Under the pieces are notes generated by a model. That model searched no databases. It had not been told where the DNA came from and worked only from the letters and a program-made list of their open reading frames with translations. 64,000 bases of DNA. It comes from an uncultured cyanobacterium (lineage in GTDB: Bacteria > Cyanobacteriota > Cyanobacteriia > PCC-9006 > JAAUQQ01). The position numbers and the translations under genes were made by a program. Shown here one piece after another: positions 1 to 64,000 of the stretch (positions within the stretch are counted from its first letter, which is position 1; every line of letters begins with the position of its first letter). The stretch spans positions 4,512,001 to 4,576,000 of the forward strand of contig OY970368.1 in NCBI GenBank assembly GCA_963718615.1. Reading direction: 5' to 3'.

Positions 1-2465
1 GACAGGGCAACTATGCCGCAGCTAACGCGTTTTTAGATGCGATCGCCCAAACCCGCCGTGCCCAAGGCCAAACCGCCCTCAGCCTCAATTGGGGACCTTG
101 GGCTGATACAGGCATGGCCCAGCAAACCCGCTTAAATCGGGGCTTCGAACCCCTGCCTCCCACCCTCAACCTGGCTCGACTCCCGCAACTTATGGCCTTG
201 CCAACGGCCCAAGTGGGACTGTTTCAAGCGAACTGGAACTTGCTCAGTCAACTCTTCCCTCAGCTTCGAGACCGGGCCTATTTCTCGGCAGTTTTTCCAA
301 ACAAATCAGCCGACTTACAACAGACCTCAGCGATCGCCCAATCCCCAATAAAGTCCCCAATATTAGAACAGTTGCGGACAACCACCTCCGAACAACGACC
401 GCTGCTGATTCAAGACTATTTGCGCGGGGCGATCGCCCATATCCTCCAAACCGATCGCGATCAGATCGCCCCCACCGCCAGTCTGCTCGACCTCGGCATG
501 GACTCGCTGATGATCATGGAAGCGATTAACCAGCTCAAACAAGATCTGCAACTCATGCTCTACCCCCGCGAGTTCTACGAACGCCCTCGGTTAGATGCCC
601 TCGCCCAGTACTTAGCCGTAGAGTTTGAGAAAAACCAAGGACTTACCCCAGACTCTGTTGAAACCACACCCCTCCCCTCCATCACCCCATCACCCCATCA
701 CCCCATCACCCCACCCCGTCCTGCCCCCGCCCAAAAGCTCCCCCCCGTCGCCTTCATCCTCTCCAGCCCCCGCTCCGGCTCCACACTCCTGCGGGTCATG
801 TTGGCGGGTAACCCGGCCCTATTCTCTCCCCCCGAGTTGCATCTACTTCCCTTTGAGACCCTGGGTGAACGTCGCCAAAGCTTGGGGGTTTCTCACCTAG
901 GTGAAGGGTTACAACGGGCGATCATGGACCTGAAAGGGCTGGATGCGGAGGCCAGTCGGGCCTTAATTCAAGACCTCGAAAATCGGGACGCCCCCCTGGA
1001 AGAAGTCTATGGGTTGCTGCAAGAACTGGCGGGCGATCGCCTCCTCGTCGATAAATCCCCCAGCTACGCCAGTGATCCCGCGAACCTGATCCGGGCCGAA
1101 CGCATTATCGAAGGCGCAAAATACATTCACCTCGTCCGTCACCCCTACGCCGTCCTCGAATCCTTCTGTCGCATGCGTATGGACAAGCTGGTGGGTGATG
1201 GTCGTCAGTCGCCCTTGGATCTGGCCGAGCAAATCTGGTGCGCCAGCAACAAAAATACCCTAGACTTCTTTGACCAGCTTGACCCCCATCAGCACTATTT
1301 AGTTCAATACGAAGATCTGGTGCGCGATCCCGAGGCCGTCCTGCGCCCCCTGTGCGATTTCCTGGGCGTGCCCTTTGCGGAGGCAATGTTGAATCCCTAC
1401 AGTGGCGATCGCATGACCGACGGCATCCATCGCCAATCCCTGTCCCTGGGTGATCCCAACTTCCTCCAACGGCAGCAGGTTGATGCCAGCCTTGCTGACC
1501 AGTGGCGCACCATCGAGCTCCCCCGATTGCTTCAGCCCCAGAGTCAGTTCTTAGCTCAGCAACTCAACTACGAGCTCCCCCAGGAAGCCTTGGCTCGGGC
1601 AGCGGCACCGAGCTCAATCCCCATGACCGAACGCTTTATCAACGTGCGTGGGCTCAATCTTTGCCTTTGCACCTGGGGGCCAGAGTCGGGACCGCTGGTG
1701 GTCTGCCTCCACGGCATTTTGGAGCAGGGGGCCTCTTGGCTAGAGGTGGCCATGCGGTTGGCGGAGAAGGGATATCAGATCGTTGCACCGGATTTCCGAG
1801 GCCATGGGCGATCGCCCCACGCTGAGCGGGGAAGTGCCTACAACTTGATGGACTTCCTAGCCGATCTAGACGGCATTGTCGAACGCCTGACGGATAAACC
1901 CTTTACGCTCGTGGGCCATTCCCTAGGATCAGTTGTCGGGGCCATTTTTGCCAGTATTCGCCCCCATCGGATCCGCAATTTGGTTCTGGTAGAAACCATT
2001 TTACCGACGGAGAGTGATGACAATGAAACCGCCGATCAGTTGGTGACACACCTCAATTACTTAGCCTCCCCACCGGAACATCCCGTTTTCCCTGATGTTG
2101 CCACTGCCGCCGAACGCCTGCGTTTAGGCACCCCGGCCTTGTCCGAAGCCCTTGCCCTACGCCTCGCGGAGCGGATTACCGAGCCCTGTCCGGGGGGCGT
2201 GCGCTGGCGCTGGGCACCGCTGCTGCGAACCCGAGCGGGGATTGGCTTCAATGGCATTACCAAGTCTCGCTATCTAGGCTTGCTGCGCCGGATTCAGACG
2301 CCGATTACGTTGGTGTATGGCGATCGCAGCCAGTTCAATCGTCAATCCGATCTCCAAGCCCAACAGGAAGCCCTCGCCCATGCTAAACGGGTGATTGTTT
2401 CCGGCGGCCATAATCTGCCCATCGACGCACCTTCGGCCCTGGTAGAGGTGATTTTATCGTCCTAA
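1..2465 (+). CDS. ols: 3' part of an Ols/CurM-type modular PKS (olefin synthase-like): KR C-terminus, ACP, sulfotransferase, thioesterase. The gene starts upstream of the window.
   Basis: The frame is open from base 3 (QGNYAAANAFLD...SLNWGPW, KR). ACP motif LGMDSLM; sulfotransferase PAPS motif SPRSGSTLLR plus DKSP; alpha/beta-hydrolase thioesterase GHSLG...GGH. The ACP-ST-TE terminus is characteristic of Ols and CurM; the symbol is tentative because the 5' end is not visible. Confidence 0.85.
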   Translation, partial: QGNYAAANAFLDAIAQTRRAQGQTALSLNWGPWADTGMAQQTRLNRGFEPLPPTLNLARLPQLMALPTAQVGLFQANWNLLSQLFPQLRDRAYFSAVFPNKSADLQQTSAIAQSPIKSPILEQLRTTTSEQRPLLIQDYLRGAIAHILQTDRDQIAPTASLLDLGMDSLMIMEAINQLKQDLQLMLYPREFYERPRLDALAQYLAVEFEKNQGLTPDSVETTPLPSITPSPHHPITPPRPAPAQKLPPVAFILSSPRSGSTLLRVMLAGNPALFSPPELHLLPFETLGERRQSLGVSHLGEGLQRAIMDLKGLDAEASRALIQDLENRDAPLEEVYGLLQELAGDRLLVDKSPSYASDPANLIRAERIIEGAKYIHLVRHPYAVLESFCRMRMDKLVGDGRQSPLDLAEQIWCASNKNTLDFFDQLDPHQHYLVQYEDLVRDPEAVLRPLCDFLGVPFAEAMLNPYSGDRMTDGIHRQSLSLGDPNFLQRQQVDASLADQWRTIELPRLLQPQSQFLAQQLNYELPQEALARAAAPSSIPMTERFINVRGLNLCLCTWGPESGPLVVCLHGILEQGASWLEVAMRLAEKGYQIVAPDFRGHGRSPHAERGSAYNLMDFLADLDGIVERLTDKPFTLVGHSLGSVVGAIFASIRPHRIRNLVLVETILPTESDDNETADQLVTHLNYLASPPEHPVFPDVATAAERLRLGTPALSEALALRLAERITEPCPGGVRWRWAPLLRTRAGIGFNGITKSRYLGLLRRIQTPITLVYGDRSQFNRQSDLQAQQEALAHAKRVIVSGGHNLPIDAPSALVEVILSS
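679..713 (+). repeat. Tandem 8-mer CCATCACC x4 in the ACP-ST linker
   Basis: ccatcaccccatcaccccatcaccccatcacccca, encoding ...ITPSPHHPITPP... Confidence 0.9.
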
Positions 2466-3018
2466 GCGGGATGTGGTTTGTAACCTCCCCCCTCAGCAAG
2501 GGCAAACTGGAGGATAATTTTTCACTGTCTTTTAGTGGAGATTAAGCCTAGTTTTGGAGAATGATAGAATAAATTCCTATGATTGAGCGCCTGCGGATCA
2601 TCGTTGGAGGTTTTATGAGTGCTGCGAATGCTGCTATTGAGTCGATCGAGCCTCAACCTTGTCTACTGAATGTGAGTGATGTCAAATTGATGGTGACGCC
2701 GGAACATTTCGATCGGCTCTGTATTCAAAATCCAGATTTACGTCTTGAGTTAACGAAAGATGGAGAGTTGATTGTTATGTCTCCAACGGGGGGAGAAAGT
2801 GGGAAAAGAAATATTAGCTTAGGGGCTGATGTTGAAATTTGGAATCGCCAAACGAATCTGGGTGAAGTGTTTGATTCATCGACTGGTTACGATTTTATCG
2901 CGATCGGGGGTGGGAAGATGTCGCCGGATGTGTCTTGGATTGAAAAGTCGCGTTTGGTGGGTGTGGATTTGGTTGGGTTTATTCCGATCGTGCCTGATTT
3001 TGTGATTGGGTAGTCCAA

Positions 3019-3459
3019 TTATGTGGGTGCTGGAGAGAATGAAGCGGCATGAGCCTGCTTAAGGCGCAATTGCTGGTTGTAATGGTGAACGAAATTCCAG
3101 ATCGCAGCCTCGTGGTTCTCTTGTTTCTTTGAAAACGAGAGCGCCTTTCGGACCAAGCGCGACACCCTTTGCCGCAGGGTGCAGTTGAACCTCTCGATGT
3201 AGCTCGTCAGCCCGCTTTCTTTCCCAACCGCTCGGTGGCGTTGGCTAGGAAGCACACAGGCATAGCTCTCCCAATAATCGGTGTAGATGACTGCACATTG
3301 GCGGTACACTCCCGGTAGAGACCGCCATAAAGCTTCGGCAGATTTAGCACTTCGGTCCCCGATATAAAGGCCAATGATTTCGCGAGTGTCCGCATCTAGA
3401 GCAATCCAAACCCACTGTTTATTTCCTTTATGGTCCACGAACGACCAGAGTTCGTCCAT
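3019..3459 (-). CDS. insB: IS1 transposase InsB part (DDE), joined to InsA by a -1 frameshift
   Basis: MDELWSFV, YTDYW, IERFNCTLRQR...FSK motifs. Confidence 0.92.
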   Translation of the reverse strand: MDELWSFVDHKGNKQWVWIALDADTREIIGLYIGDRSAKSAEALWRSLPGVYRQCAVIYTDYWESYACVLPSQRHRAVGKESGLTSYIERFNCTLRQRVSRLVRKALSFSKKQENHEAAIWNFVHHYNQQLRLKQAHAASFSPAPT

Positions 3460-3467
3460 CTGGACCG

Positions 3468-3791
3468 TCAGAGCTTTTTTACTTTCTTCGTCACTTCCAC
3501 CTCCCGAGCAACGGTTTTAGCTTTGGCGTTGACGTAGGTCTGAATGCAGCTCTCGGAGCGCTGCATCACCCGAGCAATTCCAGCAATGGCCAGCCTTTCA
3601 AGCAATAAACGTTCGAGCAAGGCTATCTCTTCATCGCTCAAGGGAAGGGATTTCGGAGTCAGGACAAACCGGCGATGGCAATCTCGACATTTATAGCTTT
3701 GAGTACCGCGATCGTTGAAGCCGTTACGGCTGATATCTTCAGATAGACAGTTAGGACAATGAAGCAGCTCTTGAGTCATCGCAATTGGCAC
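3468..3791 (-). CDS. insA: IS1 transposase InsA part (zinc finger plus HTH)
   Basis: CPNC...KCRDC zinc ribbon. Ends in the A-AAA-AAG slippery run (3474-3480, minus strand). Confidence 0.9.
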   Translation of the reverse strand: MPIAMTQELLHCPNCLSEDISRNGFNDRGTQSYKCRDCHRRFVLTPKSLPLSDEEIALLERLLLERLAIAGIARVMQRSESCIQTYVNAKAKTVAREVEVTKKVKKL

Positions 3792-4109
3792 AGAAGGGTC
3801 TTACCCAGTTTGCTTTTTCTTTCTCTAATGGCCACAACATACTCATCCCCCAGCTAAAGGCACTACCTGTGATTGAACTTAGATCTGCTACGGATAATCT
3901 CAAACTATTGCAGGAGAAGATGGCGGAATATCGGTGGTTGGGGGTGAGATTGGGCTTGTTAATCAATCCGAAGAATGAGCAGATTGAGGTGTATCGTCCT
4001 GGGCGGGATGTGGAGATCTTGGCGTCGCCGAGTGCGATCGATTGTGGTGAGGTGATGCCGGGATTTGTGTTGAGTATGAGTCGGATTTGGTAACTGATGT
4101 TGTTGTAGA

Positions 4110-4189
4110 CCGACTTGAATCGCGCTGGATGTATTACTTGCATTCCCTGGCATCCATGCTGCCGTGCAAGTCATCGCAGGCCGTTAGCA
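4110..4189 (-). other. Degenerate attC-like hairpin (R'' box present, R' box lost)
   Basis: Minus strand begins TGCTAAC. Arms GACTTG/CAAGTC and TGGATG/CATCCA pair. No GTTRRRY at the far end. Confidence 0.35.
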
Positions 4190-4698
4190 GCAGGTTTTCT
4201 AGACGAGAGGGTTAATTTCATTAAGGATTCAGTTGCGCTCTATTGGGGTGGAGTGTCAATTATCCTTCGGTCTGATGTTTTACGGGCTGGCCTATGGCCA
4301 CAGTTGTTAGGGCGCAAGTGATATGTCAACGAGGTCAATTTAACCCGCAGGTTCGAGGTCAAGCTTTGACTTTTAACGCCTAGCCCAACCGTTCCCCATC
4401 CTCCCGTCCGCTGCAAGGGGGCTAGGTTGATATCATCGTTTCCTGGAATCGCTCGAGGGATAATTGATAACACTTCTCCAGTTTTAGCAAAAGACTGATA
4501 GTATTGCACGACTCTAGATTCACAGCATACCCGCCACATCTAGTACTAAATAGGATTAAGTACGCCATATATAGAGTGCCTGAAATGCTTTCATATGAAC
4601 ACCTTTGTTTGTAGTGCATATATCAACAACAAAAAGACTTATAGCTCATATTTTCAGTTCTATGAGCTACAAACTTCTTTGCCGACAATGGATAATCC

Positions 4699-5825
4699 TC
4701 AAAACACACTTCTCCCTTCAGCTACATTCAGCAGTTCTGAAAATGCATAAACAGCAGGGCGACGCCCACTAGCCTCTCTTAGAGTTTTCAGGATTTCGTT
4801 CTCTCGAAGCACAGAAAGGATTCTTTTTGCAGTTGGCACGGGAATTTCGTTACAATTCGTAAAATCCGAAGATTTAAAAATCGGACGAGAAAAAATAAAG
4901 TCTAGTGCATGAATAGCATATTGCGAATGAGTCAAGCTGATAATTTGACCTTTTTGCTTTTCATATAATGTTAAAATCTCCTGTGCTTTTTTCTGATTCT
5001 CTTGAGCTTGTACCGCTACTGCTTTTAAAAGAAAACGCACCAATTTGTCCAATCGTTATCACGCGAAATTGATAACAGTCTTTCATAGTATTCATCACGA
5101 TGAGCTTCAAAAAAGGCACTGATGTAAAACATTGGACTTTGAATTAATCCAGTTTTATACATAAACAGTGGCACACACATTCTACCTAGTCTTCCATTTC
5201 CGTCTAAAAAAGGATGCAAAGCCTCAAATTCAGCATGTACAAGTGCTAGTTGAACTAATCGATCGGGAGCTTCATCGTGAATAAATTTTTCCCATCTATC
5301 TAGTCCCTCTTGTAAACGATCAACAGAAATTGGAACATATCGAGCATCATCAATTGAACATCCAGGTTGACCAATCCAATTTGGAATCCGTCGATAGTCG
5401 CCTGGAGATTTTCCATGCCCCCTAACTCCCTCCAACAAAACGTGATGAGCTTGCTTGATCACACGCTGACATAGAGGAAGTTCATGAAGTAACTCAATTG
5501 CAGACCACATAGCTCGACGATAGTTCAGCACCTCATTGATATCGTCTTCTCGCTCCGCTGGAATATCATCTAGTCTTCCTTCTGCCTCATACTCAAGCAC
5601 CTCACCCATAGTCGCCTGAGTTCCTTCAATGCGAGATGACAAGACAGCTTCCTGTGTCGTTAACGGACTTAATAATAGGTTGGCATTTGGAATTGCCGCA
5701 AGAGTTCCGTCATATCGAGCCAGTGCTGCACTGGCTGGTCCAATTAAGGGAATGAGCTTAGACCAGTCGATATCCTTTGGAGGAAACTTATCGTAATGGT
5801 AGTGTACAGGCTGATTCATGATCAC
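4699..5825 (-). pseudogene. Fic-domain protein (N-terminal inhibitory motif type, C-terminal HTH-like region) split by a 1-nt frameshift; second integron cassette
   Basis: HPFLDGNGRLGR Fic motif and SSRIEG inhibitory motif. WCVFF* at 5025 continues as LKAVAVQA in another frame; one T is missing in TTTTCTTTTAAAA. Confidence 0.88.
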
Positions 5826-5901
5826 AGCCCCTAGCTTGCATACAATAGAATACTAAAATTTTTCATAGAAATGCTGTTATCGTTTCTCATTAAAATTTTC
5901 A

Positions 5902-5988
5902 ACCTAACGTTCCCAAGCAGTGGCTCAAAGCAACGTAGCGCCATTGTAGACCAATTCACTGAGTCCGTCTGCCTTGGGCTTGTTATGC
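5902..5988 (-). other. Integron attC recombination site (87 bp)
   Basis: Minus strand: GCATAAC-aagc-CCAAGgCAGaCGGaCTCA...TGAGCCACTGCTTGG-gaac-GTTAGGT. R'' and R' boxes, paired L arms, and unpaired bases on the 5' arm; 22 bp after the stop of 6011-6505. Confidence 0.85.
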
Positions 5989-6010
5989 GTCGCAATTAAC
6001 CCTTGTGCTT

Positions 6011-6505
6011 TTAAGAGCCGGGTGAAAATCGAAAAATGCTTGGCATATTGCTGGAAGCCGGAGTCTTACTAGATACACATTCGAGAACTAGCGCATAGCT
6101 ATCTACAACACTACATTGGGCACCTACCATAAATCCTGCTTTGCCAGAGGCTTCATGAACAATAAATCGGCTTCCTTTCGGCTCAAATTTCAAAGATCCA
6201 ACTAGCTGCCCTTTCCCTAGATCACACCCTAAACCTCCACATCTTGCATTCTTACCAAATGGCTCTAACTTGTATGTGTTGTATATGCTTAAGGTATTCT
6301 GGCTAATCTCAGTGTACAAAGCACTTGAATAGATTTCCTGATTATCTTCTGCTCTCAACCAGCTAAACGAAACAAAAGTCTTATTAGCATCACTCCAAGC
6401 CTGAATGAGGGAGCTATTTCTTTGTTGAGCAAATGCAGGAGAGGTGACCAAACTATGAATGAATCCAATGGCCAATAATGGTGTGAAAAAGTTTATTTTT
6501 TGCAT
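6011..6505 (-). CDS. Secreted hypothetical protein with four Cys; first integron cassette (cassette 5908-6549)
   Basis: Signal peptide ending SPAFA|Q; AT-rich; only about 40 bp between the GTT crossover and the ATG; followed by attC. Confidence 0.75.
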   Translation of the reverse strand: MQKINFFTPLLAIGFIHSLVTSPAFAQQRNSSLIQAWSDANKTFVSFSWLRAEDNQEIYSSALYTEISQNTLSIYNTYKLEPFGKNARCGGLGCDLGKGQLVGSLKFEPKGSRFIVHEASGKAGFMVGAQCSVVDSYALVLECVSSKTPASSNMPSIFRFSPGS

Positions 6506-6543
6506 AGAAGTGATTAATTACTCAGAAGGTAATTAAGAGTTGA

Positions 6544-6613
6544 GTATAACAATTTAGTATGCAGAACTTTTCCGTATATTGCCCCCGTGGGGATGACATA
6601 CGGAACTTTTCCG
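6544..6613 (-). other. attI-like site: GTTATAC core preceded by two direct repeats
   Basis: Minus strand CGGAAAAGTTC (6603-6613)...CGGAAAAGTTC (6564-6574)...GTTATAC (6544-6550). Internal hairpin TTCCGTAT/ATACGGAA. Lies between the first cassette and a divergent intI remnant. Confidence 0.6.
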
Positions 6614-6698
6614 GATGTCCCCAGGAGAACATCAGAATAATTCTGAATATCATGCCATCTAGGGCGATCTGCCAAATGATTCGGTCTATCACGCTACC

Positions 6699-6808
6699 CC
6701 ACAAAAACCTCCAAAGAAACTCCTGAAAAGGGCTCACGAAGCATTATACCAAGCATTATTCTCATAATACACAGAAAACTATCGAGATGGGTGCAAGCAC
6801 TGAGTTAA
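6699..6808 (+). pseudogene. intI: Decayed N-terminal fragment of an integron integrase
   Basis: Across two frameshifts it reads PQKPPKKLLKRAHEAL / TKHYSHNTQKT / RWVQ, matching the IntI N-terminal pattern (PKKLLxQVRxAIRxKHYSxRTExTYxxW). It is divergent from the cassettes, as expected for intI. Confidence 0.62.
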
Positions 6809-6855
6809 CCTAGACGACAGCGAACCGGACAACAAAATTATTGAGATTGTGTCCC

Positions 6856-7440
6856 CTAGACCCTGGCAATAGTCACCTGCTGAGGTTGATCCTGGTACTT
6901 GCCCTTGCGGGTTTCATAGCTGACATCGCAGGGATCACCCTCAAAAAACAACAGTTGTACACACCCCTCATTGGCATAAATCCGCGCATCCGCCGGAGAA
7001 CTATTGCTAAACTCCAGCGTCAAGTGCCCACGCCAACCCGCCTCTGCTGGCGTAAGATTAGCAATAATCCCGGCCCTGGCATAGGTTGACTTGCCGATGC
7101 AAATGACCGTGGCATTTTCCGGCACAGCCAACTTCTCTAGGGCAACCCCTAAGCCATAACTATGACCGGGCAAAATGAAAAACTCACCCTGCTCATCTCG
7201 ATGGAGTTTGGCGGGTTCTAAATTGTCAGGATTAAATCGTTTCGGGTCAATGACAGTGCCGGGAACGTGGCGAAAAATGCGGAAATCTTCCGGAGAAAGG
7301 CGAATATCATAACCATAACTGCTGAGGCCAAAGGAAATGACGGGTAAATCCTCTGGGGTACGGCGGACCAAATGGGACTGAAAGGGCTCAATCATGCCTT
7401 GGGTTGCCATTTCTTTAATCCACAAATCATTCTTAATCAT
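6856..7440 (-). CDS. dcd: dCTP deaminase
   Basis: SFGLSSYGYDIRL, GKSTYAR, TPAEAGWRGHLTLE, YQDQ. Confidence 0.95.
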   Translation of the reverse strand: MIKNDLWIKEMATQGMIEPFQSHLVRRTPEDLPVISFGLSSYGYDIRLSPEDFRIFRHVPGTVIDPKRFNPDNLEPAKLHRDEQGEFFILPGHSYGLGVALEKLAVPENATVICIGKSTYARAGIIANLTPAEAGWRGHLTLEFSNSSPADARIYANEGCVQLLFFEGDPCDVSYETRKGKYQDQPQQVTIARV

Positions 7441-8144
7441 GCTTCAATTCCTGGAATCCACATTTGTCCGGGGGGGGCGATCGCCTCGGCTGAAATTTTA
7501 AGCGCTGGCTTCGCCAAATGAACCGCCAAGGGCTGCGACGGGGGCGTTGGTCTCAGCCGTTGGCCTTGAGCTGCGTTTACCGGGCGAGCGATCGCCACCC
7601 CAAAACAATTACGCAACTCCGTCACCTGGTCCGCCGCTTGCAGAAGCGCCGCAGGCATCTGGGGGCCGGTCAGGATCACATCCGTAGATTGAGGGCGCTG
7701 CTTCAACACCCTTAAAACCTCGTCCACGGGAACGATACCGTAAGCGATCGCCAAACTCAGCTCATCCAAGATCACCTGGCCATAGGTTCCCAGCCGCACC
7801 TGATCCTGCGTAAACGTCCAGAGCTCAAGGATGGCCTCCCGAGCGATCGCCGACGGGGGAAAACCATTGACCGCCTCAGGCAATCGACAGCGCACCCAGT
7901 TCAAATGCTGACCCAGCTGCACCGGATGCTCCGGCCCTTGTCCAATTCCCCCTTTGCAAAACTGCACCACCAAAACCGACGTGCCCTGCCCCGCATCCCG
8001 CAGGGCCTGGGCCATAACCGCCGTAAAAAAATTGCGATGGGTACAGGTAAAGACCTGAACTTGCCCCGCAATCGGCAATGGACTGTGCGATTGCAACGAG
8101 AGCGGTGAGACACGCCGCAGGGTATCGTGGGGTTGAGCAATCAT
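7437..8144 (-). CDS. BtuR/CobO-like P-loop protein (cob(I)alamin adenosyltransferase family), translationally coupled to dcd
   Basis: VVQFCKGG, VILDEL, DVILTG, ADQVTE; 4-bp overlap with dcd. Confidence 0.8.
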   Translation of the reverse strand: MIAQPHDTLRRVSPLSLQSHSPLPIAGQVQVFTCTHRNFFTAVMAQALRDAGQGTSVLVVQFCKGGIGQGPEHPVQLGQHLNWVRCRLPEAVNGFPPSAIAREAILELWTFTQDQVRLGTYGQVILDELSLAIAYGIVPVDEVLRVLKQRPQSTDVILTGPQMPAALLQAADQVTELRNCFGVAIARPVNAAQGQRLRPTPPSQPLAVHLAKPALKISAEAIAPPGQMWIPGIEA

Positions 8145-8217
8145 AGTTTCTAGTCAAGCCGCAGGATCAGACCGTTAGTATATCGACTGATTTGGGGGTT
8201 TGCGATAAAACGGGGCG

Positions 8218-8275
8218 AAACTAAATATAGCGTATCTCTTCCATAGGATTTTCTATCAGACGCTACATACAGGCC
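8218..8275. promoter_or_regulatory. Tandem NrdR-box-like operators upstream of the btuR-like/dcd operon
   Basis: AAACTAAATATAGCGT (8218-8233) and ACGCTACATACAGGCC (8260-8275) compared with consensus acaCwAtATaTwGtgt; 42-bp spacing. Confidence 0.6.
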
Positions 8276-8360
8276 ATAAAGCAGGGCGATCGCAAGCCGT
8301 CCTGCTTCCATCCGCCGCAGCCTCTTACAATAAATGCGTTCACTCCCCCGGAGGCTTTCG

Positions 8361-9098
8361 ATGGCTTGGCAACGTCCCGATGGTCGGCATTCCCAACAAT
8401 TGCGACCGATTGTGTTTGAGCGGGGCTTTACCCGGACCCCAGCGGGTTCGGTCTTGGCTAGCTGCGGCGAAACGAAGGTGCTTTGTACCGTCAGCGTGGA
8501 AGAAGGGGTGCCGCGTTTTTTGAAGGATAGCGGTCAGGGTTGGCTCACGGCGGAATATCGCATGTTGCCGGGGTCCACCCCAGAGCGCCAGCGGCGAGAG
8601 TTGATGAAACTGTCAGGGCGAACCCAGGAGATTCAGCGGTTGATTGGGCGCAGTTTGCGGGCAGCCCTCGACATGGACGTTTTAGGGGAGCGAACGCTGA
8701 CTGTCGATGCGGATGTGATTCAGGCCGATGGCGGTACGCGCACAACGGCGATTACCGGTGGATTTGTGGCATTGCAGGAGGCGATCGCCCAGTTGCTAAG
8801 TCAGGGCGTTTTGGCGCGATCGCCCCTCCAGCGAGGCATTGCGGCGGTCTCCGTGGGTCTGATTGACGGAGAGCCGATCCTGGACTTGAACTATCCCGAG
8901 GATGTGGCCGCGACGGTTGATTTTAATGTGGTGATGACGAGCGAGCTAGAGCTGATCGAAGTCCAGGGCACAGCCGAATCCGGCACCTATAGCCGACGAC
9001 AGCTTGACCAAATTCTCGATGTCGCAGAAACAGGCATTCAAGAACTGCTGAGACTGCAAGCCGCTGGGGCAACGCTCATCCCCTCCCATGCGGGTTGA
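8361..9098 (+). CDS. rph: Ribonuclease PH
   Basis: [42 protein letters not shown]. Confidence 0.96.
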
Positions 9099-11782
9099 CC
9101 CTCGGCCCTATCTGCGCACCCTGCTCAAACCCAATCGTCTGGCGATCGTCGAAGCTTGCATTATTGGGGTGGTATCTGGGTTAGCGGCGATCGCCCTGCG
9201 TCGCGGAGCCGCTTTGATCGGGGGATGGCGACTGTCTCCGCCGGGTGAGCTGCCGCTTTGGCTCTGGATCCCTGGATTTGCGGCCAGTCTCTGTTTGCTC
9301 GTGGGCTGGCTGATTGAGCGAGTCGCTCCAGAAGCGGCAGGCAGCGGCATTCCCCAGGTCAAGGCGGCGTTAGCCCTAGTGCCCACAGCGATGAATTTGC
9401 GGGTGGCTCTGGTCAAGCTGGTGGGAACAGTGCTAGCCCTCGGCAGTGGCGTGCCCCTAGGACGACAAGGCCCTTCGGTCCAAGTGGGTGCCGCGCTGGC
9501 AGGACAGCTTAGCCGTTGGGTACCGACCTCCCCTGAATATCGACGGCAATTGATTGCAGCGGGGGCAGCGGCAGGCTTGGCTTCGGGGTTTAATGCGCCC
9601 ATTGCCGGGGTTTTGTTTGTCATCGAAGAATTACTCCAAGACCTGTCAGGGTTGACCCTCGGAACCGCAATTATTGCTTCGTTTATTGGGGCGGTGGTGG
9701 CCCGGTTGCTTGATGGCAAGGGGTTGGATGCCTCGGTGAGCATTATGGCCGACGCGGCGGGGATTACCTTGCAGGAGATTCCGTTGCTGCTCTTTCTAGG
9801 GCTGTTGGCCGGGGCATTGGGCGGCCTTTTTACGCGGGGAATTCTGGCGAGCTGTCGTTTTTTTAAGACCCAAGTGAGATTAACTCTGCCCGTGCGGATG
9901 TTGATCGTGGGGTTGATCATTGGTCTAGTGGTGGCGCTGCTGCCGCCGGAGTTTCGCGATAGTGCAGGCTTGCAAGAAAGTTTGCTGCGGGGCGATCGCC
10001 AGTGGCAAACCAGTGCCGTCGCCTTTTCGTTTAAGTTTGTGCTGACGCTCTTGGCCTACGGAGCAGGGATACCCGGCGGGCTGTTTGCTCCGGCGCTGTT
10101 GCTGGGGTCTGCCCTGGGGGATCTGCTGTCGTTCGCGGTCCATGCATTGCCTCAGCTCTCTTGGTGGCCGGACTCCTTGGTCATCACGATTAGTTCTGCC
10201 AGCACCTATTCCCTCGCTGGGATGGGCGCTTTTTTTAGTGCGGTGACTAAGGGGCCGATTACGGCCATCGTCATCGTCTTTGAAATGACCAATGATTTTA
10301 ATTTGGTCCTACCGCTGATGATTACCTCGATCATGGCCTACGGAGTCTCCAGCAAAATCTGTCGGGGGTCGGTCTACAATCACCTGTTGGCCATGGATGG
10401 CATTGAGCTCTTATCCAACTCGCCCCACAAGCATCTTTGGGAAACCCTCACAGCCGCCCAGGTGATGCAGCGCCAAGTCGAAACACTGGAAGCTCAGACC
10501 CCCCTGGAAGGGGTGCGACAGACCTTCAATCGATCGCACCATCGGGGGTTTCCCGTGGTTGAGCGAGGCAAGCTGGTGGGGATTATTTCTCGCTCTGATG
10601 TGGTTGCGGCCAGTACCCGTTATGACGACACCACACCGATCCGCCAACTGATGACGCCCCAGCCCGTGACGGTTGAGCCCCAGGCTTCGCTGGCCACGGT
10701 TTTACATTTATTGACGCGCCACCAGGTCAGCCGCCTGCCGGTTCTGGAGGGGCATCGCTTGGTGGGAATTATTACGCGGGCCGATATTATTCGAGCGGAG
10801 TCCGAGCAAATCGATGGTCCTGATGCGCTCCTGCCCCAACCTACAGACCCGTCCTATGTGGTCTATCAAACCAGAAGGACCCAATGTAGGTCAGGGACGA
10901 TTGCTGGTGCCCTTGTCCAATCCTCAGACGGCTCCGACGTTGCTACAAATGGCCGGGGCGATCGCCCGCCACCACCACTACGAACTGGAATGCCTCCACA
11001 TCATTACCATCCCCCGTCACCGCCGCCCCGCCGAAACCCCAGTCAGCATCGAACCTAGCCTGCGGCTGTTGCAAAAAGCCATGCGCTTGGCCCAGGATTG
11101 GGAAATAAGCGTTCATACTCAAATCCGCGTCACCCACAGCGTCTCTCAGGCCATTCTTGAAACCATCCAGGAACGCCATATTGACCTGACACTGCTGGGA
11201 TGGCGGGGGCAGTCCCAGGGCAGCGGTCTGATTTTTAATGACACCCTGGATACCCTGATTCGGCAAGCGCCCTGTGGCATTGTGCTGGTCAAGCTCGGAC
11301 AGCACTTTAACCAGGGCGAAGTCCGCTACCCGTCGCTACTGGCTCGCCTGCATCTCAATCGCTGGCTGGTGCCCACCTCCGGGGGGCCGAATGCGGCCTT
11401 GGCCCTAGAACTCTTGCCCGCCTTGGTCAACCTCAGCGGAACCCCCGAAATCCAACTCTTCCAGGCCCAAAAACCCACCCAGGAGGCTCCACTGCCCTAT
11501 CAGGTCTCTGTGGAGGAAGCCCAGAATCGACTCAATGCCATGGCGAACCGCTTGGGCGAGCAGCTCAATTGTCCGATCGAAACCACAGCGGTCTGTGCCT
11601 ATTCCATTCCAGAGGCGGTTTTGGACATGGCCGACCATAAGCACTGTGATGTGATTGTTTTAGGTGCAAGTCGAGAGGGGATGTTGCAGCAGGTGATTCA
11701 GGGGAACGTGCCGGAGGCGATCGCCCGTCAAAGCCGCGCCACGGTGATTCTCGTACGGGGTCCCCTAGGGCGTCTCGGTTAA
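9088..11782 (+). CDS. ClC chloride channel/transporter with CBS pair and C-terminal universal-stress (USP) domains; apparent frameshift near 10875
   Basis: GSGIP, GRQGP and GLFAP motifs; two CBS repeats. YVVYQTR joins [16 protein letters not shown] if one A is removed from ACCAGAAGGACC. ORF 10814-11782 has tandem USP domains. Confidence 0.85.
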
Positions 11783-12664
11783 GCTTTCGCCACCCCCCAG
11801 AGTGAGGCGCAGGAGCGACGGAATCAAAATCAATAAGAACAACACCAGCCCAATGGTACAGCCATAGCTGATTTCCAACTCCCCAAAGGCTTGCTCATAG
11901 ACGTAGTAAACAATCGTCTTAGAACTGTTGATCGGCCCCCCCTGAGTCATGATGTAGACCTCTTCAAAGACCTTCGTGGCAGAAATCGACGAAATCACCG
12001 CCACCAGCACCAGGTAGGGTCGCATCAGCGGCAGCGTAATATCCCAGTGCTTTGCCAGCCCCTCAGAACCATCGATCGCCGCCGCCTCATAGAGCTCCGG
12101 CGAAATCCCCTGGAGTCCCGCCAAATAGACCACCATGTAATAGCCCAGCCCTTTCCAGACCGTCACCGCCATCACACTCAACAGCGCCAAATTTGGACTC
12201 GTTAGCCACGGAATGGGCAACAGAGCCGTCCTAAGTTTCTCATTGCCTAACACCCCCGCCAGCATCTGATTAAGCAGACCATTCTCCGCATAAAGCCAGT
12301 TCCAGGCGATCCCGGCTACCACCATCGAAATCACTACCGGGGTATAGTAGGCCAGCCGAAACCAATGGATCCCTCGCAGCTTTTGATTGACCAAAATAGC
12401 CAACCCCAAGGGCAAAATCATCAGCAACGGTACCACCCCTACCAAATACACCACCGTATTGCGCAGCGTCTTCCAAAAAGTTGCATCCCGCCAAAGCCGC
12501 TGAAAATTCTCCAGCCCGATCCACTGCGGCGGCTGGATCAAGTCGTAATGGGTAAAGCTAAAATAGAAAGCTTGGAGCGCAGGCCAAAAGACAGTGAGGC
12601 CCAGAACCAGCAGGGCAGGAAGTAGGAAAAAGTAAGGCGTTATGTTGGAGCGAAGACGGGTCAT
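11765..12664 (-). CDS. Carbohydrate ABC transporter permease (MalF/LacF family)
   Basis: EAA loop LYEAAAIDG, TQGGP, six TM segments. Confidence 0.9.
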   Translation of the reverse strand: MTRLRSNITPYFFLLPALLVLGLTVFWPALQAFYFSFTHYDLIQPPQWIGLENFQRLWRDATFWKTLRNTVVYLVGVVPLLMILPLGLAILVNQKLRGIHWFRLAYYTPVVISMVVAGIAWNWLYAENGLLNQMLAGVLGNEKLRTALLPIPWLTSPNLALLSVMAVTVWKGLGYYMVVYLAGLQGISPELYEAAAIDGSEGLAKHWDITLPLMRPYLVLVAVISSISATKVFEEVYIMTQGGPINSSKTIVYYVYEQAFGELEISYGCTIGLVLFLLILIPSLLRLTLGGGESLTETP

Positions 12665-12667
12665 GGG

Positions 12668-13216
12668 TTAATCCGGATACCAAAACATTCCCTTAATGCC
12701 TTCAGGGTCGACCATAAAACCGAGACTGCGATAGAACTCCACCACATGGGGATCCGCAAACAGCGTAATGTTGCTGATATCTTCGCTCCGCAGTTTCTTT
12801 ATCATATGTTGCATCAGAGCTTTGCCGAGTCCCTTGCCTTGAAAACCGGGATTGACCACCACATCCCAAATAGTGGCATTAAAGGCATGGTCTGAGGTAG
12901 CCCGCGAAAACCCAATCAACCGGCGGCGGTTGCCCCGCTGTTCCCACAAAGAGACGACGAGAAAACTATGTTGAATGGCCTTTTTGACCTTGCGTAGCGG
13001 TCGCCGAGACCAGCCCACAGCGTCGCAAAGTTCTTCCAGTTCATACAGGTCAATATTGCGATCTGTACTGAAGTAAAGCCGAGAGCCATTCTCGCCTTGA
13101 TACGGTAAGAACTCAATCCATCGGCTGTCGAAAACCTCGACATTGCCTGCGCCCGACCGTGAAGCCGCAAAATCACTCCCCGTGAACAAGCTTTTCCAAA
13201 AACCCATGCGGCCCAA
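12668..13216 (-). CDS. GNAT acetyltransferase (Ycf52-like)
   Basis: [36 protein letters not shown]. Confidence 0.9.
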
Positions 13217-13302
13217 ATCAAATCCAGAGTAATGTTGTTGTTTACGCTCAGTACCAGTACTAGATTGTATATCCCCCTAGAGTCTACGTCTCTTTTCGAC
13301 CT

Positions 13303-14034
13303 GTGCTAACTATGTCCTCGAGCCTTCAACCTTCAACTCAGGAAAAACTCAAACGTTTTAGTCAATTATTCCCTGAGTTTTACGTACAGTTTGTCAGTAG
13401 CGAGATTCAAATTGAGAATTTAAAGCTGGCCTATCAGCTTTATCAAACGCGACAGGCCGTCATTTCTGCGGATCAAGAGGGGGAACAGACGGCAATTCAT
13501 TTTGCCGCACGGAATCAGCCAGGACTGCTGCGAGATGTGTTTGGCGTGTTGGCGGCCTACAATCTCACGGTTCATAATCTCAGTGTCCATGGCCAGGTGA
13601 AGCCACCAACGCTGATTTTTATGCGGTTGACCGTGACGCGGGGCGGTAAGGCGTTGGTGGGGAAAACCAAGGAGAATATTTGCCGTGCCCTACGAGAGGC
13701 GCTGGCGGGTCGGTTTGAGGTGGAGGAGATGCTCTCGGTGGAGCTGTTTGAGAATGATTGCCTGAGCCGGGTGCGAACGGAATTTTATATCGACCAGGTG
13801 TTCCATTTGCCGGCGCTGTTGGTGGAGGCGGAGACCCAGGATGGGGTGTTTTATAAGATGGCGAACGCGATCGCCCCAGAAAAACTCCTCGTGGTTAACG
13901 CCAATTTGATCCTCTGGCAGGGCCATACTCGTCTTATTCTTTACGTGCTCAATCATCAAGCAAATTCGATTCCAGACTATCTCGGCCATAAGATGGCAGA
14001 ACGTGTTCGAGAGCGTCTAAGTCTCTCAAGCTAG
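13303..14034 (+). CDS. Hypothetical protein with ACT-like domains
   Basis: ARNQPGLLRDVFGVLAAYNLTV resembles the ACT signature; a second degenerate unit reads AETQDGVFYKMANAI. Confidence 0.6.
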   Translation: MLTMSSSLQPSTQEKLKRFSQLFPEFYVQFVSSEIQIENLKLAYQLYQTRQAVISADQEGEQTAIHFAARNQPGLLRDVFGVLAAYNLTVHNLSVHGQVKPPTLIFMRLTVTRGGKALVGKTKENICRALREALAGRFEVEEMLSVELFENDCLSRVRTEFYIDQVFHLPALLVEAETQDGVFYKMANAIAPEKLLVVNANLILWQGHTRLILYVLNHQANSIPDYLGHKMAERVRERLSLSS

Positions 14035-14186
14035 TGCTGGCTGAGCTTTGCTGGCTTTAATTTAGTCTCGCTCACGGGCTTCTAGCCCGCTCAACACTCC
14101 GAAATTTTGCGGGGGTAACGAACCCTACCGTATTGTTGATCACCCTGCGGTTTTCGAGGACTGACCCTTCAAGCTAGGATGGAGGT

Positions 14187-15050
14187 ATGTCAAGCATCAC
14201 CATTCGTGGAACTCAACATACATACGATTTGACGGCCCCTGTGGATCATTCGCCGGAGGTTTTGGTGTTTGTCCACGGTTGGTTATTGAGTCGCAGCTAC
14301 TGGCAGCCGATGATCCAAAAACTTCGGCATTGTTTCCAGTGCTTGTCCTATGATTTGCGAGGGTTTGGGGACTCTGCCCAGGGGGAGCGATCGCCCCAGT
14401 CGGCGTTTAATCCGCTGGCCTATGGGGAAGATTTAGCGGCGCTACTGGAGGAACTTCAGATCGAGCGGGCTTGGTTGGTGGGGCATTCCCTGGGGGGGGC
14501 GATCGCCCTGTGGACCGCAGATCTCTGTCCGAAGCGGGTCGTCGGGGTGACCTGTATGAATGCGGGGGGCGGCATTTATATCGAAGAAGAGTTTCGCAAA
14601 TTCCGCAGCCTCGGCCATCAGTTGGTGAACTGGCGTCATCCCCTCTTGGGCCACATGCCACTCTTGGACTGGGCCTTTTGGAAAGCGGGTACCCATCAGC
14701 CCCTGTCCAAAAACTGGCGTAAGCAGCGACTGCGAGACTTTGTCGCGGCGGATTCCCAGGCGGCCTTAGGGGCGTTGCTGGAGAGCACGACGGAGGCGGA
14801 GGTGCTGCGGCTGCCCCCCTTGGTGGCTCAGCTTCGCCAGCCGGTGTATTTCATGGCGGGAGCCCAGGACCCGATCATGCAGCCCTGTTTTGTTCGTCAT
14901 TTGGCCAGTTTTCATTCGCTTTTTCAAGAGGCAGGGGAAAATTGGGTAGAAGTGCCTAACTGCGGTCACATGGCCATGCTGGAACAAACTGAATGGGTGG
15001 CGTCGAGACTCCAAGAAATCGTGGCAAACTCAGCGCTGCTGTCAGTTTAG
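14187..15050 (+). CDS. Alpha/beta hydrolase
   Basis: HGW, YDLRGFGDS, GHSLGG, GH near the C-terminus. Confidence 0.9.
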   Translation: MSSITIRGTQHTYDLTAPVDHSPEVLVFVHGWLLSRSYWQPMIQKLRHCFQCLSYDLRGFGDSAQGERSPQSAFNPLAYGEDLAALLEELQIERAWLVGHSLGGAIALWTADLCPKRVVGVTCMNAGGGIYIEEEFRKFRSLGHQLVNWRHPLLGHMPLLDWAFWKAGTHQPLSKNWRKQRLRDFVAADSQAALGALLESTTEAEVLRLPPLVAQLRQPVYFMAGAQDPIMQPCFVRHLASFHSLFQEAGENWVEVPNCGHMAMLEQTEWVASRLQEIVANSALLSV

Positions 15051-15095
15051 GTAAAAGCTAGACGGGGGCTAGACGGTCATTAACGCTAACGCTAA

Positions 15096-16187
15096 TTAGA
15101 CGTTAAATCGGAAGAGCATTACGTCGCCTTCCTTAACGACATATTCCTTGCCCTCACTGCGGACCATGCCCTTTTCCTTCGCAGCGTTCATACTGCCAGC
15201 AGTGACCAAATCATCGTAGGCAACGGTTTCGGCCCGAATAAAGCCCCGCTCAAAATCGCTGTGGATGACCCCCGCAGATTGGGGTGCGGTCATTCCCGCT
15301 GTAATGGTCCAGGCGCGAGTTTCCTTCGGTCCCGTCGTGAAATAGGTGCGGAGGCCCAGCAAATCGTAGGTGGCTCGGATGAGCGATCGCAATCCCCCCT
15401 CCTGTACCCCCAAGGACTCCAAGAAATCCGCCCGTTCGTCTTCCGGCAGTTCGATGAGCTCCGATTCCACCTGGGCCGACACCACTACCACCTGGGCATT
15501 TTCCTCCGCCGCAATGCCGCGCACCTGCTCCACCCAAGCATTCCCCGTGGCCAGCTCCTCTTCGGAAACATTCGCCACATAGATTAAGGGCTTCAGCGTC
15601 AGCAATTCCAACGGCTTGAGGAATACCATATCCTCATCGCTGAGCTGCATCTGGCGCACGGACTGGTTTTCGTTGAGCCCTGCTGCTACCTTTTCTAGAA
15701 CCTCCATCTCCGCCTGGGCCTCCTTGTTGGAGCGAGCCAGCTTGCGGGTGCGGTCCATACGGCGTTCCACCTGGGACAAATCCGCCAAAATCAGTTCTAG
15801 GTTGATGATTTCAATGTCTCGAACCGGGCCAATTTCGCCGGAGACATGGATAATGTCATCGTTTTCAAAACAGCGGACGACCTGGGCGATCGCATCCACC
15901 TGCCGAATATGGGATAAAAACTGATTGCCCAAGCCCTCGCCCTTGCTTGCCCCTTTGACCAACCCTGCAATATCCACAAATTCAATTCGGGTGGGCACCG
16001 TATCCGCTGAATTGGAAATCTTGGCCAAAATCGCCAGACGCGGATCGGGAACAGCCACCACCCCCACATTCGGTTCAATCGTACAAAACGGAAAATTTGC
16101 CGCCTGGGCTTGGGCATTGGCCACCAAGGCGTTAAAGAGGGTAGACTTCCCCACATTGGGGAGGCCAACGATTCCAGCTCTCAGCAT
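15096..16187 (-). CDS. ychF: Obg-family ATPase YchF
   Basis: GIVGLPNVGKST, NFPFCTIEPN, DIAGLVKGAS, C-terminal FRFNV; true start MLRAG at 16187. Confidence 0.97.
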   Translation of the reverse strand: MLRAGIVGLPNVGKSTLFNALVANAQAQAANFPFCTIEPNVGVVAVPDPRLAILAKISNSADTVPTRIEFVDIAGLVKGASKGEGLGNQFLSHIRQVDAIAQVVRCFENDDIIHVSGEIGPVRDIEIINLELILADLSQVERRMDRTRKLARSNKEAQAEMEVLEKVAAGLNENQSVRQMQLSDEDMVFLKPLELLTLKPLIYVANVSEEELATGNAWVEQVRGIAAEENAQVVVVSAQVESELIELPEDERADFLESLGVQEGGLRSLIRATYDLLGLRTYFTTGPKETRAWTITAGMTAPQSAGVIHSDFERGFIRAETVAYDDLVTAGSMNAAKEKGMVRSEGKEYVVKEGDVMLFRFNV

Positions 16188-16395
16188 AGGGGTGGGTGGG
16201 CGTTCGGGCCGGGTTAGCGTGAAATGAACATTGAGTACTGTAGCAGGTTGGGGTGCGGAATGCGGGAGCCTAGCCGGAAGGGATATCCGCAGAACAACGG
16301 TACGGAACTCAACTTGTCGGAGCTTGAGCACCAACGTTACTATCAGAGACAGAGCATCGGGAGAGCAAAGATCCAAGGCTCAAGATGGGATCAAA

Positions 16396-17838
16396 ATGAA
16401 CGTTGGATCTGACCTAGTCAATCTAAAAATGGGTAGTGAAAAATCAATTTCGCCCTGGCTCGTGGGGGGGGTCTGCCTACTCCTGGGACTGGGCGGCGGT
16501 GGCGCGCTGACTGTGGCCCTGCGTCAGCAGGGAGCCGTGAGTCAAGAATTAATGCAAAGCCTGACGCAACCCGTCGAGGTCACGAAGCTAACGCGCAAAA
16601 TTAATGCCAATGGCAGCGTTGTGCCGGTGCGCAGCGTCAACTTGAGCCCCAAGAATGCGGGGCGGCTAGAGGAAGTCTTTGTGAAACAGGGCGATCGCCT
16701 CAAAACCGGTGATCTGATTGCCCTGATGGAAAGCCGCGAAATCGATGCCCAAATCGTCCAAGCCAAAGCGCGCTTGGCCCAGGCCCAGGCGAGGCTAACG
16801 GAGGTCCAAGCCGGAGAAACGGACAACACCGTGGCCCAGCGGGATGAAACGGTCCGGCAGGCTCGGGATCAAATCACCATTGAAACCTTCGCCGTTCAAG
16901 AGTACGAAGCCCAATTGGCAGAGGCTCAGGCCCAGCTTAAGCTAGCCCAGCAGCAATACAATCGCAATCGTCAGTTGGCCGCAGAGGGGGCGATTTCTCG
17001 CGATCGCCTCGATGAGCTAGCCTCCGCCCTCCGCCGTGCCCAAGCCGGTGTTGACCGCGCCCAGGCGTCGCTGGAGCGGGGCAGAACGGGCCGGACCCTC
17101 GCCCAATCCAAACTGGACGAAGCCCAACTGCGTCGCACCGATGCCCAAGGCAGCAGCCGTCCGGAGCTCGTGGCCCAGGCCCAAGCCCAGGTGGCAGAAG
17201 CCCTGGGTCAAGTTCAGGCCGCTGAAGTGCAAAAACAGGACACGCGCATCACAGCCCCCTTCGACGGCATTATTACCCAGCGCTACGCCGACCCTGGGGC
17301 CTTTGTCACCCCCACGACCTCTGCCTCCAGCACCGCCAGCGCCACCTCTACATCCGTAGTGGCCTTGGCCCAGGGGCTAGAAATTTTGGCCAACATTCCA
17401 GAAGTGGACATTGATCAAATTCGAGAAGGACAAACGGTGGAAATCACGGTCGATGCCTTCCCGGAGCAAGTGTTTCGGGGTGAGGTCCGGCTGATTTCGC
17501 CGGAGGCGGTCAAAGAGCAAAACGTGACGTCGTTTCAGGTGCGGGTGGCGTTGCGCACGGGAGAAAATGAGCTGCGATCGGGCATGAATGCGGATCTAAC
17601 GTTTCTGGGGAGTACCATCGACCAGGCGCTAGTGGTACCCACCGTGGCGATCGTTACACGGGAAGGAAAAACGGGGCTGCTCTTACCCAATGCCAAGAAT
17701 GAACCGGAGTTCAAGGAAGTTACAACCGGTGTCACCCTGGGCAACCAAACACAAATTTTGAGTGGGGCGCAGGTGGGCGATCGCGTCTTTATCGACCTCC
17801 CCCCTGGACGACGGTTCCAAGAAGAACAGAAGCCCTAG
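16396..17838 (+). CDS. Efflux periplasmic adaptor (HlyD/MacA family); start uncertain
   Basis: N-terminal TM, V-K-Q-G-D lipoyl half, long coiled coil, ITAPFDG, LRSGMN. Confidence 0.88.
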   Translation: MNVGSDLVNLKMGSEKSISPWLVGGVCLLLGLGGGGALTVALRQQGAVSQELMQSLTQPVEVTKLTRKINANGSVVPVRSVNLSPKNAGRLEEVFVKQGDRLKTGDLIALMESREIDAQIVQAKARLAQAQARLTEVQAGETDNTVAQRDETVRQARDQITIETFAVQEYEAQLAEAQAQLKLAQQQYNRNRQLAAEGAISRDRLDELASALRRAQAGVDRAQASLERGRTGRTLAQSKLDEAQLRRTDAQGSSRPELVAQAQAQVAEALGQVQAAEVQKQDTRITAPFDGIITQRYADPGAFVTPTTSASSTASATSTSVVALAQGLEILANIPEVDIDQIREGQTVEITVDAFPEQVFRGEVRLISPEAVKEQNVTSFQVRVALRTGENELRSGMNADLTFLGSTIDQALVVPTVAIVTREGKTGLLLPNAKNEPEFKEVTTGVTLGNQTQILSGAQVGDRVFIDLPPGRRFQEEQKP

Positions 17839-17871
17839 AAACCAAATCTAAAACCAAATCTAAAAACCAAA
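17839..17871 (+). repeat. Short intergenic tandem repeat AAACCAAATCTA (about 2.7 copies)
   Basis: Seen directly between the convergent adaptor gene and rpmB. Confidence 0.8.
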
Positions 17872-17930
17872 GACCCCTCTTCCAAAACGGAAGAGAGGCA
17901 CAGATGAGGGCTCGTGCGGCAAGAATGGGT

Positions 17931-18167
17931 CTAAAACTTGTTGAGATCCAGTCCCGCTTCCTTCGCCATGGCTCCAATGCCCCTTTTTTCGAGGGTTTTG
18001 ATCGCCTTGGTCGAGAGCCGCAGCTTCACCCAGCGATTGCCCTCGGGCCACCAGACCCGCTTGTCCTGCAAGTTGGCATGCTGCAATCGCTTGGTCCGCC
18101 GATGGGAGTGAGAGACGGCGTAGCCGTTATTGGCCTTCTTTCCGGTCAGTTGGCATTTCCGCGACAT
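17931..18167 (-). CDS. rpmB: 50S ribosomal protein L28
   Basis: [27 protein letters not shown]. Confidence 0.97.
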
Positions 18168-18901
18168 GGGTTTCTCCGGAGCCCTTGGGTAAACGACGAT
18201 TTTTTCCAAACCCTGATTTTACAGGATGATTGGCGAAAATGCCTAATGTTTTAAAGCGGCAGTGAAGCGCTCGGTACTACTCCGGGAAAAAACCGAGAGA
18301 GACAGAAGTAATCAAAACATACAGACTGCGCATTATCCCGAGCATTAATCTTCAGCTTTTTTGGAGGTAAATTTGAGGATCGCCTGCGCAGTCAATGAAA
18401 ATCAGACAAATTATCTAAATAAATATACGGATCTGTTCTTGGACTTTGCGAAAACCATAAAAGCAATCGACTCAGGCATTTCACGGGCGTATCAAAAATT
18501 ATTCAGCAAGAGCTAATTCTCTTAGCTCTACATCAGTCAATGTTTTTGGATATTTTTGATACTAACTTTTGAGACTCGGAGCTTAAGCGGATACACGGTT
18601 TTGCAATGTTCAGCACATTGAAGATTCACAAAGAAAACAAGTTTTCTATATCATCTCCGGATTTATCTTCTCCTAGTATGGTTCCTATATGCCGAGTTCC
18701 CCCTCGGCGCACCCTGCAAGGCAAGAATGTCATAACTCACGGTGCACCCAAGATATTTGAAAACGCTTAAGGACGTTCACTCAGGCGTGCTTGCATGAGC
18801 TAATTTCGCTCGTTTAGGTTTTGGCGAATTGCACAAGGAAGATCGTCCATACAGGCCCTTTGGGGTCTCAGTTTTTGCTGCAACTAAGGAAGAGAAGTGA
18901 C

Positions 18902-21481
18902 ATGGTTAGTACCAATCGTGCAGGTAATGCAGGGGCTCCCTTGCCAGGACTCGTGACCTTAAATCCAGCGACCCTGAGCGGCTACAGCTGGCAGGATTGG
19001 GGCGCAACGGTTACCGCTCAAGACGCGAATCAAACGGTTCAGATCCAAGGAAATGGCTGGAAGAAGATGCCGTTTGCTTACAACATCACGGCAACTACAG
19101 TTTTAGAATTTGATTTTAGGAGCGATCGCCAAGGAGAAGTCCACGGCATTGGTTTTGACAATGATGACTTTGCCACAACCAACCGGTCTTTCCAGCTCTA
19201 TGGCACCCAATCCTGGGGATTTAATAACTATCAAAATTACAGTACTGCTGGGGAATGGCAACATTATCGGATTCCGGTCGGTGAATTTTTCACGGGAGCT
19301 ATGTCCTATCTAACCTTTATTCATGACCAGGATGTTTGGTTTCCCAACGCCAATAGCTTGTTTCGGAATATTCAGGTTTATGAAAATGTAGCCGAACCCC
19401 TGGAATTTACCGTCGGTTCCTTCAGCGGGGTCAAAAGTTTTAGCAATTCAGTGACTCAAGGGGGGAGTTCCCATCTTTATCGCTTTACGGTCAATCAAAC
19501 CAGTGATTTTAATTTGGTGCTAGAAGGGCTAAAGACCAATGCAGATGTTAAGCTTTTGGATGCCCAAGGCAAAGTAATGCAAGTAGGGAATCGCAGCGGC
19601 ACCACCGCAGAATTGCTCTATGAAACCTTGCTTCCTGGCCAATATTCAGTTCAAGTTGAAAGCGTTGAATTCCAGCGAACGACTGGCTATGATCTAATCC
19701 TTTCTGCCGTACCCGACGAAGCCGACACGATTCACAATCTCACGGTGACCTCGGCCACGTATCTCGGAGGCTTGGGCCAGGATAAAGCTAGCGCCATCGA
19801 AATGGCCCCAACCCAGGAGCTGATTGTGGCGGGGAACTTTGGCTCTGCTCAGGCTGGTGCGACAGGGATAACGGCGCGATCGCTCCTCGGTGCAACCTCC
19901 AACAGCCCAGGCCAAATTGTGCGTCTTTCCCCCAGCGGTCGCGAAATCCTTTCGGTCACTCACCTGGGCAATGAGATTAACGACATGGATGTCAATCGTC
20001 AAACAGGGACGATTGCCGCAGTCGGTGATTTTGGCGTCGCGGTGTTGAGTGCAGATGCCAGCCAAGTTCTGTGGACTAAAAACCTGGGCGGTCCGGTGGA
20101 ACGGGTGGCGATCGCCAATGACGGCACAGTCGTCACGCTAAACAACAAAACGGTCACCGTATGGAGCACCAACGGTCAGCAAATTGCCCAATCAACCTTG
20201 GTACGTTCCTACGTAGAAGATGTGGCGATTAACCCCACAACAGGCGCAATTTATGTGACGGGATTTGACAATAAGCGTAATGTCAATAACAACAATAATC
20301 CGGTTCAAGTCGCATTTTTGAATCGTTTCGATCGCAATCTCAATTTCCAGTGGCAAACCTGGGGCTACGACGGCAATACCCTCACCGATGGCCAGAATGA
20401 TATGGCCGACACCCGAGGCTATCGGGTTACCATGGGTCGGGATGGGGAGCTCTATTTCCTCGGTGAAGTTGCCGGGGGAAACTCTATTTTCCGCTGGAAT
20501 GGTCAGGATCGAAGTACACCAACACAAGTCAAATACGACGCCTATAATGATCCCTACAATTCTGGCAGTCCTCATCAAGCCTACTATGCTCGAATCAATC
20601 AAAATACCGGAGAGGTCTTAAAGGGGCAGTTGGCGTTTGCCCGTCTATCGAATGGGAAATCGAATGCCTTTCGGGTGGATGAGGGAACGATCGCGGCGGA
20701 TGAACAGGGCAACATTTACATTGGCGGTCAGGGTTTTTCAACGATTAAGGACCGCGATATTAATCAAATTGGGGGTGAAACCGTTGGTGGTTATGTCAAA
20801 AGTGATTTAACAGCCTTAGTGGTTTCGAGTGATTTCCAATCTCGTCGCCTGTGGACTCCTTTTACCCAAACGACGGGCACAGGTATGGTCCAAGGCTTTG
20901 CAGTGGGCTCAGGACGAGCCGCGCTGCTCGGGACGGTCCAGCAAGGTTCAGTGATTACAAAATCTGCATTAAATCCCAATCCTTTTAATGCCAATGATGG
21001 GGCGCTGGGAGATATTTATCTCGCCACTTGGGGAACCGATACAGAAAGTGGTGTAGCTGCAACCGTAACTGGAACTGCCAATGTTGATACGCTCTTGGGA
21101 AGTCGTTCGATGGAACGATTTATAGGGGGTCAGGGGGGCGATCGCCTCACCGGCAACGGTGGTGCCGATGCCTTTTTCTATGGGGTTGCGAGCGAGGGGG
21201 GTGATGTCATTACCGATTTTGGTGCGGATGATCGCATTGAAATCTCGGCAGCGGGCTTTGGCGCGGGGCTGGTGGCTGGTGTTGGGTTAAGCGCCTTTGC
21301 CTATACGGCGACGGGGGTGTTTACGAATGGGGCGATCGCCTACGGCAACACGGCCACATTTTTGTATAACCAGGGAGTGTTGCGATTTGATCCGGATGGT
21401 TGGGGGCTGCAAACTGCGGTGACGATCGCGACGCTAACGGGGGCGCCGACGCTGTTGGCGAGTCAGATTGCGATTGTCTAA
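18902..21481 (+). CDS. Large secreted protein: beta-sandwich domain, PPC-like domain, beta-propeller, RTX-type Ca-binding C-terminus
   Basis: YRFTVNQ...ADVKLLD...LPGQYSVQV (PPC-like); ATYLGG propeller blade; GGQGGDRLTGNGGADAF...DVITDFG tail; no classical signal peptide. Confidence 0.7.
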   Translation: MVSTNRAGNAGAPLPGLVTLNPATLSGYSWQDWGATVTAQDANQTVQIQGNGWKKMPFAYNITATTVLEFDFRSDRQGEVHGIGFDNDDFATTNRSFQLYGTQSWGFNNYQNYSTAGEWQHYRIPVGEFFTGAMSYLTFIHDQDVWFPNANSLFRNIQVYENVAEPLEFTVGSFSGVKSFSNSVTQGGSSHLYRFTVNQTSDFNLVLEGLKTNADVKLLDAQGKVMQVGNRSGTTAELLYETLLPGQYSVQVESVEFQRTTGYDLILSAVPDEADTIHNLTVTSATYLGGLGQDKASAIEMAPTQELIVAGNFGSAQAGATGITARSLLGATSNSPGQIVRLSPSGREILSVTHLGNEINDMDVNRQTGTIAAVGDFGVAVLSADASQVLWTKNLGGPVERVAIANDGTVVTLNNKTVTVWSTNGQQIAQSTLVRSYVEDVAINPTTGAIYVTGFDNKRNVNNNNNPVQVAFLNRFDRNLNFQWQTWGYDGNTLTDGQNDMADTRGYRVTMGRDGELYFLGEVAGGNSIFRWNGQDRSTPTQVKYDAYNDPYNSGSPHQAYYARINQNTGEVLKGQLAFARLSNGKSNAFRVDEGTIAADEQGNIYIGGQGFSTIKDRDINQIGGETVGGYVKSDLTALVVSSDFQSRRLWTPFTQTTGTGMVQGFAVGSGRAALLGTVQQGSVITKSALNPNPFNANDGALGDIYLATWGTDTESGVAATVTGTANVDTLLGSRSMERFIGGQGGDRLTGNGGADAFFYGVASEGGDVITDFGADDRIEISAAGFGAGLVAGVGLSAFAYTATGVFTNGAIAYGNTATFLYNQGVLRFDPDGWGLQTAVTIATLTGAPTLLASQIAIV

Positions 21482-21574
21482 AGGGTCAGTGGGTTAGCTG
21501 CTCAATAGGCAACGGTAAATGCAGGTTGGCCTGCTTGGCAGTTTTCTAAGAGGCAATTTACCTTTCCCCATCTC

Positions 21575-24217
21575 CTATTCCGCTGCTCCCACCAGCGTAA
21601 ACGCGGCCCAATCATGGGGGTCGGGATAGGTCTGGGCGGTGCTGAGCATGGCTTGGCGGAGGGCTTGGGCTTTGTCTTGGCCCTCACTCAGATGCCGATA
21701 AAACTCCGTCATGAGTACTGCGGTGGAGGTATCAGAAACGGCCCAAAGCGACACGACCACACTGGGGGCTCCGGCTCCCATCCAGGCCCGAGCTAAACCG
21801 ACAACGCCATCTCCGGTCAGCTCTCCCTGCCCCGTATCACAAGCGCTTAGCACCACTAGGTCGGCGTGGAGATCGAGGTCAATGATTTCATTGGAGGTTA
21901 GTAGCCCATCCTGGGCAGGGTCTGAACCACTGCTGGCGAGGGCGATCGCCCCCGGAATTCCAGGCTGAGCCAAACCGCTGCGACTGACACCATAATCCAA
22001 CAGTCCATGGGTCGCCAGATGGATCCAGCGGGCTTGGGGCAGGCGTTTCCGGACTTCTGCTTCGGTAGCCACTGCGCCAATGAGGGGTTGGACGTGGAGC
22101 CTTTGGGCGATCGCCAGGGCTTCTGTTTCTGAGCCAGGGAGCGGTGCTAGCGGTTGTGGAGGGCGATCGGGCCGCAGCGCGACAGCGGGCATGACCGGAT
22201 TTCCCACGATCAAGATGGGGGATAAGGTTGGGGATACGGGATGGGCTTTGGGCTTTGCTAAGATTTTGTGCGGTTGGGTCAACGCTAGGCTCTGAATCGA
22301 GGGCGCAGTCAGTAGCGTATGGCGTTCAATCAAAAACTCGCCATTGGCGGCTTTCAAGGCGGGAAACGGTACAAGGAACAGTGAGCCTTGGGGAACGAAC
22401 AAAACATGCTGATCGGGGTGCTGCGGCAAAAGATCGGCGATCGGTTCAATCAACAACTGATGCAGTCGCTGGAGGGCAGGAGTCGCGTTGGGGGCAGACC
22501 GATCTTGCACCCTCCTTCGGCAAATCGGTTCCGGGTCAAAGCAGCGGGCGCGCTGAATGAGTTGATCGAGCGATCGCTGTTCCTGAATCAACGGTTTGAG
22601 GTTAGTCTTACGATGATAAATTTGGCCCGAGGGCGTGATGACCCAAATGAAAAGGGCCTCAGGAATGCCAAGCTGTTTGCCCTGATGGAGGAAGTCATCT
22701 TCGGGAATTAGGGTATATTCTACGATGGTTGCCTTCTGAGCTTGGGCGACTTGACGCAATTCTGCGAGGTTAGGCGGCGGGACAGTGGGCGGAGCGATGG
22801 CCACATCCTCTGTGGTTTGCAACTTCTGTTTACTCACCAACAAATCTGCAAAGGCTCGACCTCGGCCCCACTCTGCTACTTCCAATGCCGTTTCGGGCTT
22901 TTGCTGGGCGATCAAGACTTGTTGTAACAAGTTATAGGTTCTGGCTTGAGTGTCAAAAAGAGAAACCTTGTCTAAATCACTCAGCCCTTGACGGAGCTGA
23001 TCCAAAACCTGCAAAGCTTGTCTAAGGCGCTGTTCTGCCTCATCCAACTGGCCTGCGGTATAGAGGGCATGGCCCAAATTATTGAGTGTCAAACTGATGC
23101 CGGGGCGATCGCCCATCTCCTCAAATACGGTCAAACTTCGCCGCAAAATCCCCACCGCCTCCTGGGGCTGACGTTGATGATTCTGAATCGCGCCTAGGCG
23201 TCCTAAGGACTCCGCCAGCAGTTTTTGATGGCCCAAATCTTCAGCAGCATAGAGCCCTTTGCGATAATAGGACATTGCTTGGGGGAGTTGACCCTGGGCA
23301 TGGTAGGCTGCTCCGAGATTGAGCCAAATCCAAGCTTGTTGCGTCAAATCATTGAGCTTCTGAGCAAGGCTGAGACTGTGTTCGTAATGGGCGATCGCCT
23401 GAGGATAATCCCCCTGATTGGCCGCCAAAGTGCCCAGACTATTCCAAAAAATAGCCTCTCCTAAACGATTGCCCTCCGCCTCCGCCAACTGCCGCCCCCG
23501 GTCAAACTGTTGTCGGGCTAGATCGTAGTCTCCGAGGGCTTCGTAGACATTGCCCAAATTGCCCAGGGCTCGGCTGAGCAGATTGTTCTCGTTGCGTTGC
23601 TCCAGCAATTGGATCAAGGCTTGGTTAGCCTCAAGGGCTTTGACATACTGGCCTGCTACCTTATAGGCGATCGCTAAATTCCCCAGTACGATGGGAACCC
23701 GCTCTGGAGCCTGGGCCTGGGCGTAGCGCAAACTGGCCTGATAGGGTTCAAGAGCTGCGGCATAACGTCCCTGCTTGGCATAGAGGGTCGCGAGGTTGTA
23801 TTGGGTATCCGCCACTAGGGCTGGGTTCTGAAGTTGCTGAGCGATGGGTAACAGCTGTTCATAGGTGGCGATCGCCGCGTCACTGCGTCCTAGTTGCTGA
23901 TAGACGGTGCTGAGGTTTTGCAGTGTAGAGGCAACGGCAGCGGTGTTCCCTAGGATTTGATACTGCTTCAGCGCAGTCTGCCAAGGGTCAAGGGCGGCCT
24001 CAAGTCGGTTGGCATAGAAATGGTCTAATCCAGTTTGAAAAAGGCGATCGGCTTCAGCCGATGGGTTCGGTGTCGATGGATTCAGTTCGGTTGTTTGGGC
24101 AAGTCTACGATTAGGGCTGGGCAAGGCATCCGCAGGCATGCCAAGCAAGCCACCCATGAGTTCGCAAGTCAAACCCACAAAAATTACCCAGTCCCGGCCT
24201 CCCATAGGCGTCCTCAT
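21575..24217 (-). CDS. TPR repeat plus CHAT (caspase HetF-associated) protease with signal peptide
   Basis: Multiple TPRs (LGNLGNVY, LNNLG); IHLATHG and VVLSACDTG catalytic dyad; WAAFTLVG. Confidence 0.92.
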   Translation of the reverse strand: MRTPMGGRDWVIFVGLTCELMGGLLGMPADALPSPNRRLAQTTELNPSTPNPSAEADRLFQTGLDHFYANRLEAALDPWQTALKQYQILGNTAAVASTLQNLSTVYQQLGRSDAAIATYEQLLPIAQQLQNPALVADTQYNLATLYAKQGRYAAALEPYQASLRYAQAQAPERVPIVLGNLAIAYKVAGQYVKALEANQALIQLLEQRNENNLLSRALGNLGNVYEALGDYDLARQQFDRGRQLAEAEGNRLGEAIFWNSLGTLAANQGDYPQAIAHYEHSLSLAQKLNDLTQQAWIWLNLGAAYHAQGQLPQAMSYYRKGLYAAEDLGHQKLLAESLGRLGAIQNHQRQPQEAVGILRRSLTVFEEMGDRPGISLTLNNLGHALYTAGQLDEAEQRLRQALQVLDQLRQGLSDLDKVSLFDTQARTYNLLQQVLIAQQKPETALEVAEWGRGRAFADLLVSKQKLQTTEDVAIAPPTVPPPNLAELRQVAQAQKATIVEYTLIPEDDFLHQGKQLGIPEALFIWVITPSGQIYHRKTNLKPLIQEQRSLDQLIQRARCFDPEPICRRRVQDRSAPNATPALQRLHQLLIEPIADLLPQHPDQHVLFVPQGSLFLVPFPALKAANGEFLIERHTLLTAPSIQSLALTQPHKILAKPKAHPVSPTLSPILIVGNPVMPAVALRPDRPPQPLAPLPGSETEALAIAQRLHVQPLIGAVATEAEVRKRLPQARWIHLATHGLLDYGVSRSGLAQPGIPGAIALASSGSDPAQDGLLTSNEIIDLDLHADLVVLSACDTGQGELTGDGVVGLARAWMGAGAPSVVVSLWAVSDTSTAVLMTEFYRHLSEGQDKAQALRQAMLSTAQTYPDPHDWAAFTLVGAAE

Positions 24218-27087
24218 AGTCGAGTAAATTCCGGAGGTATGGCATCCGGGGGCAAGGACTGGGCTTCAATCTTCCTAAGGAGTGGCGTTCCTGTTGCGGT
24301 AGGCGATCGCTCTAGGCAAGGATCAGTTTCGCCGGGTCCGGTGCGATCGCGCTCCAAAGCTGGGTCTAAGGCATTCTCTTCAGACCCTTCAGAATTGCCC
24401 CGTTGGGCGATCGCGATTTCCGGTCTAGAGACACAGGAGGATTGACTACCGCCCGTGCTTTGCCGTTGCGCTACTGTTGCAGAATCACCAGCATCAGGAA
24501 TAGTTGGCGTTCCATCATCGCCAGTATTGCCATTGCCAGTATTGCCATTACCGGTATTGCCATTACCAGTATTGCCATTGCTATTACCATTGCCATTGCT
24601 ATTACCATTGCCATTGCCGTTCGGCTTCGTTACCACGGGCTTGGAAACCGCATCGAAAGCTTGATCCTGCAATAAGCCGTAGAGGGCCGTATTGCTGCCA
24701 AATCCGACGATAATACTGGCAGCGAGGCCATCGCGATCGCTGGGAAACTGTGTTGAAGGAAAAGTGGTGTCGTAAAGCGCATTGGGATAAAGCGTGGTGC
24801 CATTCGTATAAGTTGCTGGAGAAATCGCCACAAAATTCCCTTCGCTGTCCTTGGTGACGTAGGGATCCGTGAGCCCTGGAATAGCTTGCCCCACAATCGC
24901 GGGTCCCGAGAAAAAGGCGGCATCTCCCCCTTGCACCAGAATGCGTCCTTGGGTGATTTTCTCCGTCGGGTCTGAATCAGAAGCAGCAATTGTAAACTGT
25001 TGATCAATTAACGTGCGGGTTGCACCGCCAAAGCGAATGATTACCGGTGCATTTAAATCGCCCGCTTGCAGATCCGAAGAGGCCGGTTTGGTCAAAATAC
25101 TGTAGGGAACATCTCCGGTACCGCTATTGTTGGAATCATTTTCAAAGGCAAGGAATATTTGATCATCAGGGGCGATCGCAATTCCCTTACTCTCCAAAAA
25201 GCTCTTAATTTCGGGCACATCGTCCAGATCGAGCCGGACACCCAGACGATCGCTGTCTAGAAGTTCAGAGCCTTGAGCTTGGAAGCGCTTCGCCGCTGTA
25301 ATTTCAACCCCACCCGGTCCCGCTTCAATCGTTTGAACCAAGACATCGCCCGCCGTTGACATCAGTGTTACCGTTCTGCCTGACAGCGCTCCCTTGGCCA
25401 AGAGTTGATTGGTTGCAGTTAGATTCAGAATCCCATCGCCGCCAAATAAGTCAGAGGCTTGTAACTCTCCCGCCGTGATATTTACACCGGAAATAAAGAT
25501 CTGATTGGCGCGAATGCGATCGCTCCCATCCATCACAAAATCGCCCACCCCATCGCCATTAGCATTGGCTTGAAAGGTAATTGAATCGACGTTTAATCCC
25601 AGTTCATTATCTGCAATATCCTCAAGGGTAATGCCATCATCTGCCTCCAAAATGAGATTCGCACCGACACCAAACGCCTCTAATTGAGCGACAGAAAGGG
25701 TATTGGCTCCGTCGTCTGGCACGGCGGCAAACAACTCGCTATCCGTATTCGGCGTCAGTTCGTCATCCAATGTGCCGGAGCCCACTGGCGCGTCAACAAT
25801 CGTTAGGGTTTTCGGGTCAAACAAAACCGTTCCCGGCTGGCCCTGGGGAGCCGCAACGCTGACTTGGCCCGTCAGAGATAAGGCGTTGTGACCGGAAACT
25901 TCTACGAATCCGCCAGTCCCGCTTTGCGGACCGCCTTGAGCCGTGATCTTGCCTTGAAAGCCCGTAGTGTCATCGGCCCAAGCAATCACGCGTCCGCCGT
26001 TGCCCGTTGTGATCCCATCTGCCTGAATCCTCGACTGGGCATCGATCACCGTTTGCCGAGCATTGGGGATTGAACCCTGACCTTGATAGTCACCCCCGAC
26101 CAAAACCACTCCGCCCCCGGAATGGCCAGAGGCGTTGATTTGACCGTTAATAACGCCGACGCGATCGCCCAAGAGCCTGACCGTTCCGCCTTGTCGTCCT
26201 GCAACATTGAGCTGACCCGAGGCGATCGCCACGCCTGGGTCTACCGGAATGCGCTGCTTTTCTAGTCGTATGGTGCCATCAGGGGTAACCGTTAATCTTG
26301 ACGCTTGCTCCGCGCTTTGCAGATCAACTTGCTGTTGCCATAGCTGAGAAAGCGAAGGGATGCTCAGAAGGTCGTTACCAGTGATGTTAGGGCTGAGGGA
26401 AATGCTGCCATTGCCTGGGATGGTGACCGTTTGGGATCCTGCGATCGCTAAGATCGTAATCTCCCCTTCCGGCGCTTTCAGCCTCCCGGTATTGAGGACT
26501 GTTCCGCCCAAGAGACGAATTCCCTGGCCCATACCCACAGTGATCTGGCCTTGATTGAGAATGGAGCCGGGATAGATTGCAGAAAAGCTAAAGCGATCAG
26601 GCACACCATTTAATTCACCGTAGCTCGTACCGCTCAATGCATTGAGCCACCCCCCTGAAAATCCAAGCTGATCCGCTGTCGTGGCCGTAAATGAACCCGG
26701 TAGATCAATCCGGGCATTAACACCGGTCAAAATTCCTGCGGGGTTGATTAAGAATAGATTGGCGTTGCCATTCTTAACTTGTACTAACCCTTCAATTTGC
26801 GACCCTTTGCCCTCGGTGACCCGACTAAAAATATTAGCAATCTCCGGTGCTGCGATGAAGTCAGCAACTTGTTGAATACCGAGACTAAACTGTTGAAAAC
26901 TATGAAACAGATTGCGGCCATTTGCTGAACGCGTACCGCCAGTAATCTCAAAGGTCTGATTTTGAAAAGTGACCTGTGTATTGGTGCCATCATCAGCCGG
27001 CAGAATTGCTTGAGCAAAGGCCGGAAGCGGTGCTATCACAGCAGTAAGCAAGGCGTAGGGAATGAGGATTTGAATGCGCTGCATCAT
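24214..27087 (-). CDS. Filamentous-haemagglutinin N-terminal (TPS) domain exoprotein
   Basis: Signal peptide ending PAFA|Q; NLFHSFQQF, NLFLINPAG, GGFVEVSG; Gly/Asn-rich linker; ATGA overlap with the CHAT gene. Confidence 0.9.
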   Translation of the reverse strand: MMQRIQILIPYALLTAVIAPLPAFAQAILPADDGTNTQVTFQNQTFEITGGTRSANGRNLFHSFQQFSLGIQQVADFIAAPEIANIFSRVTEGKGSQIEGLVQVKNGNANLFLINPAGILTGVNARIDLPGSFTATTADQLGFSGGWLNALSGTSYGELNGVPDRFSFSAIYPGSILNQGQITVGMGQGIRLLGGTVLNTGRLKAPEGEITILAIAGSQTVTIPGNGSISLSPNITGNDLLSIPSLSQLWQQQVDLQSAEQASRLTVTPDGTIRLEKQRIPVDPGVAIASGQLNVAGRQGGTVRLLGDRVGVINGQINASGHSGGGVVLVGGDYQGQGSIPNARQTVIDAQSRIQADGITTGNGGRVIAWADDTTGFQGKITAQGGPQSGTGGFVEVSGHNALSLTGQVSVAAPQGQPGTVLFDPKTLTIVDAPVGSGTLDDELTPNTDSELFAAVPDDGANTLSVAQLEAFGVGANLILEADDGITLEDIADNELGLNVDSITFQANANGDGVGDFVMDGSDRIRANQIFISGVNITAGELQASDLFGGDGILNLTATNQLLAKGALSGRTVTLMSTAGDVLVQTIEAGPGGVEITAAKRFQAQGSELLDSDRLGVRLDLDDVPEIKSFLESKGIAIAPDDQIFLAFENDSNNSGTGDVPYSILTKPASSDLQAGDLNAPVIIRFGGATRTLIDQQFTIAASDSDPTEKITQGRILVQGGDAAFFSGPAIVGQAIPGLTDPYVTKDSEGNFVAISPATYTNGTTLYPNALYDTTFPSTQFPSDRDGLAASIIVGFGSNTALYGLLQDQAFDAVSKPVVTKPNGNGNGNSNGNGNSNGNTGNGNTGNGNTGNGNTGDDGTPTIPDAGDSATVAQRQSTGGSQSSCVSRPEIAIAQRGNSEGSEENALDPALERDRTGPGETDPCLERSPTATGTPLLRKIEAQSLPPDAIPPEFTRL
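24520..24620 (-). repeat. Coding GNGNT/GNGNS low-complexity repeat
   Basis: Repeated ttgccattgccagta-like units encode NGNGNGNSNGNGNSNGNTGNGNTGNGNTGNGNTG. Confidence 0.9.
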
Positions 27088-27277
27088 ATTTTTCCCTTTC
27101 CCAAATGACAAGCTTACGGTCACTATTTTCGCAGTTGTCACGCCTGAATCCGTGATCTTATTGAGAGTTTACAATCAAGCAAGTGTTGGGGCGATCGCCC
27201 TGGACCTCAGTCCGCGATCGCCCCTTGCTTCTCCTAACGTCTCTCCTCGATCGGTTGCCAAGGCTCTTGGCTATCCT

Positions 27278-29953
27278 CTACTCTTCACTGTCATCCGTCG
27301 TAGCCTGAATTTCAGGTTCAGAGATTGCGGGTTCAGAGATTGCAGAACTAGAGCCTTGAAGATTGGAAACTTCAGCAGCCTCAAGCGCTTCAGGTATTTC
27401 AGCTTCTTCGCTCTCGCCGTCTTCGGGCAAGGGCACCACGGCAACAGCGGCGATCGCATCATCATCATCCAAGCGCTGAAGACGAACCCCAGTGGCAGCC
27501 CGCGATTGCTGGGTAATGGCATCCGCTGCTTGGCGAATGATAATGCCGCGATTGGTCACCATCATCAGCTCTTCGTTTTCACCCACAACCTGAAGGGCAA
27601 CCATGGCATCGGCGTCGCCTTTGCTGCGGAATTTAATCGCCCGTAGACCCATTCCGGCCCGCTTTTGCAGTCGGAACTGGCTAACCGGCACCCGCTTGCC
27701 CAAGCCATTGGCCGTAACCACAAGGACCCAAGGGCCTTGGCTTTGAACCGTAGCGTTTTCGTCTTCCCCTTCATCCTCACCGCTTTCGGCAGCCGCCTGG
27801 ATGGCTTCCACCACCTGACTCGATAGAATATCCATCGAAATCACCTGGTCCCCATCCCGCAGCGCCATGGCTCGAACGCCCCTTGTTGCCCGTCCCAGCG
27901 GTCGTAGCTCTTCATGGTTGGCGCGGAAGTGAATGGTCATGGCCTTACGGGAGCCGATCAAAATGCTGTCTTCAGCCCGTGCGAGCCGCACCCAGCGCAG
28001 CAAATCCCCTTCTTCCAAGGAAATGGCAATCAACCCGTTGGAGCGGATATTGCTAAAGGCAGAAAGGGCCGTTTTTTTGATGAATCCCCCCTGGGTTAGC
28101 ATCACCAAATACTCATTATCAGTGAATTCCGAGACCGAAATAATCGAGGTGATTTCTTCCTCACGGGGAATCGGCAGCATCTGCACAATCGGCACCCCTC
28201 GGGAGTTGCGGGAGGCGACGGGGATTTGGAACGCCCGAATGCTATAGACGACGCCGCGATCGCTAAAGAACAAAATATAATCATGGTCACAGCAGGTCAT
28301 AAACTGCTTAATGCCATCATCTTCCTTGATTTTTGCGCCCGCTTTGCCCCTGGTGGCTCGACTTTGGACATCGAATGTATCCACCGGCATCCGCTTGATA
28401 TAGCCCTGTTCTGTGATGAGAATCAGTGCCCGCTCGTTAGCAATTAAATCAATCGTTTCCAGGGAGCCATCGCTTTCCAAAATCTCGGTCAAACGGGGCG
28501 TCGAGAAACGTTCTCGCAGTTGACTAAGCTCTGTTTCGATGATTTCTAGAACCCGTTCTCGCCGCGCCAAAATATCTTGATAATCGGCGATGCGCTCTTG
28601 CAATTCTTCGTGTTCTTTCTGGATCTTTTCGGCTTCTAGGGCCGTGAGACGCCGCAACTGCATTTGCAGAATGGCATCGGCCTGGGTTTCCGAAAGACCG
28701 TAGGATTCAATCAGTTCCTGCTTGGCCATGGGCGCATCAGCAGACCGGCGAATCAGCTCAATAATGGCATCGAGATTTTCCAGGGCAATCAATAAACCCT
28801 GCAACAGATGATCTCGTTCTTCGGCTTTGCGCAATTCATAGCGCGTACGTCGCGCGATGGTTTCGATGCGGAAATCGAGGAAGACCTCTAGGAAGCGTTT
28901 AAGCGTTAGAAGCTGGGGTTCACCATCGACCAATGCCAGCATGTTGGCGCTGAAATTGCACTGGAGCGGGGTTTGTTTGTACAGGTTATTGAGGACAACC
29001 TGGGGATAGGCATCGCGTTTGAGCTCGATGACAATTCGCATGCCATCGCGATCGCTCTCATCTCGAATATCCGAAATACCTTCGAGTTTCTTGTCATTGA
29101 CCATTTCGGCAATGCGCTCGATCATCGCTGCCTTATTGGTTTGGTAAGGCAATTCCGTGATGATAATTGCATCGCGATCGGGTCGTCCCGCATGTTCAAT
29201 CGTTTCGATGCTGGCCACCCCTCGCATCGTCACCGAACCCCGACCGGTGGTGTACACTTCGCGAATGCCAGATCGTCCTAAAATCTGGGCTCCGGTGGGA
29301 AAATCTGGGCCTTTGATGTATTGCATCAAGTCCAGATCGGTGAGTTCAGGATTTTGGATCAACGCGACGGTACCGTCGATCAATTCACTCAGGTTATGGG
29401 GCGGAATATTAGTCGCCATTCCCACCGCAATTCCGGAGGATCCATTCAGCAAAAGCTGAGGAATTCGCGACGGCAGCACGGTGGGTTCCTGTTGCGAACC
29501 GTCGAAGTTATCGGCAAAGTCAACGGTTTCCGATTCGATATCCTGGAGCAACGCATCCGTGGTCAGCGCATGGAGACGCGACTCGGTATAACGCATGGCG
29601 GCGGGTGGATCGTTGTCGACGGAACCGAAGTTGCCGTGGCCGTTGATCAGGGGCGATCGCATGGAAAAGTCCTGAGCCATGCGCACGAGGGCATCGTACA
29701 CCGCTGTATCGCCGTGGGGGTGGTATTTACCCAACACTTCCCCGACCACACGGGCACATTTTCGGAAGGGGCGATCGGGGGTCAACCCCAACTCATACAT
29801 GGCGTAGAGAATGCGGCGATGCACTGGCTTGAGGCCATCGCGAGCGTCGGGCAGGGCTCGCCCGACGATGACACTCATGGCATACTCCAAATAGGAGCGG
29901 GACATTTCGTTACGGAGGTCCGTTAGGATGATCCGCTCCTGGGAGTTACTCAT
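27278..29953 (-). CDS. gyrA: DNA gyrase subunit A
   Basis: [15 protein letters not shown], GyrA-box QSRATRG. Confidence 0.97.
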
Positions 29954-30252
29954 AGAAAAGCTCCAAACTTACGCAAAATGTCGTCGCAAAAAGTAGAGGC
30001 TCGCTGTAATGGCGACCCCTGCTCCGCGTTGATTGTCGTAAGTACATTTTACCATGGGCTGGTCATTTCGTGGGGCGATGAACGATGGCTGAAAGGCTTA
30101 TCCTGACTGGATTTTGGCGATCGCCCTCAACCCCCTCCTTTAGCCCCCCCAACCCTCCTATTTTCGAGTTTGTCAAGCCCTCTGTCCGATCTCATTCCTA
30201 GACCCCTGCTCATCTCCCTATCAAGCCCTCTATCTGGCCCCTATCAAGACCT

Positions 30253-31182
30253 ATGGTTTCTGTCATTTATTCCGATGAATTTCTCGATCACAACACCGGT
30301 TCGTTTCATCCGGAATGTGCAGGACGCCTCACAGCCATTATCAATGCCTTGCAGGCGGAAGATTGGGCTGAGCAAATCCATTGGCAATTGCCTCAGTCCA
30401 TCGCAGGAACCGGGGCAGAAGTCGCACTGGTTCAGCGGATTTCAGCCCTGCAAGATTGGCGCTATGTTGAAGCCGTTAAAGCGCTGGCAGCAAGAGGGGG
30501 GGGCCAAATTGATGCGGATACGATCGTTTCATCCCGCAGTTATGACGTTGCCCTTTTAGCGGTGCAGGCTTGGCTAGATGGGGTCAATCTTGTGCTGGCG
30601 TCAGGAGAGCCGGTTTTTGTGGCGGCGCGGCCACCGGGGCACCATGCCACATCGCGGCGGGGAATGGGGTTTTGTTTGTTTTCCAATGGGGCGATCGCCG
30701 CCCATTACGCCCTAGAAAAACCAGGGATTGAGCGGGTCGCGATTCTCGACTGGGATGTTCACCATGGCAATGGTACCCAGGACATTGTGGAAAAGCATGC
30801 CCAGATTGCCTATTGTTCGCTCCATCAATTTCCCCACTATCCCGGTACAGGTCGTGCCGATGAAACGGGTCAGTTTGGCAATATCTTGAATATTCCCATG
30901 GCGGCAGGTAGCGTTTTGTCGGATTATTTGTCGGCCTTTGAGGGGCAAGTCATGCCGTTCCTGCGGCAGTTTGACCCCGATTTTTTGATTATTAGTGCAG
31001 GCTACGATGCAGCCCAAGCGGATCCCCTGGCGGAAATTGCGCTACAGCCGGAGGACTATGGCATTTTGATGGAACAATGCTTGGGATTAACCCGGCGAAT
31101 TTTATTGGGATTGGAGGGGGGCTATGATTTTGAAGCGTTGGGGCGAGCCGTAGTCGCAACATTGGCGGCGGCTTTCGCTTGA
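30253..31182 (+). CDS. Histone deacetylase family protein
   Basis: HPE, RPPGHHA, DWDVHHGNGTQ, SAGYDA, LEGGY. Confidence 0.95.
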   Translation: MVSVIYSDEFLDHNTGSFHPECAGRLTAIINALQAEDWAEQIHWQLPQSIAGTGAEVALVQRISALQDWRYVEAVKALAARGGGQIDADTIVSSRSYDVALLAVQAWLDGVNLVLASGEPVFVAARPPGHHATSRRGMGFCLFSNGAIAAHYALEKPGIERVAILDWDVHHGNGTQDIVEKHAQIAYCSLHQFPHYPGTGRADETGQFGNILNIPMAAGSVLSDYLSAFEGQVMPFLRQFDPDFLIISAGYDAAQADPLAEIALQPEDYGILMEQCLGLTRRILLGLEGGYDFEALGRAVVATLAAAFA

Positions 31183-31279
31183 CCAAACGATCCATAATGC
31201 AAGAATGCAAGCGGACACACACTGCATGCTGGGTTCACGCTGAATCCAGGCTCAATTCAAGGAGTAAACCTAACTAACC

Positions 31280-31939
31280 ATGAAAGCACTCGTCGCAGGG
31301 GCCACCGGCAAAACCGGATATCGCATTGTCAAAGAACTGATTGCCCAAGGGATTCCCGTCAAGGCTTTGGTCCGGGATGCAGAAAAGGCCAAATCGCTGC
31401 TGCCGAGGGAAGCAGAAATTATCATCGGTGATGTGCTAGCGCCTGAAACCCTGGATGCGGCGCTGGTTGATTGCACTGTGCTGCTCAGCGCTACCGGCGC
31501 TGCCCCCAGTTTTGACCCCACCGGCCCCTACAAAGTTGATTACGAAGGCACCAAAAATCTGGTGGATGCCGCCAAACGCAACAACATCGAGCATTTTGTC
31601 ATGGTGTCGTCGCTGTGCGTCTCCAAGTTTTTCCATCCGCTCAATTTGTTTTGGCTGATTCTCGTTTGGAAGAAGCAAGCAGAGGAGTATCTACAACAGA
31701 GTGGTTTGACCTATACGATTGTCCGTCCCGGCGGGCTCAAGGAAGACGAGTCCGACGATCAGCTCGTGATGGAAGGTGCAGATTCGCTGTTTGAAGGCAG
31801 TTTGCCTCGGACTCAAGTGGCGCAGGTCTGTGTGGCGGCACTCTCTGAATCGGCCTCAAGGGATAAAATCGTCGAGATTGTCGCCCGATCTGATGCACCA
31901 GCAACCTCTATAAACGCGCTATTCGCTCAGGTGAAGTAG
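31280..31939 (+). CDS. Atypical SDR, NAD(P)H-binding oxidoreductase
   Basis: GATGKTG, VDYEGTKNL, TIVRPGGL. Confidence 0.9.
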   Translation: MKALVAGATGKTGYRIVKELIAQGIPVKALVRDAEKAKSLLPREAEIIIGDVLAPETLDAALVDCTVLLSATGAAPSFDPTGPYKVDYEGTKNLVDAAKRNNIEHFVMVSSLCVSKFFHPLNLFWLILVWKKQAEEYLQQSGLTYTIVRPGGLKEDESDDQLVMEGADSLFEGSLPRTQVAQVCVAALSESASRDKIVEIVARSDAPATSINALFAQVK

Positions 31940-31954
31940 CAACAGCAACCGGGG

Positions 31955-33019
31955 TTAAAGCCCCGACGATCGCACCTTGTAATCAATTTTCTCGATGGGT
32001 AGATTCTCACAATCCCAATCGTCGTACCGTAATTGTAAGCGTTGCTCACCTGCATATTCTACCAGCTTGCCGCCGTAGCGTTCAGCTTCGGTGCCCAAGC
32101 TCTGAATGCGCACTTGGCCATTAAACACCGTGGCGCGGGCGAGATAAATCACCAAATCATCCCGCGAGGGTCGATTGACCGTCGTACTGGCGGTGAGGTG
32201 GGCTAGCCCGCGCTCGTCCATTTCTTGGGTCAGGGCTAGGGCCGTATTGCGGATGCCGCGAATGGCGACGATCGCCGCCGCTACGGCCATGGTGATGTCT
32301 ACACCACCATCGGTCAAAATAGAATGGTTGGACAGATACTGGAAATTTCGCTCTCTCAAATCGTCCCGAATGCGACGATGAATCAAGTTGTGGGAGTTGT
32401 AATGGCTCAAGGCTCCCACAATTGCACCACAGGCGGCCCGTGGTTCTCGCCAAGGGGATTCGCGGGTTTTGCCATAGATGTGCTGGCCGCCTTCACGCAA
32501 CCGACCCACATGGGTTTTGAGGTCAATGGCCACGAGGGAAATGGACTGGGGATTGCCCGCATAGAGTCGCCACTTGAGTTGCTCATCCAATTCATGGGCC
32601 ACCGTCACATGGGCTAAGGTCGCGCCATTGTCCGTGCCACCGCCTGCCGGGAAAAAGGCTTCTAGCTTGAGTTCCCCAATTTCGGAGAGGGTGGCAAACC
32701 GGGAAGCCACGACATCGCGGTAGCGCTTGGTTGCTTCTCCTTGGTGGATGCGATCGCCACAATTCGTATAGGCCAAGGTCGTCACCACACTGGGCAAGCT
32801 CAAATCTGCCCCGCAGGCTTTCATGTCCGTAGGGCTCCCCGCTGCAAACTGTAGCTCATCGCGCAGGAGTTGGAGGCCGTTGATGAGGGCGTAGCGATCG
32901 CTGACAATTTCGTTGAGGTAATTGTGGTAGGCGTTGCGCTCCATGCCAAAACTTGCAGAGAGTTGCCAAAAATAGTCAACGCGTTTTTGGGTGGCCGTGG
33001 CATCAAAGGGCAAGGACAT
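31955..33019 (-). CDS. Hypothetical protein; candidate LCIB/LCIC-like carbonic anhydrase-fold Zn protein
   Basis: Ordered motifs NCGD, FFPAGGG, THVG and AACGAIVGAL match the Cys-x-Asp / His / Cys-Gly-Ala Zn-ligand layout of the LCIB family. Confidence 0.6.
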   Translation of the reverse strand: MSLPFDATATQKRVDYFWQLSASFGMERNAYHNYLNEIVSDRYALINGLQLLRDELQFAAGSPTDMKACGADLSLPSVVTTLAYTNCGDRIHQGEATKRYRDVVASRFATLSEIGELKLEAFFPAGGGTDNGATLAHVTVAHELDEQLKWRLYAGNPQSISLVAIDLKTHVGRLREGGQHIYGKTRESPWREPRAACGAIVGALSHYNSHNLIHRRIRDDLRERNFQYLSNHSILTDGGVDITMAVAAAIVAIRGIRNTALALTQEMDERGLAHLTASTTVNRPSRDDLVIYLARATVFNGQVRIQSLGTEAERYGGKLVEYAGEQRLQLRYDDWDCENLPIEKIDYKVRSSGL

Positions 33020-33238
33020 AACCAGAATTTCGCTCGTAAGGGTTCGCGGCTTTCAAATTGCAGCACATCGCAGCGAATTGCCGCAATTACACTGTCCTTA
33101 GTCTACTGCTCTTAGCCGATGGAAATGACTCTTCGTTACGGCACTGAATAAGTTCAGTCAATCCAGACGAAGACCCAACTATCAGAGCAAACCATCAGGG
33201 CAAATGTAACCCGTTTAGATCTTAAAGACTATAAGACT

Positions 33239-34297
33239 ATGCCTCAGTTTTCCGTTCGTCCATCCTCTCTTCTCGCTGTTTTGGTCATCGGTCTCAGCTT
33301 CACCGCATCGGATCTCGCTGGGGTCAGTCCTTGGGCAACTTCTCCCCTAGGTAGACAGGAGGCGATCGCCCAACCCCTGCGCTCAGCCCAACTTCTGTAC
33401 ACCCTCACTGGTCACGGAGGCGGCATCAATACCGTTGCCTTTACCCGCTTTAACCACTACGCAATCAGTGGCAGCGTCGATAAAACCATCCGAGTGTGGG
33501 ATCTGGATAATGGTTCTTTGGTGCGCACCCTAAACGGCTCCCATGCCGTCAGCAATATCGTTCTCAGTCCCGACAGCAATAAAATCTACAGCACAGGACC
33601 CAGCTATGCCCCTTCCGTCAAAATTTGGCAGCGCGAAACGGGGCAACTCAAAAAAGTGATCAGCGATTTTGAAGCCGTTGTCAGGTCCATGGATGTTAGC
33701 GGCGACAGCGAAGTTTTGGCCACTGCGGTGCTTGAAGGCATCGTTGAACTTTGGGATACGCGCACCGGGGAACGCCTCAAAACCCTACGCGGCCATACGG
33801 ATTATGTAACGGCAGTGGCCTTTGCACCAGGGGGTAAAAAGCTGGTGAGTGGTGCTTCGGGGCGCGATCGCTCCATCAAAGTCTGGAATGTCGATAAAGG
33901 TGAAGAAATATACACCATTAGTCCCCAAAACAATGGCCATCAAGATTGGGTTTTAGACGTTGCAGTCTCGGACAATGGTCGCTATATCGTCAGCGGTAGC
34001 GCCGACAAAACCCTCAAGCTTTGGGATCTTGAAACTGGAACATTGCTGAGAACGTTCTCGGGGCACAACCATTGGGTGCGATCGGTTGCCATTAGCAACA
34101 ACAACGACTACATTGTCAGCGGTAGTAAGGATGGTACCGTCAAGGTTTGGGACCTGAAAACCGGTGCAATACTTTACGATATCAAGGCGGTCGATCGCGG
34201 GAGCGATGAGGTCAGAGCCGTTGATTTTGCCTCAGACAATAAAACCATTATGGCCGGATTGACCGATAGTAAAGTCAAAATTTGGCGACTCAATTAG
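33239..34297 (+). CDS. Secreted WD40-repeat protein
   Basis: About seven GH...WD repeats after an N-terminal signal region. Confidence 0.93.
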   Translation: MPQFSVRPSSLLAVLVIGLSFTASDLAGVSPWATSPLGRQEAIAQPLRSAQLLYTLTGHGGGINTVAFTRFNHYAISGSVDKTIRVWDLDNGSLVRTLNGSHAVSNIVLSPDSNKIYSTGPSYAPSVKIWQRETGQLKKVISDFEAVVRSMDVSGDSEVLATAVLEGIVELWDTRTGERLKTLRGHTDYVTAVAFAPGGKKLVSGASGRDRSIKVWNVDKGEEIYTISPQNNGHQDWVLDVAVSDNGRYIVSGSADKTLKLWDLETGTLLRTFSGHNHWVRSVAISNNNDYIVSGSKDGTVKVWDLKTGAILYDIKAVDRGSDEVRAVDFASDNKTIMAGLTDSKVKIWRLN

Positions 34298-34321
34298 CTT
34301 GTTGCTTGTTTGCTTTAGGAA

Positions 34322-34630
34322 TTAAATGAATCGGGAATGGGGTTGTTGATAATCCTGACAGCCGATTGCCGCCTCAGTCAGCGCCCTATGCGGATGCACC
34401 GTGCATTTGAGTCGGTAATCATGGGTAAAAAATTCACAATTGGCGCAGGGAATTTGATGCATTTCCTGGGATCGATGGATTGTGGCTTGCCAGGTTGCGA
34501 CCAGATTCCAGAGGGTGAGGAGGGCGATCGCCCAAGCCAATCCCGCCAACACCACCGTCGGCACTGACCGAACCCATTGTAAAATCGTGCCCATGGCTTG
34601 AAGAACGACATTCATCATAAAATCTGCCAT
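34322..34630 (-). CDS. Small membrane-anchored Cys-rich hypothetical protein
   Basis: One TM segment, then IPCANCEFFT..YRLKCTVHP...C. Confidence 0.7.
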   Translation of the reverse strand: MADFMMNVVLQAMGTILQWVRSVPTVVLAGLAWAIALLTLWNLVATWQATIHRSQEMHQIPCANCEFFTHDYRLKCTVHPHRALTEAAIGCQDYQQPHSRFI

Positions 34631-34664
34631 CCACCATCCCCCCTAGCTTACGCGATCTCGAAGG

Positions 34665-34702
34665 TTCGGGCACAGGTATTCGGGCACGGGTCATTCGGGC
34701 AC
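34665..34702. repeat. Triple direct repeat TTCGGGCAC in the divergent intergenic region
   Basis: Copies at 34665, 34679 and 34694. Confidence 0.85.
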
Positions 34703-34841
34703 TGGCCAGATGTTACCGTTGTTCACGAAAGCACTAATTTCCGACCGGAGAACCGGGGTTTGTGGCATATTAGGAGCCCAGGCTCACAAACCTGAATTGT
34801 TTTGCATTGATTTCAATTGATTTCACAGGAAGTCTGTACCT

Positions 34842-35483
34842 ATGGCGCTCCAACTCGGCGATCAAGTTCCAAACTTTACCCAAAAGTCCTCCATGGGGGA
34901 CATTAATTTCTACGATTGGGCTGGTGATAGCTGGGTCGTACTCTTTTCTCACCCGGCTGACTATACCCCTGTCTGCACCACCGAACTCGGGACCGTCGCC
35001 AAATATCGGCCAGAATTCGAAAAGCGCAACGTTAAAACCCTGGCCCTTAGCGTCGATGGGGTCGAATCCCACCAGGGATGGATCAACGACATCAACGAAA
35101 CCCAAGGCACTCGCGTCGATTATCCCATCCTGGCCGATGAAGACAAAACCGTCTCCGAACTGTACGGAATGATTCATCCCAATTCTAGTACGGGCAATAC
35201 CCTGACGGTTCGGTCTGTCTTTGTCATTGATCCCAACAAAAAGTTGCGTCTCACGATTACCTATCCCGCCAGCACAGGCCGAAACTTCGATGAATTGCTA
35301 CGGGTGATTGATTCCCTCCAGCTCACGGACGATCACAAGGTTGCCACCCCCGCGAACTGGAACGATGGCGATGACTGCGTTGTGGTTCCGTCCATTGTCA
35401 CCGCAGATGCGCAGCAACAGTTCCCCAAAGGGGTGACCGAAATTAAGTCCTATCTGCGCATGACCCCTCAACCGAATAAGTAA
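34842..35483 (+). CDS. 1-Cys peroxiredoxin (Prx6 family)
   Basis: FSHPADYTPVCTTE, YPASTGRNFDE. Confidence 0.96.
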   Translation: MALQLGDQVPNFTQKSSMGDINFYDWAGDSWVVLFSHPADYTPVCTTELGTVAKYRPEFEKRNVKTLALSVDGVESHQGWINDINETQGTRVDYPILADEDKTVSELYGMIHPNSSTGNTLTVRSVFVIDPNKKLRLTITYPASTGRNFDELLRVIDSLQLTDDHKVATPANWNDGDDCVVVPSIVTADAQQQFPKGVTEIKSYLRMTPQPNK

Positions 35484-35537
35484 GCCATCGGTCAGCTATC
35501 GGTTAGCCAGCCGGATTCATGCACCTGTTCCCAGTCA

Positions 35538-35578
35538 CATTGCGAGGCATTGCGGTCCGCTTCCCCTCGCAATGCCTC
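35538..35578. terminator. Inverted repeat downstream of the peroxiredoxin gene; possible terminator or stabilising hairpin
   Basis: GAGGCATTGCG/CGCAATGCCTC, or alternatively CATTGCGAGG/CCTCGCAATG. Confidence 0.45.
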
Positions 35579-35638
35579 TGCCATTTTGTGCCAAGCTAGG
35601 GAAGAGACCTTTCTGCCCGTACCGCACCGCTAACCCCT

Positions 35639-36151
35639 ATGTCTACCCTGACCCAGGAGCTGACCCTGAGACCGACCAGTGCTGCCGATCTCGACTTTGT
35701 TTTCGAAGCCGAATCGGCACCCGCAAATCGTCGGTTTGTCATCCCTTGGAGCCGCAGTCAGCATGAAGCTGCTCTCGAAGATCCCAATCTACAACACTGG
35801 ATCGTAGAAAGTGAAAAGCCCTTGGGATATTTCATCCTAGCGGGGCTCCAAAATCCGAATCAGAGCCTTGAAATGCGTCGGATTGTGATTACCGAGAAAG
35901 GTCGAGGCTATGGTCGTCGGGCGATTAAGCTGACCCTGGGCTATATTTTTGACGAACTGGAGATCCATCGGTTTTGGGTGGAGGTCAAGGATTTTGATGT
36001 GCGGACGCTGCATCTGTATCGCTCCTTGGGGTTTGTGGAAGAGGGCAAATTGCGAGAAAGTTATAAAAGCGCTGAAGGCTTTGAGTCTTTGGTGTTGCTG
36101 TCGATGTTGCGATCGGAATACGAGCAACTAGTGGGCTACCTCATTGACTAA
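35639..36151 (+). CDS. GNAT acetyltransferase (SpeG/RimJ-like)
   Basis: KGRGYGR, LYRSLGFVEEGKLRE. Confidence 0.88.
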   Translation: MSTLTQELTLRPTSAADLDFVFEAESAPANRRFVIPWSRSQHEAALEDPNLQHWIVESEKPLGYFILAGLQNPNQSLEMRRIVITEKGRGYGRRAIKLTLGYIFDELEIHRFWVEVKDFDVRTLHLYRSLGFVEEGKLRESYKSAEGFESLVLLSMLRSEYEQLVGYLID

Positions 36152-36175
36152 CCGTAGAGAAGCATCGAGAACATT

Positions 36176-37150
36176 ATGGGGATCACCAACGGTTTTGTAG
36201 GTACGGTCGGGAATACGCCACTCATTCGCTTGAACAGTGTGAGTGAGGCAACGGGGTGTGAGATTTTAGGCAAGGCGGAGTTTTTGAATCCCGGTGGATC
36301 GGTAAAAGATCGAGCAGCGCTGTTCATTATTGAAGATGCCGAACGGCGGGGATTGCTCAAACCCGGAGGCACAGTGGTCGAAGGCACCGCTGGCAATACG
36401 GGGATCGGTCTCGCCCATATTTGTAATGCCAAAGGTTATCGCTGTCTCATCGTGATCCCCGAGACCCAGTCCCAGGAAAAAATCGATTTGCTGCGTACCT
36501 TGGGGGCAGAAGTGCGCACAGTGCCTGCGGTTCCTTACCGTGATCCCAACAATTATGTAAAGCTTTCCGGACGAATTGCGGAAGAATTACCCAACGCCAT
36601 CTGGGCGAATCAATTTGATAATTTGGCCAACCGTCAAGCTCATTACAAAACTACTGGCCCCGAGATTTGGGCGCAAACCAAGGGTCGAGTGGATGCCTGG
36701 GTCGCTGCCATTGGTACGGGCGGTACCTATGCTGGAACGGCAATGTTTTTGAAGGAACAAAACCCTGCGATTCAATGTGTTATCGCGGATCCCCTAGGAA
36801 GCGGTCTCTACAGTTACGTCAAAACCGGTGAAATTGCGATTGAGGGTAGCTCTATCACCGAAGGGATTGGCAATAGCCGCGTCACCGCTAATCTGCAAGG
36901 ATCGCCGATGGATGATGCTATTCAGGTGACCGACCCAGAAGCCCTAGAGATAATTTATCAATTGTTGCGACAGGACGGATTGTTTATGGGGGGATCGGTG
37001 GGAATTAATGTTGGTGCAGCCGTAAAACTAGCTCAAACCCTGGGACCGGGCCATACCCTTGTGACGGTGCTCTGTGATGGCGGTGCGCGCTATCAATCTC
37101 GGATTTTTAGTCAAGAATGGCTGGCCTCTAAGGGATTGACCATGCCTTAA
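36176..37150 (+). CDS. cysK: Cysteine synthase
   Basis: KAEFLNPGGSVKDR, EGTAGNTG, GTGGT. Confidence 0.92.
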   Translation: MGITNGFVGTVGNTPLIRLNSVSEATGCEILGKAEFLNPGGSVKDRAALFIIEDAERRGLLKPGGTVVEGTAGNTGIGLAHICNAKGYRCLIVIPETQSQEKIDLLRTLGAEVRTVPAVPYRDPNNYVKLSGRIAEELPNAIWANQFDNLANRQAHYKTTGPEIWAQTKGRVDAWVAAIGTGGTYAGTAMFLKEQNPAIQCVIADPLGSGLYSYVKTGEIAIEGSSITEGIGNSRVTANLQGSPMDDAIQVTDPEALEIIYQLLRQDGLFMGGSVGINVGAAVKLAQTLGPGHTLVTVLCDGGARYQSRIFSQEWLASKGLTMP

Positions 37151-37392
37151 AAAACTTAAGAAAAACAGAGAAACACAGAGTTCGGTAACACCCTCGTAAA
37201 GTTTTCGGTCATCCGTACGCCAATTCTAGAAAAGCTGACTACAGTGGAAAAGCAATCAAAAGGCAAGGCGTAATTCAATAAATTGATTGCTGTTTTTGAT
37301 TTTGTTTTACGTTTCCTTGCAAATGATTCTAGAAAAGTTACGGAAAAAGTTACGAAAACATTCGCCAAACCGAAGGCGAAAGGAGATCGATC

Positions 37393-37662
37393 ATGGCTCA
37401 AGTTTTACAGTCTGCTGATTCCGTTTCCGGTGCTGTGGGGCAAAGTTTGGAGGCGCGGATTCATGGGGCGATCGCCGAAGCTCGTCAAGCCTGTTCTGTC
37501 AGTGGTGATTATTCGAGTGAATGTGTTATCGCTTGGGAAACAGTAGAAGAGCTCCAGGCTGAACGCTCCCATCAGCAAGATGCCGCAGATGCTCAACCCT
37601 TCTTTTCCCAATTCTGCTCGGAACATCCCGAAGCCGATGAGTGTCGAATTTACGACGTTTAA
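37393..37662 (+). CDS. cp12: Calvin cycle regulator CP12 with both Cys pairs
   Basis: C-x9-C, AWETVEEL, FCSEHPEADECRIYD. Confidence 0.93.
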   Translation: MAQVLQSADSVSGAVGQSLEARIHGAIAEARQACSVSGDYSSECVIAWETVEELQAERSHQQDAADAQPFFSQFCSEHPEADECRIYDV

Positions 37663-37673
37663 CCTGATAGTTT

Positions 37674-39335
37674 ATGCCCCCACGTCCCAGCCTACCGTTC
37701 GTCAGCCGCCGCCAAACTGAAATTATTGAAGTAGTGGCTCGCAATGGCTGGGACTACTTTCGCAATCAGCTTTCTCTCAACCCCAAGCCTGAAGAATTCC
37801 GCTTACCGTTACCCGAGGTGCTGCGGCAAATTTTGATTGAGTTGGGGCCAACGTTTGTCAAATTAGGTCAGTTGCTGAGTACTCGCCCAGACCTAGTCGG
37901 GCCAGAATATATTACTGCCCTAGAAACGCTGCAAAGTGACGTTCCGGCGCTGCCGTGGGCTGCCGTGGAACAGGTGTTACGGGCGGAATTGCAGCAATCC
38001 CTAGATGAGTATTTTCTGCACATTGATCCCCAGGCGATCGCCGCTGGTTCCCTGGGCCAAGTCCATCGGGGAAAACTTCAGGACGGCACCCCCGTGGCCA
38101 TTAAGGTACAGCGTCCAGGCATTCGGGAGGTGATTGAACAGGATTTGGAGGGATTGAAGGCGATCGCCACTCTCTTTGACCGAGGGGGCGGTTTAGGTAA
38201 AGCCTATGACTTGCCGGGTCTCGTCGAAGAATTTCGCAATAGCCTCATGGGCGAACTGGACTTTCGGCGGGAGGGGCTAAATACTCAGAAGTTGCAGGAG
38301 AATCTAGCCCATAGCTTTCTATGGGATTCCGGCCAGGTGGTGGTTCCCACGGTGCATTTTGAATGCACAACCGAGCGGGTGCTGGTCTTGGAATGGATCG
38401 AAGGGGTCAAACTGACCGATGCACGGCTGCCACCGGAGCGCCGTAAGGCCGTTGCAGAACTCACGACCCAGGTGATGATGCAACAGATGTTTTTGAATCG
38501 GTTTTTCCATGCGGATCCCCATCCCGGCAATTTTCTCTATATTGCCGATGAGAAGCAGGTGCGGATTGCCTTGTTGGACTGCGGCATGGTAGCAATTCTG
38601 GACCCTCGTACCCAGCGGATTATTACGGATTTAATCATTGGTGTGGTGTACGAGCAACCACGTCAGGTCGCTCAAGCCGTTCGGGAACTGGGATTTGCGC
38701 GATTAGAAGTCGATTTACGAGCCCTTGAAGCTGAATTTGATCGACTTCTGCGGCGATTCTATACGCGCCCCTTAGAAGCGATTAACCTGACTGAATTACT
38801 CAACGAAGCCCTACGAATTCCTCGGGAAAATCAGATTCAGATGCCGGGAACGATTGGGCTATTTGTTAAGGCGATCGCCAACGTCGAAGGCATTGCCCGC
38901 CAGTTGGATCCGCAATTTGCCTTTGTGGACGTGGCGCGACCTGTGGTAGAGCGATCGCTCCAGCAGCGTCTTCTCAGCCCAGCCTTTGGGGCAGATTTGG
39001 CCCGCTCTTCCCTGTATTTATCCCAGCTTTTGCTCGACTTTCCCCAGCGATTGGATGTGTTGCTGGATCGACTGGAACGATCGGAACTGGGGCTCAACTG
39101 GCGCTGGCGAGGGCAAACGGAATTTCAGGCGATCGCCTCCCGCAAAGTGAGTCAGCTTACTCTAGCCTTGATGGGAATGGGCTGTTTGGTTGCAGGAGCA
39201 ATCTTAGTCTTAGCTAGCGCCCAGGAAACTTCGGCTTTGCCCTCGCGCAGTTTGTTTTTCTGGAGTCAAGGGCTGCTGATTTTGGGGAGCGGGATTAATC
39301 TTGGACTACTCTTCAAATTATTGCTGCGCTCCTAA
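37674..39335 (+). CDS. ABC1/UbiB (AarF) atypical kinase
   Basis: GPTFVKLGQ, AAGSLGQVH, VAIKVQRP, FFHADPHPGN, LDCGM. Confidence 0.95.
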   Translation: MPPRPSLPFVSRRQTEIIEVVARNGWDYFRNQLSLNPKPEEFRLPLPEVLRQILIELGPTFVKLGQLLSTRPDLVGPEYITALETLQSDVPALPWAAVEQVLRAELQQSLDEYFLHIDPQAIAAGSLGQVHRGKLQDGTPVAIKVQRPGIREVIEQDLEGLKAIATLFDRGGGLGKAYDLPGLVEEFRNSLMGELDFRREGLNTQKLQENLAHSFLWDSGQVVVPTVHFECTTERVLVLEWIEGVKLTDARLPPERRKAVAELTTQVMMQQMFLNRFFHADPHPGNFLYIADEKQVRIALLDCGMVAILDPRTQRIITDLIIGVVYEQPRQVAQAVRELGFARLEVDLRALEAEFDRLLRRFYTRPLEAINLTELLNEALRIPRENQIQMPGTIGLFVKAIANVEGIARQLDPQFAFVDVARPVVERSLQQRLLSPAFGADLARSSLYLSQLLLDFPQRLDVLLDRLERSELGLNWRWRGQTEFQAIASRKVSQLTLALMGMGCLVAGAILVLASAQETSALPSRSLFFWSQGLLILGSGINLGLLFKLLLRS

Positions 39336-39425
39336 ACTGAAGGTTCTAGATCTCAAATTATCTTGACAAGAAAAATTGATTGTCTCGCTCCCTATTATCA
39401 TCTTTAAAGAAAGTTCTACTAGATG

Positions 39426-40106
39426 TTAAACAGTCTCTCGTAGCGCATAACCTACGCCACGAACTGTATAAATCAGGCGTTTTCGCTGACCTGCTTCTAG
39501 TTTGATACGCAATGCTCGAATATAGACCTCAATAATGTTAGATTCACCACTAAAATCATAGCCCCAAACCTTTTCCAAAATTTGTTCACGAGTCAACACC
39601 TGTCGGGGATGACGGATAAGAAGTTCTAATAAATCGAATTCTTTTGCGGTAAGTTGAATTAATTGGCAATCGCGATATACTTCACGAGTAATCCTGTTTA
39701 AAGATAAATCTTCAAAGATGAATAAGCTAGAAAAACTGTGACGAAAACGACGTAAGTGTGCATTGACTCTAGCAAGGAGCTCTTCAATACTAAAGGGTTT
39801 AATAACATAGTCATCCGCCCCTGCATTCAACCCCGCAACGCGGTCAAGAATTTCGTCTTTTGCCGTCAGCAGAATGATAGGAGTCTGAATTCCCATAGAA
39901 CGAAGTCTCTTACAGATATCTAAACCTGACATACCGGGCATTAACCAATCTAAAATCAGCAAGCTGGGCTGAACTTCTCGTGCTAGCGCCAATCCATCGA
40001 CACCATTGAATGCAACGGTGACATTATATCCCTCTAGATTAAGCTCTAATTTGATAAACTGTGCCAATTTTGAATCGTCTTCGACGAGAAGAATATGGGA
40101 AGTCAT
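39426..40106 (-). CDS. OmpR-family response regulator
   Basis: ILLVEDD, LDWLMP, GADDYVIKPF, TVRGVGY; ATG 40106 overlaps the kinase stop. Confidence 0.95.
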   Translation of the reverse strand: MTSHILLVEDDSKLAQFIKLELNLEGYNVTVAFNGVDGLALAREVQPSLLILDWLMPGMSGLDICKRLRSMGIQTPIILLTAKDEILDRVAGLNAGADDYVIKPFSIEELLARVNAHLRRFRHSFSSLFIFEDLSLNRITREVYRDCQLIQLTAKEFDLLELLIRHPRQVLTREQILEKVWGYDFSGESNIIEVYIRALRIKLEAGQRKRLIYTVRGVGYALRETV

Positions 40107-41557
40107 AGCATTAGCTCCCAAAGTGGTAAAGTGATTGTGAACAAACTTCCCTTCCCCGGTTTTGAACGAAGATAAATTCGTCCTCCCATGCTCTCAACTA
40201 AGCTTTTAGAAATCGCTAATCCTAATCCTGTCCCATCCCTAGAGCGGATCATGGATTCATCCACCCGATAGAATCGTTCAAAAATTCGGTTTTGGTGAGC
40301 TAAGGAAATTCCGATACCGCGATCGCGCACATGAATAACTGCTTGTCGTTCTCTTTTGGTTAGAACCAGATCAACTCTTTGATCGGATGCAGAATATCTA
40401 ATCGCATTATCTAACAGATTAAGCAGTACTTGTTGCAATCGATCCTGGTCAGAATAAGCAGTAATATCATCTGTCGTTATTTGCACTCGAATACATCTAT
40501 TACTAACCTTTTTAGTCATTTCTGCGACCTCTACCACCATTGTATTTAATATCACTGGAGAGAGACGAAAGTGGACATGACCACTATCTAGTCGTGCTAA
40601 ATCAAGTAGATCTTGTAACATACGAATCGTACGTTCAGCTTCTGCAGAAGCAGTTGATATCGCTTGTTGCTGATGGGGGCTAAGATTATCACCCCTCCTT
40701 AATAGACTTTGAAGATAGCCTGCAATTATAGACAGAGGTGTTCTGAGTTCATGGGAGACGTTACCAACAAACTGTCGTTGTTGCTCCCATGAGCTTGATA
40801 GACGAACCAACATTTTGTTAAAGGCCTGTGCCAATCCCAAAATTTCATCCGGAGCGCTATGAAGTTCCAGTGTTGAACCTTTTAGCTCGTCAGCAGAAAC
40901 AGCACTAGCTATCTGACTCATTTGCTCTAGGGGCTGAAGTGCTCTACGAATACGTCGCGAGATCGCAATTATTGATAAGACAATTGCGGCTATGCTAACT
41001 ATCGTAAGATTGTAGATTCCTGCATTAAGTCGCTGCTGGTCATCTGTGATGTCCTTGAGGATATAAACCTGTCCAAGGGGATTACCATCAATAGTTAGAG
41101 GATTGCTACAGAGCACGACGTAGTGTTCACCAAAACGAACAACTGTAGGTTCTGCTGGAACTTCGTTTTGTGCCACTGTACTGATGACATCAGGGGAAGG
41201 AATATTAATTCCAGCAGAGCGAGACAGAATCTGTCCGTCAGAACTCTGCACCCAAATCAATAGTCCCGGTGTTGCAAGCTTGTTGATTGTCCGTGCTATG
41301 CCAGCTTCAACGGTCTCCCTCTGACGATAAAGTTCAACCTGCTCTGGAAAATGATCTGTGATATATTCTAGATTTTGCTTATGTGCATAAATCAGATTCT
41401 TTTCCATACGCCAACCAGCCCAAACCGTTACACTAGAGATTCCTACAAACGAGAGAGAAATCAACTCTAAGGTCAAGCGAAACTGTAACGACGTAAGAGA
41501 AATTTGTCCAACTCGTTCAATGGATAGATGAGTAATAAACCTTTGTAAGAGGTGCAA
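40103..41557 (-). CDS. Two-TM HAMP sensor histidine kinase
   Basis: VSHELRTPL, NLLDNAIRY, DRGIGI, GTGLGL. Confidence 0.95.
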   Translation of the reverse strand: MHLLQRFITHLSIERVGQISLTSLQFRLTLELISLSFVGISSVTVWAGWRMEKNLIYAHKQNLEYITDHFPEQVELYRQRETVEAGIARTINKLATPGLLIWVQSSDGQILSRSAGINIPSPDVISTVAQNEVPAEPTVVRFGEHYVVLCSNPLTIDGNPLGQVYILKDITDDQQRLNAGIYNLTIVSIAAIVLSIIAISRRIRRALQPLEQMSQIASAVSADELKGSTLELHSAPDEILGLAQAFNKMLVRLSSSWEQQRQFVGNVSHELRTPLSIIAGYLQSLLRRGDNLSPHQQQAISTASAEAERTIRMLQDLLDLARLDSGHVHFRLSPVILNTMVVEVAEMTKKVSNRCIRVQITTDDITAYSDQDRLQQVLLNLLDNAIRYSASDQRVDLVLTKRERQAVIHVRDRGIGISLAHQNRIFERFYRVDESMIRSRDGTGLGLAISKSLVESMGGRIYLRSKPGKGSLFTITLPLWELML

Positions 41558-41740
41558 GATGTTTCTCTATGCATTAGTTTCATTAATCGTAGTATACGAG
41601 CAAAACCTAATTTCTGTCTAGATGAATCTGTCTTGAATTAGATCTAGGGTAACAAACCAGATCCTTGAAGTTATACATTGAAAGATTGAAGCCAAGAAAA
41701 TAGGGGTTTTCAGCAAAAACTTAGGCATTATCTATCAAAT

Positions 41741-41759
41741 TTTCATCTCCTACTCATTT
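41741..41759. promoter_or_regulatory. Possible OmpR-type direct-repeat operator (TCAT-N7-TCAT)
   Basis: tttcatctcctactcattt, 11-bp period, just upstream of the redox operon. Confidence 0.4.
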
Positions 41760-41816
41760 TTCTGGATTGTAATGAAGAGCGTCAAGATAAGTTATCTTCT
41801 GTTTCTGGAAATTCAA

Positions 41817-42323
41817 ATGCCTCAGTTTTCAAGATTATGGATCCGTCTGTTTTTAGCTGGTCTTACAGGCGCAGCACTAATCGTTGTTTCAGCATCTGTT
41901 GTAATCACAGCAACGCCAACCCAGGCAACCGCTCAGAATAATCCCTGTGCTGCTAAAAAAGGAGCCAATGTCGGAGGCCCCTTAGCCAAAGAATTACGGG
42001 GTAAGCCCGTTGTCGTTGACATCTACGCAAGCTGGTGTCCCGCTTGCAAAAATATTGCGCCAACGCTCTCGCGGCTACAGGAAGATTACGATGGAAAAGC
42101 TCATTTTATTGTGTTAGATGTCAGCGACAAGTCTAAGGCTCGTCAGGCAGAGGCTAGAGCTAAGCAGTTGGGGCTGGACAAATTTTTTGCTGCCCACAAA
42201 TCCCAAACTGGCCTAGTTGCCATCATCGATCCAGCAACAGGTGATATTTTGGCACAACATCGTAATAACCCGACAAAATCTGCCTATAGCTCTGTGCTCA
42301 ACGCTGCGATCGCCAAGAAGTAA
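41817..42323 (+). CDS. Exported thioredoxin-family protein
   Basis: Signal peptide, NPCAAK motif, DIYASWCPAC. Confidence 0.88.
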   Translation: MPQFSRLWIRLFLAGLTGAALIVVSASVVITATPTQATAQNNPCAAKKGANVGGPLAKELRGKPVVVDIYASWCPACKNIAPTLSRLQEDYDGKAHFIVLDVSDKSKARQAEARAKQLGLDKFFAAHKSQTGLVAIIDPATGDILAQHRNNPTKSAYSSVLNAAIAKK

Positions 42324-42363
42324 AAGGTATACATTAATCTTCAATTTGGATTAGGAGGTCATT

Positions 42364-43224
42364 GTGGCTAACTCCTCTCAATCTCCAAGTGAGGGCAAGC
42401 CAGTACGCAGAATGAAACGATTTAAAGGATTTAGAAAATGGCTACTTTATAGTGGATTAGGAGTTCTTGCACTGATCATTGTCCTTACCCTAGGTCCTGT
42501 GATTAGCCATCCTATCGAACAGGTTATTTCTATTGTGGAGAACCGCTATCAACAGTGGTTCTCTCAACAGGATACAGCTAATCCTTTGGTGCTGTTGCCC
42601 TTAGCCTTTTTGGGTGGAGTTTTAGCGAGTGTATCGCCTTGCATTTTAGCGCTATTACCCGTTAACCTAAGCTACATTGGCACTTTGAAAATTAAATCTC
42701 GTTGGGACGCATTTACTAAAGCAGGGATGTTTGTGTTGGGAGCCATTACGATTTTAAGCCTATTTGGTTTGGTTTCCTCCTTTGCCGGAGCCGTCATGGT
42801 TGAGTACCGAGGCTACATCAATTGTGTTGTAGGGCTAATTATGCTTCTAATGGGGCTCTGGTTAATTGGGATCATCAAAATTCCTCTTCCTGAGATGGAA
42901 GTCAATCTACCCCCAGCAGGTCCCTATGGTGTTGGCTTAACCTTTGCCTTAGTCAGCTCTCCCTGTGCAAGTCCAGTTTTATTTGCAGTACTGGCGGCGG
43001 CAGCGGCTACCGGCTCTCAGCTTTTAGGGACATTGACAATGGTTAGCTATGCCTTGGGATATACCATTCTCATTTTTCTTGCTAGCTTGTTTACTGGGCT
43101 AGCCAAACAAAGCAACCGGTTGCTGAAGCATTCTGAAGGAGTTATTCGTTTTGGTACCGTTGCACTGATGATTACGGGAGCATATTACCTCTTTACAGGC
43201 ACACAATGGTTTATAGGAGGCTAA
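42364..43224 (+). CDS. ccdA: CcdA/DsbD-type transmembrane electron transporter
   Basis: [11 protein letters not shown] and SSPCASPVL; GGAGG RBS. Confidence 0.9.
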
Positions 43225-43228
43225 GTCG

Positions 43229-44194
43229 ATGCAGGTTGAAAATCTAGTTATTATTGGCTCAGGGCCAGCAGGTTATACGGCGGCTATCTATGCCGGACGT
43301 GCTCAGCTTAGCCCCATTGTCTTTGAGGGATTTGAAGCAGGGGGGGTGCCTGGTGGCCAGTTGATGACAACAACCAACGTAGAAAACTTTCCAGCTTTTC
43401 CCAAAGGGATTCAGGGTCCAAAGCTCATGGCTCAGATGCGTCAGCAAGCAAAGCGGTGGGGGGCTCAGTTGATTACCGATGATGTGGTTAGTGTCGATCT
43501 CAAGCAGCGACCTTTTACGATTGATTCTGCGGATCAATCGGTCAAGGCCCATGCCGTGATCATTTCTACTGGAGCAATGGCAAAACGATTGTATCTACCT
43601 GGAGAAGAGCTTTTTTGGAACAATGGTATCTCCGCTTGTGCTATTTGTGATGGTGCTAGTCCTTTATTTCAAGGTACTGAAGTTGCTGTTGTGGGTGGTG
43701 GAGACTCCGCTGTAGAAGAAGCATTGTATCTAACCAAATATGCACAAAAAATTCATGTGTTAGTGCGTCGCGATCGTCTACGGGCTTCAAAAACGATGCA
43801 AGACCGACTATTGAATCACCCTCAAATCCAAATTCACTGGAACTGTATTCCACTAAGTACCCATGGTAATGAGGTACTCAATTGGATTCGGATTCAGGAC
43901 AGGATCACGCAAGCTGTGTCTGAATTGGCCGTCAGTGGATTGTTTTACGCCATTGGCCACATCCCAAATACCCAACTTTTTCAAGGACAATTGAGCTTGA
44001 ATTCAGCAGGCTATATTCGTACTGAGGGAAAAAGTACTGCGACTCATATTCCTGGGGTTTGGGCTGCTGGCGATGTTCAAGATTCCCATTATCGACAGGC
44101 AATAACCGCTGCTGGAACAGGTTGTATGGCAGCACTCGAAGCTGAACGATGGTTGGCAGAACGATCATACTGTCGGGAATTGTCTCTAATATAA
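43229..44194 (+). CDS. trxB: NADPH thioredoxin reductase
   Basis: [35 protein letters not shown]. Confidence 0.95.
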
Positions 44195-44241
44195 CCTCAA
44201 TCCTTTCTTTCACTTCCTCACTATTCTAGGAGAACGATATC

Positions 44242-44586
44242 GTGTCACAGTCTCAAACGAATCATCCGCTTATCGTTGAAGGGCATGAAGTCCTTACAAA
44301 ATTGCAACAAGCCCCTGAAAAACTAATTCTCGTTAAATTTATTGCGCCCTACTGTCCCTCCTGTGAAACTTTAGCCCCTGTGCTTCAACAGTTTGTCATA
44401 GATCAAGTAGATCAAGTGCATCTAGTAAGCATAGATATGACTGAGGAGCCTGAATTAGCAATGGCTTTAGGCGTAAGAAGTGCTCCGACAGTTATTCTAT
44501 TTAGGGGAAAAGATATCCTAGATAAAATTGTTGGTCTCAAGCCAAAGAAGTTCTATGACGAGGCCATTCAAAGAGTTCTCTCATAG
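44242..44586 (+). CDS. Thioredoxin with atypical YCPSC active site
   Basis: VKFIAPYCPSC, GVRSAPT. Confidence 0.88.
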   Translation: MSQSQTNHPLIVEGHEVLTKLQQAPEKLILVKFIAPYCPSCETLAPVLQQFVIDQVDQVHLVSIDMTEEPELAMALGVRSAPTVILFRGKDILDKIVGLKPKKFYDEAIQRVLS

Positions 44587-44643
44587 ATTCTGGTGTCATC
44601 TTAATGGTTCTTTGATTGTCTATAAATTTCCGAGAAAATCGCC

Positions 44644-45297
44644 ATGAGTCTAACTGATGATTTGGCCCACTTGTCTGCCCACAACCGCTCGATGCTTCCA
44701 GAAGATACTCAAAATATTATGGAGCAAGCTGGAATTGATTTGATAAATTCAGGGATTAGCGATCGCGCTCTCCAAGCAGGAGATACAATTCCACGTATTA
44801 TTCTACCCAATGCAACTGGTCAATTGATTGATGTTCAAGCACTCTTAAAATCAGGCCCAGTAGTGCTCTCATTCTATCGTGGAGTTTGGTGTCCCTATTG
44901 CAATTTAGAGCTGAAGGCACTACAGCAAACTCTACCAGAAATCAAAGATTATGGTGGAACGCTAGTAGCCATATCTCCCCAAACCCCAGACAATTCACTC
45001 TCAGTCCTTGAGAAAAATGATTTGACTTTTGAAGTCCTGAGTGATCTGGGAAATCAAGTGGCACATCAATTTGGCCTTGTCTTTACTGTCCCGGAAAGGC
45101 TTCGTCCCATTTATCAAGGGTTGGGTATTGATCTTCCTGTGACGAATGGAGATAACACCTTTCAGTTACCTATTCCAGCGACCTATGTAGTCAATCGTGA
45201 TGGTGTTATTCTTCATGCATTTGTTAATGCCGACTATACTCAAAGGCAAGATCCCAAAGAAATCATCATGATACTCAAAGGAGCAATGCGTTTATGA
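44644..45297 (+). CDS. Peroxiredoxin-like (AhpC/TSA, PRX-like2) protein
   Basis: [27 protein letters not shown]. Confidence 0.9.
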
Positions 45298-45917
45298 AAC
45301 CTCACTATCGAGTTGCTATTTTTGGCTCGGCACGGATCAAATCAGAAGATCCGGAATATAGTGATGTCTTTAATATTGCCCAAGGCTTAGCACAGTTGGG
45401 ATTTGATATTGTCACTGGAGGAGGACCAGGATTAATGGAGGCAGCCAATGCTGGACATAAAAGTCTTGCATCTAATGTCTATTCGATTGGTTTGAATATT
45501 AAGCTTCCCCATGAACAAAATCCCAATCAATATCTCGACATCAACAAAGACTTTGATAAGTTTAGCGAAAGATTAGACACGTTCATGTCCCTTTCAGACG
45601 TCGTCGTGGTTGCACCGGGTGGAGTTGGGACAATGCTTGAACTGTTCTACACTTGGCAGCTTATGCAGGTTCATCACATTTGTGAAACTCCCATTATTCT
45701 CTTTGGTGAGATCTGGACAACTTTGATAGATTGGTTACAAACAGAGGTTTTAGAGAGACAATTATTTTCCTACAATGATTTTAATCATATCTTCCATGTA
45801 AAATCAGTTCACGAAGTGCTTGATCTGATTGAGAAAATTCATTGCGATCGCTTCAAGATGGAGCACGTCTGTGTCAATTACTCTAAATATCGCATGGAAT
45901 TCAATTTGGCACCTTAA
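45294..45917 (+). CDS. LOG-family nucleotide monophosphate phosphoribohydrolase
   Basis: [26 protein letters not shown]; 4-bp overlap with the upstream gene. Confidence 0.9.
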
Positions 45918-45987
45918 GTCAGATGTTAGCTTAAAAATTCCTAAGAAACATCACAGCATTAGTGCATAGTCAATCGAATAAATCGTC

Positions 45988-47013
45988 ATGAAAAATTTGA
46001 AAAGATCTACTGGATTTATAGTGTCTGTAAGTACTTTTGCAATTTTTCTTTCTATCCTTCAATCTGGGGGATGGGAAAACTTTAAACTACAAAATTTTGC
46101 GCTCGCTCAAACCTTAAATCCTAAAAATAAAGATTTAGAAGATTTACGCAAACAGAATCTCAATGGTGAGGTTGAGGCCCGCATCAACCTTGAAGAATTG
46201 ATGAGTGGAGGAATCCCCAGGGATGGAATTCCAAGTATTGACTCCCCACAGTTCGATAGTTCTACTACAATCCCCTTTCGCGATCATGATTGGGTGATTG
46301 GTGTCGTCGTAAATGGCGAAGCCAAGGCTTATCCCTTCAATGTGATGAACTGGCATGAAATTGTCAATGATACTATCGGAGGGGTAAATATTACAGTCTC
46401 TTATTGTCCCCTGTGTGACACCAATATTGTCTTTGAGCGAAATGATACAACCTTTGGGGTATTTGGCAAGCTCTATCAAAGTTGCTTAGTCATGTACAAT
46501 CGAGCTGATGATACGCTCTACGCACAACCTTGGGCGATTGGAGTTGTCGGCCCTCAAATCAATCAATCCCTCAAGCGTATTCCGTCGGTCAAAACAACGT
46601 TGTCTGATTGGAGGAAAAAACATCCTAATAGCCAGATTCTCTCCACTCGAACAGGGCATAAACGGAATTATCAAGATTATCCCTATGGCACCTATTATAC
46701 CGACGAGAAAATTATATTTCCAGTGCGAAATCAAGAACAACAACAGTTGCATCCAAAAGCGATCGTTAGCTATATCTGGCAATCAGATAGTCAAACACCT
46801 CACAATCAATTTTCAGGTGATAGCCAGATGCTCGTTCACGAGGAAATTCGACAGAGAGGGACTCAGGAGGTTGAATTTGCGGGGCGGAAAGTTCGTGGAC
46901 GTTGGGATGAAGCGTTATCTACTGTGATCGTAGAAGAGCTTGATGGTACAATAATCCCTAGCACGACAGCATTTGCATTTGTATATCCGGCCTATTTTGG
47001 CCCTTCATTGTAA
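45988..47013 (+). CDS. DUF3179 family exported CxxC protein
   Basis: GGIPRDGIPSID, KAYP, HEIVND, SYCPLC, FGVxGKLY. Confidence 0.88.
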   Translation: MKNLKRSTGFIVSVSTFAIFLSILQSGGWENFKLQNFALAQTLNPKNKDLEDLRKQNLNGEVEARINLEELMSGGIPRDGIPSIDSPQFDSSTTIPFRDHDWVIGVVVNGEAKAYPFNVMNWHEIVNDTIGGVNITVSYCPLCDTNIVFERNDTTFGVFGKLYQSCLVMYNRADDTLYAQPWAIGVVGPQINQSLKRIPSVKTTLSDWRKKHPNSQILSTRTGHKRNYQDYPYGTYYTDEKIIFPVRNQEQQQLHPKAIVSYIWQSDSQTPHNQFSGDSQMLVHEEIRQRGTQEVEFAGRKVRGRWDEALSTVIVEELDGTIIPSTTAFAFVYPAYFGPSL

Positions 47014-47030
47014 GTAGAGAGTGATAGTCT

Positions 47031-47249
47031 GTGGCAATTCCTACTCCGCATTTTCGTCGTTCACTACGTCTACAGCAGTATGGACTCGCACTCCGTGTTG
47101 CACTAATTGTTGGTTCAGTTCTGTTTACCATTAACCATGGTCAAGCGCTATTCAATCGAAGCATGAATCGAGATCGCTGGGTCTCAGGTTTATTAAGCTA
47201 CTGCGTTCCATTTCTCGTGAGTCTGCATGGACAACGGCAGGGGAAATAG
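47031..47249 (+). CDS. NrtS-like small two-TM protein
   Basis: ALRVALIVGSVLFTINHG...SYCVPFLVSLHG. Confidence 0.75.
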   Translation: MAIPTPHFRRSLRLQQYGLALRVALIVGSVLFTINHGQALFNRSMNRDRWVSGLLSYCVPFLVSLHGQRQGK

Positions 47250-47387
47250 CGGCGATATCGATCTTAACCGGTCTCGCTGCGATCGCCCTATCCAGAAAAC
47301 TTCGGTATTTTTTAATCTATCACTCATTTAGCAACCGAGAGATTCCGCTAGGATTGAAGGCTATTGCTTTCTATTGCCTTAATCAGG

Positions 47388-48326
47388 ATGCTCAAGAAAA
47401 ATTGCTGGTTGCAAGGACTTCTGTTTGGACTGATTGCCATGTTCTTTGTCGTGGCTTGCACGCCAACGACAACCCGGAATACCGGTAGCGACCCAAGCAC
47501 AAACGCTTCTCCCGCTAATGCGTTGACTCGATTGAAGTTTGGCGTTGGTCCTTACTTTCCGACTCCGAACGAAAACCGGAACCAATTTGAGCCATTGTTC
47601 AACCAACTTGCCGAGCAATTGCAATTACCTGCTGAAGTGACTGTTGCAGATGACTGGATTGGCATTTCTGAGGCGTTACGATCGCGCACGCTAGACGTGG
47701 CCTGGTTAGGTCCTTGGGGCTATGTCTTGGCCAAGCATAATGATCCCTCGCTGCAAGCGATTGCCACAGTCCAATACAAGGATAAACCCACCTACTATTC
47801 CGTTCTCATGGCGCGGGCTGATGCGCCGTTTGATACCCTGGATGAGGCGATCGCCCAGAGTCAGCAAGGCAACAAACTCAAATTGAGTTTGGCCGATGTC
47901 GGATCAACATCCGGTTGGCTCATTCCCCAAGCGGAATTTAAGCAGCGCAATCTCGATCCCAAAACGGTCTTTGACTACAGTGAAGGGGCAAGTCATGCCG
48001 CCCAAGCGATCGCAGTGTTGAGTGATCAAGTGGATATTGCATCTGATTACGATCGCAATCTAGACGTTTTGAGCGATACAGGAAAAATTGATAAGAGTAA
48101 ACTCAAAATCATCTGGCAATCCGCTCCCCTGCCCAATGATCCAATTGTCGTGCGCGGTGAGTTTCCAGAAGCTATCCGCACGCAGCTACAAACCGCTCTA
48201 ACTAGTTTATCTTCAGAAGAGTCTAAAACTCTATTGCCGCCAAATTACACGGGTTTTGTGGTTTCGGATGGAAGTAACTATGCCCCCATTGAAGCCGCAG
48301 GGAAATCGCTTGGAAAGTTGAAATAG
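47388..48326 (+). CDS. phnD: Phosphite/hypophosphite/phosphonate ABC substrate-binding lipoprotein (PhnD/HtxB family)
   Basis: Lipobox VVAC; WLGPWGYVL, D-x-GSTSGWLIP, LPND. Confidence 0.88.
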   Translation: MLKKNCWLQGLLFGLIAMFFVVACTPTTTRNTGSDPSTNASPANALTRLKFGVGPYFPTPNENRNQFEPLFNQLAEQLQLPAEVTVADDWIGISEALRSRTLDVAWLGPWGYVLAKHNDPSLQAIATVQYKDKPTYYSVLMARADAPFDTLDEAIAQSQQGNKLKLSLADVGSTSGWLIPQAEFKQRNLDPKTVFDYSEGASHAAQAIAVLSDQVDIASDYDRNLDVLSDTGKIDKSKLKIIWQSAPLPNDPIVVRGEFPEAIRTQLQTALTSLSSEESKTLLPPNYTGFVVSDGSNYAPIEAAGKSLGKLK

Positions 48327-48381
48327 ACCCAGATATACAATCAGATCTAACGATTGATGAACGCTGCACCACGGCTAATTC

Positions 48382-49230
48382 ATGCCTATTCATTCAAGAG
48401 ATCATTCTACTCCTTTGGAAACACTTGATTTGGAAGCACTGCTGGCGGCGGAGCAACGTCGACAAGGCGGTATTTGGCAATGGTTGCGCCAGGGCTTTGG
48501 TGGGGCTTTGGCGATCGCCCTCCTCGTTGCCAGTGCTCATACGGCCAAGGTAGATTTGCCCCAGTTTTGGCAGCGGATTCCCACCGTAGGGGAGTGGCTT
48601 GCTCGCCTTTTTCCCCCGGATTTTTCTGAGCTTCCTATTTTCTTGGTGGCAGTTTGGGAAACGTTGGCGATCGCCATCATCGGGACCGTTTGTGCCACGA
48701 TCGTTGCCCTTCCCTTGGCCCTTTTGGTAGCACGCAATATTACCCCGGCCCGTTGGTTGGCTACGCCTTTACGGGGTTTGCTGAATCTATTACGAGGGAT
48801 TGATACAGCAATTTTCGCGTTATTTTTTGTTTCGATTGTCGGTCTAGGTCCCTTTGCAGGGGCTTTGGGTGTAGCTTTTCATACCACTGGATCAATGGCA
48901 AAACTCTATGGTGAAGTGCTAGAATCCTTGCCTAGGGAACCGATTGAAGCCATTGAAATTACGGGGAGCGATCGCCTGCGCACCTTTGCTTTTGCGGTCT
49001 TACCGGAGGCATTACCAGGATTGATTGGTATTAGTTTGTATCTCTGGGAATTCAATGTTCGTTCTTCGGTGATCTTAGGCATTGTTGGAGCAGGGGGCAT
49101 TGGGTATGAACTGCTAGTCAGCCTTAAATTGCTTGATTTTCCTCGCCTTTGTACCATTTTGTTATTGATTTTAGCCATGGTCAGCTTGATTGATGCCCTC
49201 AGTGCCTATCTTCGCCAGAGATTACAATAA
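48382..49230 (+). CDS. phnE: PhnE-family ABC permease
   Basis: LFPPDFS, GLGPFAG, WEFNVRSSVILGIVGAGGIG. Confidence 0.92.
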   Translation: MPIHSRDHSTPLETLDLEALLAAEQRRQGGIWQWLRQGFGGALAIALLVASAHTAKVDLPQFWQRIPTVGEWLARLFPPDFSELPIFLVAVWETLAIAIIGTVCATIVALPLALLVARNITPARWLATPLRGLLNLLRGIDTAIFALFFVSIVGLGPFAGALGVAFHTTGSMAKLYGEVLESLPREPIEAIEITGSDRLRTFAFAVLPEALPGLIGISLYLWEFNVRSSVILGIVGAGGIGYELLVSLKLLDFPRLCTILLLILAMVSLIDALSAYLRQRLQ

Positions 49231-49231
49231 A

Positions 49232-49975
49232 ATGCTCACCGTTTCACACCTCACAAAATCCTATCAACGAGGCCATCTTGCCCTAGACAATCTTAGTTTT
49301 GAGATCAAACCCCATAGCTTTACTGCGGTTTTAGGACCCAGTGGAGCGGGAAAAACTACGTTATTTCGTTGTCTCCTCCAACTCATTCAACCCGATTCAG
49401 GAGAGGTGTATTTCCAAGGGCAAGATCTAACCCATTGCTCACCTTCCGAACTCCAAAAAGCCCGCATCCAAATTGCAACGATCGCCCAACAATTTAATTT
49501 GGTACGGCGACGCACCGCCCTGGAAAATTGTTTGGGGGGGCGTCTAGCCGAGTTACCGCTTTGGCGCTGTTTAACCAGTCAGTTTCCAGCCCCTTTATTA
49601 CGGGAAGGTCTCGCAGCGTTAGAACGGGTAAAACTGTTAGACGTAGCGTTTCAACGGGCCGATCGCCTTTCAGGAGGACAACAACAGCGGGTGGCGATCG
49701 CTCGCGCTCTCACCCAAAAGGCCCGTCTCATTCTAGCGGATGAACCGGTTGCCAGTCTTGACCCAGAAACCGCCCATGTAGTACTACAACTCCTGCGCTC
49801 CCTTTGCGACCAAGAGGGAATGACCCTTATCTGTAATCTGCATCAGGTGGAGTTGGCAACCCAGTATAGCGATCGAATTTTAGGCATTCATTCAGGCCAA
49901 TTGGTCCTAGATCTGCCCACCCATCAGTTGAGCAAGCGCGACATTGACTTAATCTATCAGTCCAAATCCTGCTGA
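49232..49975 (+). CDS. phnC: PhnC-family ABC ATPase
   Basis: GPSGAGKT, QQFNLV, LSGGQQQRV, ADEPVASLDP. Confidence 0.92.
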   Translation: MLTVSHLTKSYQRGHLALDNLSFEIKPHSFTAVLGPSGAGKTTLFRCLLQLIQPDSGEVYFQGQDLTHCSPSELQKARIQIATIAQQFNLVRRRTALENCLGGRLAELPLWRCLTSQFPAPLLREGLAALERVKLLDVAFQRADRLSGGQQQRVAIARALTQKARLILADEPVASLDPETAHVVLQLLRSLCDQEGMTLICNLHQVELATQYSDRILGIHSGQLVLDLPTHQLSKRDIDLIYQSKSC

Positions 49976-50017
49976 CAAAGGGGCAGAACCACCTGCGATA
50001 ATAGCAAAGCCCTTTCG

Positions 50018-51940
50018 TTGCCATGGTCCGTGTTTGAATCTTTCCAGCCCCTTGCCGCGATCGCCACGACCCCCGCTGCGTTGCGCTGTTTACAGCCCCT
50101 TGGGCATCAGTGCTCAATTTGGGTGCCGGAACGGTTGCTAGAGCAGTTAGACGAGCGCTTGCTCCCCTCGGAACGCCTTGGAATTGAAACCTACAACGGG
50201 TCCCTGGCCGACCACCTCCATCACCTGTGGCCCAGCCATCGGGGCTTCATCTTTGCCCTTGCCACGGGAGCAACGGTGCGGCTGATTGCCCCGCTCTTGC
50301 AGAACAAAGTCACTGATCCGGCTATTGTGGTTGTTTACGCATCTGACAAGATTGTAATTAGTCTCTGCGGGGGGCATCAAGGGGGAGCAGACCAGTTGAC
50401 GAGATTGGTGGCAACGCAACTGGACGCGACACCAATTATTACTGGAGGAGCTAAAAATCTTGAACTGACAGGGGTTGATATTCTGGGCAATCCCTTTGGC
50501 TGGACCAGGGGCGAGGGGAATTGGACCGGCGTGAGTGCGGCGATCGCCCGTCAAGGCTCCATTCAAGTCATCCAAGAAACGGGCTCGATGCTTTGGCAAC
50601 AGCATCTCCCCCCCGACCATCCCTATGAGTTTGGCTTCACTGAAGCCGATCATCCTCAGGCACGCATCTGGATCAGTCCCAGCCAACGGCAGTTTGGTCC
50701 CGATAGTATTCCCAAGGTGCAGTGGCATCCCCGCGTCCTTTGGGTGGGCGTGGGCTGTGAGCGGGGGAGCTCCCGGCAGTTGATTGAACAGGCGATCGCC
50801 CAAACTTGTCAACGCAACCATTTAGCAGAAGGGGCGATCGCAGGCATCGCCACCCTCGATCTCAAAGCTGACGAAACCGGCCTGCTTGAACTCTGCGAGG
50901 CTCGACAATGGCCCCTGCGCTGTTTCCCTGCCGAAACGCTCCGTGACTTCCCCGTTCCCACGCCGTCCGAGATCGTGCAAGCCGAAGTCGGTACCCCCAG
51001 CGTCGCCGAAGCCGCTGCCCTCGCCGCCGTCCAAGCCTTTACAGCCCATCATGGTTCTCTCCTCTCTCCTTCCGCCACCCCGTTTGACCCGACGCTGCTG
51101 GTCAAAAAACAAATCCACCGCCGCCCCGATCAGCCTGGAGCCGTGACTGTGGCGATCGCCCTATCTCCCCTCGAATACACCGGACGCATCGGACAGTTGT
51201 CTCTGGTGGGTACTGGCCCCGGTGCGCTGAATCAAATTACGCCTGCGGCGAAGGGAGCGATTGTCGCGGCAGATGTGGTGATTGGTTATGGGTTGTATAT
51301 CGATCTAATTCGGCCTTTGTTGCGACCGGGACAGATTGTTGAAGCCTTGCCGATTACAAAGGAGCGAGAACGGGCAGAACGGGCGATCGCCCTAGCCCAA
51401 TGGGGGCTCACCGTCGCGGTAATTTCCTCAGGAGACAGCGGTATCTATGGCATGGCGGGGCTAGTCATGGAAAGCTTGGCCCAGCAGGGCTGGGATGGGC
51501 AAGTCCCTGGGGTGCAAGTGTTTCCAGGAATTACGGCTTTGCAAGCGGCAGCCGCTCGGGTTGGAACGCCGCTGATGCATGATTTTTGTGCGATTAGTCT
51601 GAGTGATTTGCTGACCCCTTGGTCGGTGATTGAGCAGCGGTTGCAAGCTGCCGCGAGTGGGGATTTTATTGTGGCGTTCTATAATCCCAAGTCAAAAACT
51701 CGGGTGACACAATTAGAAACTGCTCAGCAAATTTTGCTTCAGCATCGACCTGGATCAACCCCTGTGGCCTTGGTGCGATCCGCCTATCGAGCGGAGGAGC
51801 AAGTTACCGTTACAACGCTAGCAGATCTGCATAGTGCTCCTGTTGATATGCTAACTATCGTTTTGATTGGCAATCGAAGTACCCAAAATCATCAAAACTG
51901 GCTGATTACTCCCCGAGGCTATCTGGGGTTTTCCCCCTAA
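50018..51940 (+). CDS. cobJ: Fused CbiG / precorrin-3B C17-methyltransferase
   Basis: GGHQGGA, VGVGCERG and TPSVAE (CbiG); VGTGPG, SSGDSGIYGMAG and HDFCAISLSDLLTPW (CobJ/CbiH). Confidence 0.93.
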   Translation: MPWSVFESFQPLAAIATTPAALRCLQPLGHQCSIWVPERLLEQLDERLLPSERLGIETYNGSLADHLHHLWPSHRGFIFALATGATVRLIAPLLQNKVTDPAIVVVYASDKIVISLCGGHQGGADQLTRLVATQLDATPIITGGAKNLELTGVDILGNPFGWTRGEGNWTGVSAAIARQGSIQVIQETGSMLWQQHLPPDHPYEFGFTEADHPQARIWISPSQRQFGPDSIPKVQWHPRVLWVGVGCERGSSRQLIEQAIAQTCQRNHLAEGAIAGIATLDLKADETGLLELCEARQWPLRCFPAETLRDFPVPTPSEIVQAEVGTPSVAEAAALAAVQAFTAHHGSLLSPSATPFDPTLLVKKQIHRRPDQPGAVTVAIALSPLEYTGRIGQLSLVGTGPGALNQITPAAKGAIVAADVVIGYGLYIDLIRPLLRPGQIVEALPITKERERAERAIALAQWGLTVAVISSGDSGIYGMAGLVMESLAQQGWDGQVPGVQVFPGITALQAAAARVGTPLMHDFCAISLSDLLTPWSVIEQRLQAAASGDFIVAFYNPKSKTRVTQLETAQQILLQHRPGSTPVALVRSAYRAEEQVTVTTLADLHSAPVDMLTIVLIGNRSTQNHQNWLITPRGYLGFSP

Positions 51941-52002
51941 AATGGTACGATAAAACCAGTGATTCAACGTTAGTGTAGAGAGAAAGATTGGCGGGGGGAA
52001 GA

Positions 52003-53418
52003 TTATAGAACCCGGCCAGAGGCAGAGCGTTTTAGGTAGCGGCCCATGCCTGCTCGTCCTAGCCACTGTTCACCCTCAACAATCAGCTCACCCCGCAGGA
52101 AAACTTTCTTGACTTTGCCCTGGACATTGCGACCCTCAAAAAGAGAATAGTCCACATTGGAATGCTGGGTACTGGCGCTGAGGGTATGGCGTTGGTTGGG
52201 ATCAAATAACACAATGTCGGCGTCGCTGCCAACGGCGATCGTGCCTTTTTGCGGGAATAGACCAAACATTTTGGCCGGGGCTGTGGCGGTCAATTGAACA
52301 AAGCGGTTAAGGGTGATTTTGCCAGCTTGGACACCGCCGTCATACAACAGCTCTAGGCGCAGTTCTACCCCCGGTGCACCATTGGGAATTTTGTTGAAGT
52401 TGTCCAGGCCAAAGCGTTTAGATTTGAGAATACCTTGGGGGTTTTCGTTGAAGCAAAAAGGGCAGTGATCGGTGGAGACAATTTGCAAATCATCGAACCG
52501 CAGGCCGCGCCAGAGGGCATGCTGGCAATGGTGATCCCGTAGGGGTGGGGTCATGATGTACTTGGCGCTTTCAAACCCAGGGCGGTCATATTCCGATTGG
52601 TCTAGAAACAAGTAGTGAGGGCAAGTTTCTGCAAAGGCAGGGATACCGCGATCGCGCGCCTCCACCACTGCATCCAAAGCCTCTTTGGCCGAAAGATGCA
52701 CAATATACACCGGTACCTCCGCCAACTCCGCAATGCGAATCACCCGATGGGCGGCTTCCCCTTCCATGAGTTGGGGCCGGGTGAGTTGGTGAAATTTAGG
52801 AGAAGTATTGCCCTTGGCGAGGGCTTCTTCAATCAGCGCCTGAATGACAACGCCGTTTTCTGCATGGAGATTGACCATGCCGCCATAGTCGCCAGTGGCC
52901 CGCATGGTGCGATAAATATCAGCATCGTCCACCATCAGGACACCGGGGTAAGCCATGTAAAGCTTAAAGCTTGAAACCCCATCGCGCCCAATCACATCGG
53001 GCAGCTCTGCCAAAGTCTCAGCGTTGATATCAGTAAGAATAATATGAAAGCCATAGTCGACAAAGCACTGGGGTTCGGCTGTGGCCAAGCGGCGATCTAG
53101 GGCCTGTTTGGGGGTATCGCCTTTAAACTGTTGGGCGAAGTCAATAATAGTTGTAGTTCCCCCAAAGGCGGCTGATCGGGTACCGCTCTCGAAGCTGTCG
53201 CAGGTGTAAACACCTTTGCCCATGGGGGTTTCCATGTGCACATGGACATCCACACCACCCGGCAGGACCAGCAAATCTGAGGCGTCATGAACTTGGGCAT
53301 CGGCTACGGTCAGGCTGCGGCCAATGGCTTCTACTCGGCCATTTTCCAGCAAAATATCAGCCACATAGTCGTCTACTGCGGTGACGATGCGGCCTCCTTT
53401 GATTAGTACTTTGTCCAT
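52003..53418 (-). CDS. hydA: Dihydropyrimidinase / D-hydantoinase
   Basis: PGGVDVHVH, SSFKLYMAY, HAENG, STDHCPF. Confidence 0.93.
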   Translation of the reverse strand: MDKVLIKGGRIVTAVDDYVADILLENGRVEAIGRSLTVADAQVHDASDLLVLPGGVDVHVHMETPMGKGVYTCDSFESGTRSAAFGGTTTIIDFAQQFKGDTPKQALDRRLATAEPQCFVDYGFHIILTDINAETLAELPDVIGRDGVSSFKLYMAYPGVLMVDDADIYRTMRATGDYGGMVNLHAENGVVIQALIEEALAKGNTSPKFHQLTRPQLMEGEAAHRVIRIAELAEVPVYIVHLSAKEALDAVVEARDRGIPAFAETCPHYLFLDQSEYDRPGFESAKYIMTPPLRDHHCQHALWRGLRFDDLQIVSTDHCPFCFNENPQGILKSKRFGLDNFNKIPNGAPGVELRLELLYDGGVQAGKITLNRFVQLTATAPAKMFGLFPQKGTIAVGSDADIVLFDPNQRHTLSASTQHSNVDYSLFEGRNVQGKVKKVFLRGELIVEGEQWLGRAGMGRYLKRSASGRVL

Positions 53419-53624
53419 TTAGTAGAATTCTCCTGTGCAGTCTCTGAGCCATGGTTTATCACTAGCATCCTCTTGGTGGCTGGTTGCTTGTTTAGAGGCA
53501 CTAGTGCTTTCTAGTTTGGCAGCGATCGCCCCAAGAAATTGTCTATATTGAATCCGTTAAATTCTATGATTTATGCAAGAGGTCTATTGTATAGCGGTTG
53601 CTCCTGGAGTAGGTCCTTGGAGCA

Positions 53625-53828
53625 GTGTTTCTGGGGATGCTGGAACTGCCAGATCTGGAGTGGTTAATCGAGTCGCTGAATGCGGAGGTGGCGGAGCGCC
53701 AAGCCCAGGTGACAAGACCAGCTTCGGAGCTGGAAGGCTGGACGCCGGAGTTTCGCAAGTGTGGAAAGATGAATTGCTGGTGTGCGGCGGCGGCGCAGGG
53801 CCATGACCGATACCTGTCCAAGTGTTAA
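53625..53828 (+). pseudogene. Fragment with a CGKxxCxC..GH zinc motif (DUF6788-like)
   Basis: EFRKCGKMNCWCAAAAQGHDRY; in-frame stops just upstream. Confidence 0.4.
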
Positions 53829-53963
53829 TTATTGCTGAGATAAAAGTCTGGCCGTAGAAACGTGTGGCTTTTTGGGATCGCGCACTAGCGGGGGCTTGTT
53901 TTTTGACCTTCCCCCAAGAAAGTGGACATTCGCAATGAGTCGTCAATGAAGGAGAATGTTCAA

Positions 53964-54272
53964 ATGACAAAAAAACCACGCCGCCTGTTTACGGATGAGC
54001 AGAAAGCAGAAGCCGTCAATATTGTGAAGCAATCTGGAAAGCCAGTCAGCCAGGTTGCCAAGGAAATGGGATTGACCGAAAGTGCTCTGCGCAAATGGGT
54101 CAAGCAATCCCAAATTGACGCACAACCCAGAATCGAGGGTGAACTAACAAGTGCAGAACAGCAAGAACTCTTGATGCTGCGACATGAACTCAAGCGCGTC
54201 AAGATGGAGCGTGATTTCCTAAAAAAGGCAGCGACCTTCTTCGCAAAGGAAAGCTCCGACCCTACGAGCTAA
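53964..54272 (+). CDS. IS3 OrfA (HTH plus leucine zipper)
   Basis: FTDEQKAEAV...SALRKWV...ERDFLKKA; AAAAAAG at 54221-54227. Confidence 0.92.
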   Translation: MTKKPRRLFTDEQKAEAVNIVKQSGKPVSQVAKEMGLTESALRKWVKQSQIDAQPRIEGELTSAEQQELLMLRHELKRVKMERDFLKKAATFFAKESSDPTS

Positions 54273-54301
54273 TCCATGCAGAGAAGGTCAATTTCCCTAT
54301 C

Positions 54302-55144
54302 ATGCTGATGTGTCGCGTGTTGAATTTAACGCGCAGTGGCTATTACGCCTGGTGTAAACGTCAAAGCTCTCCGCGAGCCAAGGAGAATCGGATTCTGTCT
54401 GAGCAGATTGTTGAAATTTTCGAGGCGAGTCGGGGTACTTATGGCTCTCCCCGGATGCATGAAGCCTTGTTGAAGCGCGGCTTTGAGGTGGGACTCAATC
54501 GGGTGGCTCGCTTGATGGCTGAGCTTGGGCTTCGCGCTCGCCCGAAGCGTAAATTCAAGACCACCACTGATTCTGAGCATTCTTTCCCAATTTCAGATAA
54601 TCTTTTGAATCGGGAGTTTAAGACCACGGAACCGGACCGAGTTTGGGTAGCTGATATAACTTATATTTGGACAGGAGAAGGTTGGTTATACTTGGCTATC
54701 ATCATTGACCTGTTTTCTCGTCGAGTAGTGGGTTGGTCGATGGCAGACCACATGCGTACCGAGCTAGTTTTGACGGCATTGGAGGCAGCTTTAGGGCAGC
54801 GTCAAGCCTCACTTCAGGGCTTGATATTTCACTCTGACCGAGGCAGTCAATATGCGAGCAACGACTATCAGATTGCTTTGCGAAATGCGGGTATTCAAGG
54901 CAGTATGAGTCGTCGTGCAAATTGCTGGGATAATGCAGTTGCAGAGAGTTTCTTTGGTACAATCAAAACTGAGTTTATCCATTCAAGAGTTTTCGCTGAT
55001 TATGCCGAGGCTAAAACCGCAATCGCTGAGTGGATTGAGGTTTTCTATAATCGACAACGAATTCATTCAACGATTGGATTTCTCTCCCCTGTTCGATTTG
55101 AAGAGGAGTATTGGCTCTCTCTAAGTCAACCTCTCACAGCTTAA
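54302..55144 (+). CDS. IS3 OrfB DDE transposase in the -1 frame
   Basis: WVADITY, HSDRGSQY, DNAVAESFF. Confidence 0.95.
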   Translation: MLMCRVLNLTRSGYYAWCKRQSSPRAKENRILSEQIVEIFEASRGTYGSPRMHEALLKRGFEVGLNRVARLMAELGLRARPKRKFKTTTDSEHSFPISDNLLNREFKTTEPDRVWVADITYIWTGEGWLYLAIIIDLFSRRVVGWSMADHMRTELVLTALEAALGQRQASLQGLIFHSDRGSQYASNDYQIALRNAGIQGSMSRRANCWDNAVAESFFGTIKTEFIHSRVFADYAEAKTAIAEWIEVFYNRQRIHSTIGFLSPVRFEEEYWLSLSQPLTA

Positions 55145-55175
55145 GTTTACTGTCTACTTCTTCGGGGGAACATCA

Positions 55176-55514
55176 GGGTTTATCAAAAACAACTTTGCCG
55201 AGGGGCGATCGCCGAGCCAGAATGTATTCGGGATAGCCTGAGAGTTTTGTGTCTGCATTGAGGGCTTCGTGGCTCCAGAGGAGGAGGCGATCGCGATAGG
55301 CTTTCCAAACTTCTTTGAGAATGGGATAGACCAGATTTTCACAAATCGCAAATTCAGAATTGTTGACGACGGCGTCTTGGAGGGTGAGCCGCAGGTCGTC
55401 TCGGAAGTAGTCGGAGAGGGGAAAGGCTAGGGTCTGAACAAAGTCGGCTTCGTGGTAGCGGATTTGGAATTCTTGTACGACTTTGCCGAGGTCTTTGAAT
55501 TGGCTAAAGGCCAT
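55176..55514 (-). pseudogene. Restriction-endonuclease-like hypothetical protein truncated at the IS3 end
   Basis: SEFAICENLVYPIL...LSGYPEYIL; the frame stops on the TGA supplied by the IS end. Confidence 0.65.
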
Positions 55515-57613
55515 GGGGGTTAAACCTAGGGGATGACTGAGTGTTACAGACCAAAGATGCCTTTGATTAGGGGTTGAAGTTTGTTCCAGGCTGTCAGGAG
55601 GCCGGTGGTGCCGGTGAGGGTGGCGGTGGCGGTGGTGATGATGCCGGTGAGCATTTGCAGGGCGCGCTTGGCAAGGGTTTTCTGTTCGGGTTGTTGGGGG
55701 GATTGTCCGGCTTGGGCGAGGGTTTGGATTTGGCTGAGGGCTTCGGCTTTGTCGTCTTCGCTGAGGTTGGGGTCGGTTTGGAGGGCGGTTTGGAGTTGGG
55801 TGAGGAGGTCTTTGAGGTTGGGTTGGGTGCTGTCGGGGGTGTCGGGGAGTTGGTTGATTGTGTTCGTCACTTGGCCGCTGATGTCGCCGAGGTTGATGGT
55901 GCTGCCGCTGGTGGTCATGGTGCCGGTGTTGACGACGCTGCCGGAGCCGGTGTTGATGGAGGTTTTGTCTTGTTCAGTCATGTTGTGATTTCCTTGGGTT
56001 TGGCTAACGGTGATTTGGGCGGGTGTTGAAGGCTGACCTTGGAGGGCAAGAATCGCGATATCTTTAGCGTCGGCGGCGCGGAGGAGATGAAGTTCTTCGA
56101 CTTTGCCTTCAAGTTGTTTGATTCGATCGTAAGCCTGAAGCAGGGAGCGCTCAATTTGCCCTTTGTCAGTATTTTCAGGGACTTCGATAGCCAACAAGAC
56201 ATCGTTACCTTTATGTTCCATCTCCAGGCGTTGGATAGAGAGATTAGGGTGTTCTTGCATCAGTTGCTGCAACACAGAATTAAATTCTTGCTGCGTAGTG
56301 CAATGTCTCAGCAGTACTTCAACAATATTGTTAGTTTTTGATAGGATCTTTTCAAACTCACCGGGTTCGTAGAGGCGATCGGGATCATGAGGTCGACGTT
56401 CACGACGTCCCTGAGCGTCAGGATGTTCTCGTAAGAAACAAAATTGGCAGTTAATGTCATTCAGAATCGCCTTGTCAATGTTCCATGATTCAATACAAGC
56501 TCCAGTTAGATAAGCTCCAGTCAAATCTGCGCCAATTAGTTTTGTTTCAGCAAGGTTCGTATTTTGAAGATCTGCACTTCTCAAACTAGATTCACTGAGA
56601 TCAGCGTATTTAAAAACGTAACCATTAAGTTTTGCTCCATCAAGATTAATCCCACGTAGATTTGTATTTATGAATTTTGAGGTTTTACCATCTATACCGA
56701 CGAGGAGTGGCAACAGATTGAAATTAGCAAGAATAAACTCATCAGGCTCAGCTTTTTCGAGACCTCTTACCTCCTTGAAGTAAGCTCGAGTAAGCATCGT
56801 ACTTTGCTTACAAGAAGTGGCAAAGCTAGTATTCTTAAGTAAAGCTTGATAGAAATTAGCTTCGGTTACATTCGCACCGCGAAAGGATGTACCACGATAT
56901 GCTTCGAGAGTAACACCAAAAGATCGAATAAAAGAAAACTTTTCATTCTTATTGTAAACCTGAAAAACAACAAAGAAGATCAGTAACAGGAATGGTACTG
57001 CGACTAAAATAGCGCTTCCTGTCACTCCTGCAATCAAATTTACATATCGACTCACAAGGATAAAGATAGCTATACCAATAGCTGATCCAGTGATTGCGAA
57101 AATGTTGATGCAGAAGCGAAGACAGGATTAGAGAAGTTTGCCTATAGTTAAGACAAAAAACGGACCAAGCACTGCACTAGCAGAAGGGAAAGATTGGAAC
57201 CCAAGTATAATTACAATTATGAATGTAGATATGTTTAGTATGCTTTTGATTCTTGTAGAGGCTAAGCCTGATTGTGCGATGCAGAAGCACAAGGCGATCT
57301 CGTATATTAGGGCGAAAGCGGCTTGATAATAGCCGTATGGCTGAATAGCGTTTGAACTGCAAGAATATGCGATAACAGCACCGCCCACAAGCATAGCAAG
57401 AGAGTTCAAGGTTATTTGCACTATCAAAGTGATAATAACTGGAGCTGCAATCCATCGCTTCTGCAACCCAGCCTTTGCCCCAGAAAAGTTCACCCCTCGC
57501 AGGATCGCATCAGTAAAATCAGCCCCTCGAATATCCACCCCCGAAAAATCCGCCCCCGAGAGATCCTGCCCCCGAAAGTTTGCCCCCCGCAAATTCGCGT
57601 TGCAAAAATTCCG

Positions 57614-58518
57614 GGTAGTGCTTTTATGTAAAGGATAAAGAAAAACAGAGTGAAGCAGTTGTAGTCAATAGGAGCTGAAGATAAAGGGAAAGAAGGGAAA
57701 ACTGTTGTAGAAACGAGGAGCGGTTGTAGGAGAAAGGAAAAGATGACCATAGAACGTACTTGCCCGACCTGTGGCTCCCACGACATTTCCAAGAACGGCA
57801 CAACCCGCCGAGGCAAACAAAACTACAAATGCCGAGACTGCAACCGACAGTTTGTCGAAGACCCCCAGTGGAAGCCGAAAGACAAAGACACCCAGAGTTT
57901 GATAGACCTGCTGCTGCTAGAGAAAATTCCCCTGGCAGGGATTGCTAGAGCAACGGGCGTTTCGAGTAGCTGGCTGCAAGATTACGTCAATGAACACTAT
58001 AAGGCGGTGCCCCAAAAGGCAGAGGTACTGCCCAAAGCGAAAGGAAGGCTGAGGGTGCAAATGGATGAGCTATGGTCCTTTGTGGACCATAAGGGCAACA
58101 AGCAATGGGTCTGGATAGCTTTGGATGCGAACACCCGAGAGGTGATTGGCTGCCACATCGGCGACCGCTCCCGAGCATCAGCCGTGGCGTTATGGCAATC
58201 CTTACCGTCGGTGTATCGGCAATGCGCCACGGTCTATACGGATTTTTGGGAAGCCTACGAGAGTGTGATTCCAGCGCAGCGTCATCGTGCCGTCAGCAAA
58301 GACAGTGGGTTGACGAGCTACATCGAAAGGTTCAACAACACCCTGAGGCAGAGGGTTTCGCGCCTAGTGAGAAAAACCTTGTCTTTCTCCAAGAAGCTGG
58401 ACAACCATATCGGTGCAATTTGGAATTTCATTCATGAGTACAACCGTCTAATCAGAGAAAAGATGCTGAACAACCAGCCCAATGATATTTTCTCCATCCT
58501 TTACTAAAGGGGACTACC
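57614..58518 (+). mobile_element. IS1-family insertion sequence (905 bp) with 8-bp target duplication AAATTCCG
   Basis: Ends GGTAGTGC and GGACTACC; AAATTCCG at 57606-57613 and 58519-58526. Confidence 0.95.
57743..58507 (+). CDS. IS1 transposase, InsAB in a single frame
   Basis: CPTC...KCRDC, QMDELWSFV, IERFNNTLRQR. Confidence 0.95.
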   Translation: MTIERTCPTCGSHDISKNGTTRRGKQNYKCRDCNRQFVEDPQWKPKDKDTQSLIDLLLLEKIPLAGIARATGVSSSWLQDYVNEHYKAVPQKAEVLPKAKGRLRVQMDELWSFVDHKGNKQWVWIALDANTREVIGCHIGDRSRASAVALWQSLPSVYRQCATVYTDFWEAYESVIPAQRHRAVSKDSGLTSYIERFNNTLRQRVSRLVRKTLSFSKKLDNHIGAIWNFIHEYNRLIREKMLNNQPNDIFSILY

Positions 58519-58680
58519 AAATTCCGCTCCCCCGCCCGGTAGCGCGCCATCACCTCACGAGCCTTCATCGATTCGCCCCAAATCAACGACAACACGAGAC
58601 AACCCTTCGTCTCCAGTGTCCCACAGGTCCCCAGAGAGCCGATACCCCAACGCCGAACTAATCGCTAAACTAGAAGAATC

Positions 58681-59043
58681 ATGACCACCGTAGCCATCCT
58701 CCCCACCTCCAACGCAGCAGGCGAAAGAATCTACCGGGCGATCGCCGGAGACAAACAGTCCATCGGCAAAACCGCCGGAGAAGCCCTCGACGCCCTCACC
58801 CTTCAACTGGACGAAAGCAACCTCGCCCCCCTACTGCTGTTTCAAAGCTTTACCCCCGACTGGTTTTTCAGCGCCGATCAACAGAAACGCCTTGCAGAAC
58901 TCATGCAGCTTTGGCGGGAAGCCCGCGATCGCGATCAGCCCCTCCCCCCAGAACAGCAAGCAGAACTCAACCAACTTGTAGACGCCGAACTCAAAGCAGC
59001 TACAGCCCGCTCCTTGGCTCTCCTTCAGCAAACTGGGCCATGA
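58681..59043 (+). CDS. Hypothetical protein; possible antitoxin/partner of the downstream HNH nuclease
   Basis: GKTAGEALDAL; EQQAELNQLVDAEL helix; ATGA overlap with the HNH gene. Confidence 0.65.
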   Translation: MTTVAILPTSNAAGERIYRAIAGDKQSIGKTAGEALDALTLQLDESNLAPLLLFQSFTPDWFFSADQQKRLAELMQLWREARDRDQPLPPEQQAELNQLVDAELKAATARSLALLQQTGP

Positions 59044-59447
59044 ATCCGAACTATCCTCAGGTTGCTGCACGCGCAGAGCACCGCTGCGAATATTGCCGCG
59101 CTCCCGAAATTGTGTTCAATTTTCCCTTTGAAGTCGAACATGTGATTCCTCGCAGTCGTGGCGGCTCCGACGATGGGGCCAACCTTGCCCTTGCCTGCCG
59201 CTCTTGCAATCTCTATAAAAGTGCCCAAATGAGTCAAGTAGACCCGGAGACGGGGCAAGACATTGCGCTTTTTCATCCGCGATCGCAGAGTTGGGAAGAC
59301 CACTTCCAAGTTGATGCAGAACAGGGAACAATCATCGGCAGAACTCCTTCGGGTCGAGTCACAGTGGCTGCGCTGGCTATGAACAGCCCCACGCAAACCA
59401 CTGCCCGACGACTGTGGATCCGATTGAATCTATTTACATATACATGA
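59040..59447 (+). CDS. HNH endonuclease
   Basis: RCEYC, EVEHVIPRSRGG, NLALACRSCN, LFHPR. Confidence 0.92.
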   Translation: MNPNYPQVAARAEHRCEYCRAPEIVFNFPFEVEHVIPRSRGGSDDGANLALACRSCNLYKSAQMSQVDPETGQDIALFHPRSQSWEDHFQVDAEQGTIIGRTPSGRVTVAALAMNSPTQTTARRLWIRLNLFTYT

Positions 59448-59448
59448 T

Positions 59449-59538
59449 ATTTCTCAGGGCATCAGTGGTCGCTATCGCTTCATCCATGACCTCCTGCGCA
59501 AACACTTCGCAGCCATGGCAACCCAGCCTCCACACTAA
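59449..59538 (+). pseudogene. C-terminal remnant resembling the tail of cyanobacterial NACHT-TM proteins
   Basis: Translates ISQGISGRYRFIHDLLRKHFAAMATQPPH* with no start codon. Confidence 0.55.
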
Positions 59539-59631
59539 AAGGAGACCATCGCAATCCGGCCTAGCATTATACGGGGTCTATTTTGGGCATTTCGATGCTA
59601 AAAAAGCACCAGCCCTTCCGCCCCTCCTGTC

Positions 59632-60606
59632 GTGAAGCTTCGCTCCTTTCTGATTTTCACCCTCGTGCTCGGCATCGCCCTGCGCTTCGCCAATCTTTCG
59701 CCCAAACACAAAGCCGTTTCCTGGGCCGAAGTCGAAGCCGCTCTGCAAGCCGCTGGCCATTCCCTCGCCCAAGTCCAATCCCAAATCCAATCCCAAATCC
59801 AATCCCAAATTGCCATCAGCCAAGCAGGCAGCATAGTTGACAACGCAACAATCATCGCTCTGCAATTTCCCCCCGACAACGCACCAGGCTTGCCCCATCC
59901 CCAAACCCTCACCCAGCGACGAATGCTATCGGCAGGACTCAGCCTCGGGTTTTTGCCCTTGGTTTATGGCTTAGCACGGTCCTTCGCGCCGATTCGCACC
60001 ATCGCCCTCTCCCTCACCGCCCTGTCTCCCCTTCATCTGATTGCCGCCCAGGAATCGCTGCCCCTCGTCCAGGGATTTGCCGTCGCGGGACCGGCGGGAC
60101 TTTCCGGCTGGGTCACCCTAGGGCTGGCCGTGGGGTTGCCCATTGCCCTCGCCGAAATGATTGGCGCTGGCTGGCATTCGCCTCGGTTTCGTCCCTGGGC
60201 ACTGCTGGTTTGGCTGGGGTTGAGCGGGGGGGCGATCGCCTACGACGGTCACTACATCCTCAACTTCAGCAGTTGGACCAAAGGCCCCACCAATGCCAAC
60301 TATCCCCTGGCCGAACTGATCCGCAAAGATCCGCACCCCATCGAGACGACCATGGCGACGGATGCCGATACATTGGCGATTTTGAGCTTGAGTCACAATC
60401 TACCAGCGGCCCAATCTTGGTTCATTTTGCCCAAGGCCGGACAACTAGCGGTTCCTCTGGGGGTGTCGGGTGATGTTTATCTCTATCGCCCCTCTACCGA
60501 GCGGTTGGACCAGGCACAATCCCAGGGAGAACTGGAGGCGATCGCCCCGGATCTCTGGCGGCTGAAAACCGTCCTGACGAAGTTCTGTACTCCATTGTTA
60601 AGATAG
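59632..60606 (+). CDS. Membrane protein; degenerate ArnT/GT39-like glycosyltransferase relative
   Basis: LGIALRFANL, ALSPLHLIAAQE, ILSLSHNL; much shorter than intact family members; internal (QSQI)3 repeat at 59774-59810. Confidence 0.5.
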   Translation: MKLRSFLIFTLVLGIALRFANLSPKHKAVSWAEVEAALQAAGHSLAQVQSQIQSQIQSQIAISQAGSIVDNATIIALQFPPDNAPGLPHPQTLTQRRMLSAGLSLGFLPLVYGLARSFAPIRTIALSLTALSPLHLIAAQESLPLVQGFAVAGPAGLSGWVTLGLAVGLPIALAEMIGAGWHSPRFRPWALLVWLGLSGGAIAYDGHYILNFSSWTKGPTNANYPLAELIRKDPHPIETTMATDADTLAILSLSHNLPAAQSWFILPKAGQLAVPLGVSGDVYLYRPSTERLDQAQSQGELEAIAPDLWRLKTVLTKFCTPLLR

Positions 60607-60712
60607 AAGGCAGAATGCAAGCCATTCCGGCGCAAGATTCCAGCGCAAGACCTCCCCAGATCGAGACCCAAAACCCAGATCTAGTCCAGACCCAGACCCA
60701 GAATCCAGAACT

Positions 60713-61276
60713 ATGGCCGCAGCAATCCTTGTTGAGAAGAAAAAGCTGAAGAATCCTCCCCTTGATGTTTATCAATTGGGCGATCGCGTTCTGCGGCAGC
60801 CCGCAAAGCGCATTACGAAAGTGGACGATAGCCTGCGCAAGCTCATCCGCGAGATGCTGCAAACCATGTACAGCGAAGATGGGATTGGCTTGGCAGCGCC
60901 CCAGGTGGGCGTCAACAAGCAACTGCTGGTGATCGATCTCAATCTGGAAGAAGCTGCAACGCCGCCCCTGGTAATGATTAACCCCGTGATCAAACGCAGC
61001 AGCAAGGACATTGCCCTCGACCAAGAAGGCTGTCTCAGCATCCCCGGCGTGTTTCTCGACGTCAAGCGTCCCGTGGCCATCGAAGTCACCTACAAGGACG
61101 AAAACGGTCGACCCCAAACCCTCCAGGCCACGGATTTACTGGCCCGCGTCATTCAGCATGAACTCGACCACCTCAACGGCGTGCTGTTCGTCGATCGGGT
61201 TGAAAATAAAATTGCCCTGACCCAAGAACTGACAAAACAGGGGTTTGAGACAAAAGCCGTGCGATCATTAACGTGA
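60713..61276 (+). CDS. def: Peptide deformylase
   Basis: GIGLAAPQVG, EGCLSIP, QHELDHLNG. Confidence 0.97.
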   Translation: MAAAILVEKKKLKNPPLDVYQLGDRVLRQPAKRITKVDDSLRKLIREMLQTMYSEDGIGLAAPQVGVNKQLLVIDLNLEEAATPPLVMINPVIKRSSKDIALDQEGCLSIPGVFLDVKRPVAIEVTYKDENGRPQTLQATDLLARVIQHELDHLNGVLFVDRVENKIALTQELTKQGFETKAVRSLT

Positions 61277-61310
61277 AAGTTTTAACCCTGAATCTCTTAG
61301 ACCTTTGATT

Positions 61311-61511
61311 ATGGTTGCTACTCCCAAAAGCTCACTGTTTCTCGGGCTCTGTTGCATTCTGGCGATCGCCGCCACAGGCTGCATTTTTGAACTCTCTTCC
61401 GGCGAACCGGACTTGGGCATGGGGGTCACCGGGGCAATTTTGGCCGTGAGTATTCCCGCCAGTATTGCCTGTTTTTTCCTAGCGGTGCGGGCTGCCCGCG
61501 AAGCGATGTAA
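61311..61511 (+). CDS. Small two-TM hypothetical protein
   Basis: AIAATGCIFELSSGEPDLG between two hydrophobic helices. Confidence 0.7.
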   Translation: MVATPKSSLFLGLCCILAIAATGCIFELSSGEPDLGMGVTGAILAVSIPASIACFFLAVRAAREAM

Positions 61512-61547
61512 ACTGACCCATTCGCTGATTTTCAGGACCGATAGGAC

Positions 61548-62930
61548 ATGGTGGGTCCCGCTTCGTCCCAGGCCTTTCTGCGCCAGATCGCCCCGGAAAA
61601 CGCTGCCCCCCCTGACAGCCGTTATCCTGGTCAACCTGGTGAGACGATCGATCGCTGGCATTTACTCTCTTGCAGCGAAGAGGTTCACATTGGGCGCGAT
61701 CCCCGCTGCGCGATTGTCGTGGAGGCTAGCCAGCATCGGGCGGTGTCCCGTCACCATGCGGTGGTGCGTCCGGTGGCTTCGACCTGGGAATTGTGCGACC
61801 TCAACAGTGCCAATGGCACCTATCTCAATGGCGATCGCCTCTGGGGCTGTCGGATGTTGGGACGGGGCGATCGCATTCAGCTTGGTCAGTCGGGTCCGGT
61901 TTTTGTCTTTGAATACCGAGAGTCAACCGATGTTGGGCCGGGACGCTTAACAGAGCGCTTAACGGGACATGTCGGAACCCGGTCAGTGACACCGCCCCCT
62001 CAGCCCGTCACCTTCACCCAGCTCTTTCCGATTCTGTCGACGGGTCAAGACTTGGCCCATAAAGCCTATTTAATTCCGGGCAGCGTTACCGTTTTAGTCG
62101 TAGTTTCGCTGTTTTTGACCGTTGGCGAACCCCAGCAATTTAATCCCCTGTTAGCGAGCTATTTGGGGGCAGCGGGCTATTACTTTGTCTATCGGCTGTG
62201 CGGCAAACACAAGCCCTGGTGGCTGTTGGTGGGCACCGCTGCCTTTACCTTTGCCCTGCTGAATAGTCCGTTGTTGACGCTGTTTATCTGGTTTTTTCGA
62301 GGGGTTTTGCCCGGTCAATTGCCCCAGCCCCACGAAACCCTCGGCCCATTGGCGCTGTTTGGGCGCATGTTTTTGGGGGCAGGGCTGATGGAAGAGTTGA
62401 TCAAGGCAATCCCGGTTTTGGGAGTTTTGCTCCTGGGCCGGTTTGTGTCGCCCCGCTGGCAATCCCAGGTGGGGATCCGCGAGCCCTTGGATGGAATTTT
62501 GCTGGGGGCAGCTTCGGCGGTGGGGTTTACGCTGCTCGAAACCCTGGGCCAGTATGTTCCTAATGTGACCCATGTCAATGCCCTAGAGGTGGGCCTATCC
62601 AATGCCCAGTTGGCGGGGCTACAGCTTTTGATTCCGCGCTTGTTGGGGTCGATCGCCGGCCACATGGCCTATAGCGGCTATCTGGGCTATTTCATTGGTC
62701 TCAGCGTTCTCGTGCCCCACCACCGTTGGCGCATTTTGATTGTGGGTTACGGCACTGCGGCTTTGCTCCATGCGCTCTGGAATGTCATGGGCAGCTACAG
62801 TGCTTTTTTGCTGGTTTTGGTGGGGGTGCTGTCCTATGCCTTTCTGGTAGCCGCGATTCTCAAGGCTCGCGCCCTGTCGCCAACCCGCGCCCAGAACTTT
62901 GCCACAAGATTTTCTCAAGATCCTCCCTAA
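61548..62930 (+). CDS. FHA domain fused to PrsW-family intramembrane protease
   Basis: IGRD, VSRHHA, DLNSANGTYLN (FHA); EELIK, GFTLLE, GH, LHALWN (PrsW). Confidence 0.9.
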   Translation: MVGPASSQAFLRQIAPENAAPPDSRYPGQPGETIDRWHLLSCSEEVHIGRDPRCAIVVEASQHRAVSRHHAVVRPVASTWELCDLNSANGTYLNGDRLWGCRMLGRGDRIQLGQSGPVFVFEYRESTDVGPGRLTERLTGHVGTRSVTPPPQPVTFTQLFPILSTGQDLAHKAYLIPGSVTVLVVVSLFLTVGEPQQFNPLLASYLGAAGYYFVYRLCGKHKPWWLLVGTAAFTFALLNSPLLTLFIWFFRGVLPGQLPQPHETLGPLALFGRMFLGAGLMEELIKAIPVLGVLLLGRFVSPRWQSQVGIREPLDGILLGAASAVGFTLLETLGQYVPNVTHVNALEVGLSNAQLAGLQLLIPRLLGSIAGHMAYSGYLGYFIGLSVLVPHHRWRILIVGYGTAALLHALWNVMGSYSAFLLVLVGVLSYAFLVAAILKARALSPTRAQNFATRFSQDPP

Positions 62931-63179
62931 GCCATTCCCCAGCGGCTTCAGCCGTCCGCAAGGGGGTTGCTCCTCCCCTCAAGCACCGGGGTCAATGCCC
63001 TGGTCAGCCGATGGGCCGATCTCTAAACTGGCTACTCAAGCTCAACCGTCGTTGTCTTGTTCGCGTCGGGGTAACTCAGTTGAAGCGATATAGATATCAG
63101 GTCTCAATGCTTTCGAGAGGTCCCTCCGGAAGCGTTGCGAATTGATATAGAGTCTTTTTTGATGCGCAAAGGATAGACC

Positions 63180-64000
63180 ATGAAGATTTTTCGTCGGGTG
63201 CTCCCTGCGGCTACGGCCTCACTGGCCGCTTCGGTTACGGCCTCGTTGCTCCTGAGCACGGCCCTAGTGAACCCACCGACCCAAGCTCAAACCACATTTG
63301 GCAAGCAAGAAGTCGATCAACAGCGCTATGTGGCGATCGCCTCTCCCATCGGCGGCGGTGCCAGTCACCAGCTTTTGGTCGTAGAACAAATTAAAGATTC
63401 TCCCCTCTGTTGGAGTGAGTCGGGCAGTGCGCCAACCCTGGTTAATCCGCTGCTGCTGACCTTTAACTTCTCGGGGATTTGCGGTCGCAGTACCGATGCC
63501 AACGGCTATTCCATCCGCGTGGCGGATCAGGATTTGGCGCTGCAATATAGCGTGGCTGTGGTTCACCAAGGCGGTGATTTGGTATTAATTGGTCGTCCCC
63601 AAAGTCGTCAGAACCCGTCCCTAGAGATCGGTCGAGCCTACGGCGATACGACGGATTTTGCCAAAATCGTCCTCAATCCTGGCTGGCGCTTTACCCGCCG
63701 GACCTTCAATGGTCAAACCCTGGGCCATGTTTACCTGACCAATGACCAGTCCCTAGCCAGTCTGACCGGACAAAGCACGGCCCAAAATCCACCGCCGACC
63801 CCTACTCCTACGCCAACGCCGACGCCGACGCCCACACCGACCCCTACGCCGACAACACCCGCGATTCAATTCAGCGATATCAGCACCGATCTCTATCGCA
63901 CAGAAATCGAGCAGGCCGTGTCCCTAGGATTTGTCAGTGGATTTGAAAACGGGACGTTCCGCCCCACGGAGTCGCTGACGCGGGAGCAACTGGTTTCCAT
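63180..64000 (+). CDS. DUF3747 plus Pro/Thr linker plus S-layer homology protein; runs off the window and is absent from the ORF track
   Basis: MKIFRR signal peptide; QLLVVEQI..CW.E.G...NPLLLTFNFSGICGRSTDANGYSIR; (PT)n at about 63795-63860; FSDI...GFVSGFENGTFRPTESLTREQ. Confidence 0.88.
   Translation, partial: MKIFRRVLPAATASLAASVTASLLLSTALVNPPTQAQTTFGKQEVDQQRYVAIASPIGGGASHQLLVVEQIKDSPLCWSESGSAPTLVNPLLLTFNFSGICGRSTDANGYSIRVADQDLALQYSVAVVHQGGDLVLIGRPQSRQNPSLEIGRAYGDTTDFAKIVLNPGWRFTRRTFNGQTLGHVYLTNDQSLASLTGQSTAQNPPPTPTPTPTPTPTPTPTPTPTTPAIQFSDISTDLYRTEIEQAVSLGFVSGFENGTFRPTESLTREQLVS

What the first reader, a model, noticed from the sequence alone, without database searches (positions are those of the whole stretch)
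4100..6810. Cryptic decayed integron: intI remnant, attI-like site, cassette, attC, Fic cassette
Seen in the sequence: a frameshifted + strand peptide PQKPPKKLL...KHYS..TQKT..W (6699-6808); a GTTATAC core with upstream direct repeats (6544-6613); an AT-rich ORF starting about 40 bp after that core; an 87-bp attC; then a Fic gene. The tract lacks HIP1 by eye. Established: integrons have intI divergent from attI and cassettes bounded by GTTRRRY. The first cassette begins GTTATAC, a 6/7 complement of its own R'' GCATAAC, while the present R' is GTTAGGT; this is the scar expected from integrase-mediated insertion. Inference: a full integron sat downstream of dcd and lost most of its integrase, freezing the array. 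Integrons are little studied in cyanobacteria, and the ORF track shows none of the integron sites or the intI remnant.
Basis: partly seen in the sequence, partly recalled or inferred. Interest (0 to 1): 0.85.

Follow-up and report, generated by a model that had tools for sequence, protein, structure and literature searches.

The report
Decayed integron relic beside dcd
This is the wreck of a gene-capture element (an integron) in a cyanobacterial chromosome: its integrase gene is reduced to a stub, but its docking site, one recombination site and two captured genes remain, which is a real but ordinary find.

Summary
A DNA profile built only from two other integron platforms of this genome (one with an intact integron integrase) matches window 6554-6779 colinearly. 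The match runs from the attI core through four spaced direct repeats into the first ~26 codons of intI (genome-wide E 1.4e-8).

Paralogous platforms stop being alike exactly at GTTA, the canonical crossover. The 87-bp site at 5902-5988 is an attC. A covariance model built from 22 other sites of the genome, with this site left out, finds it as the only hit in the 64-kb window (E 6.6e-7). The family of 27 sites shows compensatory pairing. Sixteen of the 27 lie on the cassette side of an intI platform, all correctly oriented.

The Fic unit is a true cassette. A 93% identical copy sits directly at another attI in a metagenome contig, and a ~92% identical copy sits behind a different attC.

Three things are not supported. 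No attC closes the Fic cassette. Decay in place is not shown. "Frozen" is doubtful, because an intact IntI exists elsewhere in the genome.

Decayed integrons are common and published, and this scan had already reported one in this genome at another locus.

The parts
6702..6812 (+). intI remnant. It holds the first ~26 codons (firm to 6779) and perhaps ~37 codons (to 6812). The start codon is lost, there are at least two frameshifts, and the rest of the gene (about 290 codons) is absent.
   Evidence: Platform profile alignment to 6779, envelope to 6798. Pairwise alignment to the paralog at 4713.0k runs to 6812, and the paralog's ATG aligns with a non-start triplet. Protein-level evidence alone is weak.
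6559..6692 (+). attI accessory region with four direct repeats of the type CAGAAnnTTTC(n)5AT. They lie at 6559-6585, 6598-6624, 6630-6656 and, degenerate, about 6670-6692. They are presumed integrase-binding sites.
   Evidence: The same motif and almost the same spacing (39/32 against 40/33 nt) as upstream of the intact intI at genome 948k and the relic at 1907k. Binding is inferred, not tested.
6545..6551 (-). attI core GTTATAC, with the crossover between G (6551) and TT (6550).
   Evidence: Three closest paralogous platforms (window, 4713.0k, 1477k) share ...ACTRAATT-GTTA and differ from there on. The same break occurs at 948k against 1907k.
5908..6550 (-). Cassette 1 (643 nt). It holds ORF 6505-6011 (164 aa, signal peptide, four conserved Cys, CGGLGCDLGKGQ motif) followed by its attC.
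   Evidence: ORF listed. 25 homologs at 44-100% identity, none with a Pfam domain. Boundaries come from the attI core and the attC R'.
5902..5988 (-). attC site, 87 bp. R'' is GCATAAC and R' is GTTAGGT. It has a 3-nt unpaired spacer, a 6+3+2+4 bp interrupted stem, three extrahelical positions on the R''/L'' arm and a loop region of about 31 nt.
   Evidence: CM R2 gives 91.8 bits. The leave-out CM R3 gives 39.5 bits, E 6.6e-7, and this is its only hit in the 64-kb window. Family covariation is shown.
4614..5907 (-). Cassette 2, firm part. It holds a Fic-family adenylyltransferase pseudogene (5825-5025 plus 5052-4699) with one frameshift around 5020-5050, followed by a terminator-like hairpin at about 4645-4672.
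   Evidence: Pfam Fic_N 1.1e-26 and Fic 3.4e-15. NF046030 matches both halves colinearly. The metagenome contig L059 is 93.4% identical over window 5908-4614 and there begins directly at an attI. Relatives have open frames of 375-377 aa and one more base at 5021-5026 (table 4).
4422..4619 (-). A 65-codon ORF that travels with Fic in some metagenome contigs. Whether it belongs to cassette 2 is unresolved.
   Evidence: Contigs of runs X5 and X3 align as far as 4423, and X2 pieces cover 4468-5908, but L059 diverges at 4614. No family hit.
4279..4383 (+). Flank: the last 34 codons of a dihydroorotase-like gene (remnant), convergent with the cassettes. The far junction of the array lies between about 4390 and 4423.
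   Evidence: tblastn with the genome's own paralog gives 53% identity over 34 aa, E 7.8e-9.
6856..7440 (-). Flank: dcd (dCTP deaminase), intact. Its 3' end lies 43 nt from the end of the intI remnant.
   Evidence: Pfam DCD 9.3e-23. Orthologs found in 23 of 30 relatives.

Best explanation
Window 4423-6812 is the relic of a chromosomal integron of a lineage that has left at least nine platforms or stubs in this cyanobacterial genome.

Shown:
- The platform (attI core, four accessory repeats, intI 5' end) is homologous to those of an intact integron and of other relics in the same genome.
- intI is reduced to about 26-37 codons, has no start codon and carries frameshifts, so no integrase can be made here.
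- Two captured units follow on the minus strand. Cassette 1 encodes a small secreted cysteine protein and carries a well-formed attC. Cassette 2 is a Fic adenylyltransferase gene broken by one frameshift.
- Both cassette starts lie exactly at a G|TT crossover.
- The Fic unit occurs elsewhere at an attI and behind a different attC, so it moved as a cassette.

Inferred:
- The cassettes were inserted by IntI-mediated recombination of the folded bottom strand of attC (the window's plus strand) with attI.
- Later deletions removed most of intI and the far end of the array, including the attC of the Fic cassette.
- attI and the remaining attC may still be substrates in trans for the intact IntI at genome 948656-949594.
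- Cassette 1 is probably still expressed from a promoter in the platform. This last point has no support from the data.
For: Platform:
- The nhmmer profile, built from 948k and 1907k only, hits window 6554-6779 at E 1.4e-8 genome-wide and is colinear over model positions 14-242.
- The window is 82% identical over 200 nt to the relic at 4713.0k.
- Repeat spacing is 39/32 nt against 40/33 nt at the intact integron.
- Homology among paralogous platforms ends at GTTA.

attC:
- A CM from two sites found seven more. The second round gave 26 sites genome-wide and 27 when the fetched loci were searched.
- On the 27-site alignment, 89.8% of cells are paired against 28-42% when partners are slid. 15 of 20 pairs have changes on both sides, and 0 of 500 shuffles reach the covariation score. 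This alignment was fitted to the model, which favours pairing.
- The leave-out model R3 (22 other sites) hits only 5898-5992 in the whole window, E 6.6e-7.
- 16 of 27 sites lie within 25 kb on the cassette side of a platform, all 16 correctly oriented and none wrongly placed. The other 11 have no platform within 25 kb.
- Extrahelical bases sit on the arm that carries AAC in the top strand, and the outermost is T in the bottom strand, as described in PMC5027507 (passages read).

Cassette junction rule:
- The complement of R'' matches the cassette's own start at 6/7 (window), 7/7 (1907k), 6/7 (948k), 7/7, 6/7 and 7/7 (arrays at 4718620, 4720059, 5046648).

Fic mobility:
- L059 is 93.4% identical over 5908-4614 and is preceded by attI-type repeats and a 36-codon intI stub.
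- The X5 contig is about 92% identical over 4423-5911 and is preceded by the family's L' arm with a different stem.
- Fic homologs in L061 and L069 have a family attC just downstream and just upstream respectively. That is 2 of the 32 loci searched, out of 80 fetched.

Foreign composition:
- GC is 0.41 against 0.52 for the genome, with no HIP1 in the tract.
Against: - The intI stub is not significant as protein or as a stand-alone DNA match. It is carried by the colinear platform alignment.
- The attC hairpin folds no better than shuffled sequence (z -0.35 and -0.58).
- The unpaired spacer is 3 nt rather than the usual 5-6, and the first extrahelical base in the bottom strand is C where G is usual.
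- IntegronFinder's attC model could not be run. My models are specific to this genome's attC family.
- No attC closes the Fic cassette (filters off, window 1-12000), and L059 and X5 disagree on its far boundary (4614 against 4423).
- Homologs of the cassette-1 protein in four other genomes show no family attC next to them.
- The junction rule fails for the sites whose R'' reads CCATAAA.
- The promoter scan found no more sites than chance (3 against 6.0 expected).
Confidence: 0.9

Rival explanations
1. The platform did not decay in place. An already truncated platform with cassettes was copied or moved here from another relic by duplication or rearrangement, and the locus was never a complete integron.
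For: The nearest relative of the window's platform is another wreck at 4713.0k (82% identity). Both lose similarity to intact intI at about the same model position (239 against 242). The last 30 nt of the window's stub align about as well to that paralog's internal-deletion junction as to intact intI. The locus sits at a synteny break: dcd and thyX are adjacent in relatives G001 and G003 but 315 kb apart here. Truncated genes lie on the other side.
Against: The two paralogs carry different first cassettes starting exactly at GTTA, so attI was used after they diverged. The shared-junction alignment is only 19 of 28 matches. No flanking repeats or transposase tie the tract together. The IS1 element at 3019-3791 lies inside a separate Uma2 gene.
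Confidence: 0.3
2. The locus is not a dead relic but a working satellite site. attI and attC are still recombined in trans by the intact IntI of the 948k integron, so the array is not frozen.
For: An intact IntI exists (443.8 bits, no stops). One attC family is shared by arrays behind all platform types. Paralogous relic attI sites carry different first cassettes. The same Fic cassette sits at an attI whose intI is also a stub in L059. PMC4889954 (passages) argues that cassettes without a neighbouring integrase can be mobilised in trans.
Against: There is no direct evidence of recent exchange. The window's repeats differ from those of the 948k attI at many positions. The Fic frame is broken, which fits neglect. 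No reads or circular junctions were available.
Confidence: 0.25
3. The resemblance is by chance: an AT-rich island with a hairpin and a Fic gene, not an integron.
For: The hairpin energy is ordinary, the protein-level intI match is weak, and Rfam has no match.
Against: Platform profile at E 1.4e-8 genome-wide. Leave-out CM at E 6.6e-7. Covariation in the attC family. 16 of 16 orientation agreement. Cassette boundaries shared with independent contigs.
Confidence: 0.02

Closest known systems
Chromosomal integrons with inactivated intI ('pseudo-integrons'), such as those of Xanthomonas; surveyed in PMC2426708
   Same: intI is decayed while attI and cassettes persist. Several intI copies and pseudogenes occur in one genome. 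PMC2426708 (passages read) reports that nearly one third of intI genes are pseudogenes and that more than a fifth of integron-bearing lineages have more than one intI.
   Different: Here only about 26-37 codons remain, whereas that survey defined pseudogenes by stop codons, frameshifts or a size change of at least 20%. The host is a cyanobacterium with at least nine platforms or stubs.
[quoted passage not shown] 2016, PMC4889954
   Same: attC-bearing cassettes without a working neighbouring integrase. Loss of intI and rearrangement are among the proposed origins (passages read).
   Different: A CALIN needs at least two attC sites, and this locus has one. Single sites were discarded in that study. 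Their pseudogene search used the C-terminal IntI profile, which could not see an N-terminal stub. Here the attI is still recognisable.
Sedentary chromosomal integrons with homogeneous attC families (Vibrio cholerae VCR arrays)
   Same: A genome-specific attC family with conserved arms, three extrahelical bases spaced about 3 bp apart like VCR2 (PMC5027507 passages), and long loop regions.
   Different: The arrays here are short (1-4 detected sites) and scattered over many loci. The unpaired spacer is 3 nt, and the first extrahelical base is C in the bottom strand.
attI1 of class 1 integrons (simple site plus direct repeats DR1 and DR2)
   Same: A GTTRRRY core preceded by direct repeats next to the intI 5' end.
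   Different: There are four repeats at about 32-40 nt spacing, and their sequence is unrelated to attI1. The attI1 layout is recalled, not tested here.

Membership tests
Integron (complete) | An intI gene of the integron-integrase family (TIGR02249, with the IntI-specific extra domain) next to attI | tested here: not met
   TIGR02249 gives no match in the window. Only about 26-37 N-terminal codons remain, and the part that would hold the extra domain and the catalytic residues is absent.
Integron relic (platform) | An attI next to the intI 5' end, divergent from the cassettes, with the crossover in GTTRRRY | tested here: met
   Colinear platform alignment at E 1.4e-8. Homology among paralogs ends at GTTA. 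GTTATAC departs from GTTRRRY at one position (T in the second R place).
attC site | R'' RYYYAAC and R' GTTRRRY at the ends of an imperfect palindrome of 57-141 bp | tested here: met
   GCATAAC matches at 6/7 and GTTAGGT at 7/7; length 87 bp. The length range and consensus are from PMC5027507 passages.
attC site | [quoted passage not shown] | tested here: met
   Fold and alignment. There are three extra positions on that arm, spaced 3 plus about 3. The outermost is T in the bottom strand. The first is C, where G is usual.
attC site | An unpaired central spacer of 5-6 nt between the R and L boxes | tested here: inconclusive
   An unpaired spacer is present but only 3 nt per arm, in almost all 27 family members.
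attC site | A match to the IntegronFinder attC covariance model | not testable with these tools
   The model is not available here and Rfam has no match. The substitute was a genome-specific CM built without this site, which gives 39.5 bits, E 6.6e-7.
Gene cassette | The same unit is found in different arrays with its boundary at the G|TT crossover | tested here: met
   Met for the Fic unit: L059 (at an attI) and the X5 contig (behind another attC) both break at 5908-5911. Not shown for cassette 1.
Gene cassette | The cassette's own attC at its 3' end | tested here: not met
   This row is for the Fic unit. There is no family attC in window 1-12000 other than 5898-5992. Cassette 1 does meet this feature.
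CALIN (Cury 2016) | At least two attC sites without an integrase | tested here: not met
   Only one site was detected.
Fic/DOC family (Pfam PF02661, PF13784) | Fic_N and Fic domains with the HxFx(D/E)GNGRxxR motif | tested here: met
   Fic_N 1.1e-26 and Fic 3.4e-15. HPFLDGNGRLGR is visible in the ORF; the motif definition is recalled. The reading frame is broken once.

The most novel reading that the evidence does not exclude
Integron relics that keep attI plus a short intI stub may not be junk. They could be maintained as satellite docking and expression sites served in trans by one intact integrase, so that a single genome runs many small arrays. Three observations fit this. Paralogous relic attI sites carry different first cassettes from exactly GTTA onward. 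The same Fic cassette heads another stub-only platform in a metagenome contig. N-terminal-only intI fragments look over-represented among sampled cyanobacteria.
Probability: 0.15. Interest if true: 0.6.

Novelty: new member of a known kind. Interest (0 to 1): 0.3.

Why it matters
The locus adds a well-documented example to what is known about how integrons decay. It shows that a stub of about 30 codons plus attI repeats can still be recognised by comparison with sister platforms in the same genome. Standard pipelines would miss it, because they look for the C-terminal IntI profile and need at least two attC sites. It also gives a genome-specific attC model with 27 sites and a census of at least nine platforms in one cyanobacterium. 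That is useful for annotation and for testing whether relic attI sites are still used. It does not change the picture of what integrons are.

Tried and rejected
- **Rfam, window 4000-7000, E up to 10:** only three chance-level hits and no attC family.
- **TIGR02249 on the own genome:** did not list the window's stub.
- **tblastn of the own IntI against 4000-7000:** E(2)=0.21, and an unrelated hit scored better.
- **nhmmer with the intI 5' 150 nt alone:** the window hit had E=86 genome-wide.
- **Two home-made regular-expression attC detectors:** failed even on the window's own site and were dropped. A motif count for the L'-R' arm gave 28 sites. My hand estimate of about 13 expected by chance came from no call, and the count was not used further.
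- **Fold energies of either strand of the attC:** not better than shuffles.
- **CM R2 on the dcd loci of four family-level relatives:** no hit.
- **CM R2 (filters off) on four loci with cassette-1 homologs:** nothing below E 0.09.
- **A weak R2 hit at 4380-4435 (7.2 bits, E 2.7):** rejected as an attC, because its 3' half is the conserved end of the dihydroorotase-like remnant.
- **The hairpin after Fic (about 4645-4672):** has no AAC/GTT boxes and looks like a terminator by eye, though the terminator scan called none in 4000-7000.
- **Promoter scan:** 3 sites against 6.0 expected. One of them (6675-6646, minus strand) faces the cassettes, but it is not evidence.
- **tRNA scan of 3500-7500:** none.
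- **Sequencing runs:** no RNA holder listed, so nothing can be said on expression.
- **The 65-codon ORF:** no homolog in the 80 metagenome loci apart from a 23-nt overlap in L059 and one short weak tblastn hit (23 aa, E 0.002, L135), and no paralog in the genome.
- **Earlier-findings look-ups by place (near) and by words:** returned nothing.
- **Supplementary tables:** those of PMC4889954 and PMC2426708, which list genomes with integrons, were not seen. They might already list this genome.
Full report
**What is there.** The window is G000:C1:4512001-4576000. Reading right to left on the minus strand from dcd (6856-7440), the tract holds these features:
- A short plus-strand stretch that translates, with frameshifts, to an IntI-like N-terminus.
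- Four direct repeats.
- The heptamer GTTATAC at 6551-6545.
- An intact 164-codon ORF (6505-6011).
- An 87-bp imperfect palindrome (5988-5902).
- A Fic gene in two frames (5825-5025 and 5052-4699).
- A 65-codon ORF (4619-4422).
- The last 34 codons of a dihydroorotase-like gene on the plus strand, convergent with the cassettes (4279-4383).

GC is 0.41 for 4541-6855 against 0.52 for the genome. No HIP1 octamer occurs between 2320 and 7477, although the window averages 1.5 per kb.

**The platform.** The genome has one intact integron integrase at 948656-949594 (TIGR02249, 443.8 bits, cut-off 265, no stops) and several fragments. That search did not list the window.
- With the own IntI as query, tblastn gives only E(2)=0.21. 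A DNA profile of the intI 5' end alone gives E=86 genome-wide. The stub is therefore not demonstrable by itself.
- The region upstream of the intact intI, and of a relic at 1907k, carries four repeats of the same motif as the window with nearly the same spacing (40/33 nt against 39/32 nt).
- A 331-position profile built from those two loci only hits window 6554-6779 on the plus strand with E 1.4e-8 against the whole genome. The alignment is colinear from just inside attI, through all four repeats, into intI to about codon 20.
- The same search revealed further relics at 3238k, 1477k and 4713.0k, and a weak one at 5615k.
- blastn shows the window's platform is 82% identical over 200 nt to the 4713.0k relic. 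The pairwise alignment runs to window 6812, and the paralog's ATG aligns with a non-start triplet in the window.

**attI crossover.** Written in the cassette direction, the three closest platforms read ...ACTAAATT-GTTATAC (window)...ACTAAATT-GTTAGAA (4713.0k) and ...ACTGAATT-GTTATGC (1477k). The 948k and 1907k platforms read ...TTAAGA-GTTAAAT and ...TTAAGA-GTTATGC. In each group similarity stops at GTTA. That is what is expected if different cassettes were inserted at G|TT of homologous attI sites.

**The attC.**
- A covariance model from the window's site and its one full-length paralog (genome 3237k, found, which itself lies 1.2 kb on the cassette side of the 3238k platform) found seven more sites.
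- A second model from those nine found 26 sites in the genome (150 of 1181 first-look candidates were scored) and 27 when run over the fetched loci.
- On the 27-site alignment, 89.8% of cells pair, against 28-42% when partners are slid by 1-3 columns. 15 of 20 pairs show changes on both sides, and no shuffle of 500 reaches the covariation score. The alignment was fitted to the model, which favours pairing.
- A third model built from 22 sites, leaving out the window's site and its paralog, finds 5898-5992 (minus strand) as the only hit in the 64-kb window at 39.5 bits, E 6.6e-7.
- 16 of the 27 sites lie within 25 kb on the cassette side of a platform, all 16 in the right orientation and none wrongly placed. 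The other 11 have no platform nearby.
- The anatomy agrees with the description in PMC5027507 (passages). The extra bases sit on the arm that carries AAC in the top strand, three of them are spaced about 3 bp apart, and the outermost is T in the bottom strand.
- Departures from the usual pattern: a 3-nt unpaired spacer, C instead of G as the first extrahelical base, and a fold energy no better than shuffles.
- With filters off, no second site exists in window 1-12000.

**The junction rule.** After insertion a cassette starts with the TTRRRY that once paired with its own R''. The complement of R'' matches the cassette start at 6/7 in the window (5/7 for the R' now downstream). It matches at 7/7 at 1907k, 6/7 at 948k, and 7/7, 6/7 and 7/7 at three internal junctions. 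The rule fails for sites whose R'' is read as CCATAAA by the alignment.

**The Fic unit is a cassette.**
- Metagenome contig L059 is 93.4% identical to window 5908-4614. Immediately before that point it carries attI-type repeats and, on the other strand, a 36-codon intI stub.
- A contig of run X5 is about 92% identical over 4423-5911. It is preceded by the conserved L' arm of this attC family with a different stem.
- Of the 32 metagenome loci searched (80 were fetched), two have a family attC directly after (L061) or before (L069) the Fic homolog.
- Relatives have open frames of 375-377 aa ending like the window's second frame. They carry one more base at 5021-5026 (table 4). NF046030 aligns to both halves colinearly. 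The window's copy is therefore frameshifted, or mis-assembled.
- Its far boundary is unresolved: L059 diverges at 4614 and X5 at 4423.

**Cassette 1.** The protein has 25 homologs (44-100% identity), a signal peptide, four conserved cysteines and no known family. Homologs in four named genomes are not next to a family attC, so mobility of this cassette is not shown.

**Context and history.** Only family-level relatives are held. In G001 and G003, thyX follows dcd. In this genome thyX lies 315 kb away, so the relic sits at a rearrangement point. Whether it decayed in place or arrived truncated cannot be decided (see the rival explanations).

**How common this is.**
- Integron integrases above the cut-off occur in 14 of 31 sampled genomes of the class, this genome included.
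- Integrons in Cyanobacteria, frequent intI pseudogenes and integrase-less cassette clusters are all published (PMC4889954 and PMC2426708, passages read; other titles seen only in the listing).
- Earlier notes of this scan describe decayed integrons at 4.71 Mb of this same genome. My searches agree with them.

**Verdict.** It is an ordinary kind of element with a good set of internal controls.

Noticed in passing
own genome (G000:C1), outside the window: The genome holds at least nine integron platforms or intI stubs: intact at 948k; relics at 1477k, 1907k, 3238k, 3859k, 4646k, 4713.0k and 4713.8k; a weak one at 5615k. They fall into two repeat types, one with CAGAAA...TTTC repeats and one with GGATAAC-type repeats. 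There are also 27 attC sites of one family, 11 of them with no platform within 25 kb.
   Followed up: partly
relatives G004-G030 (table): Among hits to TIGR02249 below the cut-off, about 12 fragments in 10 genomes cover only the N-terminal end of the model (starting at position 20 or earlier and ending before about 90). Clear C-terminal-only fragments are few. I did not check whether the rest of each gene is truly missing. This may mean that the attI-proximal stub is preferentially kept.
   Followed up: no
L059:1-700: A metagenome contig carries the same Fic cassette as first cassette at an attI with similar repeats. Its intI is also only a 36-codon stub followed by unrelated sequence.
   Followed up: partly
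window 2579-4093: An IS1-family element (InsA-like 3791-3468, DDE part 3459-3019, minus strand) interrupts a Uma2-family gene (2579-3013 and 3785-4093). An intact 201-aa paralog lies at genome 3909758-3910363.
   Followed up: partly
window 4279-4383 and 4094-4278: Only the last 34 codons of a dihydroorotase-like gene remain, 53% identical to the paralog ending at genome 1637867. The 185 nt before it match nothing. High-depth metagenome contigs align to 4315-4389, so this gene end is widely conserved.
   Followed up: partly
window 6856 and genome 4832957-4833721: dcd and thyX are neighbours in relatives G001 and G003 but 315 kb apart here. AT-rich ORFs of unknown function follow thyX at 4834480-4836258.
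   Followed up: no
genome 656401-657589: A second, intact Fic_N/Fic gene (396 codons open), about 41% identical to the window's copy.
   Followed up: no
L009:4353-5186 (genome 3237.4-3238.2k): In the sister relic at 3238k, the first cassette carries its 277-codon ORF on the strand opposite to the cassette direction.
   Followed up: no
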